A stretch of DNA of 54,126 nt. Source: Candidatus Angelobacter sp. (lineage in GTDB: Bacteria > Acidobacteriota > Terriglobia > Terriglobales > Acidobacteriaceae). The DNA lies in the NCBI GenBank assembly GCA_035762225.1, contig DASTPO010000446.1, positions 1 to 54,126 on the forward strand, read 5' to 3'. The notes under the pieces were generated by a model. It was not told where the DNA came from. It was given only the letters and a program-made list of their open reading frames with translations, and did no database searches. The position numbers and the translations under genes were made by a program. Of this stretch, positions 1 to 54,126 are shown in pieces. How positions within the stretch are numbered: position 1 is the stretch's first letter; each line of letters begins with the position of its first letter.

Positions 1-200
1 AATTTGAGCCCGCCGGATTCAAGCTGCCGCTCGGCCTCAAAGATAACCGCCTGCTGCTGGCTGCCGCCGAAGAGCAGGCTGTTGCCATGCCTCTGGCCAG
101 CCTCGTCCGCGACCGTTTCCTTGCCGCGCTGGCTCAAGGTATGGGCGAACTGGATTGGTCAGCGATCGCCAAGATCTCCGCCCAGGGCGCGGGACTCTAA
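1..200 (+). CDS. 3' end of a HIBADH-like (3-hydroxyisobutyrate / 6-phosphogluconate dehydrogenase family) NAD(P) oxidoreductase, 5' partial
   Basis: Frame starting at nt 3 reads FEPAGFKLPLGLKDNRLLLAAAEEQAVAMPLASLVRDRFLAALAQGMGELDWSAIAKISAQGAGL, then TAA at 198-200. The L-x-L-x-KD ... G-x-G-x-x-D-x-SA pattern fits the C-terminal helical domain of this family, and GC3 is high. The listed 4..228 ORF is a different frame and looks like noise. Confidence 0.6.
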   Translation, partial: FEPAGFKLPLGLKDNRLLLAAAEEQAVAMPLASLVRDRFLAALAQGMGELDWSAIAKISAQGAGL

Positions 201-252
201 GCCGAGGCGGTCAATTGCCAATTGCTAAGTTCCGCAACTGTCAATCTCTCGG

Positions 253-2724
253 TCACTCTCCTCGCAGCGCTTCCGTCGGATCCACTGACGCGGCGCGGCG
301 CGACGGCAGATAGCTGGCCAGCAGAGCGGTCGCAATCAGGCCGAGCGAAACCGCGGCATAAGTAATAAGGTCAACCGGCTTCACGCCAAACAGCAGCGAC
401 GATAAGAACCGCATGGAGAGCACCGCCCCCACCAGTCCGCAGACCACTCCTATGCCGGTGAGCAGCAGGCCGTGGCGGACGAACATTCCCGTCAGCTCCT
501 CGCGTTGTGCGCCCAGCGCCATCCGTATGCCGATCTCGCGCGTGCGCTGTGAAACCGAGTAGGCAATCACGCCATAGATGCCCACCGTTCCCAGCAACAG
601 CGCCATGGCGCCGGCCACGCCCAGCATCACCAGCGTGAATGAAGTGCGTGCCATGGAGTTGCGGTAGTAATAGTCTTCCGTCCGGACATCGGCCAGCGGC
701 AGGTTCGGGTCCACGGACCACACTGCCTGGCGCACGTCTTTCATCAGGCTTTCCGTCCCGGCGCGCGGTGAGCGCAGCGCAAAGATAAGGTCGCGCCGCA
801 CGCTCACTTTTTCCGATTCGAAATTGTTCATCGCCGTGGGCCAGTAAGCCGATTTTGCCGGCTCTTTGTTCACGCCGTCGTCATAAACGTCGCTCACCAC
901 CCCGATGACTTCGCGCCATTCGTCAATGCTGCCGACGCGCACTCTCTTTCCCACCGCCGCCGCGGGCGACTGCCACATCTCGCGCGCCAGGTTTTCTGAA
1001 ACCAGCATCACTGACGCCCGGTTATCCACATCAGCCCACGTCAGGTCGCGTCCCGCTATCAGCGGCGTCCCCATCGTGTGCAGATATCCCGGCGAGATGA
1101 ACTTGAACCGGCGCAGCGCCCCTATCTCGCCCGGCTTGTACGTCTTGTCCTGGGCAAACACCGGATCAAAACTGCTGCCGCCATCCATGGGAAGGCTGGT
1201 GGTGAGCCCGACCGACGAAACGCCCGGCACCGCTTCTATCTTCCGCGCGATCTCTTCAAATCGCCGCGCCACCATCGCATCGTCGGCGATTTCATTCTTG
1301 GGCATCGAGAGCGCGAAAGTCTGGATCTCCTGCGGCGCCGTGAATCCCGGCTGCACCTTGGCCAGCGCCGAAAATGTCCGTGCCATCAATCCGGAGCAGA
1401 TAAGCAGCACCAGCGCCAGCGCCACCTGCACCACCACCAGCGCGTTGCGTGCGCGATGTTGTTCGCGGCTCTGGCTGGCCCCTCGCGCGCTTTCGCGCAG
1501 GCCGGTAGCCATGCGCGCGCCCGCGTATTTGAAGATCGGGATGCAGCCGAACAACAGGCTCGCCAGCAGCGCCACTCCCAAAGTAAATAGCAGCACCGCG
1601 CCGTCAATGCCGATTTCGTTCACGCGCGGCAGGCCCTGCGGCGCCAGCGCCACCAGTCCGCGTAACGCCGCGTAGGCGATCCCCAGTCCCAGCACGCTGC
1701 CCAGCAAGCCGAGAATCACGCTTTCAAACAGCAGCTCAGAAGCAATCCGCCTCCAGCGCGCGCCCAGCGCTGCCCGGATCGCCAGCTCCTGGCGGCGGCC
1801 TTCCACGCGCACCAGCACCAGGTTGGCCACGTTGGCGCATGCGATCAGCAGCACCAGCCCAATCGATCCCATCAACACCCACAGCACCTTGCCCACGTCG
1901 CCTATCACATTGTTCTTCAGCGGCTTGATGTTGGGCTGGAGATGGGCTTCTTCGAACATCTTGATGCTGAAGCCGGGCGGCGGGGCAAAGCTCGTGCCCA
2001 CGATTGGAATTAGCCGCGCCACGTCCGCGCTGGCCTGCTCCAGCGTCACTCCTGGCTTCAACCTGGCAATCGTGGCGTAACTGAAGTTCCCCAGCTTGGT
2101 GTTGTTACGGTCAAACTGAAACGGAAGCAGCATCGCGCGGTCCAGCGGCTCGGGCAGCTGAAAGTTACGGGGCATCACGCCGATAATCTGCCGCGGTTTT
2201 CCGTCCACCTTGATGGTCTGCCCAATCACCCCGCGATTGCCGGCAAACTTGCGCTGCCAGTACCCGTACATCAATATCACTGTCTCCGGGCTTTCCGCCG
2301 AATCATCCTGCCGGGTAAACCCGCGTCCCAGCATCGGCTGGGATCCCAGGATGGAGATCACGCCATCGGTAACTCGCTCCACTCTCACCTGCTCCGGTTC
2401 GGCGAGCCCGGTCACGCTGCCGGAATCCCCCGTCATCATGCCGATGTCCTGGAAGCTGTGGTTCTGCTCGCGATAAATGAAATAGTTTGAGGGCGCTCCC
2501 GGCAGGTCATCAAGATTGAGTCCCGGCGCCGCATGGTCCACGATCACCAGCTGCTCGGCAGCGGGATAGGGCAGCGGCTTCAGCAGAATTCCTTCCAGCA
2601 CGCTGAAAACAACGGTGTTCGCTCCAACTCCTGCTGCCAGCGTAATCAAGGTCACGGCGGTAAACATCGGAGTGCGCGCCAGCCGCCGCAGAACCTGCTT
2701 CAGTTGCGTGGTGAAATATCCCAT
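253..2724 (-). CDS. ADOP-type duplicated MacB/FtsX-family ABC transporter permease
   Basis: 823 aa. N-terminus LRRLARTPMFTAVTLITLAAGVGANTVVFSV is typical of MacB-like permeases. It has two periplasmic-core plus FtsX 4-TM modules, which is the architecture of acidobacterial duplicated orphan permeases. Confidence 0.88.
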   Translation of the reverse strand: MGYFTTQLKQVLRRLARTPMFTAVTLITLAAGVGANTVVFSVLEGILLKPLPYPAAEQLVIVDHAAPGLNLDDLPGAPSNYFIYREQNHSFQDIGMMTGDSGSVTGLAEPEQVRVERVTDGVISILGSQPMLGRGFTRQDDSAESPETVILMYGYWQRKFAGNRGVIGQTIKVDGKPRQIIGVMPRNFQLPEPLDRAMLLPFQFDRNNTKLGNFSYATIARLKPGVTLEQASADVARLIPIVGTSFAPPPGFSIKMFEEAHLQPNIKPLKNNVIGDVGKVLWVLMGSIGLVLLIACANVANLVLVRVEGRRQELAIRAALGARWRRIASELLFESVILGLLGSVLGLGIAYAALRGLVALAPQGLPRVNEIGIDGAVLLFTLGVALLASLLFGCIPIFKYAGARMATGLRESARGASQSREQHRARNALVVVQVALALVLLICSGLMARTFSALAKVQPGFTAPQEIQTFALSMPKNEIADDAMVARRFEEIARKIEAVPGVSSVGLTTSLPMDGGSSFDPVFAQDKTYKPGEIGALRRFKFISPGYLHTMGTPLIAGRDLTWADVDNRASVMLVSENLAREMWQSPAAAVGKRVRVGSIDEWREVIGVVSDVYDDGVNKEPAKSAYWPTAMNNFESEKVSVRRDLIFALRSPRAGTESLMKDVRQAVWSVDPNLPLADVRTEDYYYRNSMARTSFTLVMLGVAGAMALLLGTVGIYGVIAYSVSQRTREIGIRMALGAQREELTGMFVRHGLLLTGIGVVCGLVGAVLSMRFLSSLLFGVKPVDLITYAAVSLGLIATALLASYLPSRRAASVDPTEALRGE

Positions 2725-2778
2725 GGTCTCACCTTTCTCCGCCCGTCACTTCCTCAGGCACACTTGTCCCAACCTTAT

Positions 2779-2796
2779 TGACGTCCTACAACGTCA
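2779..2796. promoter_or_regulatory. Inverted repeat TGACGT-N6-ACGTCA upstream of the ADOP permease (candidate operator)
   Basis: Perfect 6-bp arms separated by 6 nt, about 55 nt upstream of the permease start on the minus strand. No regulator identified. Confidence 0.15.
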
Positions 2797-2948
2797 TACG
2801 ATTACGCCAAAAAATAAGTTGCAGCTTTTTTATCTGTGTGGCTGGTTTTGTGCGGAGATCAAAGGCGCTGAGAGCCCACGTCGCGCATCGTCAATCCAGT
2901 TCTGGCAGCTCAACCGCTGGGGCTGCTTACGCAACTCGTCCCAGGGAC

Positions 2949-4382
2949 TTATCCAATTGCCTGCGCCATTCTCTTTCTGCGTGCGCCACGCCAGTACAGC
3001 AGCAAGCCTATGCCGATCGAAACGGCAGTAGCGCCAATGATCTTCATCTCAAATACAGTTTTGTTGGTCACGTCGCCCGGGGGGATTACCGCCAGCACCA
3101 TTGAGCCCAGGGTGATAACGAAGGCCAGAAGGCCGGCAATCCACGCTCCGCCTTTGCCGCCCGGCACCAGCACAGTTCGACTATCCGCGCCACGGTCAGA
3201 CCGGTACGCCAGCTTGATAAAGCACGCATACATGTAAAGAAAAGGAACGAAGTAAAGAATGGTGGCTATGTCCACCAGAGACTGATATGCCTCTTTTGGA
3301 TTGGATCTGATTTGCGCTAAACCCAAAACCAAAGCTGAAATCCCAGCCTGAATAAGAATTGAGACATAGGGCGTTTTCCATTTAGGGTGAATTTTGCCGA
3401 AGTACGAGGGCAGGTAGTGGTCGATGCCCGCCACGAAAGGGACACGCGCCACACCGGCCACCGTGGCGCCGACGCCGCCCGCATTGCCTACAGTCACCAG
3501 CAACGCCGCAACCACCCCGAACCACGTGATCCCCAGCAACGTCGAACCGGAAGTGATGGCCTGAAAGACGCCGGTACGCTGGTCCACAGACTCTGCGGGC
3601 AGAATCATCAACAGAGCAATCGTCGCCACCACATAGATACCCGCGATCAGCGCCGCCGAAGCGTAGATTGCACGCGGAAAAGTCTTGCGCGGCTCGCGTA
3701 CTTCTTCACTCAGCGCACACACTAATTCCATACCGGTGAAAGCAAAGGCGATGTTCGACCAGAAATTGACGGTGTCCCAGTTCCACACGGGCAGAGTCGC
3801 CTTCCACGTGAAATGCGTAACGCTGCCGTGGTGTAGCCACAGATATCCGCCGATCGCAACCAACATCAGGAGCGGAAGGTAAGTTGAAACACCGCCCGCG
3901 TTCTGGAGCCACTTGCCGATGTCCAGGCCGATGAGATTCAGAATCACGGGCACCGCAAGCAATGCCAGAGAAGCCCAGAATAGGTACCAGCGATTATCCG
4001 CGAGATACGCCCACTTCGGCCCGCCGATATATACCGACATTGCCACGCTCGCGGTCAGCAATCCGGGAAAATAGAAGAAGGTATAAATCCAGTAGGCCCA
4101 GCCGGCCACAAAGCCGTGAAAGTCGCCAAACGCCTCTTTGCTCCACACATAAAGGCCGCCTTCCGCTGGGTAGCGCGTAGACAGCTCGATGATGATCAGC
4201 GCGGTCGGCAGAAAGAACAGCACCGCGGCCAGCACCCACAGGCTGATGGACGATGTGCCGTTGTGCGCCGCCGCGGCAATCCAGCGCGGCCCCAGCACGG
4301 CGGCGATGTTGAACAGCAACACGTCCCAGAAGCCCATGGCGCGGCGCAACTGCGACTTTGGTGCGAGGGTCTCCTCAGCCAT
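2949..4382 (-). CDS. APC-superfamily amino acid permease
   Basis: 477 aa, about 12 TM helices. Start region GFWDVLLFNIAAVLGPRWIAAAA and overall hydrophobic periodicity are typical of amino-acid/polyamine/organocation transporters. Confidence 0.8.
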   Translation of the reverse strand: MAEETLAPKSQLRRAMGFWDVLLFNIAAVLGPRWIAAAAHNGTSSISLWVLAAVLFFLPTALIIIELSTRYPAEGGLYVWSKEAFGDFHGFVAGWAYWIYTFFYFPGLLTASVAMSVYIGGPKWAYLADNRWYLFWASLALLAVPVILNLIGLDIGKWLQNAGGVSTYLPLLMLVAIGGYLWLHHGSVTHFTWKATLPVWNWDTVNFWSNIAFAFTGMELVCALSEEVREPRKTFPRAIYASAALIAGIYVVATIALLMILPAESVDQRTGVFQAITSGSTLLGITWFGVVAALLVTVGNAGGVGATVAGVARVPFVAGIDHYLPSYFGKIHPKWKTPYVSILIQAGISALVLGLAQIRSNPKEAYQSLVDIATILYFVPFLYMYACFIKLAYRSDRGADSRTVLVPGGKGGAWIAGLLAFVITLGSMVLAVIPPGDVTNKTVFEMKIIGATAVSIGIGLLLYWRGARRKRMAQAIG

Positions 4383-4525
4383 TCATTCCTTCCCGTTTTC
4401 TCACGAGGATGAATCGAGCGCCCTCATTCTATCGTGGCTGGCGCACTTGTCCTGATTTTTCGTGAATGCCCGCAGCGGGTGCGCACGTGAAGAGCCGTCT
4501 GCAAAAAGAAAAAGCCGCCAATGAT

Positions 4526-4594
4526 GCGCGTTGATCGCGTTCATTCGCGGCCTGAATCTGCTCGTGCCTGTTTATCTGCGGAACCTGCGGAACC
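4526..4594. repeat. Solo copy of the dispersed CGCGAATGAAC / CGCAGAT repeat family
   Basis: gcgcgttgatcgcgttcattcgcggcc (4526-4552) and tttatctgcggaacctgcggaacc (4571-4594) resemble the arms at 31702-31777 and 34904-34929. The second word encodes the C-terminal WFRRFRR-stop of the adjacent minus-strand gene. Confidence 0.5.
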
Positions 4595-5471
4595 ATAGTC
4601 CTATTCCGCCGCTCGCCAGTCCCAACACTCCGAGCAGCGGCAGAAACGTCGATGTTGCCGGAAGCCGTGCGCCTCCCGCAGCGTCATTCGATTGCTGGTT
4701 CTGGATCTGCGGAGTTGTAGCATTCGTGGCGTTGGTCTCAGTGCCGGCGCTATTTCCCCCGGCTGAAGCGGGCTGGTTCTGTCGCTGCTCCGCTCCTGCC
4801 GCCTGGGCCTGCTGGGCTCCTGAAGCGCTGCTTGGGACAGCCTGCGCTGCCGCGTTCGGAGAAGTGTTGGTTGGCTGCGCTGAATTTTGTGCCGACGCGC
4901 TCTGTGTAGCCGCGGTCTGTGAGTCCGCGCTTTGTGTTGCGCCGCTTGGCATTCCCGGTCCCAGCGGCGGCATGTTCTTGGCCATGGTCACGCCCGTCCT
5001 GCTGGTTAGCATTTGCCGGACGTCGTCATTGGTCAACATCCGGGCGTTCTGCGTGCTGCCTTTGTTCGATTTGTAGCGGCTGGAAATCTCCGCCACGCTC
5101 ATCGGCGCCGCTGGCGCCGCCAGCGATTCACCAACCGAGGTCGATGGCGCCAGGTCACTTGACGGCGTCGCTTCGTTCGCTGGCACAGCCGTATTGGCAG
5201 TGCCCGCTGTTGCGTTGACCATCCCATTAGCGGGCTCAACGGTTTCGCTGGCCGGGACTGAATTGGTCTCGTTGTTCAGGCTGATGCCGGCGCGTCCCGC
5301 ATCGCTGATCCCCGCGCTTGGCGCTGGTGTGGGCAGGGAAGCCGTTGGTGTGCTCACAATCGGCCCTCCAAAGGGTGCGGGATTTGATGTGGACGGTGTG
5401 GCCGTCTGGCCCTGGCCATAGCTGGCCGCGATAACAGCGAACGCGGCGATTAACAGAATTTTGCGCGGCAT
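4572..5471 (-). CDS. Secreted low-complexity (A/S/T/P/Q/N-rich) protein with a PEP-CTERM-like C-terminal sorting signal
   Basis: N-terminal signal peptide MPRKILLIAAFAVIAASYGQG, a long disordered body, and a C-terminus LPATSTFLPLLGVLGLASGGIGLWFRRFRR (short motif, then TM helix, then Arg-rich tail). Confidence 0.6.
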   Translation of the reverse strand: MPRKILLIAAFAVIAASYGQGQTATPSTSNPAPFGGPIVSTPTASLPTPAPSAGISDAGRAGISLNNETNSVPASETVEPANGMVNATAGTANTAVPANEATPSSDLAPSTSVGESLAAPAAPMSVAEISSRYKSNKGSTQNARMLTNDDVRQMLTSRTGVTMAKNMPPLGPGMPSGATQSADSQTAATQSASAQNSAQPTNTSPNAAAQAVPSSASGAQQAQAAGAEQRQNQPASAGGNSAGTETNATNATTPQIQNQQSNDAAGGARLPATSTFLPLLGVLGLASGGIGLWFRRFRR

Positions 5472-5603
5472 AGTTCACCCCTGATGCATACATCCAGTTG
5501 GATTACGCAGAAGTAAACAGAGGATGCCAGATCAGCCGCTATTAACCGTCCAGCAATGCCGTCAAGGAAGGCAAATCGCCCGGCTCAGCCCGGTCCACAC
5601 ACC

Positions 5604-6626
5604 TTAGCTTCCTACCAGCCGTGCATAAAGGCTGCGGGCCACCGCAGCGTCATCAGTCCCTTTGATGATTGCCCGGCCGTCGGGGAAGAGGGTCATTTCG
5701 TAGGGATCGCGCCAGAATTTCAGCACAAAGTTGTTGTGCTTTACCGTACCCAGCGGTCCCAGCCGCCGGGACATCTCGGCAAAATCCACCGGCCGGCTGC
5801 GCTCATGGATCTGCACCGAATTCCGGCCACACAGTGTAATTTGCGGTCGGCGTTCTCCTGCCAGGTGAACGAACTCCCGCTTCTCGCAGGCCTGGCATCC
5901 CGGCCGCGGGCGGGCCGCTGAGATCTCCGCCTGCTCATTCCTCCACAGGTCAAAGGAGAGCAACGTCCTCCGCAGCTTGTCTTTCGCTCCCACCATGAAC
6001 TTGATCGCCTCGGTGGCCTGGATCGATCCAATGAGATTCACCGCGCTGTTGAGTATCCCGGCCGTGTCGCAGGTCTCCACCGTGCCTCCCGGCGGCGCCG
6101 GGAACATGCAGGCAAGGCACGCCGTTTCCCCGGGGATCACGTTCATGGTCACGGCGTATGCACCCACAGCAGCCGCGTAAATCCATGGTTTGCCTTGCTT
6201 TACCGCCAAATCATTGATCAGGTAGCGGGTTTCAAAGTTGTCGGTCGCATCCAGGATCAGGTCCGGATCGGCCCGTCCCAGCAGCGGCTCAATGTTTTCC
6301 GGCGTCAGGTCCGCGACCTCGGCCTGTACCTTCACTTCCGAATTGAAGGCGGCAATCTTCCGCGCCGCGGCCACGGCTTTGGGCAGCGACTCAGCCGCAT
6401 CGGCTTCGTCGAACAGCGTCTGCCTTTGCAGGTTGCTGGGCTCAACGTAGTCTCGATCGATAATCAGCAGCCGGCCAACTCCGGCGCGCGCCAGCAAACC
6501 GGCCACGCAGGCGCCGGTGGCGCCGCATCCCACAATCGCCACGTGGCCCTGGGCCAGGCGAGCTTGCCCTTCCGTCCCAATCCCGGGGAAAAGCACCTGG
6601 CGTGAGTATCGATCTTCAAAGTTCAT
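5604..6626 (-). CDS. ThiF/MoeB/HesA-family E1-like adenylyltransferase
   Basis: RYSRQVLFPGIGTEGQARL, a GCGATG nucleotide-binding loop, DRDYVEPSNLQRQ, two CxxC pairs (CLAC, CQAC), plus an extra C-terminal domain of about 90 aa. Confidence 0.85.
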   Translation of the reverse strand: MNFEDRYSRQVLFPGIGTEGQARLAQGHVAIVGCGATGACVAGLLARAGVGRLLIIDRDYVEPSNLQRQTLFDEADAAESLPKAVAAARKIAAFNSEVKVQAEVADLTPENIEPLLGRADPDLILDATDNFETRYLINDLAVKQGKPWIYAAAVGAYAVTMNVIPGETACLACMFPAPPGGTVETCDTAGILNSAVNLIGSIQATEAIKFMVGAKDKLRRTLLSFDLWRNEQAEISAARPRPGCQACEKREFVHLAGERRPQITLCGRNSVQIHERSRPVDFAEMSRRLGPLGTVKHNNFVLKFWRDPYEMTLFPDGRAIIKGTDDAAVARSLYARLVGS

Positions 6627-6855
6627 GCCACATTTATTATAGGCAGGTGGGAGGCAGTGCGCTGTCCCACCGGCACTATCAGCGCCATGGCGATTCGCAG
6701 GCGAAGCCCAGGTCTTTCAGTGGCGTTCGCTCCTTGGCGCCTGCACTGGCGGTATTTAGGCGTTTTATTGCCCGCAGCTTAAAATGTGGCAAGACATACA
6801 CGTGCAACTAAGGTCCGTGCTGCTGCCATCGAACTGTACAAAGCGAATTCTTAAA

Positions 6856-9800
6856 ATGGGGCTATTCTTGCCACGCGTGCGAGCGGTGTGTCTGGCATTA
6901 GTGCTGGGTACCGGTGTGTGCTGGTCGCAAGCGCAGGAGACGCAGAATCCCGCGCAGCAGGCTCCCCCCTCGCCGTCTCCGACCCCTCAATCCCCTGATC
7001 TCAACAGCTTGCAGGGTTTGAACGTTTCCCAGATCAGAGTCAACAGCACCGCCGTGGATAACCAGCAAAGCCTGATTGCTCTTTTGCCGCAAAAAACCGG
7101 CGAACCGCTGGATAAATACAAAATTCGCCGGTCAGTTCAGGTGCTCTATGATACTGGCCGTTTTGCTGAAATTCAGGTGGAAGCCCGGCGAACGCCGCAA
7201 GGCGATGTAGAGGTGGTTTTCGATGCGCTGGACAACTACTTCTTTGGTTCCATCGTGGTGGAGGGCTCTTCGGCCCATCCCACGAACAATCAGCTGGTAA
7301 ATGCCAGCAAACTGAATCTGGGCGAGCAGTTCACTGAAGCCAAAATCAAATCCGGCATCGATGCCATGCAGAAGACCCTGCAGGACAATGGCTACTACCA
7401 GGCCTCCATCAAGCCGTTTTACGAATGGGACTCCGCCAACCAGCAGGTCAAGGTTGACTTCGTCATCGAACTCGGCAGCCCGGCGCGGGTAGGCCTGTTC
7501 AACGTCACCGGGTCCCCGGGGTACACCGCGGATGAGGTGCGTAACATCGCCAGGATGCGTCCCGGCGTTAAGGTTACGGCGGCGCGGGTCACCACCGCGT
7601 TGCAACGGCTGCGTAAGCGCTTTCAGAAAAAGGAGCGGCTGGAAGCGCAAGTAACGCTCACCCAACGGGTCTATCATCCAGAGAGCAACCGCGTGGATTA
7701 CACCTTTGACATCAATCGCGGTCCGGTGGTCGACGTTAAAGTCGAAGGCGCAGCTCTCCGTCGCGGGCTGATCAAAAGATTTGTCCCCATTTATGAAGAA
7801 GGCGCGGTCGACGAGGACCTCCTGAATGAGGGCGCGCGCAATCTCCGCGATTATTTTCAGACTCTGGGCTATTTCGATGTCAACGTCACATATACCCAGA
7901 GCCAGGACCCTAAGACTGAACGGCAGGATGTAGTTTTCCACGTGGATAAAAACCAGAGGCACAAGCTGATCCAGCTGGCTCTGGATGGCAATCACTATTT
8001 CCGCACCGAAGACCTGCGCGAGCAGATGCTCATTCAGCCGGCCGGCGGCTTGCTCCTTTACGGACTATTCAGCCAGTCGCTCCTCGCCCGGGATATTCAG
8101 GCGATCGAGAATGTCTATCGCAACAACGGCTTTCTCCAGGTGAAAGTCACGCCTCAGATCCAGGATAACTACGGCAAGGAAGGCCACATCCGGGTCGTCA
8201 TCAACATCACGGAAGGCCCGCAGACTACCGTTGGCAAGCTCACCATAGAAGGGAATGAGGCCTTGCCCGAAGGCCAGATTCGCAGCATGATCACCGCTTT
8301 GGAAGGCCAGCCCTATTCCGATTCCATGGTTATCAATGACCAGACGGAAGTGATGGACAGTTACTTCAACCTGGGATTTCCCCAGGTCAAGCTCGAATAC
8401 ACCACCACCCCCGAAGCCGCTGACCCCAGCAAGATTGACGTGGCCTATAAGATCACTGAAGGGCCACAGATTTTTGTGGACAAGGTTCTTATCTCCGGTC
8501 TTAATTACACCCGGCCCTTCGTGGTGCAGCGGGAAATGAAGATTGCCGGCGGCGATCGCCTGAGCCAGAGCCAGATGCTCGACTCTCAGCGCCGTCTCTA
8601 CGATATGGGCATCTTTAATGAAGTGAATGTCGCGGTGCAGAACCCCGATGGCGACGCCACCCGCAAGAACCTCGACTTCCAGCTTTCTGAGGCCCGTCGC
8701 TACACCTTTAACTATGGCCTTGGGCTGGAAGTGCAGACCGGACAGCCCGGCGCCGTCTCGAACCCCCAGGGCGCCACCGGTGTGAGCGGCCGCGTATCGT
8801 TCGACGTCACGCGAATCAACTTCCGCGGCCGCGACCATACCATCACGCTCAACACTCGTTATGGCAACCTGGAAAAGCTGGCCTTGATCGGATATCAGGC
8901 GCCGCGCCTGTTTGACTCGCCCAACCTAACCCTGGACTTCACCACGTTTTACCAGCAGACCAATGATGTGCGCACCTTTACCGCCAAGCGCCTCGAAGGC
9001 TCGGCTTCCATCAAGCAGAACTGGAGCCGCGCCACCACGCTGCTGTACCGGCTGATTTACCGCCGGGTCAGCACGGACAACCTGGTGATCGATCCCAACC
9101 TGGTGCCGCTCTTTTCCCGTGCAGTCCGCGTCGGCCTGCCCGATTTCAGCTACATCCGTGATACCCGCGATAATCCCATTGAGTCTTTGAAAGGCACCTT
9201 CAATACATTTGATCTTGGCGTCGCCTCCGGGATTTTCGGTTCTGAAACCAACTTCACTCGCGTGGTGGTGCAAAACACCTCGTACTACCAATTTCACAAG
9301 CGTCGCTGGGTATTTGCCCGCTCCACGCGTATCGGTGTGGAAGAAGGCTTCGGCGTCAATGACCTGGTTCCCCTGCCGGAGCGCTTTTTTGCCGGCGGCA
9401 GCACCTCGCATCGCGGCTTCGGCATTAATCAGGCTGGTCCGCGCGACCTCACCACCGGGTTCCCGCTCGGCGGTGAAGCCCTTTTCCTGAACAATCTTGA
9501 GCTGCGGACTCCGCCTCTGCCCTTTCCTTACGTCGGCAACAACCTCAGCATGGTTTTGTTTCATGACATGGGAAACGTGTTCTCCACCGCCGGCGATATG
9601 GCCAACAGCCTCTTCAAGATTTCCCAGCCCAACCGCGATCTCTGTTTGAATCCCGTCTCGGGAAGCTGTAATTTCAACTACACCTCGCACGCGATCGGAG
9701 GAGGCGTCCGATACCGCACGCCCATTGGCCCCGTGAGCTTCGATCTCGGCTATAACCTCAATCCGCCGGCGTTTCCTATTTCAGCGCCGCCGCCGGGAAC

Positions 9801-9864
9801 TGCTCCGTCGTCGCAGGTGCTGAAGCATTTCAATTTCTTTTTCAATATCGGACAGACTTTCTGA
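6856..9864 (+). CDS. bamA: Outer membrane protein assembly factor BamA (Omp85 family, multiple POTRA domains)
   Basis: Signal peptide starts at Met25 of the listed ORF (MGLFLPRVRAVCLALVLGTGVCWSQA). Repeated POTRA-like modules are followed by a C-terminal beta-barrel ending ...FNFFFNIGQTF (aromatic terminal residue). Confidence 0.88.
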   Translation: MGLFLPRVRAVCLALVLGTGVCWSQAQETQNPAQQAPPSPSPTPQSPDLNSLQGLNVSQIRVNSTAVDNQQSLIALLPQKTGEPLDKYKIRRSVQVLYDTGRFAEIQVEARRTPQGDVEVVFDALDNYFFGSIVVEGSSAHPTNNQLVNASKLNLGEQFTEAKIKSGIDAMQKTLQDNGYYQASIKPFYEWDSANQQVKVDFVIELGSPARVGLFNVTGSPGYTADEVRNIARMRPGVKVTAARVTTALQRLRKRFQKKERLEAQVTLTQRVYHPESNRVDYTFDINRGPVVDVKVEGAALRRGLIKRFVPIYEEGAVDEDLLNEGARNLRDYFQTLGYFDVNVTYTQSQDPKTERQDVVFHVDKNQRHKLIQLALDGNHYFRTEDLREQMLIQPAGGLLLYGLFSQSLLARDIQAIENVYRNNGFLQVKVTPQIQDNYGKEGHIRVVINITEGPQTTVGKLTIEGNEALPEGQIRSMITALEGQPYSDSMVINDQTEVMDSYFNLGFPQVKLEYTTTPEAADPSKIDVAYKITEGPQIFVDKVLISGLNYTRPFVVQREMKIAGGDRLSQSQMLDSQRRLYDMGIFNEVNVAVQNPDGDATRKNLDFQLSEARRYTFNYGLGLEVQTGQPGAVSNPQGATGVSGRVSFDVTRINFRGRDHTITLNTRYGNLEKLALIGYQAPRLFDSPNLTLDFTTFYQQTNDVRTFTAKRLEGSASIKQNWSRATTLLYRLIYRRVSTDNLVIDPNLVPLFSRAVRVGLPDFSYIRDTRDNPIESLKGTFNTFDLGVASGIFGSETNFTRVVVQNTSYYQFHKRRWVFARSTRIGVEEGFGVNDLVPLPERFFAGGSTSHRGFGINQAGPRDLTTGFPLGGEALFLNNLELRTPPLPFPYVGNNLSMVLFHDMGNVFSTAGDMANSLFKISQPNRDLCLNPVSGSCNFNYTSHAIGGGVRYRTPIGPVSFDLGYNLNPPAFPISAPPPGTAPSSQVLKHFNFFFNIGQTF

Positions 9865-10550
9865 TGCGCAGGCTTTTCCAGTTCGCGATCCTCGCTTGCC
9901 TGGCCACATTGGCGCAGGGCCAGGTGGTGGACCGCATGGTGGCCGTGGTGAACAAGCATGTGATTCTGCAAAGCGAACTGGACCAGGCAGCACGCGTGGA
10001 ACTTCTGATGCAAGGCAAGCCCATCGCCATGCTCGCTCAGTCCGATCGTTCCGCCATTCTGGAACGGCTGATTGATCGTGCCCTGCTCGATCAGCAGATC
10101 GCCAACCCGGAAGAACTCGCTCCCACACCGGCGGAGCTGGCGGACCGCAACCGGGAGCTGCGTCAATCGGTGCTTGGATCTGCGGTTGCAGACAACGCCC
10201 GATGGAACGCCGCATTGGCGTCCTATGGCCTTACCCAGCAGGACCTCGACGAGCAATTGACTGCGGAAGTCCGCATTCTCCGGTTCGTCGATCTCCGTTT
10301 CCGCGGCCTGGTGCGCGTGGAAAAAGACGATATCGCCGCCTATTACCAGGATAAATTCCTGCCTGAAGTGCGCAAGCGGAACGCCGCTGAGCCGGCGCTG
10401 GCCGAGGTCTCCGCCAGGATAGAGCAGGTACTGGCCGAGCAGCGCGTTGACGCCATGCTCGCTGACTGGCTCAAGACGCTGCGCGCCCAGGCTCACATTG
10501 AAAAAATGCTGCCCGCGCCCCCTGCGGCCGCTGCCGGGGCCAATCCATGA
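9864..10550 (+). CDS. SurA N-terminal-domain-like periplasmic chaperone (no parvulin domain)
   Basis: Signal peptide, then VVDRMVAVVNKHVILQSELDQ, the typical SurA_N start. Only 228 aa. The start overlaps the bamA stop (TGATG) and the stop overlaps the tamB start (ATGA). Confidence 0.65.
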   Translation: MRRLFQFAILACLATLAQGQVVDRMVAVVNKHVILQSELDQAARVELLMQGKPIAMLAQSDRSAILERLIDRALLDQQIANPEELAPTPAELADRNRELRQSVLGSAVADNARWNAALASYGLTQQDLDEQLTAEVRILRFVDLRFRGLVRVEKDDIAAYYQDKFLPEVRKRNAAEPALAEVSARIEQVLAEQRVDAMLADWLKTLRAQAHIEKMLPAPPAAAAGANP

Positions 10551-13500
10551 CGGTTAAAGTGGATGAAGTAACGTCTCCGGCTCCCGCCGATAAGCGCCCC
10601 AGACGCCGTTTGCCGCGCATCGTCGCCCTGATTGCGCTGGTCGTCCTGGTGCTGCTCGCAGCGTTAGCCATTTATCTCAATAGCGGCTCGTTCCGTGAAA
10701 CCGTGCGTGCCCGTGTCGTGGCCGATTTGCAGCGCATCACCGGCGGTAGAGTGGAAATCGAATCCTTTACCTGGAAGCTTTCGACTCTCCAGTTTGAAAT
10801 CCGCAATCTCACCATCCATGGGCGTGAAGCCGCCACTGATGTGCCCTATGCTCACGCCGATCGCATCTCGGTTGGCGTAAAGGTAGTTTCATTTTTCTCG
10901 CGCAAGATCTCTCTGGAGCGAGTGGACATTCAGGGCGCTGTCTTTCACCTGATGGTCTTTCCCGACGGTACCACGAACCAGCCTTCGCCGCTGCCCGGGA
11001 ACGGCGGCGCTGGCAACGAGCCTGCGGGGCAGGACATCTTTGACCTCGCCATCAAGCAGATTGCCGTCACCAACGGCACGCTGATGCTCAATCAGGAGAA
11101 AGTCCCGTTCAGCCTGGCGGGCAATGAAATTGGCGCGGGGATGAGTTATGTCCCCAGCCAGAAGGCGTATGACGGGCATCTCGATTTCTCGCCGCTCGTC
11201 ATCGCTTATCGCAAAGCGGCGCCGTTCCAGGCTGAGGTGCATGCCAGTTTCCTGCTGCGCGATAGAGAAACCGAGATCAAGTCGCTCAAGCTGTCCACGC
11301 GCAACTCCCGCATGGAAGCCAGCGGTACGCTGCGCAACTACAACAACCCTGACCTGACCCTGCAATACATGGCCTCGCTGGACCTGGCCGATGTCGCCAG
11401 GGAAGCCGCGCTTCTGCCATTGCGCGCCGGCCATGCCGACCTCAAGGGCTCGGGCACGTACCAGAACAAGCGTTACGCGTCGCAGGGCAATCTCAATGTG
11501 CGCGGCCTGGAATGGCGGGACTCCACGGTGCGTCTCACCGGCGTGGACGCCGCTTCGCCTTATGCGCTGACGCCGGAAAAAATCGTTCTTCCTCGTTTGG
11601 TCGCGCGCGTCTTTGGCGGAAACGTTCAGGGCCAGGTGCAGATCACCAACTGGAATCCTCCGCCTTCCGATAGGAGCAGCCCCGTTCGCGGCTCGGCAAC
11701 TCTCCACCTCTCGGGCGTTGAGCTCAACAAAGTAGCCGCCGGCGTCTCAAAGCCCCGCCTTCCGCTCGATAAGATTGCGTTGGCCGGCAGCATCTCCGGC
11801 GATATCAATTCCTCGTGGACCGGGGCTCCGGAGAGGGCAGTGTCTGCCATGAAGCTCGAGGTAAATCCTCCCGCGAACCCATTGCCGCGTGAGGTCCCGG
11901 TCACCGCTCAGTTGCAGGCCACCTATCACGGCGACCTGCGCACGCTCGACGTCGCCGGCCTCACCCTTGCCACCCGGGCCATTCGCCTGAGCGCCACCGG
12001 CGCGCTCGGCTCAGACAAGGCCCAGGCGCGCGTCTCATTGAACGCCACTGACCTGCTTGAGCTTCAGCCCGCGCTCGATGCGCTCAATCCGGGAACGCGC
12101 CTTCCGCTCGCGCTTGAGGGTCGTGCCTCATTTAATGGCGTGGTGTTCGGAAAGCTGGAGTCTCCTTCCGCCCGCGGCCACGTGGAGTTGGAAAAGTTCG
12201 ATACGGAATTCCGCCTGACGCCGGTGACCGTAAAGAACGCGGCGGTCGCCAAACCTCGCCGCCTCCATTGGGACGCGCTCACTGCCGATCTCAATTACGG
12301 GCCATCCGCCATCTCTTTGCAACACGGAACGCTGCGTCGCGGGGCTGCGCAGCTCGGTTTTACCGCCAGCGCCACTCTACGCCAGGGCGACTTTGACGAA
12401 AATACCAGCCAGCTCAACTTCACGCTCCATGTGCAGAATGAAAATGTAGCGGACATCCAGGCGCTCGCTGAAACCAACTACCCCATCACCGGCCAGGTCA
12501 ATGCCGATGTGCAGGCCACCGGCACGGTGCGCACTCTCCAGGGTGGCGGCAAGGTGCAGATTTCGCGCTTGACCGCCTACCGCGAGCCATTTCAATCTTT
12601 CTCCAGCGACCTGCGTCTGAACGGAAGCGAAGTGGCGCTGGCGAATGTCTCTCTCACCCACAACGGTGCGCGGCTCACCGGTACCGTGGCCTATAACGTT
12701 GACAACAAGAATTTCCGCTTTGATCTGACCGGCGTCAATATTGATTTCTCTGATCTCGCCGACATTCAGACTTCCCGCCTCAGCATATCGGGCCACGCCG
12801 GCTTTCACGTCACCGGTTCGGGCACGGAGGAGGCCCCGGTCATCAATGGCCAATTCGACCTGCGCGACATAGTCCTCAACCATGAGCTGGTAGGCAGCAT
12901 GACCGTGCTGGCTGAGACCCACGGCGAAGATGTGCAGCTGCGCGGGCGCTCGAATTTCTCTGAAGCCGAGCTCAACCTTGACGGCAAGGTGCATCTCCGC
13001 GGTGACTGGCCGGGCGAGATCAACATAAAGTTCTCCCGTCTCGATTTTGATCCGTTGATCCGCGCCTATTTTCAGGGCCAGATAACCGGGCACTCTTCCA
13101 TCGCCGGTACCATCAATATCCGCGGCCTGATGAAAAAGCCGGACAGCATTGTTATCACCGGCGACGTCACCCAGCTTTCCGCCGACGTGGAAAACCTGAA
13201 GCTGCAAAACAGTGGGCCGATTCACCTCGCTATCCAGAATGAAGCCTTGAAGGTGGATGAATTCCGTCTGGTTGGCGCTGACACCGATATCGCCATCCAG
13301 GGTAGCGTCCAACTCGTGGGTGAGCATGCGCTTGATCTGAGCTCCAGGGGACGGTTCAACCTGAGGCTGCTGCAGGGGTTCAATCCCAATATGGTGGCCA
13401 ACGGTCCGGCCACGTTCACGGTGACTGTCACCGGTAATTCGGCGCGGCCGCGCCTCAGCGGGCGGCTGGAACTGGCCAACGCGTCGGTTTCTTTCGTCGA

Positions 13501-14620
13501 TCTTCCCAATGGACTGAGCCAGATCAATGGTTCCCTGGTTTTTGCTCAGGACCGCATGCAGATTGAAAAGCTTACCGCCCACACCGGAGGCGGAGAACTC
13601 AATGTCGGCGGCTTCCTGGCCTACCGCAACGGACTTTATTTTGATCTAACCGCCACAGGCAATGATGTGCGCCTGCGTTATCCTCCGGGGGTCAGTTCCG
13701 CCGCCGATGCCACACTGCGCTACACCGGGTCGGCCAAAGGCTCGTTGCTTTCCGGCGACATTGTGGTCAACCGCTTTGGCATGAACCCGCATTTCGACTT
13801 CGGCAACTATCTGGCGCAAAGCAAAAAAGCGCCCATGATTTCCACGCTGAATCCGTTTCTGGATAACATGCGCCTGGATCTGCACATCACCTCCACGCCT
13901 GAGCTGCGCGTGGAGACTTCGCTGGCAAAACTCTCGGGTGATCTCGACTTGCATGTGCGCGGCACCGCGGCGCGGCCGTCGATTGTCGGGCGCGTCAACA
14001 TCGCAGAAGGCGACATATTCTTCAAGAGCAACAAGTACAAGCTGGAGCGCGGGGACATCACTTTCAGCAACCCGCTCGCCATCGAGCCCGTCATTAATAT
14101 AGATATGTCGTCGCGCGTGCAGGATTATGATGTCACGATCGGCCTGCATGGGCAGGCTATCGGCGGCAAAGGGCTCAGCATGACGTATCGCTCCGATCCT
14201 CCGTTGTCGAACTCTGAAATCATCGCGCTGCTGGCCTTCGGGAGGACGCGCAACGATGGCGTCTATACCGCCAGCCAGCCCGGCCAGGCCACCAGCGATG
14301 CCGCTGCAGCTTCGAACGCGATCCTCGGCGAAGCGCTGAACGCCACTTTCAGTGACCGCGTGCAGCGTCTCTTCGGCGCCAGCCGGGTAAAGATCGATCC
14401 CTTGTTCATTGGCTCGGAAAACAACCCCAGCGCCCGCGTGACTATTGAAACGCAGATCAACAACAACATCACGTTTACCTATATCACCAGCCTCACCCAG
14501 TCCGCGGAGACTGTGATCCAGGTGGAATACAACATTGACAAGAATGTCTCCATCGTCGCTGTCAGGGATCAGAACGGAGTGCTGGGATTTGATGTGCACA
14601 TTCGCAGGCGGAAAAAATAA
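10547..14620 (+). CDS. tamB: Translocation and assembly module protein TamB (DUF490 C-terminus)
   Basis: 1357 aa with an N-terminal signal-anchor helix and a long beta-rich body. The C-terminal region (LSGDLDLHVRGTAARPSIVGRVNI..G....F..NKYKLERGDITF ... SDPPLSNSEIIALL) is characteristic of TamB/DUF490. Confidence 0.85.
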   Translation: MTVKVDEVTSPAPADKRPRRRLPRIVALIALVVLVLLAALAIYLNSGSFRETVRARVVADLQRITGGRVEIESFTWKLSTLQFEIRNLTIHGREAATDVPYAHADRISVGVKVVSFFSRKISLERVDIQGAVFHLMVFPDGTTNQPSPLPGNGGAGNEPAGQDIFDLAIKQIAVTNGTLMLNQEKVPFSLAGNEIGAGMSYVPSQKAYDGHLDFSPLVIAYRKAAPFQAEVHASFLLRDRETEIKSLKLSTRNSRMEASGTLRNYNNPDLTLQYMASLDLADVAREAALLPLRAGHADLKGSGTYQNKRYASQGNLNVRGLEWRDSTVRLTGVDAASPYALTPEKIVLPRLVARVFGGNVQGQVQITNWNPPPSDRSSPVRGSATLHLSGVELNKVAAGVSKPRLPLDKIALAGSISGDINSSWTGAPERAVSAMKLEVNPPANPLPREVPVTAQLQATYHGDLRTLDVAGLTLATRAIRLSATGALGSDKAQARVSLNATDLLELQPALDALNPGTRLPLALEGRASFNGVVFGKLESPSARGHVELEKFDTEFRLTPVTVKNAAVAKPRRLHWDALTADLNYGPSAISLQHGTLRRGAAQLGFTASATLRQGDFDENTSQLNFTLHVQNENVADIQALAETNYPITGQVNADVQATGTVRTLQGGGKVQISRLTAYREPFQSFSSDLRLNGSEVALANVSLTHNGARLTGTVAYNVDNKNFRFDLTGVNIDFSDLADIQTSRLSISGHAGFHVTGSGTEEAPVINGQFDLRDIVLNHELVGSMTVLAETHGEDVQLRGRSNFSEAELNLDGKVHLRGDWPGEINIKFSRLDFDPLIRAYFQGQITGHSSIAGTINIRGLMKKPDSIVITGDVTQLSADVENLKLQNSGPIHLAIQNEALKVDEFRLVGADTDIAIQGSVQLVGEHALDLSSRGRFNLRLLQGFNPNMVANGPATFTVTVTGNSARPRLSGRLELANASVSFVDLPNGLSQINGSLVFAQDRMQIEKLTAHTGGGELNVGGFLAYRNGLYFDLTATGNDVRLRYPPGVSSAADATLRYTGSAKGSLLSGDIVVNRFGMNPHFDFGNYLAQSKKAPMISTLNPFLDNMRLDLHITSTPELRVETSLAKLSGDLDLHVRGTAARPSIVGRVNIAEGDIFFKSNKYKLERGDITFSNPLAIEPVINIDMSSRVQDYDVTIGLHGQAIGGKGLSMTYRSDPPLSNSEIIALLAFGRTRNDGVYTASQPGQATSDAAAASNAILGEALNATFSDRVQRLFGASRVKIDPLFIGSENNPSARVTIETQINNNITFTYITSLTQSAETVIQVEYNIDKNVSIVAVRDQNGVLGFDVHIRRRKK

Positions 14621-14622
14621 AG

Positions 14623-15282
14623 ATGGACGGAAACGGCACAGACCCTTTTGCGGCAGAGCGCTCGACCATGGTGGAGAAACATCTGCGCCAGCGCGGCATC
14701 CGTGACGAGCGCGTGCTCACGGCCATGGGCCGCGTCCCGCGGCATGAGTTTCTCAGCCCGCAGAACTGGAGCATTGCTTATGGCGATCATCCGGTCGGCA
14801 TTGCTGAGGAGCAGACTACATCCCAGCCTTACATGATTGCCGCCATGATTCAGGCGGCTCAGGTCATGCCAGCCGATCGCGTTTTGGAAATAGGCGCCGG
14901 CTCCGGATATCAGACGGCATTGCTAGCCGAACTTGCCAGCCAGGTCTTCGCCATCGAGCGCCACGTTCTGCTGGCGGACACCGCGCGCGATACCCTTGAC
15001 CGCCTTGGCTACCGCAACATCAAGATCGTCAGCGGCGATGGCTCCCTGGGCTTTGCTGAAGCCGCGCCTTACGATGTGATCATCGTCTCTGCCGCCGCGC
15101 CCTATGTTCCGCCGGCGCTGGCAGACCAGCTTGCGCCGGGCGGCCGCCTCGTCATTCCCGTGGGTGATTCGCAGCAAGTGGTGCAGCTGGTGCGTCGCGA
15201 ACCTGACGGTAAGATCAGCGTGCGCACGCTCGAAGGGTGCCGCTTTGTGCCGCTCATCGGCCTGCACGGGTTTGCGGCCTAG
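14623..15282 (+). CDS. pcm: Protein-L-isoaspartate O-methyltransferase
   Basis: TSQPYMIAAMIQ, the SAM motif VLEIGAGSGYQTALLA, and PYDVIIVSAAA...L..QL.PGGRLVIPVG. Confidence 0.9.
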   Translation: MDGNGTDPFAAERSTMVEKHLRQRGIRDERVLTAMGRVPRHEFLSPQNWSIAYGDHPVGIAEEQTTSQPYMIAAMIQAAQVMPADRVLEIGAGSGYQTALLAELASQVFAIERHVLLADTARDTLDRLGYRNIKIVSGDGSLGFAEAAPYDVIIVSAAAPYVPPALADQLAPGGRLVIPVGDSQQVVQLVRREPDGKISVRTLEGCRFVPLIGLHGFAA

Positions 15283-15310
15283 CGAGGCAAGAAAGCCAGG
15301 GAGTTCGATC

Positions 15311-15787
15311 GTGAAAAAAGCCGCGTTTGCGATAGTGCTTGGGGCTGCGGTAACAACCGTATTGCTTTTTTGTTTCCAGCGATTCCGCATTCAGCCGCTT
15401 AACGACTCGTCGCCCCCTAACCATCAGCGCGTGCGCAAGGCCAAAGACGCCTTTTGCAGCCGTGAAGGAGGAAATACCGCGTCACGATTGATATATGTGG
15501 AAGCCGTTGACGATGCCGGCCGTCGCGGTCCTTTGGTCAGGATCAACCATGAGACCATGCCGGTCTCACAGGCTCAGAAGCAACTCCATAGCATCTATGC
15601 TGTCAGGGCCGATAGGGTGGTCTTTGTCGTGAGCTCTCCAGATGCCGCAAGCCGGGGTCAATTCGACGTAATCAACCTCGTGCAGCATGTGGACACGATA
15701 GAGGATGTTTGCATCATTGATCCAAAGAGTCCACCAACCTGGTATCCCCCGCAGGAAATTGTGTATCCTGCCTCTCGCCTCCAATAA
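15311..15787 (+). CDS. Hypothetical membrane-anchored protein (possible ExbD/TolR-like fold)
   Basis: A GTG at 15311, in frame with the listed 15104 ORF, avoids the overlap with pcm. N-terminal TM KKAAFAIVLGAAVTTVLLFCF. The C-terminal segment RINHETMPVSQAQKQLHSIYAVRADRVVFVVSS..FDVINLVQHV loosely follows the ExbD pattern. This is a weak call. Confidence 0.4.
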   Translation: MKKAAFAIVLGAAVTTVLLFCFQRFRIQPLNDSSPPNHQRVRKAKDAFCSREGGNTASRLIYVEAVDDAGRRGPLVRINHETMPVSQAQKQLHSIYAVRADRVVFVVSSPDAASRGQFDVINLVQHVDTIEDVCIIDPKSPPTWYPPQEIVYPASRLQ

Positions 15788-15801
15788 ACGTTGCGCAGGT
15801 C

Positions 15802-16728
15802 ATGCGGTCTCGGCATGAGCTACATCGTCGCGGCAAACACGTGCTTGCGCTAAACTATTCCGTGGCTCTTCTCACCGATTTCAAAACCACGCTGGAGATG
15901 ATCAAGTGGGAGCACTCCATCTTTGCTCTTCCATTTGCTCTCTGCGCGGCCATGCTCGCCGCCGGGGGCGTGCCCACCGCAGCCAAATTGGGCTGGATCG
16001 TTTTATGCATGGTCTCGGCCCGCTCAGCGGCCATGGCGTTCAACCGCATTGCCGACGCACGTATTGACGCCGCCAATCCCCGCACCGCCATGCGCGCGAT
16101 TCCTGCAGGGACACTCTCTCTGCGCTTTGCCACGGCTTTTGTAGCTGTGGCCTGCGCCTTGTTTGTGCTGGGCGCTGCGCGACTCAATCGAGTTACGCTG
16201 TTGCTTTCGCCCATTGCGCTGGCTATCGTTCTGCTCTATTCCTACACCAAGCGTTTCACACGGTGGTCGCACCTGGTGCTCGGTTTTGCCCTGGGGATTG
16301 CCCCGGCGGCGGCCTGGATCGCCGTGCGTGGCTCGCTCGATCCCCGCATCTTGCTGCTCACCGCCGCCGTCACTTTCTGGGTTGGCGGCTTTGACGTGCT
16401 CTACGCCTGCCAGGACATTGAGTTTGATCGCGCCAACGCGCTCAACTCCATCCCCCAGGCGCTGGGCGTGCCGCGCGCGCTGGTTGTGGCTCGCGTTCTT
16501 CACCTGCTCATGTTGGGATTGCTGGTGGCCCTGGTGTTTGCCTTCGGGCTGGGCAAGCTAGCCATGGTAGGAGTGGCCGCGGTGGCGCTGCTGCTGGCTT
16601 ATGAGCACTCGCTGGTCAAGTCCGACGATCTCAGCAAACTCAATGCCGCTTTCTTCACCATGAACGGCGTAATCGCCGTGGTCTTCTTTGTGTTCGTCGC
16701 CGCCGATCTGCTGATGCGACATCCCTGA
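15802..16728 (+). CDS. UbiA-family 4-hydroxybenzoate polyprenyltransferase-like prenyltransferase
   Basis: LEMIKWEHSIFALPFAL start motif, NRIADARID Asp-rich motif and a second DxxxD-type region (YACQDIEFD), with about 8-9 TM helices. The true start is probably downstream of 15802. Confidence 0.82.
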   Translation: MRSRHELHRRGKHVLALNYSVALLTDFKTTLEMIKWEHSIFALPFALCAAMLAAGGVPTAAKLGWIVLCMVSARSAAMAFNRIADARIDAANPRTAMRAIPAGTLSLRFATAFVAVACALFVLGAARLNRVTLLLSPIALAIVLLYSYTKRFTRWSHLVLGFALGIAPAAAWIAVRGSLDPRILLLTAAVTFWVGGFDVLYACQDIEFDRANALNSIPQALGVPRALVVARVLHLLMLGLLVALVFAFGLGKLAMVGVAAVALLLAYEHSLVKSDDLSKLNAAFFTMNGVIAVVFFVFVAADLLMRHP

Positions 16729-16839
16729 TCCGGGTCGCGCTCTCATGCTGACCGCATGAGCATGGCCGGCAACAGAGGCTCAGATAAACGTGGACGTCCG
16801 GTAAAGATTGCGTCCGGCGTTCGATTACACTGATTACCC

Positions 16840-18483
16840 ATGCGCGATCCGGTTGAACTGGAAATCTTCAAGAGTCTTTTCCACTCCATTGCGGAAGAGA
16901 TGGGCGCGGCCCTGCGTCGCACGGCCTTTTCGCCCAACATCAAAGAGCGGCGCGACTATTCCTGCGCGGTGTTTGACGGCGCTGGGGAAGTGGTCGCCAT
17001 GGGCGACCACATGCCCGTGCATCTGGGCTCCATGCCTATGTCAGTACGCGCGGCGGTGGAAAAGCTTGCGCTCGATCCCGGCGATATCGCCATCCTGAAC
17101 GATCCGTTTTGCGGCGGCACGCACCTGCCGGACATTACGCTGGTTGCGCCGGTGTTTCTGAGCAGAAAAAACCGAAGTGCCAGGAACACCAGAAAAGGGG
17201 CGAAGTCGAGAACTTCTGCGAAGCCGGCGTTTTACGTCGCGTCTCGAGCGCACCATGCCGATGTCGGCGGGACCTATGCCGGGTCCATGGGCATCTGCCG
17301 CGAGATTTATCAGGAAGGCATACGCATTCCGCCCATCAAACTGATCGCCGGCGGCGTCATGCGGGATGACGTTCTTCGCCTTCTGCTTAACAACGTGCGC
17401 ACGCCGGAGGAGCGGGAAGGCGACCTGAAAGCGCAGATCGCGGCCTGCCATACCGGCGCCACCCGGCTTCTGGATATCGTAGAGCGCTACAGCCTGCCGC
17501 GGGTGCAACGGGTGCTGGACGAACTGCAGGACTACTCGGAAAAGCTGATGCGCGCGTTCCTGAGCAAGGTGCCGCGTGGCCGCTACCAGGCCGAAGATTT
17601 CCTGGATGACGATGGCGCCGGCTCCGGGCCGGTGCGTATTGCCGTGGCGCTCACATTTGCTTCAGCCTCGGCCGGCCGGCCAATTGTCACGGTGGACTTC
17701 ACTGGCAGCTCGCCGCAGGTTGCGGGCAGCATCAATGCGGTCGAAGCCATTACTTATTCAGCCTGCTTTTACGTGTTTCGCTGCCTGTTGCAGGAGGATG
17801 TTCCGGCAGCCGCCGGGCTGATGCGCCCCGTGAGCATGATCGCTCCTGCGGGAGCGATAGTGAACGCACGCCCCCCCGCGGCCGTGGCCGGAGGGAACGT
17901 CGAGACCTCGCAACGCATCGTCGATGTGCTCTTGCGCGCTCTGTCTCAGGCGATGCCGGACCGCGTTCCAGCAGGCTCATCTGGAACCATGAACAACCTT
18001 ACGATCGGCGGGATTGACGAACGAACCGGCGAGCCCTTTGCATACTATGAAACAATCGCCGGCGGCATGGGCGCGCGGCCTGATCGGCCGGGCGTGAGCG
18101 GCGTCCACACGCACATGACGAACTCGCTCAATACTCCGGCTGAAGCGCTGGAATATGCCTACCCTTTGCGTGTGACGCAATACTCGCTGCGGAAGGGAAG
18201 CGGTGGCGCAGGCAAGTTCCGCGGAGGTGATGGCATTGTGCGCGAGCTTGAGTTGCTGGCCGATTCCGAAGTCACCTTGCTGGCTGACCGCCGCAGTCGC
18301 GGGCCGTATGGCTTGCGCGGCGGAGCGGACGGCGCGCCCGGAAGGACCGAGATCATCCATGCTGGAGGGCAGCGGGAGCAGCTCCCCGGCAAAGCCAGCG
18401 TTCGGGTGAAGAAGGGTGCCAGGGTGCGGATTGAATCTCCCGGCGGCGGTGGCTTTGGCGAGCCAGGATCCAAGACCGGATAA
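16840..18483 (+). CDS. Hydantoinase B / oxoprolinase family protein
   Basis: DPVELEIFKSLFHSIAEEMG, SPNIKERRDYSCAVFD, NDPFCGGTHLPDIT and HHADVGG are hallmark HyuB motifs. Confidence 0.85.
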   Translation: MRDPVELEIFKSLFHSIAEEMGAALRRTAFSPNIKERRDYSCAVFDGAGEVVAMGDHMPVHLGSMPMSVRAAVEKLALDPGDIAILNDPFCGGTHLPDITLVAPVFLSRKNRSARNTRKGAKSRTSAKPAFYVASRAHHADVGGTYAGSMGICREIYQEGIRIPPIKLIAGGVMRDDVLRLLLNNVRTPEEREGDLKAQIAACHTGATRLLDIVERYSLPRVQRVLDELQDYSEKLMRAFLSKVPRGRYQAEDFLDDDGAGSGPVRIAVALTFASASAGRPIVTVDFTGSSPQVAGSINAVEAITYSACFYVFRCLLQEDVPAAAGLMRPVSMIAPAGAIVNARPPAAVAGGNVETSQRIVDVLLRALSQAMPDRVPAGSSGTMNNLTIGGIDERTGEPFAYYETIAGGMGARPDRPGVSGVHTHMTNSLNTPAEALEYAYPLRVTQYSLRKGSGGAGKFRGGDGIVRELELLADSEVTLLADRRSRGPYGLRGGADGAPGRTEIIHAGGQREQLPGKASVRVKKGARVRIESPGGGGFGEPGSKTG

Positions 18484-18614
18484 TCCGCGATCATCGCAAT
18501 CGATGATCGAAAATCGATAGAGCTCTGCCCGCACGCCATCCAGAGCGCTTTCCCATTGGACCAGCAACCGGACAAGTTGATGCCCGTTGCTACTTTCCGT
18601 CTCCAGCCAAAGTT

Positions 18615-21600
18615 TCACTTCTGCGGCGTTGGCGTCGGGCTGGGTTGGTTCCTCTTCTTGTTCAAAACCTGGTTCAGCACATCGCCGAGATTTGGCGCCG
18701 GCGTCGGCGTACCCTGAGGCTGCTGGCCCTGGTTGTTGCCAACTCCCGCGGGCGGCTGTTGCTGCTGGTTCTGTTGCTGCCGGCCGCTCAGCGCTCCCAA
18801 GATGCCTCCGATGCCGCCATTCGGCTGGCCTCCGGGTTGGCCGCTGCTTCCGCCGCCCTGGTTCTTATTGAGAATTGCACCCAGAATTCCAGTGGTCAGC
18901 TGGCCGGGATTGCCGCTGGTGGGAAGCAGGTTATGCAGCTTCATCTGCGCGATCTGCTGCACGTCCGGCGCGACCTGCGGATGCTGGAATGATCCGGTGA
19001 TGATCACCGGTACCACCAGTTCGCCCTGATTGTTGGCCAGCGCGGTGTTCATAAATCCGCCGACCTGCGTTCCACCTACCTGCGAACTGAGCGCCTTATT
19101 GAGTACCGCGGTTACATGCAGGTTGAGCGACTGGTCGGCCAGATTGATCAGGCCGGCCGCCGCCATGGTTCCTCCGTCAATCTGCGCTTTCAGGTTATTC
19201 GTCTGCGCCACGCCGTTTTTGACGTCGAAATTCCCAGTGAGCTGGACCAGGTCGGTAAAATTCTTCGCGGCGGCAAAATTGTTACCCAGAAATTTTCCTA
19301 CAGACGCCACTTCATGCAGCAGATCAAGATTCATCAGCTTGCCGTTGGTCAGGTTGATGGCCAGAGTGCCATTCAGGCTGCGCGCAATGTTGCTGGATGA
19401 CGAAGAACTGAATGATGCGTTCACATTTGACGCCAGCATGCCGTAGAGGGTTTGCTTCAGGTCAGACACCGATGAGACAAGCTTGTTCGCGTCCACCTTA
19501 TCGGTCTTGAGGTTCACCGCGTATACCGGCTGCGCAGGCCGCATATCGATGGTGATGGTGCCATTCTCTGAGCCGCCATAAATTTCTGACGTAACCGGGT
19601 TCATCTTGATCAGGCCATGGTCCAGCGTCACGTTGGCATGCGTGTTGTTCAGCAGCAGATCGTCATACTGAATCGATCCCACCGTAATCGTGCCGCCGCC
19701 GGTCATTTTGGTCAGCAGGCTCGGCTCCGCCTTGGCCGAAGGCTGCTGCGCCGCGGCGCTGGGCACAATCTGCCAGAAATCATGTTCAGCCGCAGCGCGC
19801 TTTGCCGGAGTCGCGGGCGTGGCGTTAAACATCTGCTGCAACTCGGTTACGTTGACCTTGTCCGCGTTCAAAGTGAACTGCACTTGCGGCGCTTCAAAAT
19901 TCTTTAACGTCAGAGTGCCGGTGGCGTTGGTCTGCCCCAGGCCGGCGGCCACGTTTTGCAGCGCGACAGAATTCTGGCTGAACGTGATATCGGAATTCCT
20001 GATCTGCACCGGCTTCGTCAACGACGGCATTTTCAGCGTGGCGTTGCTGATCTTTCCTGTACCGGCAAAGGTCAGCGCAGACATATTCTTGGTCGGCCCT
20101 TGTGCGCGAACGTCGAGCGTGAGCGCTCCGTCTCCCGACATGCCTTCCACGGCGGATACGCCGGCAGCTTTCGCGATGCTGATGATTTCGCCAATGCGGG
20201 CATTGGGTGCGCGTAGCGCGGCATTGATGCTGCTGTTGGGCGCGCTGTAGTTGGCCAGCGTAAAATTCACGTTCACGCTGGTGGATCCTGTAGTTGCGGC
20301 AAAATCATTGGAGCGAATGGAATCGGGCGTCAGCGTGAGCGCAATCTCATTCACCCGCACCGGCTGCGGCAGCTCCTTGCCGCTGATGTTCAGATTGCGG
20401 GCGGAGAGCTGGCCATTCATCGCCGGCTTGTCCATTGCGCCACGGGCCTGAATATCTGCGTTCACCGTTCCTTTTACGTCCATGTCCTTGCCGAAGGCGA
20501 CGCCAAACGCCGCGGCCAGCCGTGCCGCTTCCTCAATGGAAGCGTTCGCGGCAGTAAGTTTCAAATCGATCTGGGCCGGAGTTGGCTTGCTGTTGATGCT
20601 GCCGGCCACCGTGATTGGCGTCGCACCCAGTTTCAGGTCTCCCTTGTGAATCTGGATTACGTCGCTGGTCAGGTCGTCCGCCACGTCATAATCAAGAGCG
20701 ATGGGATACCCCACGTCCACGTTGTGAATGCGCGCGTTTTCCATCTTGATGGTGCCGCTCGATGCGAGCTTGCCCGCGGCATTCGTGACCTTGGCGTCGC
20801 CGGTGAGCGTGGCGTCAATGCCGTTGAGCGATTGCGAGTTCAAAAACTTCTGCGCCGCGTCAGTAGAAACCTGGTCAAGCCGCAGAGTGCCTTGGAACGG
20901 CGTGTTGATCAGGTCAGCCTGCTTGATCGGCCCGCCCTTGCCTTCCAGCCATACTGTCTGTTTTCCCGCTCCGGGAAGATGAGCGGTCAACTTCATGGAA
21001 AACTGCTGGTCGGGCGCGAAGTCATTTACGTTCAGGTCAATGTGGTCATAAACTGCGCGCGACTGATGTTTCTGCAAGTCAGTGATGGCCACCTGCCCGT
21101 CGCTGATGAACAGGTTTGCCAGCGTGAGCTGACCGGCAGGCTGTTTGCCTTCAGGGCCCGTGGTGGTGGTTGGAGTAGGAGCTTGTGCAGGCGAAGGTTT
21201 TTGCGCGGTGGTGGAATTCTTTCGCGGCGCCGGAACCGGTGTAGTTTGCGCCGGGGTTGGTTTTGGCTCTTGTCCCAGTGTGGCAAAGTTCCAGGTACCC
21301 TGGGCATCGCGCACCAGTTCAATGTGAGGACGGTCAAGCTCCAGTGATTTAACTTCCACATCTTTGTGCAGCAAAGGCCAGAACTTCACGCTGACGGCTA
21401 GTTTGTCAGCGGTGGCAAAAGGACGGTTGGTGGCGAAGCGCTGGTCTTCCGCAATGGTCGCGTTTGCCACTTCAAACGATGGCGGGAAAAGGCTTAAGCT
21501 CATGTCGCCTAGATCGACCTTGCGGCCAAGGTGCTTCTCCAACTGCGTCTGGATCTTTCCGTGATACTGATTGATATCGATCAGGTGCGGGACGATCAGC

Positions 21601-21656
21601 GCCGCGCCTACCAGCAGCACGACTATCACCAAAACCGCTATTCCGAGTTTGCGCAT
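18615..21656 (-). CDS. AsmA-family outer membrane biogenesis protein
   Basis: Start taken at ATG (MRKLGIAVLVIVVLLVGAALIVPHLIDINQY...), the typical AsmA N-terminal anchor. Long beta-rich body and a Q/G/P-rich low-complexity tail. Confidence 0.8.
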   Translation of the reverse strand: MRKLGIAVLVIVVLLVGAALIVPHLIDINQYHGKIQTQLEKHLGRKVDLGDMSLSLFPPSFEVANATIAEDQRFATNRPFATADKLAVSVKFWPLLHKDVEVKSLELDRPHIELVRDAQGTWNFATLGQEPKPTPAQTTPVPAPRKNSTTAQKPSPAQAPTPTTTTGPEGKQPAGQLTLANLFISDGQVAITDLQKHQSRAVYDHIDLNVNDFAPDQQFSMKLTAHLPGAGKQTVWLEGKGGPIKQADLINTPFQGTLRLDQVSTDAAQKFLNSQSLNGIDATLTGDAKVTNAAGKLASSGTIKMENARIHNVDVGYPIALDYDVADDLTSDVIQIHKGDLKLGATPITVAGSINSKPTPAQIDLKLTAANASIEEAARLAAAFGVAFGKDMDVKGTVNADIQARGAMDKPAMNGQLSARNLNISGKELPQPVRVNEIALTLTPDSIRSNDFAATTGSTSVNVNFTLANYSAPNSSINAALRAPNARIGEIISIAKAAGVSAVEGMSGDGALTLDVRAQGPTKNMSALTFAGTGKISNATLKMPSLTKPVQIRNSDITFSQNSVALQNVAAGLGQTNATGTLTLKNFEAPQVQFTLNADKVNVTELQQMFNATPATPAKRAAAEHDFWQIVPSAAAQQPSAKAEPSLLTKMTGGGTITVGSIQYDDLLLNNTHANVTLDHGLIKMNPVTSEIYGGSENGTITIDMRPAQPVYAVNLKTDKVDANKLVSSVSDLKQTLYGMLASNVNASFSSSSSSNIARSLNGTLAINLTNGKLMNLDLLHEVASVGKFLGNNFAAAKNFTDLVQLTGNFDVKNGVAQTNNLKAQIDGGTMAAAGLINLADQSLNLHVTAVLNKALSSQVGGTQVGGFMNTALANNQGELVVPVIITGSFQHPQVAPDVQQIAQMKLHNLLPTSGNPGQLTTGILGAILNKNQGGGSSGQPGGQPNGGIGGILGALSGRQQQNQQQQPPAGVGNNQGQQPQGTPTPAPNLGDVLNQVLNKKRNQPSPTPTPQK

Positions 21657-21848
21657 ACTTTTCCCGCTTTCCACCGCACCGTTTCGCTCCTGGCGGCAGT
21701 TTGGATTTTAGAGCAGAGCGTTTCTTAATAAATAGGAAGCCGTTGTAAGGGCTTCGGTTGTAAACCGGCGGGCAACGTTGACGAGCGCCCGATTTCCCTG
21801 CTAAACTCAACGTTTCATTGCCACTTACCCCACCAAGAAGGTTTCCAA

Positions 21849-22556
21849 GTGCCAGGTTACAGCCGTCGTCAGTTAAAGGAAGATAAGTTTGCCGAAACCG
21901 CCCAGGGCGCTGCCCTTTGGGCTTCAGGCCATCGGCGAACCGTGATTTGGGCGGCCGGCCTGATCATCGTCATTGCAGTGGCCGTTGCTGGTTTCGTGAC
22001 CTGGCGCAGCCGCCAAATTGACCAGGCCAATCTGGAGCTTACAGCTGCCATGCGCACCTTTGGAGCTCCCTTGCGCCCGGCCGGAACGCCTGCGGGCGAT
22101 ACTCCAAGCTTCACCAGCATCTCGGAGCGGGCTCGCGCCGCTGAAAAAGAGTTTAAGGCGATCGCCGACAAGCATTCCTCGGTTACGCCCGGAAAAATTG
22201 CCCGCTACCTTGACGGAGTAGCTTTGAGACAAGCCGGTGACAACTCGGCTGCGGAGCAGGTACTCAAGACTTGCACTGATTTCAGTGACAAAGATGTTGC
22301 CGCCCTGGCCAAGATGGCTCTTGCTTCCATCTATCGTTCAAGCAACCGCGAGAGCGAGGCGGCCAGCCTGTACAAGGACATAGCTCAGCACCCCACTTCT
22401 ACAGTCTCCAAGGCGGCAGCACAATTAGAGCTTGCTGACATGTACGAGAAGAACGATCCCCAGCAGGCCACCAGCATCTACCAGCAGGTGCAAAAAGATG
22501 ATCCCCAATCTGCGGCCGCACAGGTGGCTGCGCAGAAGCTGGCTGGGAAGAAATAG
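21849..22556 (+). CDS. Membrane-anchored tetratricopeptide-repeat protein (YfgM-like topology)
   Basis: GTG start, an N-terminal cytoplasmic stretch, a single TM (VIWAAGLIIVIAVAVAGFVTW), then TPR-like helical repeats. Confidence 0.6.
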   Translation: MPGYSRRQLKEDKFAETAQGAALWASGHRRTVIWAAGLIIVIAVAVAGFVTWRSRQIDQANLELTAAMRTFGAPLRPAGTPAGDTPSFTSISERARAAEKEFKAIADKHSSVTPGKIARYLDGVALRQAGDNSAAEQVLKTCTDFSDKDVAALAKMALASIYRSSNRESEAASLYKDIAQHPTSTVSKAAAQLELADMYEKNDPQQATSIYQQVQKDDPQSAAAQVAAQKLAGKK

Positions 22557-22711
22557 TAGTTCTCTGGCGCGTCATCCAACTCTCTTCCGCGCACTTTCTG
22601 GCGTCGGCGCCAATGCAGCTCTGGTGCGGCAACCTTCGCTGAGATTCCGCATCTTTTCTTACTGGTGACGGACAGACCGTCCTGTTGCCAAAATCGAGAG
22701 GAGCTATAAAA

Positions 22712-22957
22712 ATGAAATCTTTTTTGGCAGGATTGGGAATCGGCGTTGGCCTTGGAATCCTTTTTGCGCCCGTAAGCGGCGAGGAAACACGCAACAATCT
22801 TTCGCAGCGCGCCGGTGATCTGGCTGACTCCGCGAAGGACCTGGTTGACCAGGGGCGTGACCGCGTACGTACCACGGTTTCCGCGATTCGCGGGCAGGCA
22901 GAACGCTTTGCCAGCGGCGTGCAGGAAGCCACTGGAACTGAGACCCGCAACCTCTAA
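22712..22957 (+). CDS. YtxH-domain protein
   Basis: ATG at 22712 preceded by GAGAGGAG. MKSFLAGLGIGVGLGILFAPVSGEETR is the YtxH signature, followed by a helical tail. Confidence 0.7.
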   Translation: MKSFLAGLGIGVGLGILFAPVSGEETRNNLSQRAGDLADSAKDLVDQGRDRVRTTVSAIRGQAERFASGVQEATGTETRNL

Positions 22958-23114
22958 TCCAAATTCATTTTCAGCTAAATGCGTGAGGCGGGCGGCGGAG
23001 CGATTCCGCCGCTGCCCGAGCGCTCTCATCCTTGACACTCTCTCGCCCACGCCTTTATCCTTAAGACTGCCGCAGCGTTCCCCCTTCATAGTTCTAAATT
23101 CCGGAGCGCCCCGT

Positions 23115-23666
23115 ATGTTTATAAAAATAAAGGATCTTGAGCTCCGGAAATTGGAATTCGATGAAGCTTTCGCGCCCGGCGCGATTGCTTTTGGGGAAGA
23201 CTATGTGCAGACAGCTCCATTGCTCGCCAGAGGCCGCGCGGAACTGATTCGCGAGAACCGCGGGGGCCGCAACATCGTGGAAGACATCCGGATTGTCGGA
23301 AATTTTTCCACCCAGGTAGATAATCCCTGTGCTCGCTGTCTTGAACCAGTGCACAATGCGATTGCCGAGGAATTTGACCTGCTTTACCGTCCCTTGGGCG
23401 TTGACGCCAGGGGCGATGAGGTGGCCATTAGCGAAGCGGAGACGGAAATTGGTTATTATCAAGGTGAAGGGCTGCTGCTGGAAGACGTGCTGAAAGAGCA
23501 GATATTGCTCGCCCTTCCTGTAAAGCAGCTCTGCCGTACTGACTGCAAAGGGTTCTGCCCGCAATGCGGGAAAAACCTCAATGTGGAAAGTTGTGATTGC
23601 GTCACGACCATGCCCGATCCGCGCTGGTCGGCGCTGGAAGATATTCGCAAGAAACTGGAACGATAG
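23115..23666 (+). CDS. yceD: YceD/DUF177 family protein (large-subunit rRNA accumulation protein)
   Basis: ATG at 23115 in frame with the listed 22815 ORF. It has the C-terminal CxxDCKGFCPxCGxNLN zinc-ribbon-like motif and the conserved position immediately upstream of rpmF. Confidence 0.8.
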   Translation: MFIKIKDLELRKLEFDEAFAPGAIAFGEDYVQTAPLLARGRAELIRENRGGRNIVEDIRIVGNFSTQVDNPCARCLEPVHNAIAEEFDLLYRPLGVDARGDEVAISEAETEIGYYQGEGLLLEDVLKEQILLALPVKQLCRTDCKGFCPQCGKNLNVESCDCVTTMPDPRWSALEDIRKKLER

Positions 23667-23712
23667 AAAATAGCGCGCTGTGCCTGTGCCGGCGCCGGAG
23701 AAAGGGAACTCA

Positions 23713-23898
23713 ATGCCAAATCCAAAACGGCGGCACTCGAAAGCACGCACCTCGAGTCGTCGCGCCCATGACTTCCTCACCGCGCACTCTGCTTCAGAGT
23801 GCCCCAACTGCCATGAGAAAAAGATGCCGCATCGTGTCTGTCCCAAGTGCGGATACTACAAAGGCCGTGAAGTAGTTGAAGTAAAAGAAACCAGCTAA
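23713..23898 (+). CDS. rpmF: 50S ribosomal protein L32
   Basis: MPNPKRRHSKARTSSRRAH ... CPNCHEKKMPHRVCPKCGYYKGREV, starting at Met12 of the listed ORF. Confidence 0.92.
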   Translation: MPNPKRRHSKARTSSRRAHDFLTAHSASECPNCHEKKMPHRVCPKCGYYKGREVVEVKETS

Positions 23899-23910
23899 GA
23901 GCAGGCCTCA

Positions 23911-24939
23911 TTGGAAACCGTCATCGCTGTAGATGCAATGGGCTCAGACCGGCATCCTCGGCCCGAAATTGAAGGGGCCCTGCTGGCCGTTCGCAATTAC
24001 GGGATTCGCGTAATCCTGGTAGGTCCTGAAGCCAGGCTGCGCCAGGAACTAGCAGTTCATCCTACCGCCCGTAACCTGGCCATTGACGTCGTAAACGCGA
24101 CCCAGGTCATCGAGATGGAAGAAAAGGCCGTGCAGGCGGTGCGCACCAAGCGCGACTCCAGCATGCACGTTGGCCTGCGTCTGGTAAAAGAGAAGCGTGC
24201 GGTTGGTTTTGTCACTGCCGGCAACACCGGAGCGGCCATGGCCGCGGCCAAGATGGTGCTGGGCTCTCTGGCGGCTGTTGACCGTCCCGCGCTCGCCAAT
24301 GTGTTTCCCACCTCCGCGGGAAAGACCAAACCGTCAATCCTGATCGATGTTGGGGCCAACGTTGATTCCAAGCCGCATAACCTGGCCCAGTTCGCGCTGA
24401 TGGGAGCGAGGTATTACAGCGCCATCTTCAAGAATTCCCGGCCTACCGTCGGCATCCTCTCCATCGGGGAAGAAGAAGGCAAAGGCAACGACCTGACCCG
24501 CAAGGCCCACGCCTTGATCAAGGAACTGCCGCTGAACTTCGTCGGCAACGTTGAAGGCCGCGATCTTTACTCGGGCAAGGTGGATGTAATTGTCTGCGAC
24601 GGATTCGTTGGAAACGTCGCGCTGAAGATTTCTGAAGGCCTGGTGGAGGCGGTGCGCTTCCTGCTCAAAGAATCTCTTACCTCGACCATCACCTCGCAGG
24701 TCGGAGCCCTGCTGGCGCGCAAAGCCTTCACCAACTTCGGCCGCAAGCTGGACTATGCTGAGTACGGCGGAGCGCCACTGCTCGGACTGAAAGGAGTGGC
24801 CATTGTCGGCCACGGACGCTCCAACGCCAATGCCATCAAGAACGCCATCCGTGTGGCCAAAGAATTTTACGAATCTGGCATCAACACCCACATAGCCAAA
24901 GAATTGGGCAGCGCCCGCGAGGCGGAAGAGACCGCATGA
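23911..24939 (+). CDS. plsX: Phosphate acyltransferase PlsX
   Basis: IAVDAMGSD, GNTGA, VCDGFVGNV and GHG.SN motifs, positioned after rpmF. Confidence 0.9.
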   Translation: METVIAVDAMGSDRHPRPEIEGALLAVRNYGIRVILVGPEARLRQELAVHPTARNLAIDVVNATQVIEMEEKAVQAVRTKRDSSMHVGLRLVKEKRAVGFVTAGNTGAAMAAAKMVLGSLAAVDRPALANVFPTSAGKTKPSILIDVGANVDSKPHNLAQFALMGARYYSAIFKNSRPTVGILSIGEEEGKGNDLTRKAHALIKELPLNFVGNVEGRDLYSGKVDVIVCDGFVGNVALKISEGLVEAVRFLLKESLTSTITSQVGALLARKAFTNFGRKLDYAEYGGAPLLGLKGVAIVGHGRSNANAIKNAIRVAKEFYESGINTHIAKELGSAREAEETA

Positions 24940-25889
24940 GCCACGGCAAAATCGCATTTCTTTTCCCCGGACAGGGATCGCAGGCAGCCGGCATGGGCAA
25001 GGAACTTGCCGCTCTTTATCCCGTTGCACGCCACACTTTTCAGGAGGCTGACGACGCACTGGGCTTCGCGATTTCCAAACTATGCTTTGAAGGTCCAGAC
25101 GACCAGCTCAAGCTTACGGAGAATACCCAGCCCGCAATCCTGACCATGAGCACTGCGGTGGCGCGTGTGCTCCAGGAGAAGGGAATTGTTCCGCAGTTTG
25201 CCGCCGGTCACAGCCTGGGCGAGTATTCAGCCCACGTGGCCGCGGGCACTGTTCCCTTTGCTGAAGCGGTGCGTACCGTGCGCAACCGCGGGCGTTATAT
25301 GCAGGAAGCGGTGCCGGCCGGCGAAGGTGGAATGGCGGCCATCCTGGGCATGTCGCTGGACCAGTTGCAGCAGGTTTGCACTGAAGCGGCGCAAGGCCAG
25401 GTGGTCTCTCCGGCCAACATCAATTCACCAGGACAGATCGTAATCTCCGGCAACCAGAAGGCGGTGGAGCGCGCAGCCGAACTGGCCAAATCGCGCGGCG
25501 CCAAGCGCGCCGTCATGCTGGAAGTGAGTGCGCCTTTCCATTGCTCGCTCATGCAGCCGGCGCAGGACCGTCTGGAGACGGATCTGCAGGCGCTGCATTT
25601 CGCCAACCCCGAGCTCCCGGTTATCAGCAACGTTGACGCCACCGCCAAGACTACAGGCGAAGGTTCACGCCAGGCGCTGGTGCGCCAGGTGACGGCTGCG
25701 GTGCAATGGGAAAAATGCATGCAGACCCTGATTGGTCTCGGCGTCTCAACCTTCATCGAGGTGGGGCCGGGCAAGGTGCTCACGGGCTTGATGCGCCAGA
25801 TTGATCGCGCCCAGACCTGTCTGAACGCTGAAGACGAAGCTTCTGTTCAGAAGGTGAGCAATCTTTTCGCGGCTGCGGCAAAAGAGTAG
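24936..25889 (+). CDS. fabD: Malonyl-CoA:ACP transacylase
   Basis: FLFPGQGSQ, active-site GHSLGEYSA, and SAPFHCSLMQPA. There is an ATGA overlap with plsX. Confidence 0.92.
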   Translation: MSHGKIAFLFPGQGSQAAGMGKELAALYPVARHTFQEADDALGFAISKLCFEGPDDQLKLTENTQPAILTMSTAVARVLQEKGIVPQFAAGHSLGEYSAHVAAGTVPFAEAVRTVRNRGRYMQEAVPAGEGGMAAILGMSLDQLQQVCTEAAQGQVVSPANINSPGQIVISGNQKAVERAAELAKSRGAKRAVMLEVSAPFHCSLMQPAQDRLETDLQALHFANPELPVISNVDATAKTTGEGSRQALVRQVTAAVQWEKCMQTLIGLGVSTFIEVGPGKVLTGLMRQIDRAQTCLNAEDEASVQKVSNLFAAAAKE

Positions 25890-25903
25890 AATCCCGCTTG
25901 CTA

Positions 25904-26395
25904 CTACTGCCCGTGGCAAAGGACTTTCCCAACGGGCGAATCGCTGATCGACCTGGTCTTGTTCTCCACCCACATGGACCTGGGTTCCGCGCGGTTATTG
26001 ATGGTGACCACCACCACCGCCCCGCTGGGAGGAACAAAATTTCTTTTCGGCGGCGTCAGCGCGCAATCCACATGATGGCTGGTAATGGTGCCGTATTCGC
26101 CTTGCGGTCCCCAGTCGAGGACGAACTGGTTGAGGGTATAGCCGGGGTACTTCTCCGGATGCTGCTTCCAGTCCGGATCGCCCTGATAGATGCCGTAAGC
26201 GGCGTCATAATTCTTTTGCTCCAGTGCCTGGAAGAAATTGTTGATCACCCTGATCTGCGTGCTGTGGCGCGTCAGGTAGAGATAAACCGCGACCGCTACC
26301 GCGATGAGAACCACGGTCGCGATGAGCCGGTTGCGGCGCTGCGCCGGCCGGGGATCGTATTCTTTTGCATCCAACAGTGCCATAGAGATCCTCAA
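25904..26395 (-). CDS. Hypothetical membrane-anchored protein, last gene of the ABC export operon
   Basis: 163 aa with a single N-terminal TM (LIATVVLIAVAVAVYLYL). It overlaps the upstream ABC-2 permease by 4 nt. No recognisable domain. Confidence 0.5.
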   Translation of the reverse strand: MRISMALLDAKEYDPRPAQRRNRLIATVVLIAVAVAVYLYLTRHSTQIRVINNFFQALEQKNYDAAYGIYQGDPDWKQHPEKYPGYTLNQFVLDWGPQGEYGTITSHHVDCALTPPKRNFVPPSGAVVVVTINNRAEPRSMWVENKTRSISDSPVGKVLCHGQ

Positions 26396-27537
26396 AGAGT
26401 GCGTTTGAACAACAGCGTCGATAGTACGAACGCCACCGCCGCGAACCCACCAAGATACAGCAGGTCAGGCCAGATTGCAGCCAGGCCCACCCCCTTGAGC
26501 AGCACCGCCTTGAACCCATGCACGGAATAAGTGAACGGGTCCACCCAGGCGATCCATTGCAGCCATTTGGGAAAAGCCTGTATGGGATAAATGGCGCCGC
26601 TGGGAAAATACAACAGCGTGTTCAGGATGCCGAAGATCGCCCGCGGGATCAAGGGATCGTTCACCCGGACCATCATCACAAACATCATGGAGATAAAAGC
26701 GAAGGACGTGGCCGCGATCAGCAGCAGCAGCCAGAAGAGATTGGCTGGCTGAAACGTGGAGCCCACGCCGGCGATCAGCGATCCAATGATGGTAAGCACA
26801 ATGCCCGCGCCCATGGCTTTGAACGCCCCCGCCACGTTCAGGCCCGCTACCAGTTCGAGCTTCGTGATTGGCGTTACCAGGTAGCCTTCATGAACGCCGC
26901 GCGCTTTGTCGTCGATATACACAATACCGCCGCCGATCATCACGCTCACGAACATGGCGAGAGTGATCGATCCCGGCAGCAGGTATTTCATGTATTCGAT
27001 GTAGGGATAAAGCTCCACTACCTGCAAAGCCGTCTGCTGTACCACCCGAGGCTGTACGTCAGGCTGGTTGAGCGCCTCCACCAGTTGCGTCAACTCATCT
27101 TCAAAGGTGGAGGTCATGAAATTATCGGTGTTGTCCAGGACCAGGCCGATATGCGGCCGCGCATGCTCATAGACGTCGCGCGAGAACTGCGGCGGTATCA
27201 CCAGGCCGGCGTTCAAGTCGCCTTTGCGCACCGCGTCCACCATCTCTTTTTCGTCGGTGTACGTGATGGGCGCAAAGGTTCGGGCGTTGCTTTGCACCGC
27301 GCGCAGCGCCTCAATCACGCGGATGGCCTGGGGGCCGGTGTCATGGCTGACGATCCCAATCTTGGCGTCGCGGATCTTGCCGCCGAAAGCGTTGCCCAGC
27401 ACGATCAGCTGGACCAGGGGGAAGACCATGGCGGCCATCATCAGCGCGGGTGAGCGGAAAAATTTCCGCAGGTCGCGCTCCACAATGGCCATCATGCGTC
27501 CGCTCTGGAAGAAGCTGCGCATGGTTACTTGCCCCAC
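26392..27537 (-). CDS. ABC-2 type transporter permease
   Basis: 381 aa. N-terminal TM, a large extracytoplasmic loop, then 5 C-terminal TMs, which is the typical ABC-2/YhhJ-like topology. Confidence 0.8.
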   Translation of the reverse strand: MGQVTMRSFFQSGRMMAIVERDLRKFFRSPALMMAAMVFPLVQLIVLGNAFGGKIRDAKIGIVSHDTGPQAIRVIEALRAVQSNARTFAPITYTDEKEMVDAVRKGDLNAGLVIPPQFSRDVYEHARPHIGLVLDNTDNFMTSTFEDELTQLVEALNQPDVQPRVVQQTALQVVELYPYIEYMKYLLPGSITLAMFVSVMIGGGIVYIDDKARGVHEGYLVTPITKLELVAGLNVAGAFKAMGAGIVLTIIGSLIAGVGSTFQPANLFWLLLLIAATSFAFISMMFVMMVRVNDPLIPRAIFGILNTLLYFPSGAIYPIQAFPKWLQWIAWVDPFTYSVHGFKAVLLKGVGLAAIWPDLLYLGGFAAVAFVLSTLLFKRTL

Positions 27538-28535
27538 GCCACGGGAGACTGGTACAGCGGAGAATCCACCATCTGGTCGCGCAGCTGGCGCCCGGTGTAG
27601 TGAACAAACACGTCATCCAGCGTGGTGCTTTGCACGGTAAGCGTCTTCACCACCACGTTCGAGCGGACTGCCGTTTCAACCAGGTCGGTGGTGGTTTTCG
27701 ACCCATCGTCGGTCAGCAGGCGATACATGTCCGCGCCCTCCGGCTGTACGGATTGAACGGCGGTAAGTTTTTCCAGCGTCCGCTGCCAGTCAGACGGCGG
27801 GTGCAGAAACTGGGCTTCAATCACGCTCGATCCCGGAATGCTGGACTTGAGAGCGCGCGGTGAATCCAGCGCCACCAGCTTTCCGTGGTCGACAATGGCA
27901 ATGCGGTCGCACAGGCGATCGGCTTCATCCATATAGTGGGTGGTGATCAGCACGGTAAGGTTTCGTTGCTGTTTGATATTGGTGATCATCTCCCAAACGG
28001 CCACGCGCGAGACCGGATCAAGCCCGGTTGTAGGTTCATCGAGAAAAAAAATCTTTGGCCGATGGACCAGGCCGCGCGCGATCTCCAGCCTGCGCCGCAT
28101 GCCGCCGGAAAGATTTCTCGCCGGCGCATCCCGCCACTGGTTAAGGTCAACCAGCGCCAGCAGTTCGTCGATGGATTTTTCGCGATCGGCTGCGGCAATT
28201 CCGTAAAGTTTGGAGTAAATGCTCAGGTTTTCCCACACTGTAAGATCGCCGTCACTGGTCATGGCCTGGGGAATCACGCCAATGTTGCGCCGCGCCCGGT
28301 TCGGGTCAGTTCGCACATCCGAGCCTTCAATCAGCGCGGTGCCGGCGGTAATTTCCAGCAGCGTGGTCATCATCCGGATCAGCGTTGATTTGCCAGCGCC
28401 ATTGGGTCCCAGCAAGCCGAAAACTTCGCCTTCCGCCACGTCGAAAGAGACACCATCCACGGCGGTGAAGTTCCCATAGCGCTTCACAATGTCGATTACC
28501 TGGATAGCTTTGGGCGGCGCGGCAACTTCACTCAC
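27525..28535 (-). CDS. ABC transporter ATP-binding protein
   Basis: Start set at a GTG that overlaps the HlyD stop (GTGA). Walker A GPNGAGKST, signature LSGGMRRRL and Walker B IFFLDEPTTGLD are present. The upstream 89 codons of the listed ORF run through the HlyD gene and are unlikely to be coding. Confidence 0.85.
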   Translation of the reverse strand: MSEVAAPPKAIQVIDIVKRYGNFTAVDGVSFDVAEGEVFGLLGPNGAGKSTLIRMMTTLLEITAGTALIEGSDVRTDPNRARRNIGVIPQAMTSDGDLTVWENLSIYSKLYGIAAADREKSIDELLALVDLNQWRDAPARNLSGGMRRRLEIARGLVHRPKIFFLDEPTTGLDPVSRVAVWEMITNIKQQRNLTVLITTHYMDEADRLCDRIAIVDHGKLVALDSPRALKSSIPGSSVIEAQFLHPPSDWQRTLEKLTAVQSVQPEGADMYRLLTDDGSKTTTDLVETAVRSNVVVKTLTVQSTTLDDVFVHYTGRQLRDQMVDSPLYQSPVAWGK

Positions 28536-29593
28536 GGATTCACCTTCGACTTGGGAACCAGTATTTCCGCGGTCATTCCAGGCACCAGGTTTTTCTTGCT
28601 GTTGTCGATAGAGAGCTTCAGCGAGATGGCCTTGATGTCGCGTTTGCGCCGGCTTACATCGCGTTGCGTGGCAAAATCCGCTTCCGGCGCCTTGAAGATC
28701 ACCTTGCCGGGAACGATGTCGCCGGACGGCAGGCGCACGTTCAGCTGATCGCCCAGCGCGATATGAACGGCTTGTGTCTCCGGTATCGCGGCGCGAACCC
28801 ACGTATCGCCCAGGTCGGTGATGATGGCGATGGGCTGGCCCAGGTTTACCACTTCACCTTCGCGCGCCGCCCTGACGGTGACGATTCCAGATACAGGAGC
28901 CAGGACCTTGGTATAGCCCAGCCTGGCCTCCGCTGCTTCCAACTGCGCTTTGGCATTAAGTTGTTGCGCGCGTGTCGAAGCAACTGTGCTTTGCGCGGCC
29001 TGGGTCTGGCGAGTGTGTGCCTGCGCTGTATCCAGATCGGCCTGCGCCGCGCGGACCTGGTCTTCGCCGGCGCGTACCAGCGCTTCCTGCGCTTTCAGTT
29101 GCGCCGTTGCCTGGTCTGACTGCTGTTGCGAAGCCACACCCTGCCGGGCCAGTTCCACCGCTCGCCGCGTGTCTCCCTGGATGCGTTGCAGATCAGCCTG
29201 CTCCTGCAGGAGCGTGGCCTGGGCCGCGCGTAATCGTGCCTGGGCATTGACCACGCCGCTGGTTGTTTCCCCTGCCGTCTGTTGTTCCGTGGCGCGAGTC
29301 TGTGAAACCTGGTGACGCAGGCTGGCCAGCACTGCTTCAGCCGCCTGGCGATCGGCGGTAAGCTCCTGCGCGTCCAGCACCGCGATGGTGTCCCCGGCCT
29401 TGACCTCGGTCCCTTCATCCACGGCCAGGCGTTCAATGCGGCCGCTCATCTTCGGGCTGGCCACTACCTGGTTGGCGTCCACCGTACCGATCAACACCAG
29501 GTCGGGCGAGCGGTCTGTGGAAAGAAAGTAGTACACGGCGGCGATGACCAGAAGCACGCCGAGAAATCCAAAGAATTTATTGCGTTGGCTCAC
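28532..29593 (-). CDS. HlyD-family membrane fusion / secretion protein
   Basis: N-terminal anchor, a biotinyl-lipoyl-like segment (VASPKMSGRIERLAVDEGTEVKAGD), a long Ala/Gln coiled coil, and a beta-barrel C-terminus. Confidence 0.85.
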   Translation of the reverse strand: MSQRNKFFGFLGVLLVIAAVYYFLSTDRSPDLVLIGTVDANQVVASPKMSGRIERLAVDEGTEVKAGDTIAVLDAQELTADRQAAEAVLASLRHQVSQTRATEQQTAGETTSGVVNAQARLRAAQATLLQEQADLQRIQGDTRRAVELARQGVASQQQSDQATAQLKAQEALVRAGEDQVRAAQADLDTAQAHTRQTQAAQSTVASTRAQQLNAKAQLEAAEARLGYTKVLAPVSGIVTVRAAREGEVVNLGQPIAIITDLGDTWVRAAIPETQAVHIALGDQLNVRLPSGDIVPGKVIFKAPEADFATQRDVSRRKRDIKAISLKLSIDNSKKNLVPGMTAEILVPKSKVNP

Positions 29594-30276
29594 GAATGGC
29601 AGACCTTCTTTGCCGCCGCCGGCGTGAACACCGCGGCGCAGATGAAATCCTGCACGGCCGTTCGGCGCGCGGCAATCCGCTCCGGCGAGCCGGGATCGCC
29701 GGCATGCATGAACTGCTGTGCCGGCATGCTGATGAAATAGAAAACAATGGTCCCAATGATTGAGGTCACAGTCTGGACCGGATCGACCTTGCGGAAATCG
29801 CCGGCCGCGATGCCTTCAGTGATCAGCTTTTCCAGCCGGCTGTAAATCGGGCGGCCATGCCGTTCCATCATCCTGCTGCCCGCCGGCGAAAGCGACCTGC
29901 CTGAACTGCGCATGAATTCACGCTGCACCAGGCGGGGATAGAACGGCGCGCTGGCGATGTAATCGAAATGGGTCTGCACGTACAGCAGCAGTTTCTCCCG
30001 CGGCGGCAGGTCGGTGCGTTCCAGCACCTTGCCAACACGCTCATGGAGTCCGGAAAAGACCTGCTCCAGCGCAGCCATGTAGAGACCGTCTTTATCCTTG
30101 AAGTAGTAGTAGAGCAGGGCCTTGTTCACGCCGGCACGGCGCGCGATCTCATCGGTGCGCGCTCCCGTTACGCCTTCATGGGAGAATTCCTCCAGCGCGG
30201 CCTTGAGGATGGCTGCCCGCGTCTTCTCGGGTTCACCGCGGGAGCCTGATTTGCCGGATTTGAGGGCTGACGCCAT
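29590..30276 (-). CDS. TetR/AcrR-family transcriptional regulator
   Basis: N-terminal HTH TRAAILKAALEEFSHEGVTGARTDEIARRAGVNKALLYYYFKDK. First gene of the export operon. Confidence 0.88.
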   Translation of the reverse strand: MASALKSGKSGSRGEPEKTRAAILKAALEEFSHEGVTGARTDEIARRAGVNKALLYYYFKDKDGLYMAALEQVFSGLHERVGKVLERTDLPPREKLLLYVQTHFDYIASAPFYPRLVQREFMRSSGRSLSPAGSRMMERHGRPIYSRLEKLITEGIAAGDFRKVDPVQTVTSIIGTIVFYFISMPAQQFMHAGDPGSPERIAARRTAVQDFICAAVFTPAAAKKVCHS

Positions 30277-30300
30277 TTAATTAACCAGTTATTTAATTAT
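30277..30300. promoter_or_regulatory. AT-rich imperfect palindrome abutting the TetR start codon (candidate TetR operator)
   Basis: TTAATTAACCAGTTATTTAATTAT. The arms ATTTAATTAACC and AGTTATTTAATT match in about 9 of 12 positions as inverted repeats. The stretch is strikingly AT-rich in a GC-rich genome. Confidence 0.25.
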
Positions 30301-30495
30301 GAACACTTTTCTGCGCCGATGCAAACGAAGATTCTCATTTCCCTGACAGAGGTGAGAAACGGCCAGGCAGCGTGTCGTCCCCAGAGGAGGATACGAGCCG
30401 GGGCAGATGGGTTTGCTGGCCTACACGTCCAGGCGCGACAGCATTTGTTAAAATGAGGAGTTTGCCCGTCTCATCTCATCACGCTTAGGAATTGA

Positions 30496-31554
30496 ATGTC
30501 TGAAACCATGCTTGCCGTAGTAAAACCGGAGGCCGCGCCGGGAGCGGACGTCCGCCAGATGCCCGTCCCGCAGATTGGCCCTGACGATGTCCTGGTGAAA
30601 GTGAAGGTGGCCTCGGTCTGCGGCACTGATTTGCACATATACAACTGGGACCAGTGGGCGCAGAACCGCATCAAGCCGCCGCTGATTCCCGGGCATGAGT
30701 TTTGCGGGCATGTGGTGGCCGTGGGCAAGAACGTGACCGCGGTGAAGGAAGGCGATTTTGTCTCCGCCGAAATGCATGTGGCCTGCGGCAAGTGCTACCA
30801 GTGCCGTACCGGCGAAGCCCACATCTGCCAGCACGTGAAGATCATTGGAGTGGACGCCAATGGCGCATTCGCCGAGTTCGTGAAGATCCCTGAGTCAAAT
30901 ATCTGGAAGATTGATCCCGGCATTCCGCCCGACTATGCCAGCGTGTTGGACCCTTTGGGCAACGCCGTGCATACGGTATTGGCCGGAGAGATTGCCGCCA
31001 AGACAGTTGCAGTGATCGGCTGCGGCCCTATTGGATTGTTCTGCATTGCTGTGGCCCGGGCCTGCGGAGCCAGCGAAGTGTATGCGCTGGAGATCAACGA
31101 TCATCGGCGCAAGCTGGCGGCAAAGATGAAGGCCGATCACGTCCTGAATCCCGCCAAGGACAACGTTTATGAGCAGGTCATGGATACCACCGGCGGCACG
31201 GGAGTGGATGTAATCCTAGAAATGTCGGGCCACCCGGACGCGATCCGGCTGGGATTCAAGATCCTGCGGCTGGGCGGCAGAGCGTCACTGCTGGGAATCC
31301 CGTCCAAGCCGATGGAACTCAACCTGGCAAATGACATTATTTTTAAAGGCGCGCTGGTGCAGGGCATCAACGGCCGCCTGATGTACAAGACATGGTTCCA
31401 GATGAATGCGCTGCTCAAGGCGAACAAGCTTGACCTGGACCCGGTAATCACGGACCGCATGGCGATGGCCGACTTCAGCAAAGGCATGGATCGGCTGCGG
31501 ACTGGTGAGTCGAGTAAAATTTTGTTGTATCCGAATGGAATGCCGAAGAATTAG
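30496..31554 (+). CDS. tdh: L-threonine 3-dehydrogenase
   Basis: Zn-ADH family: CGTDLHIY, GHEF.G, structural-Zn CGKCYQCRTGEAHIC, and GCGPIG. It is paired with kbl downstream. Confidence 0.9.
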   Translation: MSETMLAVVKPEAAPGADVRQMPVPQIGPDDVLVKVKVASVCGTDLHIYNWDQWAQNRIKPPLIPGHEFCGHVVAVGKNVTAVKEGDFVSAEMHVACGKCYQCRTGEAHICQHVKIIGVDANGAFAEFVKIPESNIWKIDPGIPPDYASVLDPLGNAVHTVLAGEIAAKTVAVIGCGPIGLFCIAVARACGASEVYALEINDHRRKLAAKMKADHVLNPAKDNVYEQVMDTTGGTGVDVILEMSGHPDAIRLGFKILRLGGRASLLGIPSKPMELNLANDIIFKGALVQGINGRLMYKTWFQMNALLKANKLDLDPVITDRMAMADFSKGMDRLRTGESSKILLYPNGMPKN

Positions 31555-31777
31555 CCGCAGATTTTCGCAGATGAACGCTGATCAAGAAGTATTGCCGCGA
31601 ATTTCGCGAATGAACACGAATCAGGAAAGGGCTTCTGTTTATGGCCAAAGGGTCGTTGCGGCCAACTCGGATTCGCCATAGTTGTTGTAGGGATAACCCC
31701 CGAATTATTCGCGTCTATTCGCGTTGATTCGCGGCCAAATGATTTTTGATCTGCGCTTATCTGCGTAAATCAGCGGC
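31554..31777. repeat. Nested inverted-repeat element (A-B...B'-A') in the tdh-kbl spacer
   Basis: A is 31554-31584 (gccgcagattttcgcagatgaacgctgatca) and B is 31594-31623 (gccgcgaatttcgcgaatgaacacgaatca). B' is 31702-31736 and A' is 31748-77; both are imperfect reverse complements. The central spacer is about 78 bp. Confidence 0.7.
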
Positions 31778-31802
31778 AAAGACTTTTCTTGAGGAGCAAG
31801 AC

Positions 31803-33017
31803 ATGCCAACCACCAGCACCCGTCCCCAGCTTTCCTACCTTGCCGACCAGATGAACGAGCTTCGCCAGAAGGGCACACACTTCGCTCTGCGTGTGCTGGA
31901 GGAGCCACAGGCGCCGGAGTGCGTCTTTGACGGCAAGCGGGTGATCAACCTGGCTTCGAACAACTATCTGGGGCTGACCACTCATCCCAAGCTGAGCGAA
32001 GCGGCCATTGCGGCAACCAAGAAATATGGCGTGGGCTCAGGCGCGGTGCGCACGGTGAGCGGCACCATGAACATCCACATGGAGTTGGAGGAGAAAATCG
32101 CGCGTTTCAAGAAGACAGAGGCGTGCGTGGTGTTTCAGTCCGGCTTTGCGGCGAACGCCGGCACGGTTTCGGCCATCCTGGGGAAAGAAGACTTCATTAT
32201 CTCGGACGAGCTGAATCACGCCAGCATCATTGACGGTGCGCGGCTCTCGCGGGCCAAGATCAAGGTGTTTCGCCATAAAGATGCCGCCCACGCGGAAGAG
32301 CTGCTGAAAGAGGTTGCCGGCGAGCCGGGCCACAAGCTGATCATCACCGACGGTGTCTTTTCCATGGATGGCGACATCGGCCCGCTGCCCGCGCTGTGCG
32401 ACCTGGCGGAGAAATACGGCGCCATCATGATGGTGGATGACGCGCACGCCTCCGGCGTGCTGGGCGCAAACGGCCGGGGCACGCCGGACCATTTCAAAGT
32501 CCACGGACGAGTGGACGTGCAGGTCGGCACGCTATCGAAGGCCGTGGGCGCGCTGGGTGGCTATGTTTGCGGTTCAAAAGAGCTAATTGATTTTCTTTAC
32601 CACCGCGCGCGGCCGTTTTTGTTTTCCACCTCGCATCCGCCATCTGTCGCGGCCACCTGCATTGCCGCCTTCGACGTTCTTGAACAGGAGCCCGAACTGA
32701 TGGACAAGCTGTGGGCCAATACCCGGTTCTTCAAGAAGGAACTCGGGCTGCTTGGCTTCAACATCGGCGGGACCGCCACGCCGGCCAGCGAGACGCCGAT
32801 TACGCCGATCATCGTGGGAGAGGGAAGACTCGCGATGGAATTCAGCCGCGAACTGTTCAAGGAAGGCGTCTTCACGCCGGGCATTGCTTTTCCCACCGTG
32901 GCGGAGGGCAAGGCCCGCCTCCGGACCATCATGACGGCTACCCACACGCAAGATCAGCTAACGCGAGCGCTGGAAGTGCTGAAGAAGGTGGGGACGCGGA
33001 TGGGGATTATCAAGTAG
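31803..33017 (+). CDS. kbl: 2-amino-3-ketobutyrate CoA ligase (glycine C-acetyltransferase)
   Basis: ATG at 31803 (Met20 of the listed ORF). Alpha-oxoamine synthase motifs are present: NNYLGL, DELNHASIIDG, and the PLP lysine context GTLSKA. Confidence 0.9.
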   Translation: MPTTSTRPQLSYLADQMNELRQKGTHFALRVLEEPQAPECVFDGKRVINLASNNYLGLTTHPKLSEAAIAATKKYGVGSGAVRTVSGTMNIHMELEEKIARFKKTEACVVFQSGFAANAGTVSAILGKEDFIISDELNHASIIDGARLSRAKIKVFRHKDAAHAEELLKEVAGEPGHKLIITDGVFSMDGDIGPLPALCDLAEKYGAIMMVDDAHASGVLGANGRGTPDHFKVHGRVDVQVGTLSKAVGALGGYVCGSKELIDFLYHRARPFLFSTSHPPSVAATCIAAFDVLEQEPELMDKLWANTRFFKKELGLLGFNIGGTATPASETPITPIIVGEGRLAMEFSRELFKEGVFTPGIAFPTVAEGKARLRTIMTATHTQDQLTRALEVLKKVGTRMGIIK

Positions 33018-33034
33018 CTATCGTCGAAAAGCTT

Positions 33035-33149
33035 GCCGCAGATTGCGCAGATGGGGAACTTGGCCTCAAATTTAACGCGAATGAACGCGAATCGTCCAGG
33101 AGATTTGTGGCCCGTGTTGGTTCGCGGCCACTCCGGTTCTGATCCGCAC
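33035..33149. repeat. Second cluster of the same repeat words immediately downstream of kbl
   Basis: gccgcagattgcgcagatg (33035-53), aacgcgaatgaacgcgaatcg (33074-94), gttggttcgcggcc (33117-30) and tgatccgcac (33140-49). Confidence 0.55.
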
Positions 33150-33188
33150 TCAATTCAATAACTGCAATAAGACGGTAGGGATTCCTCA

Positions 33189-34487
33189 CTACGCTCGAAA
33201 TGCTAATGCGCCACCAACCACCGTCGCCACCACTCTCCCCTGCATGTGCTTTCCGTCAAACGGAGAATTCCTGGATTTCGAGTGTGACTGTGCGACGTGA
33301 TAAGTCCATTTCTTTGCCGGATCGAAGATTGTAACGTCGGCGCGCGCGCCGACGGCCAGCGTGCCTCGGCCTTGCAGGTTCATGACGCGCGCTGGATTGG
33401 TCGAAAGCAACTCAACGATGCGCCGCAGGGGAATATTGTGGCGATAGTGCAGGACTGACACGCACAGGCCCAACGCAGTCTCAAGACCGGTAATGCCGAA
33501 GGGTGCGCGGTCAAACTCCTGGTTCTTTTCATGCGCGGCGTGGGGAGCATGGTCAGTGGCGACACAATCGACTGCGCCATCCGCCAGGCCAGCAAGCAGG
33601 GCGTCGCGGTCCTCATGCGAGCGTAGCGGCGGGTTCATTTTGTAGTTGGTATCGTATTGTCCAATGTCTTCGTCCAGCAGGGTGAAGTGGTGCGGCGTGA
33701 TCTCGCACGTCACATGCAGATGATTGTGCTTGGCCTTGCGCACGGCGCGCAGTGCCGCGGCAGTCGAGAGATGAGCAACGTGGTAGCGCGCTTTGGTCTC
33801 TGCCGCCAGGCGGATATCGCGTTCCACAATCGAACTTTCAGCCTCGCTGGGCCAGCCGCGCAAACCAAGCCGAAACGCCGTGGGACCGGCATTCATCGCG
33901 GCGCCTTCCGTCATCCGGCAATCCTCCGCGTGCTGGACAACCGGCATATTCAGGGCGGCGGCGGCCATCAGAGACTGGCGCATGATCTTGTCGTCGAGAA
34001 TGGGCTTGCCGTCGTCGCTCAGGGCGACTGCGCCGGCGCGCTTGAGCGCGGCAAAGTCCGTGAGTTGCTCGCCCTTGCTCCCGACGGTAGCGGCGGCTAC
34101 CGGGAAGACGTTGACGTGAGCGCCGCGGGCGGGATCGAGCATCCAGCGGGTGATCTCGGCTGAATCATTGACAGGGCTGGTGTTGGGCATGGTGCAGACG
34201 GAGGTAAAGCCTCCGGCCGCGGCGGCCAGGGTTCCGCTGGCGATGGTCTCTTTGTGCGATTGGCCGGGCTCACGCAGATGAACGTGAATATCAATGAAGC
34301 CCGGCGCGACGACCAGCCCGCGGGCGTTGAAAGTGTCGTCAGCCTTGCCACGCAGCTTGCCATGGGCCGCGATCTCCGCCACCCGGCCATCTTTCAGCAA
34401 AAGATCGTATTTGCCTTCGAGATGCTCGGAAGGATCGAGAAGGAGGCCGTGGCGGATTGCGAGAGTGCTTTTATTGTTCAAATGCAA
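33189..34487 (-). CDS. pyrC: Dihydroorotase
   Basis: GFIDIHVHLREPG metal-binding motif, the TDHAPH motif, and its position in the pyr operon. Confidence 0.9.
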   Translation of the reverse strand: MHLNNKSTLAIRHGLLLDPSEHLEGKYDLLLKDGRVAEIAAHGKLRGKADDTFNARGLVVAPGFIDIHVHLREPGQSHKETIASGTLAAAAGGFTSVCTMPNTSPVNDSAEITRWMLDPARGAHVNVFPVAAATVGSKGEQLTDFAALKRAGAVALSDDGKPILDDKIMRQSLMAAAALNMPVVQHAEDCRMTEGAAMNAGPTAFRLGLRGWPSEAESSIVERDIRLAAETKARYHVAHLSTAAALRAVRKAKHNHLHVTCEITPHHFTLLDEDIGQYDTNYKMNPPLRSHEDRDALLAGLADGAVDCVATDHAPHAAHEKNQEFDRAPFGITGLETALGLCVSVLHYRHNIPLRRIVELLSTNPARVMNLQGRGTLAVGARADVTIFDPAKKWTYHVAQSHSKSRNSPFDGKHMQGRVVATVVGGALAFRA

Positions 34488-34490
34488 AAC

Positions 34491-34946
34491 CTATTTAGCC
34501 GCGAATGCACGCGAATGAACACGAATTCCTTTATTGCTATTCTCAAAAACAAACCGTTTGAAATGAGGCTTGGGGCCGAAGTTGAGCAGAAGACCTACTT
34601 CAATATCGGTTGCACGCAGATAATTCAGGACTTGGGCCTCGTGTGACGGGTCAAGCACACGGACAGCTTTTAGTTCAAGCAGGACTACATTATTTACGAC
34701 GAGATCAGCCTTGTATTCGCCGATTACTCTGCCACGAAACCAAATCGGCGTGGCGATTTGTCGCGTGACACTCAATCCTGCTTCGGTCAGGCCGACGTAC
34801 AGAGCTTCTTCGTACACAGCTTCGAGAAATCCATGCCCCAACTCGTTATACACCGAATAGAAAATGCCGACGATTTGATGACACAAATCCCAATGCTTTC
34901 TTTCGCGTTCATTCGCGTCAATTCGCGGCTGATCCGTGGTTCTCAC
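34491..34946 (-). CDS. GxxExxY-family protein (PD-(D/E)xK-like), inserted between pyrB and pyrC
   Basis: Contains ...GHGFLEAVYEEAL... (the GxxExxY motif) and ...DLVVNNVVLLELK.... The preferred start is a GTG overlapping the pyrB stop (GTGA). The stop lies 3 nt before the pyrC start. Both protein ends (DANERE..., ...IRVHSRAFAAK) are encoded by inverted repeat arms at 34904-34929 and 34498-34526. Confidence 0.75.
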   Translation of the reverse strand: MRTTDQPRIDANERERKHWDLCHQIVGIFYSVYNELGHGFLEAVYEEALYVGLTEAGLSVTRQIATPIWFRGRVIGEYKADLVVNNVVLLELKAVRVLDPSHEAQVLNYLRATDIEVGLLLNFGPKPHFKRFVFENSNKGIRVHSRAFAAK

Positions 34947-35848
34947 GCCACCCCCAGGCACGACGCCAGGATTGCCATCCGGACGTAAACCCCGTTCTGT
35001 ACCTGTTCTTCAATCACGGCCTGGGGCCCGTCGGCAACCTCGCTTTGGATTTCCATACCGCGAATCATGGGTCCGGGATGCATCACCAGAGCGTCATGTT
35101 TCGCCAGTTTCAGGCGCTCCGCGGTGAGCTGGTAGTGCGCCACGTAAGCATCTGCATCCAGCTTCAGGCCGGCCAGCCGTTCCTTTTGGACGCGCAGCAT
35201 CATCACCACGTCGGCTTTGCGGACGCCTTCTTCCAGATGGCGCGTAACTTTCACTCCGGGGGCCAGCGACGCCGCATAGTCAGGCAGCAGCTCCGGCGGA
35301 CCACAGAGCACAACCTGAGCGCCGAACTTTGCCAGCAGATGAACGTTGGACCGTACCACGCGGCTGTGCTTGATATCGCCGATCATGGTAACGCGCAATC
35401 CCTTCAGCGATTTCTTGTGGCGCAGAATGGTGTAGGCATCGAGCAGGCCCTGTGACGGATGCTCATGCATGCCGTCACCGGCGTTGATGATGGGAATCTT
35501 CAGCGAGCGTGCCAGCACATGCGGAGCGCCGGAGGAGGGATGGCGCACGACGATGCAATCCGCGCCCAGCGCCTGCAGGGTCTTGCCGGTATCCACCAGC
35601 GATTCGCCCTTTTCAATGCTTGAAGCCGTGGCGCTGATCAGCGAGGTATGCGTTCCCAGCATTTTGGCGGCAAACTCAAAAGAGACACGCGTCCGCGTGG
35701 AAGACTCATAGAACAGCAGAGCAATGCGTTTTCCCCTCAGCATGGGCCGGGGCGGTCGGGAGTGCATACGGCGGGCCAGCCGGAGGAAAGAGGTTATTTC
35801 ATCTGCCGAGAGGCGCTCGAGTTCGAGTAACGAACGGGTGCGAGCCAT
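34943..35848 (-). CDS. pyrB: Aspartate carbamoyltransferase catalytic subunit
   Basis: STRTR, HPSQ and HPGP motifs, about 300 aa. Confidence 0.92.
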   Translation of the reverse strand: MARTRSLLELERLSADEITSFLRLARRMHSRPPRPMLRGKRIALLFYESSTRTRVSFEFAAKMLGTHTSLISATASSIEKGESLVDTGKTLQALGADCIVVRHPSSGAPHVLARSLKIPIINAGDGMHEHPSQGLLDAYTILRHKKSLKGLRVTMIGDIKHSRVVRSNVHLLAKFGAQVVLCGPPELLPDYAASLAPGVKVTRHLEEGVRKADVVMMLRVQKERLAGLKLDADAYVAHYQLTAERLKLAKHDALVMHPGPMIRGMEIQSEVADGPQAVIEEQVQNGVYVRMAILASCLGVA

Positions 35849-35851
35849 TGG

Positions 35852-36427
35852 CTAATCAGTGCGCTCCACCAGCAGCACCTGCTCTTCCTTGTCGATCTCG
35901 GAAAGCTTTACCTCGATGATCTCGTTGTCGCTGGTCTGAACGTTGCGGCCCACAAAGGCGGCTTCAATGGGCAGTTCGCGATGGCCGCGGTCAATCAGCA
36001 CGCAGAGTTGCACGCGGCGGGGCCGGCCGTGATCGAACAGGGCGTCCATGGCGGCACGCACGGTCCGACCGGTATAAAGCACGTCATCCAGCAGGATCAC
36101 ATTCTTGTTCGCCACCTCAGTGCCCAGCGGGGTGGTTTTTTTGATCACCGGAGCCGCGCCCACGGTAGAGAGATCATCGCGGTACAGGGTAATGTCGAGG
36201 GTGCCGACCGGCACCGGAGTCTTTTCAATTTGTTCGATCAGCGAGGCCAGCCTGGTGGCCAGGGGTACGCCGCGGCGCTTAATTCCCACCAGCACAAGGT
36301 CTTCCACGCCGTTGTTCTTTTCCACAATCTGGTGCGCCAGGCGGACCAGGGTCCGTTCAATCTCTGAACCGGACATTAGACGACCCTTGATACGGAGATT
36401 AGGGAGGCGAGAGGGGGCGGTGTTCAT
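35852..36427 (-). CDS. pyrR: Bifunctional pyrimidine operon regulator / uracil phosphoribosyltransferase PyrR
   Basis: IERTLVRLAHQIVEKN, and the PRPP-binding motif VILLDDVLYTGRTVRAA. ATG at 36427 is preferred over the TTG at 36466. Confidence 0.85.
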   Translation of the reverse strand: MNTAPSRLPNLRIKGRLMSGSEIERTLVRLAHQIVEKNNGVEDLVLVGIKRRGVPLATRLASLIEQIEKTPVPVGTLDITLYRDDLSTVGAAPVIKKTTPLGTEVANKNVILLDDVLYTGRTVRAAMDALFDHGRPRRVQLCVLIDRGHRELPIEAAFVGRNVQTSDNEIIEVKLSEIDKEEQVLLVERTD

Positions 36428-36473
36428 AGTCACCGCATGATATCTGATGGCGGCGGAATGCGCCAACCCGCAA

Positions 36474-37124
36474 TCAAGGACGCTTCCGCCGGTCCCATGC
36501 GGGTACCGCCAGAGCTCCGCTGGCGATCCCGAGCAGGAAAAACAAGACCATGGCGATCAACAGGGAAAGGACCAGGAATGCAATAAACCCGTCATGAGTG
36601 GACAGTACCTGAAGCAATTGCTGGTTTCGCGGGTTCGGATTGTCTTTGATGCTTTCCTCAAGCATCCTGCTCACGGCCTCGTGTTTAAGGGAGATGGTGG
36701 CCAGCGAGAAAATCAGGAAAGAGAGGAAACTCAGCATCCCCGCGAAGGCTCCCAAGCGCGCGCCTTGTACGCGGTTCATTGGGGCCGGGTGCTGCGAGCG
36801 ATAGCGAAATATTACCCATCTGACGCTGAAAGGAAGCATGAGAAACAAGCCGAGGATGGGAATGGCGACCGCAAGAATTCCGGTCAGGGCAGAGAGCGGC
36901 GAGGCAAGCCGAAAAAAATCCCCCCATGCAATGGCATGATTCGCAATCGGGCCGGGAGGGCCAGGCGCGGGTGTTCCTGCGGGATAATGGGCTTCCTGTT
37001 CTGAGTGGAACTCAATTTCCTCCGGCTGCGAGGTCGGTACCCTTATTTGTGGCGCCTTGCAGACAGGACAAACGGAAGCATCTTCGTCCACCGGCCTTCC
37101 GCAGCGATAGCAATCCCTCTGCAT
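36474..37124 (-). CDS. Zinc-ribbon membrane protein, function unknown
   Basis: N-terminal CYRCGRPV...CPVCKAP ribbon, a Pro-rich linker, and about 4 TM helices. Confidence 0.55.
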   Translation of the reverse strand: MQRDCYRCGRPVDEDASVCPVCKAPQIRVPTSQPEEIEFHSEQEAHYPAGTPAPGPPGPIANHAIAWGDFFRLASPLSALTGILAVAIPILGLFLMLPFSVRWVIFRYRSQHPAPMNRVQGARLGAFAGMLSFLSFLIFSLATISLKHEAVSRMLEESIKDNPNPRNQQLLQVLSTHDGFIAFLVLSLLIAMVLFFLLGIASGALAVPAWDRRKRP

Positions 37125-37389
37125 ATAAACAAGTTACAAGAGCTCACAGCTTTGGGGCAACCGCACGCTGACGCTTTCCCGCAAAGCTGGTCCTGACTTT
37201 TGCAGGGTTGGTCCTAGGAATGCTTTTGCACACGCAGGAGCTATATCGACGATCGAACGGCGCAAAACGTAGATGTGCCGATAAAAATTCGTTCGGCGAT
37301 ATATATCAAACACGACGCGTACGGACTCTACTGCAGCAAGAGTCCTTATCGTTTGCCCAGGAAAGTCCCTTGCGGGAGAGATTTTCAAC

Positions 37390-37515
37390 ATGAAGTCGCT
37401 TACTCGTTTATTACTGGCCCTGGTTCTGCTTTCGGCATGTTTTGCCACTCCGCTGATGGCGGATGGCGGTTGCCCACCTCCGATGTGTACGCCAACCACC
37501 TGCCCAGGGAAATAA
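37390..37515 (+). CDS. Unlisted 41-aa secreted/lipoprotein-type Cys/Pro-rich peptide
   Basis: ATG preceded by GGGAGAG at -8 to -14. The product is MKSLTRLLLALVLLSACFATPLMADGGCPPPMCTPTTCPGK: a canonical n/h/c signal peptide with a lipobox-like LSAC, then a mature 22-25 aa with 3-4 Cys. It lies 70 nt upstream of the next plus-strand gene. It is below the 60-aa cutoff of the ORF track. Confidence 0.45.
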   Translation: MKSLTRLLLALVLLSACFATPLMADGGCPPPMCTPTTCPGK

Positions 37516-37585
37516 GCTTCCGCCGCCCGGAGTGATTCCAGTTGGTGCGGGCCGTATGGCTGGAGTAAGCTGACGCTCTCACACC

Positions 37586-38350
37586 GTGAATAAGTCAGGA
37601 ATCATTCTGGCCTTGATCCCGCCGGTCATGCAGACCTTACTGGCCGGAGTGTTGTTGTTGCGGCGAGTGTTCCGTAAATTCCCATTCTTCCTGGCGTACA
37701 CCTTTTTTGCAGTATGTGCAGAAGTTTGCAAACTGGCTTTGCTGCTGCGCCACAGCAATGGTGTGAAATATTTTTATCTCTATTGGTGCGCTGAAGCTAT
37801 CTACGCCCTGCTGGGCTTTCTAGCCATTTATGAAGTCTTCCGCCATATTTTCCAGAACTTCAACAGTTTGCGCTGGTTCAGATGGCTGCTGCCTGGTGTG
37901 GGCGTGATGATGGTTGCAGTGTCAACCCTCATGGCTGTGGTTCATGTGGCGGTGGATACGGAGCCCTTGCTGGTGGTGATCTTTTCGCTGCAAATTGCAG
38001 TGCGATGTCTGCAGCTGGGTGTTTTCTTTCTCATCTTCGTGCTCGCGCGCTTTTTTGACCTGGACTATCGCCAATACGACTTTGGCATCGCCGCGGGATT
38101 TGGCATTGCCGCCGCCGGAATTCTCCTGGGTACCTTGGTACGCACCGGCCTGGGATTAAAATTCATAATCTTCTTTCAATACATTCCCACTGTGGCATAC
38201 TGTGTTGCAGTGACGGTATGGCTGGCTTCCTTTGTTCGGCCTGAGCCAGATGATCCTTTCCGTGACTTCCGGCACTTGTTTACACCCGAAATATTCCTGG
38301 AACAGTTGCAGAGGTATAGACAAGAAGTAAAGGGCATCTTTAGGCCATGA
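37586..38350 (+). CDS. Polytopic (about 7 TM) membrane protein, function unknown
   Basis: 254 aa, hydrophobic throughout, with no recognisable motif. GC is lower than in the flanks, judged by eye. Confidence 0.6.
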   Translation: MNKSGIILALIPPVMQTLLAGVLLLRRVFRKFPFFLAYTFFAVCAEVCKLALLLRHSNGVKYFYLYWCAEAIYALLGFLAIYEVFRHIFQNFNSLRWFRWLLPGVGVMMVAVSTLMAVVHVAVDTEPLLVVIFSLQIAVRCLQLGVFFLIFVLARFFDLDYRQYDFGIAAGFGIAAAGILLGTLVRTGLGLKFIIFFQYIPTVAYCVAVTVWLASFVRPEPDDPFRDFRHLFTPEIFLEQLQRYRQEVKGIFRP

Positions 38351-38970
38351 GTTTCTACTTTTTGCTGCTCGTGTTTCTTGCAGTTCTAGGCGCCTCCGCG
38401 CTGTATCTATTCTTCGGACGGCTCTCGCGATTTCCCTGCCGTACCATCCGTGACGTTCCCGCATTCCTTCAGCCAGTGGATTCAGCCAATGTTTTCCAGC
38501 TCCTGAACCCTCAAACCGAGGACTATCTGCGTTCGGCCATGACCGGCCTGGCCCTGCGCCTGGAGCAGCGCCGGAGCCTGCACTTTGTTCGCGAACACCT
38601 CAATCGCATGTCCCATAACGCGCATATCCTGCTGGAATGGTCCAATGCCGAATTGCAAAGGGAGATTATCGGGCAGAGCGAGGAATACAGCGAGTGCTAT
38701 CGCGATTGCGCGCGCCGGCTTCACAGCGCAGCCATTGAGTTCCGTATCTATGCCGTGCTGTCGTTGATCAAGATCAAATTCTGGATGGTTTTCCGCACCC
38801 AACCGTGGATGCCGTTTGCGGCTCCCAGCCTGGCCGAACTCGGCGAGGTATGCGGCATGAGGTTCTTCACGCTGTACTCCAACTTGACGCGTGCCGTAAC
38901 CGATCTTGGCCGCCACTACGGCAGTGAATTTCGCGATGAACTGCTCAAGGCCTGGGCGCCCGCGGCCTGA
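38347..38970 (+). CDS. Hypothetical protein with an N-terminal TM anchor
   Basis: ATGA overlap with the preceding gene. TM MSFYFLLLVFLAVLGASALYLFF, then a helical soluble domain. No recognisable motif. Confidence 0.55.
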   Translation: MSFYFLLLVFLAVLGASALYLFFGRLSRFPCRTIRDVPAFLQPVDSANVFQLLNPQTEDYLRSAMTGLALRLEQRRSLHFVREHLNRMSHNAHILLEWSNAELQREIIGQSEEYSECYRDCARRLHSAAIEFRIYAVLSLIKIKFWMVFRTQPWMPFAAPSLAELGEVCGMRFFTLYSNLTRAVTDLGRHYGSEFRDELLKAWAPAA

Positions 38971-38996
38971 TCTTCTTTTCAGAAGCCTTTCTTTTT

Positions 38997-39371
38997 TCAG
39001 AAACCTTTCAACAAATTCTTCAGCGAAGCAAGCAGGGCCTGGGGATCGTGATCTGAGACCACGATGTCCACGCCTGCCGGCACCGTATGGCCGATGATCT
39101 TTCCCCGCACCACCAGAATCACGCACAGACTATTGCGGATCATCTTGAGTGACTGGGCCACAGACCAGCCTTCAGTCTGGATGAAATGCTCCTGGTCCAG
39201 CACTACGGCATCCACGTGGTTGTTGACGCAGATAGCGACAGCGTGGTCCGGCGTGAACGACAGAGTCAACCGATAGCCCGATGCCTTCAGCACCTTGGCA
39301 GCCTGGCTATGACGGCGGTCGGCCAGCAACAAAATGGTTGCGGACTTAGGTTTCATGGCTCTGCGAATCAC
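38997..39371 (-). CDS. Stand-alone degenerate (pseudo-receiver-like) CheY-fold protein, last gene of the kai operon
   Basis: Spacing fits a (beta-alpha)5 receiver. Beta1 reads [10 protein letters not shown] and beta3 reads VDAVVLDQE. Beta4 reads CVILVVRGK (no T/S), and no beta5 K-P is seen. A GTG start overlaps the kaiB stop (GTGA); an alternative ATG lies at 39356. Confidence 0.6.
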
Positions 39372-39739
39372 CGCCAGCTTCCCGTGGGGCGGAGATCAAG
39401 GCCCACCAGCACTCGCTCTGTGTTGGACAAATCGCCAATGATCTTTTTCACCGGTGTTGGCAGGCGCCGGACCAGGGTTGGTACAGCGACAATCTGGTCG
39501 CCACGGGCCAGAGTGGGCCTCTCCAGAAGATCGACTACCTGAATCTTGTAGACGCCATGTAAGTGCTCCTCGCAAAGGTTCTTGAGGTTTTCAAAAGCTC
39601 GGATCGAAGTCGGCGTCATGCCGGCGACGTAGAGCCGCAGTTCCCACAACGGAGGCTTAAACGGGCGGACCTTTTGTCCGTTCCTTCCCGCGGCTTTCGC
39701 CAAGCGACCCGATTTTCCTGAGTCCTTTCTAGTTGCCAT
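39368..39739 (-). CDS. kaiB: Circadian clock protein KaiB homologue
   Basis: [83 protein letters not shown] aligns along its whole length with cyanobacterial KaiB. The ATG at 39739 (TTG at 39748 in the track) overlaps the kaiC 3' end. Confidence 0.9.
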
Positions 39740-41180
39740 GGATGTCAATTCCTTTGTTGCTCAAAGTAAAGGTGTGCATGCGGGTATCGTGCGACATACC
39801 TCGCGATTTCAAGAGATTCAGTGTTCTTACGCGTTCCGCTTCACCGTGGGGCACATCGCGCAACACCACCCAGCTGTCCATCAACGAGGAAATGCCCACG
39901 GCAGTTTCTTCAATCTCCAGGCCAAAAACCAGGTTGGTAAACATGGCGGTGATGTGTTTTAGCTTGAGGAAGTCAATCAGGCGGGTGAGCATCGCCTTCA
40001 CTGAGTTCAATTCCCCGGCGGATACAAGGTTGGTGATGGGGTCCACAATGACCACGCTGGGCCTGAAATCCTGAATCTCGTGATACATCACCGCCAGGTG
40101 GGATTCAAGTCCCGCGGCCGTGGGGCGAGTGGCATGGATCTTGAGCAGGCCCTTCTTGATCCATCTTTCCAGATTGATTCCCACTGAACTCATGTTGCGC
40201 AGGATCTGGCTGGGCGATTCCTCGTAAGCGAAATAAAGCGCGCGTTCGCCGCGAGAACACGCGGCGCTGGCAAAAGCCGCGGCGAAACTGGATTTGCCTG
40301 TTCCCGCCGTGCCGGTGATCAGGATGCTGCTGCCACGGAAAAACCCCTTCGCTCCCAGCATGGTATCCAGGCTCGGCACACCAGAGGGGAGTCGCTCAGT
40401 GGAAGCGGTATGGGTCAGTCCCATTGAGGTGATGGGGACAACCGAGATGCCTTCATTGTCGATCAGAAATGGATACTCGTTGGTGCCGTGCGAAGAGCCG
40501 CGATACTTCACCACACGCAGGCGCCGGGTGGAAATCTGTTCGTTGACGCGATGGTCAAGCACCAGAACGCAGTCAGCCACATACTCTTCCAGCCCGTAGC
40601 GCGTGAGGGCTTTGTCCCCCATCTCGGCCGTGACCACAGCGGTGACGCCGGCATCTTTCAGCCAGTGAAACAGCCGGCGCAGCTCGGCGCGAACGATGCC
40701 CTCATTCTTCAGCCCGAGAAAAAGAAGCTCAATGGTATCCAGCAGGACCCGTTTGGCCTTCACCTGGTCAATGGCCGCGCGCAGCCGGATAAAGAGCCCT
40801 TCCAGATCGTACTCGCCGGTTTCCTCAATCTGTTTGCGCTCGATGTGAACGTAATCAATCGCGATACGCTTGGCTTTGATCAGCGCGGGCAAGTCGTAAC
40901 CCAGCGAAGCCATGTTGGTTACCAGCTCTTCAGCGGTTTCTTCCAGCGCCAGGCAGACGCCGGGCTCGTTATACAAGAGTGCTCCGCGCACCAGGAATTC
41001 AAGGCCCAGCAGCGTCTTTCCTGCGCCGGGGCCGCCACAAACCAGAGCGGTGCGTCCCTTGGGAAAGCCGCCATGAGTAACCTGGTCAAGGCCGCGAATG
41101 CCGGTGGGAACTTTCTCCAGAGCCAGGTTGGCGCTCTCTGGAGGAGATGGTTTCTTCTTAAGGTTGGTACGTGCAGCCAT
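39729..41180 (-). CDS. kaiC: KaiC homologue (double RecA-like ATPase domains)
   Basis: CI: [30 protein letters not shown] plus LEETAEE. CII: [23 protein letters not shown] plus YEESPSQ. It is 483 aa and ends ...[11 protein letters not shown]. Confidence 0.92.
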
Positions 41181-41228
41181 AAATTTTGTTTTGCTCGCAA
41201 AAAAGATTTTTACAGACCGGGGAAATGC

Positions 41229-41672
41229 CTAACCATTATTGCCATCGCTGGCCGGCCCATTCCCATCCGAAGACTGCCGGCGTCCATCGACATGGGGATG
41301 TCCGTCGCGGAGTTTATGACCGTCGTGGTCCAGGACCCGCGTCAGCGCTTCCAGCAAAAGATGAGGATCGCCGAGCGGCCCAAGCTGCTCGTCGACCATC
41401 CCCGGGGCGAACTGTGTGCCTCCGGGATTGTTCAGGACCACGATCGGAACCGAACGCTCGAGGTTTTTGAGAGCGTGAGCCAGTTCGATCCGTTGTTTCG
41501 GGAGCATCGAGTCTCCAAACACTACAGCGTCGACCGGAAAGCTGGCGACGATGTGCATGGCCTCTTCCGGCCCGTCGACGGATATCACACGATAACCGGC
41601 GCGTTCCAGAATCAGGTTCCGCGTGACATGCGCGGGCGAAGGTTTGCTTACACAAAGGACAGTCCTTCCCAT
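41229..41672 (-). CDS. Stand-alone degenerate (pseudo-receiver-like) CheY-fold protein, first gene of the kai operon
   Basis: The ATG at 41672 (MGRTVLCVSKPS...) is preceded by GGAGAA. Beta1 lacks the DD pair, beta3 reads VDAVVFGDSMLP, and beta4 reads VPIVVLNNP (no T/S). The C-terminal tail is disordered and His/Gly/Asp-rich. Confidence 0.6.
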   Translation of the reverse strand: MGRTVLCVSKPSPAHVTRNLILERAGYRVISVDGPEEAMHIVASFPVDAVVFGDSMLPKQRIELAHALKNLERSVPIVVLNNPGGTQFAPGMVDEQLGPLGDPHLLLEALTRVLDHDGHKLRDGHPHVDGRRQSSDGNGPASDGNNG

Positions 41673-41690
41673 TGAGTTGCTTGTATTCTC

Positions 41691-41704
41691 CAAATTTAAA
41701 TTTG
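41691..41704. promoter_or_regulatory. Perfect 14-bp palindrome CAAATTTAAATTTG just upstream of the kai operon
   Basis: Self-complementary AT-only core in a GC-rich context, about 20 nt upstream of the preferred start of the first operon gene. Confidence 0.25.
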
Positions 41705-42006
41705 TTCGAGGGTGCTCGACTTGCTACCGCAGACACAAGCGGTTTTTCACCTGTCCTCGAACGAGCGCGATTACCGGACGCTTCGACAACTGCTGCAAGG
41801 GCCGCAACAGCCTAACCCTGGTGTTAAGCCAGTTCTTTTCAACGCTACCTAGGATGCAGCTTCACGCGATTTTGGATGCTTTTTTATGATCTAAAACAGA
41901 CGGTAACTGGTTGATTAAACATGCGCGACTCGCGGGCGTGAGCCGCTTCATTTTTTTAAAGCATCGGCAGCCGGAGAGGTGCTGCGTGCTTTTAAAAGGG
42001 CCTGAC

Positions 42007-42579
42007 TTATTGGGTGTCGTTGTGCTCCCAGGCGCGGACGTACACCAGGGCAAACTCAGAGCCTTTGCCGCTCGGCCGGATCGCCATGACGCGCTGGTTG
42101 TTTTCTGTGCCGACTTTCAACTCCTCTTTATACTCATGGCCCGCGGATTCATGGCCATTGCATGACACTTCAGCATCGTTATCGTGGTGATGGAAATTCA
42201 TGTTGAATCCGCCGGTGCAGTCGATCACATTGCCATATTTCCCCATCTCCTTACGATAGAAATTCATGATTTTGTCGGGGGCGTCATCGCTCTCAAACTT
42301 CAGCGCAACCACCTTGAGGCCGAACAGGGAGCTGGAGATATTTACGTTGGCACTATGCTCGTTGTCGCGAGTGTCTTTTTGCGATCGCGCGCCCGGATAC
42401 AAGGACAAGCCCGTATCCTTCACGTCAGAGTGGCCCTCGCGCACACTCAGGGAGCCGAACGGTGTCTTGATATCGACATCATCCTTCTTGCCATTTTCCT
42501 TATCGTGATGGATCGAGCAGCCTGCGGTGGCCAGGCAAAGCGCGGTCGCAAAGATCAGATTGAGCGAAGGCTTATTCAT
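42007..42579 (-). CDS. Lipoprotein, function unknown
   Basis: Starts at Met16 of the listed ORF: MNKPSLNLIFATALCLATAGCS (lipobox LATAGC). His/Asp-rich mature protein. Confidence 0.6.
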   Translation of the reverse strand: MNKPSLNLIFATALCLATAGCSIHHDKENGKKDDVDIKTPFGSLSVREGHSDVKDTGLSLYPGARSQKDTRDNEHSANVNISSSLFGLKVVALKFESDDAPDKIMNFYRKEMGKYGNVIDCTGGFNMNFHHHDNDAEVSCNGHESAGHEYKEELKVGTENNQRVMAIRPSGKGSEFALVYVRAWEHNDTQ

Positions 42580-42736
42580 GGACTCCTCCCGGATTGACGG
42601 CAAAGGGGATTGTGCCCCTGGCAAATAGTACGCCGGCCATCACAGAAAAGTTCCCTTGGTTACGCCGATTTTCCGGAGGCTTTGACTTTCTAGTGCCGCG
42701 GTAACCGGCGGGTCCTGGCGGCGTCTGCTGGTGAAG

Positions 42737-43321
42737 TCATACGATGGGCTCATAGTAGCGCTCACCGGCGCAGGCGCGGCACAGCACCTTGGATCCGACG
42801 CGAACCTCGCGCTTGAAGTTAATGCCTTCTCCGCAATGCGCGCAGACAATCCGCTCTCCCTTGAATCCGGGAAACTCCTCCGGCGGGAGCTCCACATGGA
42901 CCCACTGCGTCTGGAAGAGCTGCTCGTCGGCGATTTCGCGGTAAGCAAGCATCTGCTGCTGGTTCTTGTTCTCAATTTCAGGATGCAGGCTCTTAGCCAG
43001 GGCCTTGGATGATTCGCGGGCGGCAATCCGCACGGCTTTGCCGGTTTCGACGTCGACAAAAGTAGCTGCGACCTTGCCCCAGTCGCGAAACTTGAGAGCG
43101 CGCTTGCCCAGGCGGCAGCCGGTGACCACCATTACGGCGTCGGTAGCGCAGCGGTCAATTTCAACAAACGTGACGATGCGCTTGCGATCCTTGCCCTGGG
43201 GGTCTTCCAGACCAAGTTTTTTCAGGCCCAGCATCGCCATGCGCACGCCCAGCACCTGGCCGGCGCAAAGATGGCCATGAGCCACGGCAGCGTCATCAAG
43301 ATATTGTTCAAGAGTCTTCAT
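42737..43321 (-). CDS. FmdE-domain protein with a C-terminal zinc ribbon
   Basis: HGHLCAGQVLGVRMA and EIDRCATDAVMVVTGCRLGKR are typical FmdE-family motifs. C-terminal CAHCGE...CRAC. Confidence 0.72.
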   Translation of the reverse strand: MKTLEQYLDDAAVAHGHLCAGQVLGVRMAMLGLKKLGLEDPQGKDRKRIVTFVEIDRCATDAVMVVTGCRLGKRALKFRDWGKVAATFVDVETGKAVRIAARESSKALAKSLHPEIENKNQQQMLAYREIADEQLFQTQWVHVELPPEEFPGFKGERIVCAHCGEGINFKREVRVGSKVLCRACAGERYYEPIV

Positions 43322-43965
43322 TGCGGGCCCTCTTCTTCAGGAGAATCAGGTTGCGGATCAGCGCTATGGGCGTGGATTACGAAGCTGTTTTTTTCTCCGC
43401 CCGCGAGAAAGGTCACGCGGCTGGGAGTCCTGTCCCATTTGGGAGCCGGGCAGAGCGGACCAGAATATTCTTTGCGGAGGACCGGCTTGCGGCTACCCAT
43501 CTGCGCTACCACCATGTAGCTCTTCGAGCCATCGTCCGAAGGGCCGCAGTATGCCGCGTAGTCACGATACCAGCTTACAGCAGACGCCTCGTAATCGAAG
43601 GCAGGAAGGCTGACGAGAGCGATGCGGCCGGTCTGGCGGTCAACGCTGATCCATGCCGAGAACCGCCAGATCCATTGTGGGTCTTTGCTCTCGCCCTGAA
43701 GAGCGTCATTCACGCGCAGAACCCTGCGGATTACAAAAAAGCGGTCAGTGACTTCGTGCATCGAGCCAACAGTATGCTCACGATCTTTGCCGTCGATGAA
43801 AAGATCGCGGACCTTGAACGGTTGCTTCTCCCCGGACTCCATGGTGGCTTCCGCCGCCCGCCAGCGACCCAGCAAAATAACGTGGGGGCGCGGAGCGGCC
43901 AGGCCTGCGCCTGCCAGCAGCAAAACCAGTGAGTGGACGATAGCGATGCGCATATTTTGAGCCAT
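43318..43965 (-). CDS. Secreted hypothetical protein
   Basis: Signal peptide MRIAIVHSLVLLLAGAGLAAP. The stop overlaps the start of the downstream fmdE-like gene by 4 nt (43318-43321). No recognised domain. Confidence 0.55.
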   Translation of the reverse strand: MAQNMRIAIVHSLVLLLAGAGLAAPRPHVILLGRWRAAEATMESGEKQPFKVRDLFIDGKDREHTVGSMHEVTDRFFVIRRVLRVNDALQGESKDPQWIWRFSAWISVDRQTGRIALVSLPAFDYEASAVSWYRDYAAYCGPSDDGSKSYMVVAQMGSRKPVLRKEYSGPLCPAPKWDRTPSRVTFLAGGEKNSFVIHAHSADPQPDSPEEEGPQ

Positions 43966-44164
43966 TATATGGTCTTGTGACGGCCTTCAAGCGGGGGGTA
44001 AACAAGCCGTGCATGGCTGGAGCATTATTAAAAGGCGGTTAAAGCTCTAACCGGCAGGCCGACCGCATAGGCCGTGTTTATAAAGTAACCCCCGAAATAG
44101 GCTTGTGGATGGCCGAAAAACAAGGCGGAACGCTGCAATAACGCAGGTTTGGGGAAATACGTTC

Positions 44165-44193
44165 TTTCAATTGGGGTTATTTTTACGTAAAAT
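44165..44193 (+). promoter_or_regulatory. Sigma70-like promoter candidate for the HD-GYP regulator gene
   Basis: TTTCAA, 17 nt spacer, TAAAAT. It lies inside the 5' part of the listed 44105 ORF, arguing that coding starts further downstream. Confidence 0.3.
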
Positions 44194-44266
44194 CACTACT
44201 CCCCCCTCTTCCACGCGAAGGGTTCAGCCGCATTCCCCCGAAAATCTGACGGCCCACGGGGTTTTT

Positions 44267-45367
44267 GTGCATTTAGACGACGATGATCCACAGCATCGCA
44301 AGGTACGAGAGTTGCTCGATACAACCCTCGCCCCGGCTCTATCCTCTCATCTTTCGATGGCACCCATATCGGAGAGGGCCAGGGAGGAGTATGGACGGCT
44401 CAAGCAGCGCGCTCCGCGGATCCTGGTTGTTGATGACAAGCTGGATACGTTATTGCTGCTGCGCGAGTTGTTGTCTTCCCGGGGCTATGAGATCCTGACC
44501 GCCACTGAGGCGGAAGAGGCAAAGCAGATTGTGCACCAGGAGCGGCCCGAATTGGTCCTGCTCGACGTAGTGATGCCCGGCAAGTCGGGCTACGAGCTTT
44601 GCCGCGAGTTGAAAGAGGATCCCATCACCCGCCTGATTCCGGTTGTGATGATCACCGGGCTATCCGATCGCGACGATCGTGTTCGCGGAATTGAAGCCGG
44701 CGCCGACGATTTCCTCAGTAAGCCGCTGTATCCGGAAGAGCTTTTTGCGCGCGTCAAGTCGCTGCTGAAGCTCAAAGAGTTTACTGACGAACTGGAAAAC
44801 GCCGAAGCCGTGCTGGTCGCATTGGCCCTAGGCATTGAATCGCGCGATCCCTATACAGGAAATCACTGCGAGCGGCTGGCGCGCTACGCCGCCGATCTCG
44901 GCCATCACATTGGACTGGACGGCGAAAGCATCATCGCACTGAAGCGCGGCGGCTATCTCCACGATCTGGGCAAAGTTTCCATTCCCGATGACATCTTAAA
45001 GAAGGGCACCAGGCTCACGGCTGAGGAGTGGGAAATCATGAAGCAACATCCGGAGATCGGTGAAGCGATCTGCCGGCCGTTGAAGTCCTTCCGTAGCGTG
45101 CTGCCCATTATCCGCCATCATCACGAGCATTGGGATGGCAGCGGTTATCCTGATCAGCTTCGGGGTTATGATATCCCGCTGCTGGCGCGCGTCCTCCAGG
45201 TGGTTGATGTGTATGACGCGTTGCGCACCACTCGCCCGTATAAACCTGCGCTCAGCCACGATGAGGCCAAGCGCACCATGCTGGATGAAGCCAACAAAGG
45301 ACTCTGGGACCCCAATCTAGTGCCTGAATTTTTCGCCATGCTCAAGAAAAAGGAACAGGCGGCATGA
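44267..45367 (+). CDS. Response regulator with an HD-GYP phosphodiesterase domain (RpfG-like)
   Basis: REC: ILVVDDKLD, LVLLDVVMPG, VVMITG, LSKP. HD-GYP: GNHCERLA, YLHDLGK, and HHHEHWDGSGYP. The start is uncertain: GTG 44267 has an upstream GGGG, ATG 44357 is an alternative, and the track start 44105 is unlikely. Confidence 0.85.
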   Translation: MHLDDDDPQHRKVRELLDTTLAPALSSHLSMAPISERAREEYGRLKQRAPRILVVDDKLDTLLLLRELLSSRGYEILTATEAEEAKQIVHQERPELVLLDVVMPGKSGYELCRELKEDPITRLIPVVMITGLSDRDDRVRGIEAGADDFLSKPLYPEELFARVKSLLKLKEFTDELENAEAVLVALALGIESRDPYTGNHCERLARYAADLGHHIGLDGESIIALKRGGYLHDLGKVSIPDDILKKGTRLTAEEWEIMKQHPEIGEAICRPLKSFRSVLPIIRHHHEHWDGSGYPDQLRGYDIPLLARVLQVVDVYDALRTTRPYKPALSHDEAKRTMLDEANKGLWDPNLVPEFFAMLKKKEQAA

Positions 45368-46170
45368 GTCTCGCCGTCGAATTTCCCACCCACAACCCGG
45401 GGCTGCAAGCCGCCCAGCCGCGCTACAGCATTATTGTTCCTGCTTACAACGAGCGCGCCCGTATCGGCGGCACGCTGGAGCGGATACTGGAGCATCTGCG
45501 CGAACAGAACTGGGACGCCGAAATCGTTGTGGTGAATGACGGCTCGCGCGATGATACCGCCGATTTCGTCAACAGCTTCGCCCTCGACCATCCCAGGGTC
45601 CGCCTGATCCAGAACCCGGGCAACCAGGGCAAAGGCTTTGCCGTTCGCAACGGCATGCTCAACGCGCGCGGCCAGGTGCTGCTGTTTACAGACGCCGATC
45701 TCTCGTCCCCGATTTCCGAGGCCAGCAAGCTTTTTGCCGCGCTTGAAAAAGGCGCGGATGTCGCCATGGGATCCCGCTGGCTCGATCCATCACTGCAATT
45801 CCAGCGGCAATCCTTCAAGCGACAGGTCATGTCGCGCGCCTTCAATCTGTTTATCCGGGGCGTGCTGACGTTCCCGTATCGCGATACCCAGTGCGGTTTC
45901 AAGGCTTTTTCCCGCCGCGCCGCCCAGATGATCTTCCCCCTTCAGCGCATCAAGCGCTGGGGCTTTGACGCGGAGATCATCTATCTGGCCCATCACATGA
46001 AATTGAACGTGGTGGAAGTTCCGGTGGCGTGGGGCCATGATGAAAGGTCGAAGATCCACCCCTGGCGCGATGGCTTTTATATGGGAATTGACACGCTGAA
46101 GGTACGCGGCTACTCGCTTACAGGCGGCTACCGGCCGCGGCCTGCCGGCAAAGTCACTACCATTTCCTAG
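45364..46170 (+). CDS. Family 2 glycosyltransferase (polyprenyl-phosphate glycosyltransferase-like)
   Basis: YSIIVPAYNE, VVVNDGSRDDT and TDADL motifs. ATGA overlap with the HD-GYP gene. Confidence 0.82.
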   Translation: MSLAVEFPTHNPGLQAAQPRYSIIVPAYNERARIGGTLERILEHLREQNWDAEIVVVNDGSRDDTADFVNSFALDHPRVRLIQNPGNQGKGFAVRNGMLNARGQVLLFTDADLSSPISEASKLFAALEKGADVAMGSRWLDPSLQFQRQSFKRQVMSRAFNLFIRGVLTFPYRDTQCGFKAFSRRAAQMIFPLQRIKRWGFDAEIIYLAHHMKLNVVEVPVAWGHDERSKIHPWRDGFYMGIDTLKVRGYSLTGGYRPRPAGKVTTIS

Positions 46171-46179
46171 AACGCAGGT

Positions 46180-47298
46180 TTATTCCGGGACAAAATAAAA
46201 AGCCACCGCAACAATGGCGTAGACAGCGAGAAGCTGCGCGCCCTCAAACCAGTTGGTCTCGCCGTCAGACGAGATCATTTCCACCAGCAGAACCGAAAGA
46301 ACGATAGCGGCGATCTCAAAGCCGTTGAATACCAGCGTCATGGGGTGTCCCATGGCGGAAGAAAGAAAGACCAGCACCGGTGCGACAAAGAGCGCAATCT
46401 GGGTGCTGGCGCCGGTGGTGATAGCCATGGAAACATCGATTTGATTGCGGCGGGCCATCATGATGGCGGCTGAATTCTCCGCGGCGTTGCCCACCAGCGC
46501 CACCACGATTACACCCACGAAGAGCTCGGTCATTCCCAGCGCGCGGGTAACCGGTGCGATCTGGCCCACTAGAATCTCGCTCAAGATAGCGATCAGGATC
46601 GTCGCCACAGCAAGAGAAAAAATCGCCTGCCCGCGGCTGGTCCTCGGTTTTCCATCATCCTGTTTTTGTGCCGCCGATAATGAGGCGCGATGTGTACGCA
46701 AAACAAAGATCAGGTGCAGCACGTAAAGCAAGATCAGCACGCCGCTGGTCCAGAGGCTCAAATGCTCCAGGTTGATGTCGCGGTGCTGGAGCGTGCCAAA
46801 AACTGTGAGGTTGAAAACTGCGGGCATAATGAGCGCCGCCGCGGCAATCATCAGCATCGTACTGTTCATCGCTGAGGAAGTTCGTGAAAAGCGCTGCACG
46901 GAGTAGCGTGCTCCGCCGGCCATCAGGCTGAGTCCCAGTACGAGAAGGAGATTGCCGATAATGCTTCCGGAAAGCGAAGCTTTCACCACATTGATGTGGC
47001 CTGCACGCAGGGCAAAAATGGCGATGATCATTTCCGTGGCGTTGCCCATGGTTGCGCTCAGGACGCCGCCCACCGCAGGCCCGCAATGGGAAGCCAGCGC
47101 TCCGGTGGATTCGCCGAGCACGCTGGCTAGCGGTGCAATGGCCAGCGCTGCCGCCAGAAAGATCCAGAGCGGCGGCGCATGAAACAGATCCAGCAGGAGC
47201 GCCACCGGCAGCAGCGCCAAAAGCATTGTCAGCCAGCGTTGGCCGGTCTTGAGCGGGAAATGGTTCCGCCATGCGGCCGGCGAAAGGGGATTCGGCAT
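46180..47298 (-). CDS. Ca2+/H+ antiporter (CaCA/CAX family)
   Basis: Two alpha-repeats, GNATEMIIAIFA and GNAAENSAAIMMA, with about 11 TM helices. The ATG at 47298 avoids overlap with the upstream small gene. Confidence 0.85.
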   Translation of the reverse strand: MPNPLSPAAWRNHFPLKTGQRWLTMLLALLPVALLLDLFHAPPLWIFLAAALAIAPLASVLGESTGALASHCGPAVGGVLSATMGNATEMIIAIFALRAGHINVVKASLSGSIIGNLLLVLGLSLMAGGARYSVQRFSRTSSAMNSTMLMIAAAALIMPAVFNLTVFGTLQHRDINLEHLSLWTSGVLILLYVLHLIFVLRTHRASLSAAQKQDDGKPRTSRGQAIFSLAVATILIAILSEILVGQIAPVTRALGMTELFVGVIVVALVGNAAENSAAIMMARRNQIDVSMAITTGASTQIALFVAPVLVFLSSAMGHPMTLVFNGFEIAAIVLSVLLVEMISSDGETNWFEGAQLLAVYAIVAVAFYFVPE

Positions 47299-47341
47299 CC
47301 TGTGGATTGTAAAAGATTGGCCCTGCTCGGTTACCGATTTC

Positions 47342-47587
47342 TCAGGAGGCCATCGCCCGAAGCGCTCGCGGATCTTTGGGTACCACCTGAACTCCCCGCT
47401 GCCGGTCATAGGCCAGGGTCAGCTGCGCCGAACATGGGCCACACAGCCAGAAATGTTCCACCCGGTTTGCGCTCTTTTTTTCGGGCGGCTGTTGCGAGGG
47501 CTGGGCGGCTTCCAGCATGAATATTTTGCCTTCTCGCAGATAAACCAACGGAGTTGAGCAGGAGGGGTTAGCGCATTTTGACAGCAT
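47342..47587 (-). CDS. Small Cys-pair (zinc-ribbon-like) hypothetical protein
   Basis: MLSKCANPSCSTPLVYLREGKIF...HFWLCGPCS. AAGGAG lies 8 nt upstream of the ATG at 47587. Confidence 0.5.
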   Translation of the reverse strand: MLSKCANPSCSTPLVYLREGKIFMLEAAQPSQQPPEKKSANRVEHFWLCGPCSAQLTLAYDRQRGVQVVPKDPRALRAMAS

Positions 47588-47734
47588 CAGCATTGCTCCT
47601 TGTTCCCCGCGGCAAAGTTCAGCCGTTGAATTCAAAAACCGGCATTTTCACTGGAAAAATAGATGCAAAGTTTTGCTGCCGGGATTGACGGAAATTTCCG
47701 GCTGCAAATATTTCTGAGAGTCGGACGGGGTTAC

Positions 47735-47833
47735 TCAGTTACCCGCAAGCGCCGGCAACAGCACCATTAACGCTGCAATCCAAAACCCCATCCAAATCAG
47801 CAGGTTTCTCGTTTCCGCCACATTCGAGTTCAT
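47735..47833 (-). CDS. Possible 32-aa single-TM peptide
   Basis: MNSNVAETRNLLIWMGFWIAALMVLLPALAGN. GGAGG lies about 9 nt upstream of the ATG. It is the 3' part of the listed 47735..48001 ORF, whose upstream part looks non-coding. The call is tentative. Confidence 0.3.
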   Translation of the reverse strand: MNSNVAETRNLLIWMGFWIAALMVLLPALAGN

Positions 47834-48000
47834 CAATGCGCCTCCGCTATCAAATACTTCGGTCAGAGAAGGTGCAAGCTGTACTCCATTTATGTAAGTG
47901 ATTGTAAATAAGAACTTTGTTTTGGTAATCCGCGATACTTTTGTGTCAAAAGTCGCCTGGAGAGTGTGGGCAATTACACACGTCCGCGGGGCGATCAGCA

Positions 48001-48399
48001 CTATTGGCGTGACTCGCCTTGGCCGAAAATTTCCTGCAATTTGGAAGAAAGGATCCTGACCGTAAACGGCTTCTGCACCAGAATAGTGCCGGGTTTGAGA
48101 ACCCCATCCGGCGCCAGGGAAGCGTCGGCATAGCCGGAGATGAACACCACTTTGATGTCAGGACGGCTTTGCAAAAGCTCTTCCGCGAGCGCTGGACCTG
48201 AGATTGGCTCCATCATCACGTCCGTCAGCAGAAGGTCGATTTTGCCCGGGAAGGCGGCAGCTACTTCTAATGCCTCAGTCCCATTGGCGGCAGAGAGCAT
48301 CTGGTATCCCAGTTGGCCGAGAAGATCGATGAGCACGTTGCGGAGGAAATCCTCGTCGTCTACCAGGAGAATCGTTTCTTTACCGCGCTGATAATCCAC
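48001..48399 (-). CDS. Stand-alone canonical response regulator receiver
   Basis: ILLVDDED, LLLTDVMMEP, VVFISGY and VQKPF give a complete D-D-D-S-K set. Confidence 0.85.
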   Translation of the reverse strand: MDYQRGKETILLVDDEDFLRNVLIDLLGQLGYQMLSAANGTEALEVAAAFPGKIDLLLTDVMMEPISGPALAEELLQSRPDIKVVFISGYADASLAPDGVLKPGTILVQKPFTVRILSSKLQEIFGQGESRQ

Positions 48400-49311
48400 G
48401 CCGAACGCTCTTTTCAGCTGCCGGCCACCACGGCCGACCTTAGACAGATTCTTTTAATTGTGGCCCTTTTAGGCCCGGTATTTCAACTGAAAAGCCAAGT
48501 TCGGTGTGGGGATTCTTGCTTGTCCGGCACAGTTACGACATGTGAAAGCATTTGCACAGGCGAGAGCTAATCGAGCAGTGCAGAAGAGCGTGACGGGGGC
48601 AGATGGGTTTTTCTGGAGGAAAAAGTTAAGGGCCGGAGCTTCCGGGTCTCCAGCCCTTCAATAGCAGTTCGACGGATGAGCCTGCTGTAGTAGTAGAGTC
48701 TGCTTCATTCCATGAAATATAGGGTGCCAGCAATTTTTTTATGCGTAAATCATTTCATGGCAGGCAAAGAAGTGCAGACTCATTTGGTGATAATGAAATT
48801 ACAGCTTATGAAAAGCAGTCCCGCTAATTTTGAGAACATCTCAATGAATCGAAACCGTCTGACCCGAGAGGTTCAGAACGCGAAGGCAGCTATGGGCGCG
48901 CTCGGCGATGTTCAGAATGTCGGCGTCCCGGCTGGCGGCAACCAGTCGTTTGCACACAAAGCAATGGGATTCGATGACGCCGTGGTTAGTCGGGTCCTGG
49001 CGACGATCGAACATGAATTCCAGCAGGGGGAGACTGGACATTAGTGGCTTAGGATCGGTCATGCTTAGTATGAAACTCGTTGGAGCCGGATTAAAAAGTC
49101 TAATAAATTTGGTGAGCGCAATTGCAGAATATCGGCAACAATCTGCACCATTTCAAAATAACACCCGGAGTTTGAATCGCCATCCCTCGCGTGGCTTCAT
49201 TCTCAGGATTTCCTGCGCAATAGCCACCACCCGTGCGTGAACCACTTCAGCAACATGCGTAGCACTCAAGTAACTCTGTTTTCTTTGAGTTAGAGGCTAT
49301 GCTTCCGGTAT

Positions 49312-50760
49312 ATGCCAAGCCGCCGAACCATCGTATGGGCGCTGTTCGCGCTGTCACTTGCTCCCCTGCCGCCAAAAATACAGGCGCAAGAGTCACTGGC
49401 AGACAAGGCCAGAAGAGTCCGTGCCCGCAAAGAGCAGGAAGAGTCTGCGTCAAAGCCAGGCGCGGCTAAACAGTTGAGCCCTACGGCCGCCGATCTATCC
49501 GCAACCGTCAACCTGATTGCAGAGACTGATCCGGAGAAGTACAGCGCCGGGATTCGCGACCTTCTGCAGCAGGACCGGTTTATTGTTCTGGACGATGTTT
49601 CAGCCGGAGAGCGCGTGAACAAGACCCGGTTTCCCGGAGGCGAGTGGAGGCTGCACGCGTTGTATGAAGCTCTGGCCACGCCTGGGGGGACCAGTCGCGG
49701 CGTGGTTGCGGACTGGAATGCTTATCGCGAACGATTCAATCGCTGGGTGGCGCAGCAGCCAGGTTCCATTACCGCGCGAGTCGCGCAAGCCGATGCGGAG
49801 TTGATGTACGCCTGGCAGCTGCGCGCAACCAGCGATGTGAATCCTGAGAGCCACCGCCTTTTCGATGAGCGGGTAAAAATGGCGGCAGCGATCTTGAACC
49901 AGGCCTCTGACCTGCCGGTGAAATGCCCGCAGTGGTACAACGTGATGATGCAGGTTGGGCGCGCCTCCGGCTGGCAGGTGCAGGACCTGACCGCCCTGTT
50001 TCAGCGGGCAATTGAATTTGAGCCGCAGTATTACTACGTCTACCAGCAACACGCGCTCACCCTGACCACGAAGTGGCTGGGAAAAGACGGCGACATGGAG
50101 AAGTTCGCAGCTGAAACGGCGAACCGTGTTGGGGGCAAGCCGGGAAATATCCTGTATTGGCAGATCGCGCAATCAATCATCGGCAACCGCGATCTGGGAA
50201 ACATTCCGCAGCACTTTACCTGGTCGCAAGCGCTGATCGGATATCAGGCATTGGTGGAACAATACGGTCCCAGCCTGCTGCGGCAAAACCAGAATGCCCT
50301 GATGGCGGCCAAGTTCGGCGATTATATGACCGCCGACGACGTGTTTCTCCAAATTGGAGACCATTTCGATCCCGGCACCTGGGGCACGCAGGAATACTTC
50401 GAAAAAGTCAGGAACTGGGCCAGAAGTTCTGCCGGTCCGTTCAAGAAGATTGTTGAGGCCTACCAGGCTGTCAACGTCAACATAGGTACGCCTGAGGGCT
50501 TGAAGTATGACGGGCAGATCGCGCGAGAGTTCTCCGCTCACTTTGCCAGCTTGGTGCGGAATTGCGCCAGCGCTGAGGGAGGCCAGTCGCCCACTCTTTT
50601 AATCCTTCAGGTCGGCAAGACCGGGACCGTGCAGCAGATGCTGGTAGTACCACAAACCGCGAGCGATGCATGTCTGCGTCCCAAGGTGGAGAAGGCCTGG
50701 TTCTCGCCACCGCCCAAGCCCGAATACTGGGTCCGCGTGAGCCTGAACGCCAAACCCTGA
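49312..50760 (+). CDS. Secreted hypothetical protein
   Basis: Signal peptide MPSRRTIVWALFALSLAPLPPKIQAQ. 482 aa, helical-repeat-like, with no motif I can name. Confidence 0.6.
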   Translation: MPSRRTIVWALFALSLAPLPPKIQAQESLADKARRVRARKEQEESASKPGAAKQLSPTAADLSATVNLIAETDPEKYSAGIRDLLQQDRFIVLDDVSAGERVNKTRFPGGEWRLHALYEALATPGGTSRGVVADWNAYRERFNRWVAQQPGSITARVAQADAELMYAWQLRATSDVNPESHRLFDERVKMAAAILNQASDLPVKCPQWYNVMMQVGRASGWQVQDLTALFQRAIEFEPQYYYVYQQHALTLTTKWLGKDGDMEKFAAETANRVGGKPGNILYWQIAQSIIGNRDLGNIPQHFTWSQALIGYQALVEQYGPSLLRQNQNALMAAKFGDYMTADDVFLQIGDHFDPGTWGTQEYFEKVRNWARSSAGPFKKIVEAYQAVNVNIGTPEGLKYDGQIAREFSAHFASLVRNCASAEGGQSPTLLILQVGKTGTVQQMLVVPQTASDACLRPKVEKAWFSPPPKPEYWVRVSLNAKP

Positions 50761-50797
50761 GTCTTCAGCGGAAGCCAGCCACGAACTCTGAGCCCGC

Positions 50798-50831
50798 GGC
50801 CACGAGTGTGTCTCTTGTGGCCACAAATTTT
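50798..50831 (+). terminator. Weak hairpin terminator candidate after the 482-aa gene
   Basis: GGCCACGAG-tgtgt-CTCTTGTGGCC, followed by ACAAATTTT. Confidence 0.3.
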
Positions 50832-50846
50832 GTGGAGGCGATTCTT

Positions 50847-51300
50847 GGCGAGGCCGGCCCGCGCCGAGCCACGGGCAACAGGAGCGGAGAGGGTTTGTAG
50901 CGGGAACGGAAAGTAAGAGCGGTTTGGAGCGCTAGCGACAAAAGAGAACGGATCGGAAGAATAGTGGCGAGGCCGGTCCGGGCCGAGCAACAAGCAACAG
51001 GAGCGGAAAGGTTTGAAGCGGGAACGGAAGGTAAGAGCGGTTTGGAGCGCAAGCGACAAAAGAGACGGATCGGAAGAATAGTGGCGAGGGCGAGCCCGCG
51101 CCGAGCCACAAGCAACAGGAGCGGAAAAGTTTGAAGCGGGAACGAAAAGTAAAAGCGGTTTGGAGCGCAAGCGACAAAAGAGACGGATCGGAAGAATAGT
51201 GGCGAGGCCGAGCCCGTGCCGAGCCACAAGCAACAGGAGCGGAAAGGGTTTGTAGCGGGAACGGAAAGTAAAAGCGGTTTGGAGCGAAAGCGACAAAAAG
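50847..51300. repeat. Tandem repeat, about 3.9 copies of a 117-119 bp purine-rich unit
   Basis: The unit starts (GGCGAGG) at 50847, 50966, 51083 and 51201. Units are about 90% identical by eye, and the last one is truncated at the csp terminator. A degenerate partial unit may lie at about 50821-50846. Confidence 0.9.
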
Positions 51301-51333
51301 AAAAGACCCGGTAGTGGGGTCGACCGGGTCTCG
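51291..51333 (-). terminator. Rho-independent terminator of cspA
   Basis: On the minus strand: GAGACCCGG-loop-CCGGGTCT, followed by TTTCTTTTTGTC. It lies about 30 nt after the csp stop. Confidence 0.7.
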
Positions 51334-51361
51334 AAATTCGATCAGAACCTGGGCTGGTCCA

Positions 51362-51586
51362 TCAAGCAGATTGCGTTGTTTGTGGCTTGGTTACGCCTTC
51401 TGCCTGAGGGCCTTTCTGTCCCTGGACAATCTCGAACTCGACATCATCGCCCTCCTGGAGGCTCTTGTATCCCTCCGACTGGATGGCACTATAGTGTACA
51501 AACACGTCAGGGCCGTCGTCCCGGCCGATAAAGCCGAAGCCCTTTGCGTTGTTAAACCATTTCACTTTTCCTTTAATTCTCGACAC
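51362..51586 (-). CDS. cspA: Cold-shock protein (CspA family)
   Basis: GTG at 51586, preceded by [26 protein letters not shown] (RNP1) and DVFVHYSAI (RNP2). The upstream 37 codons of the listed ORF are unlikely to be coding. Confidence 0.9.
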
Positions 51587-51764
51587 GTTCCTTACTCCGG
51601 GTGCGGTCCTTGGAGGCACGTTAAAACTGTGGTCCCCTTGAACCAGTTTTTTCTTCTCTTGGGTTTTGCCACTGCTTTTGGGAGGGACGCAAAACACCGG
51701 AGTGAAAACTTAACCTTCCTCGCGATGTGTTCCGTCTTATACCCGCTACTTTGGCTTTGCGGTT

Positions 51765-51794
51765 ATTGTGCGCTTCATCACGCGATGATGTCAA
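51765..51794 (-). promoter_or_regulatory. Sigma70-like promoter candidate for cspA, implying a 5' UTR of about 170 nt
   Basis: On the minus strand: TTGACA, 18 nt spacer, CACAAT. Confidence 0.35.
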
Positions 51795-51908
51795 CAGTAT
51801 CTAAGTACCTGAATGCGAATGAATTAGCGGGGAAAAATCATGTCGCGCGCGACCCGGTGCAAGTGGTCGCCCGCCTTACTAAAAGCAACGGTAAAGTTGC
51901 ATTTTTCT

Positions 51909-52475
51909 TTAGCGAGGGCCCATTTTTTTCGCTGCCCAGAGCAGGGAAGCTATGGTTTTGGCATCCACGATTTTTCCCGTCATCGCCATGTTGACCGCCT
52001 GGGACAGGGAAAAAAATCTCACCGCAATGCGCTCGTCTTCCTCCGGCTGGGCAATTCCTTTCTTGAGACCACGTGCCAGATAGACCGTCATGCTCTCCCC
52101 GAGGAAGCCGGGGCTGACGAAAAAGAACAGAGCTCGCTGCCAGGTTGAAGCCGTATAGCCGGTTTCTTCGATCAGTTCGCGCTTGGCTGCCGCCAGGCCA
52201 CGCTCGCCCGGATCGATCCGGCCCGCGGGCAGCTCCCAGATGCGTCTGCCGGCGGCGTAACGATACTGGCGCTCCAACAGGACGCGTGGCGTGCGACCGG
52301 AATCATCGATCGGAAGGACCACGATGGAGCCGGAATGGCGGATCACATCGCGACGGGCGCGAACGTTGCCGGGTTCTTCCACCAGATCGGAATCCACGGT
52401 AAAAACCGGCCCACGGAAGACCGTTTTTGAGGAAATAACCTTTACCAGGCTCCTGGTTTTCTTACCGCTTGGCAT
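51909..52475 (-). CDS. NUDIX hydrolase (ADP-ribose pyrophosphatase-like)
   Basis: Nudix box GRIDPGERGLAAAKRELIEETGY. Confidence 0.85.
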   Translation of the reverse strand: MPSGKKTRSLVKVISSKTVFRGPVFTVDSDLVEEPGNVRARRDVIRHSGSIVVLPIDDSGRTPRVLLERQYRYAAGRRIWELPAGRIDPGERGLAAAKRELIEETGYTASTWQRALFFFVSPGFLGESMTVYLARGLKKGIAQPEEDERIAVRFFSLSQAVNMAMTGKIVDAKTIASLLWAAKKMGPR

Positions 52476-52574
52476 GGATCAATCTTACGTTCTGGCCGGA
52501 AAAAACAAAACTCTCTGCGTTCGGGCGGTGGGACCTGCCATGAGGATCTCCGGGTTCTGGTATTCTCGCGGTGA

Positions 52575-53453
52575 ATGGCTGCCCACAGCACTCGCGGCCT
52601 GAAGACGATCACGCTGATCGGAGCGGGTAACCTGGCTCAGGCCCTGGGGCCGGCGCTGCGTGATGCCGGATACAGGATCCAGACCATCGTGGCGCGGGAA
52701 ACCGCCTCGTCGCGCCGGCGCGCTGCCATGCTGGCAAAAAGCCTGGATGCAAAAGCCCTTCCCCTGGCGCAGGCCGTGCCAGACTCCGACGTCATATGGA
52801 TCTGTCATACCGACGATGCGCTGGAGGAAACGGCTCGACTGCTGGCGCGCAAACCCGGGTGGAAGGGGAAAGTGGTGCTGCATTCCAGCGGCGCCCTCAG
52901 CAGCGACGTGCTGCTGCCCTTGAAGCGCAAAGGCGCGAGTACGGCCTCCCTTCATCCCATGATGACGTTTGTGCCGCGGACTGTGCCGCGCATGAGCGAG
53001 GTGCCGTTCGGGCTGGAAGGCGATCCCCAGGCCGTGGCCATGGCGCGGCAGATCGTGAAACGGCTGGGCGCGGAGGTTTTCAACATCCGCAAGAGATTCA
53101 AACCGCTCTACCATGCGCTGGGCTCATTTTCCTCGCCTTTGGTCGTCGCGACGCTGGTGACGGCGGAACGGGTCGGACGCGGCGCCGGGCTTACCGCCAG
53201 CCAGACGCGCAAACTGGTGGGGCCGATTCTGCGCCAGACGCTCAAGAACTACGAAGAGGGCGGCGCGGCCGCCGCGTTCAGCGGCCCGATCAAACGCGGC
53301 GACCTCAACACCGTTCGCCGGCATTTACAGGAGCTGCAGCGGGTGCCGGGCGCAAGCGATGTTTATCGTGCCTTGGTGAAGTCGGCGCTGATGGACTTGC
53401 CATCGCGCAACGCAAAAGGCATTTCAAGGCTGATGCAGATCAAGAAAACCTAG
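52575..53453 (+). CDS. Rossmann-fold NAD(P)-binding protein with a DUF2520-like C-terminal domain
   Basis: ITLIGAGNLAQALGPALRDAGY dinucleotide-binding start, and ...LHPMMTF... and SGPIKRGD motifs seen in this family. Confidence 0.7.
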   Translation: MAAHSTRGLKTITLIGAGNLAQALGPALRDAGYRIQTIVARETASSRRRAAMLAKSLDAKALPLAQAVPDSDVIWICHTDDALEETARLLARKPGWKGKVVLHSSGALSSDVLLPLKRKGASTASLHPMMTFVPRTVPRMSEVPFGLEGDPQAVAMARQIVKRLGAEVFNIRKRFKPLYHALGSFSSPLVVATLVTAERVGRGAGLTASQTRKLVGPILRQTLKNYEEGGAAAAFSGPIKRGDLNTVRRHLQELQRVPGASDVYRALVKSALMDLPSRNAKGISRLMQIKKT

Positions 53454-53537
53454 CCGTGAAAATCGCAATCAGCCAACCAACGGCCAAACTGAACCGGGTT
53501 GATCATGGGCGTGCTCCTTCATTCGGAAGGCTTGCTT

Positions 53538-54126
53538 TTATCGTTCGGTGAATAGGTGTCCCAGCTTTTCTTTCTTGGTGTTCAGGTAGCGCTCTGAGGC
53601 GGCGTGCGGCTCAACTTCACACGGGACGCGCTCCACCACTTCGATTCCCGCTGACTCCAGCGCGGCCACTTTTTGCGGGTTATTGGAGAGCAGCCTGACC
53701 TGCTTGAGTCCAAGAGCCTTCAAGACGGCGGCGGGGAGTTGAAATTCGCGATGATCGGCCTTGAAGCCGAGTTCCTCATTCGCTTGCACCGTGTCTCTTC
53801 CGTGGTCCTGCAGTTCGTATGCCTGCAGCTTAGGCATCAAGCCGATGCCGCGGCCCTCCTGAAGTTCATACAGCAGAACGCCGGAGCCGGCCTGTCCGAT
53901 CATCGCCAGCGCCATCTCCAGCTGCTGGCGGCAATCGCAGCGCAACGACCCAAAGACGTCGCCGGTGAGGCACTGGGAATGGATGCGCACCAGCGGCGGC
54001 GTGGAGTGAATGTCGCCCAGCACCATCGCCACGGCTTCTTCCTTGCGGCGGTCGCCGCCTGTGCCCGGGTTGAAATGGCCTTCAAATCCGAGAATGCGGA
54101 AGTGTCCCCAGCGCGTGGGAAAATCG
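53538..54126 (-). CDS. ribA: GTP cyclohydrolase II domain (ribA or the C-terminal half of ribBA), 5' partial
   Basis: VRIHSQCLTGDVFGSLRCDCRQQL and EGRGIGL. The frame stays open upstream of the listed Met to the window edge (DFPTRWGHFRILGFEGH...). Confidence 0.85.
   Translation of the reverse strand, partial: DFPTRWGHFRILGFEGHFNPGTGGDRRKEEAVAMVLGDIHSTPPLVRIHSQCLTGDVFGSLRCDCRQQLEMALAMIGQAGSGVLLYELQEGRGIGLMPKLQAYELQDHGRDTVQANEELGFKADHREFQLPAAVLKALGLKQVRLLSNNPQKVAALESAGIEVVERVPCEVEPHAASERYLNTKKEKLGHLFTER

Follow-up and report, generated by a model that had tools for sequence, protein, structure and literature searches.

A kaiC-kaiB operon with two degenerate receiver genes in an acidobacterium: a candidate four-component variant of the KaiBC module

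Modules of KaiB and KaiC that lack KaiA are widespread, and their regulation and read-out have been worked out in very few. Among the described systems the nearest one is that of Rhodobacter sphaeroides, whose KaiC (KaiC-RS) runs an hourglass (PMC10076222). The C-terminal extension of this KaiC forms a coiled-coil dodecamer which regulates dephosphorylation; the delta-coil version retains autokinase activity and its hexamer disassembled on KaiB binding (PMC10076222). A second system is KaiA3-KaiB3-KaiC3 of Synechocystis and some other bacteria, where KaiA3, a protein of about 299 aa made of a receiver domain and a KaiA-like domain, acts on a non-standard KaiBC pair and drives KaiC3 phosphorylation through its C-terminal four-helix bundle (PMC11372060). 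The KaiC homologues of Pseudomonas bind a single-domain response regulator encoded beside them, according to two-hybrid results in P. putida, and their phosphorylation tracks culture age and not circadian cues (bioRxiv 10.1101/2022.01.26.477890). The KaiC2 of Legionella has been tied to stress response (PMC5520375). Our literature search on KaiC in Acidobacteria and on 'kaiR' found nothing relevant.

The window analysed here, 54,126 nucleotides of contig DASTPO010000446.1 from Candidatus Angelobacter sp., contains an operon with four tightly packed genes on the minus strand, in the order RRL1, kaiC, kaiB and RRL2, where RRL1 and RRL2 encode small receiver-like proteins. RRL1 covers 41229..41672 and has 147 aa from the ATG at 41672, which is the start chosen by the database gene callers (P0001); an alternative TTG at 41693 gives the longest ORF, 41229..41693. 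After a spacer of 48 nt (41181..41228) comes kaiC (39729..41180, 483 aa). This spacer contains the A-rich motif TGCGAGCAAAAC around 10 nt 5' of the kaiC ATG, and a TG(C/T)GAG.AAAAC-like motif that resembles it was found at the equivalent position in many related loci. The ATG of kaiB (39368..39739, 123 aa; alternative TTG at 39748) sits 11 nt within the 3'-end of kaiC, and a GTGA overlap forms the junction between kaiB and RRL2. The last gene, RRL2, occupies 38997..39371 from GTG, or has 119 aa (P0121) from an alternative ATG at 39356, so its product has 119-124 aa. This arrangement of four packed ORFs, with the 48-nt gap, the start of kaiB inside the end of kaiC and the GTGA overlap, had been described in the original prediction and matches our ORF map in every detail; only the end then given, 41704, has to be corrected, as it lies 11 nt past the longest ORF start.

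The sole sizeable non-coding gap upstream of the operon is the intergenic region 5' of RRL1 (41694..42006, 313 nt, minus strand), which is presumed to be the candidate promoter region. A consensus promoter scan of this gap gave nothing convincing, the consensus scan for promoters and terminators produced no usable signal, and neither Rfam nor tRNA scanning of the window gave a match. Among the 44 ORFs of the window that were scanned there was neither a histidine kinase nor a KaiA domain, in agreement with what had been stated before about kaiA and kinase genes. The window also encodes two canonical receivers on which the original prediction was silent, one fused to HD-GYP at 44105..45367 on the plus strand, 2.4 kb upstream of the operon, and a single-domain one at 48001..48399 on the minus strand. 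We considered the first of them as a dedicated output of the operon, and this is unsupported, because the gene is missing from the two loci to which the cluster has been relocated (L028 and L034).

The reading that we favour, and which we hold with about even confidence, is that this operon, which lies on the chromosome of an uncultured Terriglobia acidobacterium, codes for a KaiC2-KaiB phospho-switch that needs no KaiA, together with two paralogous stand-alone pseudo-receivers, RRL2 being a KaiB/KaiC adaptor and RRL1 a modulator.

Judged by its sequence, KaiC is a clock-clade double-domain ATPase of the KaiC2 type and a putative autokinase, and the hourglass KaiC of R. sphaeroides is the closest to it. 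The Pfam profile PF06745 matched two domains, corresponding to the tandem RecA-like KaiC domains, with 366 bits and over the cut-off, and the NCBIfam profile NF006799 gave 662 bits (cut-off 408). With TIGR02655, the circ_KaiC equivalog, the score was 342 bits where 546 are required, which places the protein outside the cyanobacterial type. Its closest relatives in the PDB were 8DB3 and 8DBA, both KaiC of R. sphaeroides, with 554 bits, compared with 318 bits for S. elongatus; the most similar KaiC (89%) is encoded in a genome of Candidatus Angelobacter. The two Walker A motifs and the two EE pairs claimed previously are present and intact, as CI has GGPGAGKT and LEET and CII has GTAGTGKS and YEES. 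Furthermore, the segment GISSLMD aligns with the phosphosites S413/S414 of R. sphaeroides, and the Ser431-Ser432 position is intact. A RadA/Sms-like KaiC, which had been named as the case that would speak against a clock protein, or an archaeal single-domain KaiC can be ruled out, given the double domain, the 662 bits with NF006799 and the 554 bits with KaiC-RS, along with intact catalytic residues and phosphosites.

The operon thus shares with the R. sphaeroides KaiBC (8DBA, 8DB3, 8FWJ) the Ser-Ser phosphosites, both Walker A motifs, both EE pairs, the lack of KaiA and a kaiB beside kaiC. However, KaiC-RS has 568 aa including the coil, whereas the KaiC analysed here stops at around RS residue 463-465 and has neither A-loop nor coil, and two pseudo-receiver genes are added to the pair. 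The alignment with KaiC-RS stops at query residue 480 of 483, which corresponds to residue 463 of 568 in the RS chain, and the protein ends around 2 residues past the position aligned to S. elongatus 480, short of the A-loop (488-497). The terminus therefore comes directly after the CII core, and the coiled-coil extension of about 50 aa or longer that defines the C-terminus of the R. sphaeroides type is missing. Of 95 related loci, 79 have this same end, with 0 or +1 aa; among all 95, the outgroup L038 alone has a long tail (+94 aa), and in L104 the KaiC reads on for 36 aa, possibly via a frameshift. An assembly or frameshift artefact as the cause of the short KaiC is ruled out by the 79 loci that share this end and by the kaiB start that overlaps it. 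Actually, this KaiC is like a natural version of the delta-coil construct, shorter still. Compared with the KaiA3 system, it is a KaiC of the KaiC2 type and not of the KaiC3 type, without the C-terminal segment which KaiA-type proteins bind.

Regarding KaiB, the score with Pfam PF07689 was 91.3 bits (gathering score 27), so it belongs to the KaiB family, and with NF006798, the cyanobacterial equivalog of NCBIfam, it was 106.4 bits, narrowly under the cut-off of 110. Residues 26-116 align with residues 3-92 of the cyanobacterial KaiB 1WWJ (101 bits), and the protein also aligns to 2QKE and to the KaiB of 8FWJ. The KaiB domain is thus complete, as had been proposed from the match to cyanobacterial KaiB, and an N-terminal extension of around 30 aa, rich in basic residues, is added to it.

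We also considered a module that does not keep daily time but is a signalling ATPase system for stress or growth phase, in which RRL1 and RRL2 would be signalling adaptors, comparable to the KaiC homologues of Legionella and Pseudomonas. According to the labels of its closest relatives, the host is a soil acidobacterium that is not phototrophic, and both the link of Legionella KaiC2 to stress (PMC5520375) and the KaiC phosphorylation that follows culture age in Pseudomonas (bioRxiv 10.1101/2022.01.26.477890) would be in line with such a role. Nevertheless, there is a bona fide KaiB here, unlike in the Pseudomonas systems, and the nearest KaiC is the hourglass one of R. sphaeroides. We regard this explanation as possible but somewhat unlikely; it concerns the physiology and is compatible with the molecular wiring proposed for the phospho-switch.

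The Pseudomonas systems have in common with our operon a small stand-alone receiver gene adjoining the gene of the KaiC homologue. They differ from it in that they have no KaiB, nearly always have a histidine kinase and contain normal receivers, whereas here there is a KaiB, no kinase and the receivers are degenerate.

The original prediction had proposed to look at whether both flanking genes accompany kaiBC in relatives, and the answer differs between the two. The order kaiC-kaiB-RRL2 is kept across the Terriglobia clade, namely in 33 of the 34 informative GTDB species loci, whose hosts are labelled as Terriglobia or relatives save a few bins. RRL1 is present in about 26 of 35 GTDB species loci, and several lineages lack it (L007, L029-L032 and L034). 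In the metagenome loci KaiB was directly 5' of RRL2 in 67 of 73, and the two genes were a median of 9 nt apart; scanning with the profile of RRL2 yielded close relatives only (61-78% identity), its back-translated patterns being the most conserved motifs. The sole outgroup locus, L038, has a KaiC of 568 aa, two KaiB genes and a PAS-HisKA-HATPase kinase, and no RRL. The slot of RRL2 is the place which a histidine kinase holds in the kaiCB clusters of other phyla.

This synteny may largely have a simple origin. The whole 12-kb neighbourhood is syntenic in the clade, whose members share one gene order in the wider region between a Na/Ca exchanger gene and pyrB, and most of the synteny may be vertical inheritance of this large block. 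The RRL genes could then be mere neighbours that belong to a family of small acidobacterial proteins derived from receivers, with a job independent of Kai. This would agree with the repeated loss of RRL1 and with the persistence of RRL2, with all its signature residues, in five loci where kaiC and kaiB were deleted (L120, L121, L085, L004 and L110). It would also agree with the RRL2-family paralogues (43-55% identity) that we found away from kai genes, beside ECH, UGSC, Crp-HTH and DUF4097 genes, although the context of these distant members comes from seven single look-ups on short contigs. However, kaiB and RRL2 overlap at start and stop or are separated by a gap of about 9 nt in more than 100 loci, which argues for co-transcription and co-translation. 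Moreover, RRL2 is conserved to the same extent as KaiB and KaiC (65-80% identity), and the group kaiC-kaiB-RRL2 is also intact in L028 and L034, two loci whose surroundings are otherwise unrelated, the former also with an RRL1-like gene upstream. For these reasons we consider it unlikely that the RRL genes are only neighbours of kaiC and kaiB.

The favoured reading also takes RRL1 and RRL2 for pseudo-receivers, on which there are structure models and profile matches. The AlphaFold2 models had a mean pLDDT of 78 for RRL1 (around 90 in its core) and 85 for RRL2. That of RRL1 shows a (beta-alpha)5-like fold followed by a C-terminal tail of around 30 aa that is disordered, and in both models a loop takes the place of helix alpha4. 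In Foldseek the two models matched receiver domains with TM values of about 0.75-0.85; the best matches were ordinary receivers and not the pseudo-receivers of KaiA or CikA, which were found neither by sequence nor among the Foldseek top 50. By hhalign each of the two proteins is the closest relative of the other (probability 94%). RRL1 and RRL2 are paralogous stand-alone proteins with a predicted receiver fold, as their receiver-like and mutually similar sequences had indicated before.

Both RRLs are under the Pfam cut-off of Response_reg (PF00072): RRL1 reached 19.6 bits (cut-off 30.2) and RRL2 had no match at E<=1, its only other score being 25 bits with PDE8A_N, under the cut-off of that profile. 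In the quintet D12-D13-D57-T/S87-K109, RRL1 has S9, K10, G53 and N81 and no Lys, with an Asp directly after G53; in the profile alignment this G53 is paired with the acceptor Asp of 3CZ5 and with that of PorX. RRL2 has A-D-D-V/R-S, which means that it keeps the D13 and D57 equivalents (D13 and D54) and has lost those of D12, T87 and K109. Both pockets are thus defective, and the quintet and the Pfam scores rule out ordinary response regulators. The earlier view that both proteins depart from canonical receivers stands, also for the Lys missing in both, and must be amended for RRL2, where D54 and D13 remain, and for RRL1, which has the Gly at its acceptor position. Among 52 representatives of the family, the K109 equivalent is never Lys, that of D12 is never acidic and that of T87 is not conserved; the D57 equivalent is conserved in 42, and at the D13 equivalent 24 have Asp and 6 have Glu. 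On this sequence evidence RRL1 is classed as a pseudo-receiver. Classical His-Asp phosphotransfer is unlikely, because the RRLs have no Lys and no Thr/Ser and RRL1 also has no acceptor Asp, although some phosphorylation of RRL2 is conceivable because its acceptor Asp is retained. That RRL2 is a working atypical response regulator, with an unlinked histidine kinase, or else acetyl phosphate, phosphorylating D54 so that an environmental signal is passed to KaiBC, and with the two canonical receivers nearby perhaps sharing the phosphorelay, would suit the conserved D57 and D13 equivalents, both found in the RRL2 of the window, but it is very improbable in view of the other three positions of the quintet, the failed Response_reg match, the window without histidine kinase and the RR-HD-GYP gene missing from the relocated clusters.

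Compared with known receiver-type proteins of Kai systems, the operon resembles that of KaiA3 in having a receiver-type gene adjoining kaiB and kaiC. However, the RRLs are single-domain proteins of 119-147 aa without a KaiA-like part. A KaiA Pfam match at E<=1 was absent for both, and there is no KaiA-type four-helix bundle, RRL2 having no tail at all; a cryptic KaiA or KaiA3 in RRL1 is ruled out by the missing KaiA domain and the disordered tail. With the pseudo-receivers of KaiA and CikA, which are used for protein-protein contacts, they share the receiver fold and a non-functional phospho-acceptor pocket. The KaiA pseudo-receiver has also been described as lacking alpha4, and both RRL models are predicted to lack it too. 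The differences are that those are domains of larger proteins and the RRLs stand alone, and that RRL2 retains the acceptor Asp.

If the operon is a phospho-switch with pseudo-receivers, we can suggest how it might work. Having no A-loop to bury, KaiC would be a constitutive autokinase, by analogy with KaiC-RS delta-coil. Phosphorylated KaiC would then recruit KaiB onto CI, leading to ATP hydrolysis and dephosphorylation, and the module would behave as an hourglass or as a switch of the energy state (ATP/ADP) rather than as a self-sustained clock. RRL2 would be produced along with KaiB and serve as a protein-protein adaptor that binds KaiB and/or KaiC depending on their state, and would either modulate the cycle or carry the output by sequestration, by analogy with CikA, KaiA and KaiA3 and their receiver-type domains. 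RRL1 would be a similar modulator, more dispensable.

A bolder version of this proposal is that the two pseudo-receivers replaced both the ancestral KaiC2 tail, with its A-loop and coiled coil, and the downstream histidine kinase. RRL2, assisted by RRL1, would dock on KaiB-KaiC according to phosphorylation state, stabilise a tail-less hexamer that KaiB would otherwise make labile, and export timing by sequestration instead of His-Asp phosphotransfer, giving a four-protein post-translational timer wired unlike KaiABC or KaiBC-RS. We consider this version distinctly unlikely.

The operon is a variant of the KaiBC module, and the idea of a four-component timer is partly supported. What speaks for the timer proposed originally is the clock-type KaiC2, the defective paralogues with receiver fold, the gene order kept across the clade and the two contexts of L028 and L034. 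The idea that both RRLs are dedicated partners is weakened, since RRL1 is missing in several lineages, RRL2 outlasts the deletion of kaiCB and RRL2 paralogues occur off kai loci. A role of the RRLs as partners of a KaiA-free timer is a plausible candidate.

This clade has lost the one understood regulatory element of KaiC2, the C-terminal coiled coil, as well as the usual kinase output, and two conserved pseudo-receiver genes go along with these losses. Since the four proteins are small and soluble, the proposal is directly testable in vitro. If true, the RRLs would represent a new class of accessory proteins for Kai timers, and timer biology would be extended to the abundant soil Acidobacteriota.

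Four ORFs lie on the minus strand within positions 38997-41693 of the window, and this four-gene arrangement is confirmed. RRL1, the receiver-like protein encoded 5' of kaiC, extends over 41229..41693 from a TTG, or has 147 aa from the ATG at 41672 (P0001). It is followed by kaiC (39729..41180, 483 aa), by kaiB (39368..39739 from ATG, 123 aa) and by RRL2, the second receiver-like protein (38997..39371 from a GTG; 119 aa, P0121, from the ATG at 39356). RRL1 and kaiC are 48 nt apart, the kaiB ATG lies 11 nt within kaiC and a GTGA overlap forms the kaiB/RRL2 junction. This tight packing is as the original prediction had described it, and all the peptide motifs quoted there were found in the window sequence. 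A semi-conserved A-rich motif, TG(C/T)GAG.AAAAC, is located about 10 nt 5' of the kaiC start codon (41190-41205, minus strand) and at the same position in around 20 related loci; no Shine-Dalgarno-like sequence was evident there, and the motif may be a translation-initiation signal. We also noted a 395-aa ORF antisense to kaiC and RRL1 (40488-41675, plus strand), which we regarded not as a gene but as an ORF arising by chance in this G+C-rich sequence.

Regarding KaiC, the protein had two Pfam KaiC matches (366 bits), scored 662 bits on NCBIfam NF006799 (cut-off 408) and fell below the cyanobacterial equivalog TIGR02655 (342, cut-off 546). The nearest solved structures were those of the Rhodobacter sphaeroides KaiC, KaiC-RS (8DB3, 8DBA and 8FWI, around 554 bits), with the S. 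elongatus KaiC at around 318 bits. A Ser-Ser pair (GISSLMD), typical of KaiC2 (PMC5520375), aligned with S413/S414, the phosphosites of KaiC-RS (PMC10076222). Window sequence, profiles and alignment agree that the motifs expected of a clock KaiC are present, with the catalytic and phosphosite set of KaiC2 intact. The alignment stops at residue 480 of 483, opposite residue 463 of the 568-residue KaiC-RS chain and residue 480 of S. elongatus, and therefore this KaiC lacks both the A-loop and the roughly 100-aa coiled-coil extension, whereas KaiC-RS shares its phosphosites and carries the extension. A truncation artefact was ruled out by the same C-terminal end (0 or +1 aa) in 79 of 95 related loci; another 13 had 8-12 extra residues, and a long tail was found only in the outgroup L038. 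The delta-coil construct of KaiC-RS, which has no coiled coil, retains wild-type autokinase and nucleotide-exchange rates but disintegrates into monomers upon KaiB binding (PMC10076222).

The identity of KaiB also held, with a Pfam KaiB match of 91 bits and alignment to the cyanobacterial and R. sphaeroides proteins. Its N-terminal extension (39650-39739, minus strand) is basic and of low complexity; the length varies among relatives, from about 30 aa in the window to about 70 aa in the relocated cluster L028 (6412-6897), where it is rich in K, T, S and G.

Neither RRL1 nor RRL2 reached the Pfam Response_reg threshold. Nevertheless, AlphaFold2 models from homologue alignments were confident (pLDDT 78 for RRL1, with a core around 90, and 85 for RRL2) and predicted a receiver-like beta-alpha fold with a loop instead of helix alpha4; in Foldseek they grouped with ordinary receivers (PhoB, ArcA, KdpE and PorX, among others; TM about 0.75-0.85). 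The active-site positions were fixed by profile-to-sequence alignments against solved receivers. In RRL1 the acidic pair is S9-K10, the acceptor position is G53 followed by D54, the Lys is missing, and N81 occupies the Thr/Ser position, where most homologues have Ser. RRL2 has A12-D13 as acidic pair, D54 as acceptor, V83/R84, and S101 replacing Lys. The two are thus genuine pseudo-receivers with non-canonical pockets, as predicted, although RRL2 keeps D13 and the acceptor Asp. Their suspected mutual resemblance was borne out by hhalign (probability 94%, E = 1e-7), and each family HMM scored the other RRL above the canonical receiver at 44105, so that they can be regarded as paralogues.

When the RRL2 profile was searched against 1.84 billion representative proteins, only 133 clusters were matched at E<=1e-3, nearly all of them 110-160 aa long with a single domain; no ordinary response regulator was matched. 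Among 52 representatives the D57-equivalent is Asp in 42, a GW-S motif follows beta3 in 44 and a GVD motif precedes beta5 in 50; no representative has Lys at the Lys position or an acidic residue at the first acidic position. The family is a distinct one, derived from receivers but lacking their conventional switch residues.

The KaiC scan of GTDB species genomes gave 38 loci, labelled Angelobacter, Terriglobia or Acidobacteriaceae except for a few bins. The order kaiC-kaiB-RRL2 was conserved in 33 of the 34 that include downstream DNA, but the expectation that both flanking genes accompany kaiBC held less well for RRL1. About 26 of 35 loci have it 5' of kaiC; it is missing from L007, L029-L032 and L034, the L028 copy is very divergent and that of L041 may be disrupted. 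In metagenomes, the RRL2 profile yielded 80 loci, with KaiB directly 5' of RRL2 in 67/73, KaiC in 27/30 and RRL1 in 23/26; the median distance from kaiB stop to RRL2 start was 9 nt (107 loci). Since the clade shares one gene order throughout this region (Na/Ca exchanger, GT2, RR-HD-GYP, h215, FmdE, h205, kai cluster, h216, pyrR, pyrB; h-numbers denote neighbour genes), most of this synteny is inherited and not independently maintained. The relocated clusters L028 and L034 are informative despite this, as they keep kaiC-kaiB-RRL2 in otherwise different surroundings, in L028 with the divergent RRL1-like gene directly 5'. Nearly all relatives also conserve, immediately 5' of the kai cluster, a gene (42007-42624, minus strand) whose 205-aa product has a lipoprotein-type signal (LATAGC) and matches no Pfam family; in L034 it lies about 2 kb 5' of the cluster.

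On the other hand, there is evidence against a strictly dedicated partnership, namely the persistence of RRL2 without kaiCB and the paralogues located away from kai genes. In several lineages kaiC and kaiB have been deleted and RRL2 is intact with all its signature residues; the order is h205-RRL2-h216 in L120, L121 and L123, RRL1-RRL2 in L085, and a partial RRL1, a 39-aa KaiB remnant and RRL2 in L004-L006. These losses, at times including RRL1, appear as several separate deletions between the same flanking genes. Seven RRL2-family paralogues (43-55% identity) had no kai neighbours where upstream DNA exists, being found beside ECH, UGSC, a Crp-type regulator or DUF4097. In L028 (2459-3803) a paralogue of about 120 aa is divergently paired with a Crp-type HTH regulator just 5' of the kai genes, which have a GAF-SpoIIE (PP2C) phosphatase on their 3' side; contig L129, which is unrelated, carries the same pairing.

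As the original prediction held, none of the 44 window ORFs scanned showed a histidine kinase or KaiA domain, but two canonical receivers nearby had gone unmentioned. One is RR-HD-GYP (44105..45367, plus strand; Response_reg 98 bits plus an HD-GYP-type HD domain), 2.4 kb 5' of the kai cluster on the opposite strand and followed by a GT2 glycosyltransferase gene. Its synteny is kept across the clade, yet L028 and L034 lack RR-HD-GYP, and therefore we do not consider it a component of the Kai system. The other is a single-domain receiver of 132 aa (48001..48399, minus strand; 61 bits), followed by small unannotated ORFs (47735-48001, 47342-47635), with no kinase nearby. Elsewhere, a PD-(D/E)XK nuclease-family gene (34491-34961, minus strand; PDDEXK_3, 135 bits) lies between pyrB and dihydroorotase genes in the pyrimidine cluster.

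The only more distant locus recovered was L038, binned as Bacteroidales (KaiC identity 60%), with a long-tailed KaiC of 568 aa, two tandem KaiB genes, a PAS-HisKA-HATPase histidine kinase and no RRL in the cluster. Because its KaiC and KaiC-RS both carry a long tail and differ from the window KaiC to about the same extent, the simplest reading, with these two as the only outgroups, is that the state without tail or kinase but with flanking RRLs is derived. A KaiC homologue beside a single-domain receiver is known from kaiB-less systems, and in P. putida a KaiC-response-regulator interaction was detected by two-hybrid assay (bioRxiv 10.1101/2022.01.26.477890); the window cluster shares this adjacency but has kaiB. 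KaiA3, a receiver domain joined to a KaiA-like domain, is encoded beside kaiB3 (PMC11372060).

The putative role of the RRLs as KaiB/KaiC partners in a four-component timer is thus partly supported, by the conserved operon and the genuine pseudo-receivers, but there are clear signs that RRL2 is able to persist in the absence of kaiCB. Two further features, the missing KaiC2 tail and the missing usual kinase, are real and were not included in the prediction. The established parts are a KaiC2 whose catalytic residues and phosphosites are intact, the KaiB domain, the missing tail, the two pseudo-receivers and the tightly coupled operon. From them we infer that KaiC would autophosphorylate constitutively, because there is no A-loop to bury, and that KaiB would bind phosphorylated KaiC and lead to its dephosphorylation, giving an hourglass or an ATP/ADP-sensing switch. 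RRL2 would be made in step with KaiB and act by protein-protein contact on KaiB and/or KaiC, either modulating them or serving as a sequestration-type output, and RRL1 may be an optional second modulator. More specifically, one of the RRLs might hypothetically make up for the hexamer stabilisation that formerly came from the coiled coil.
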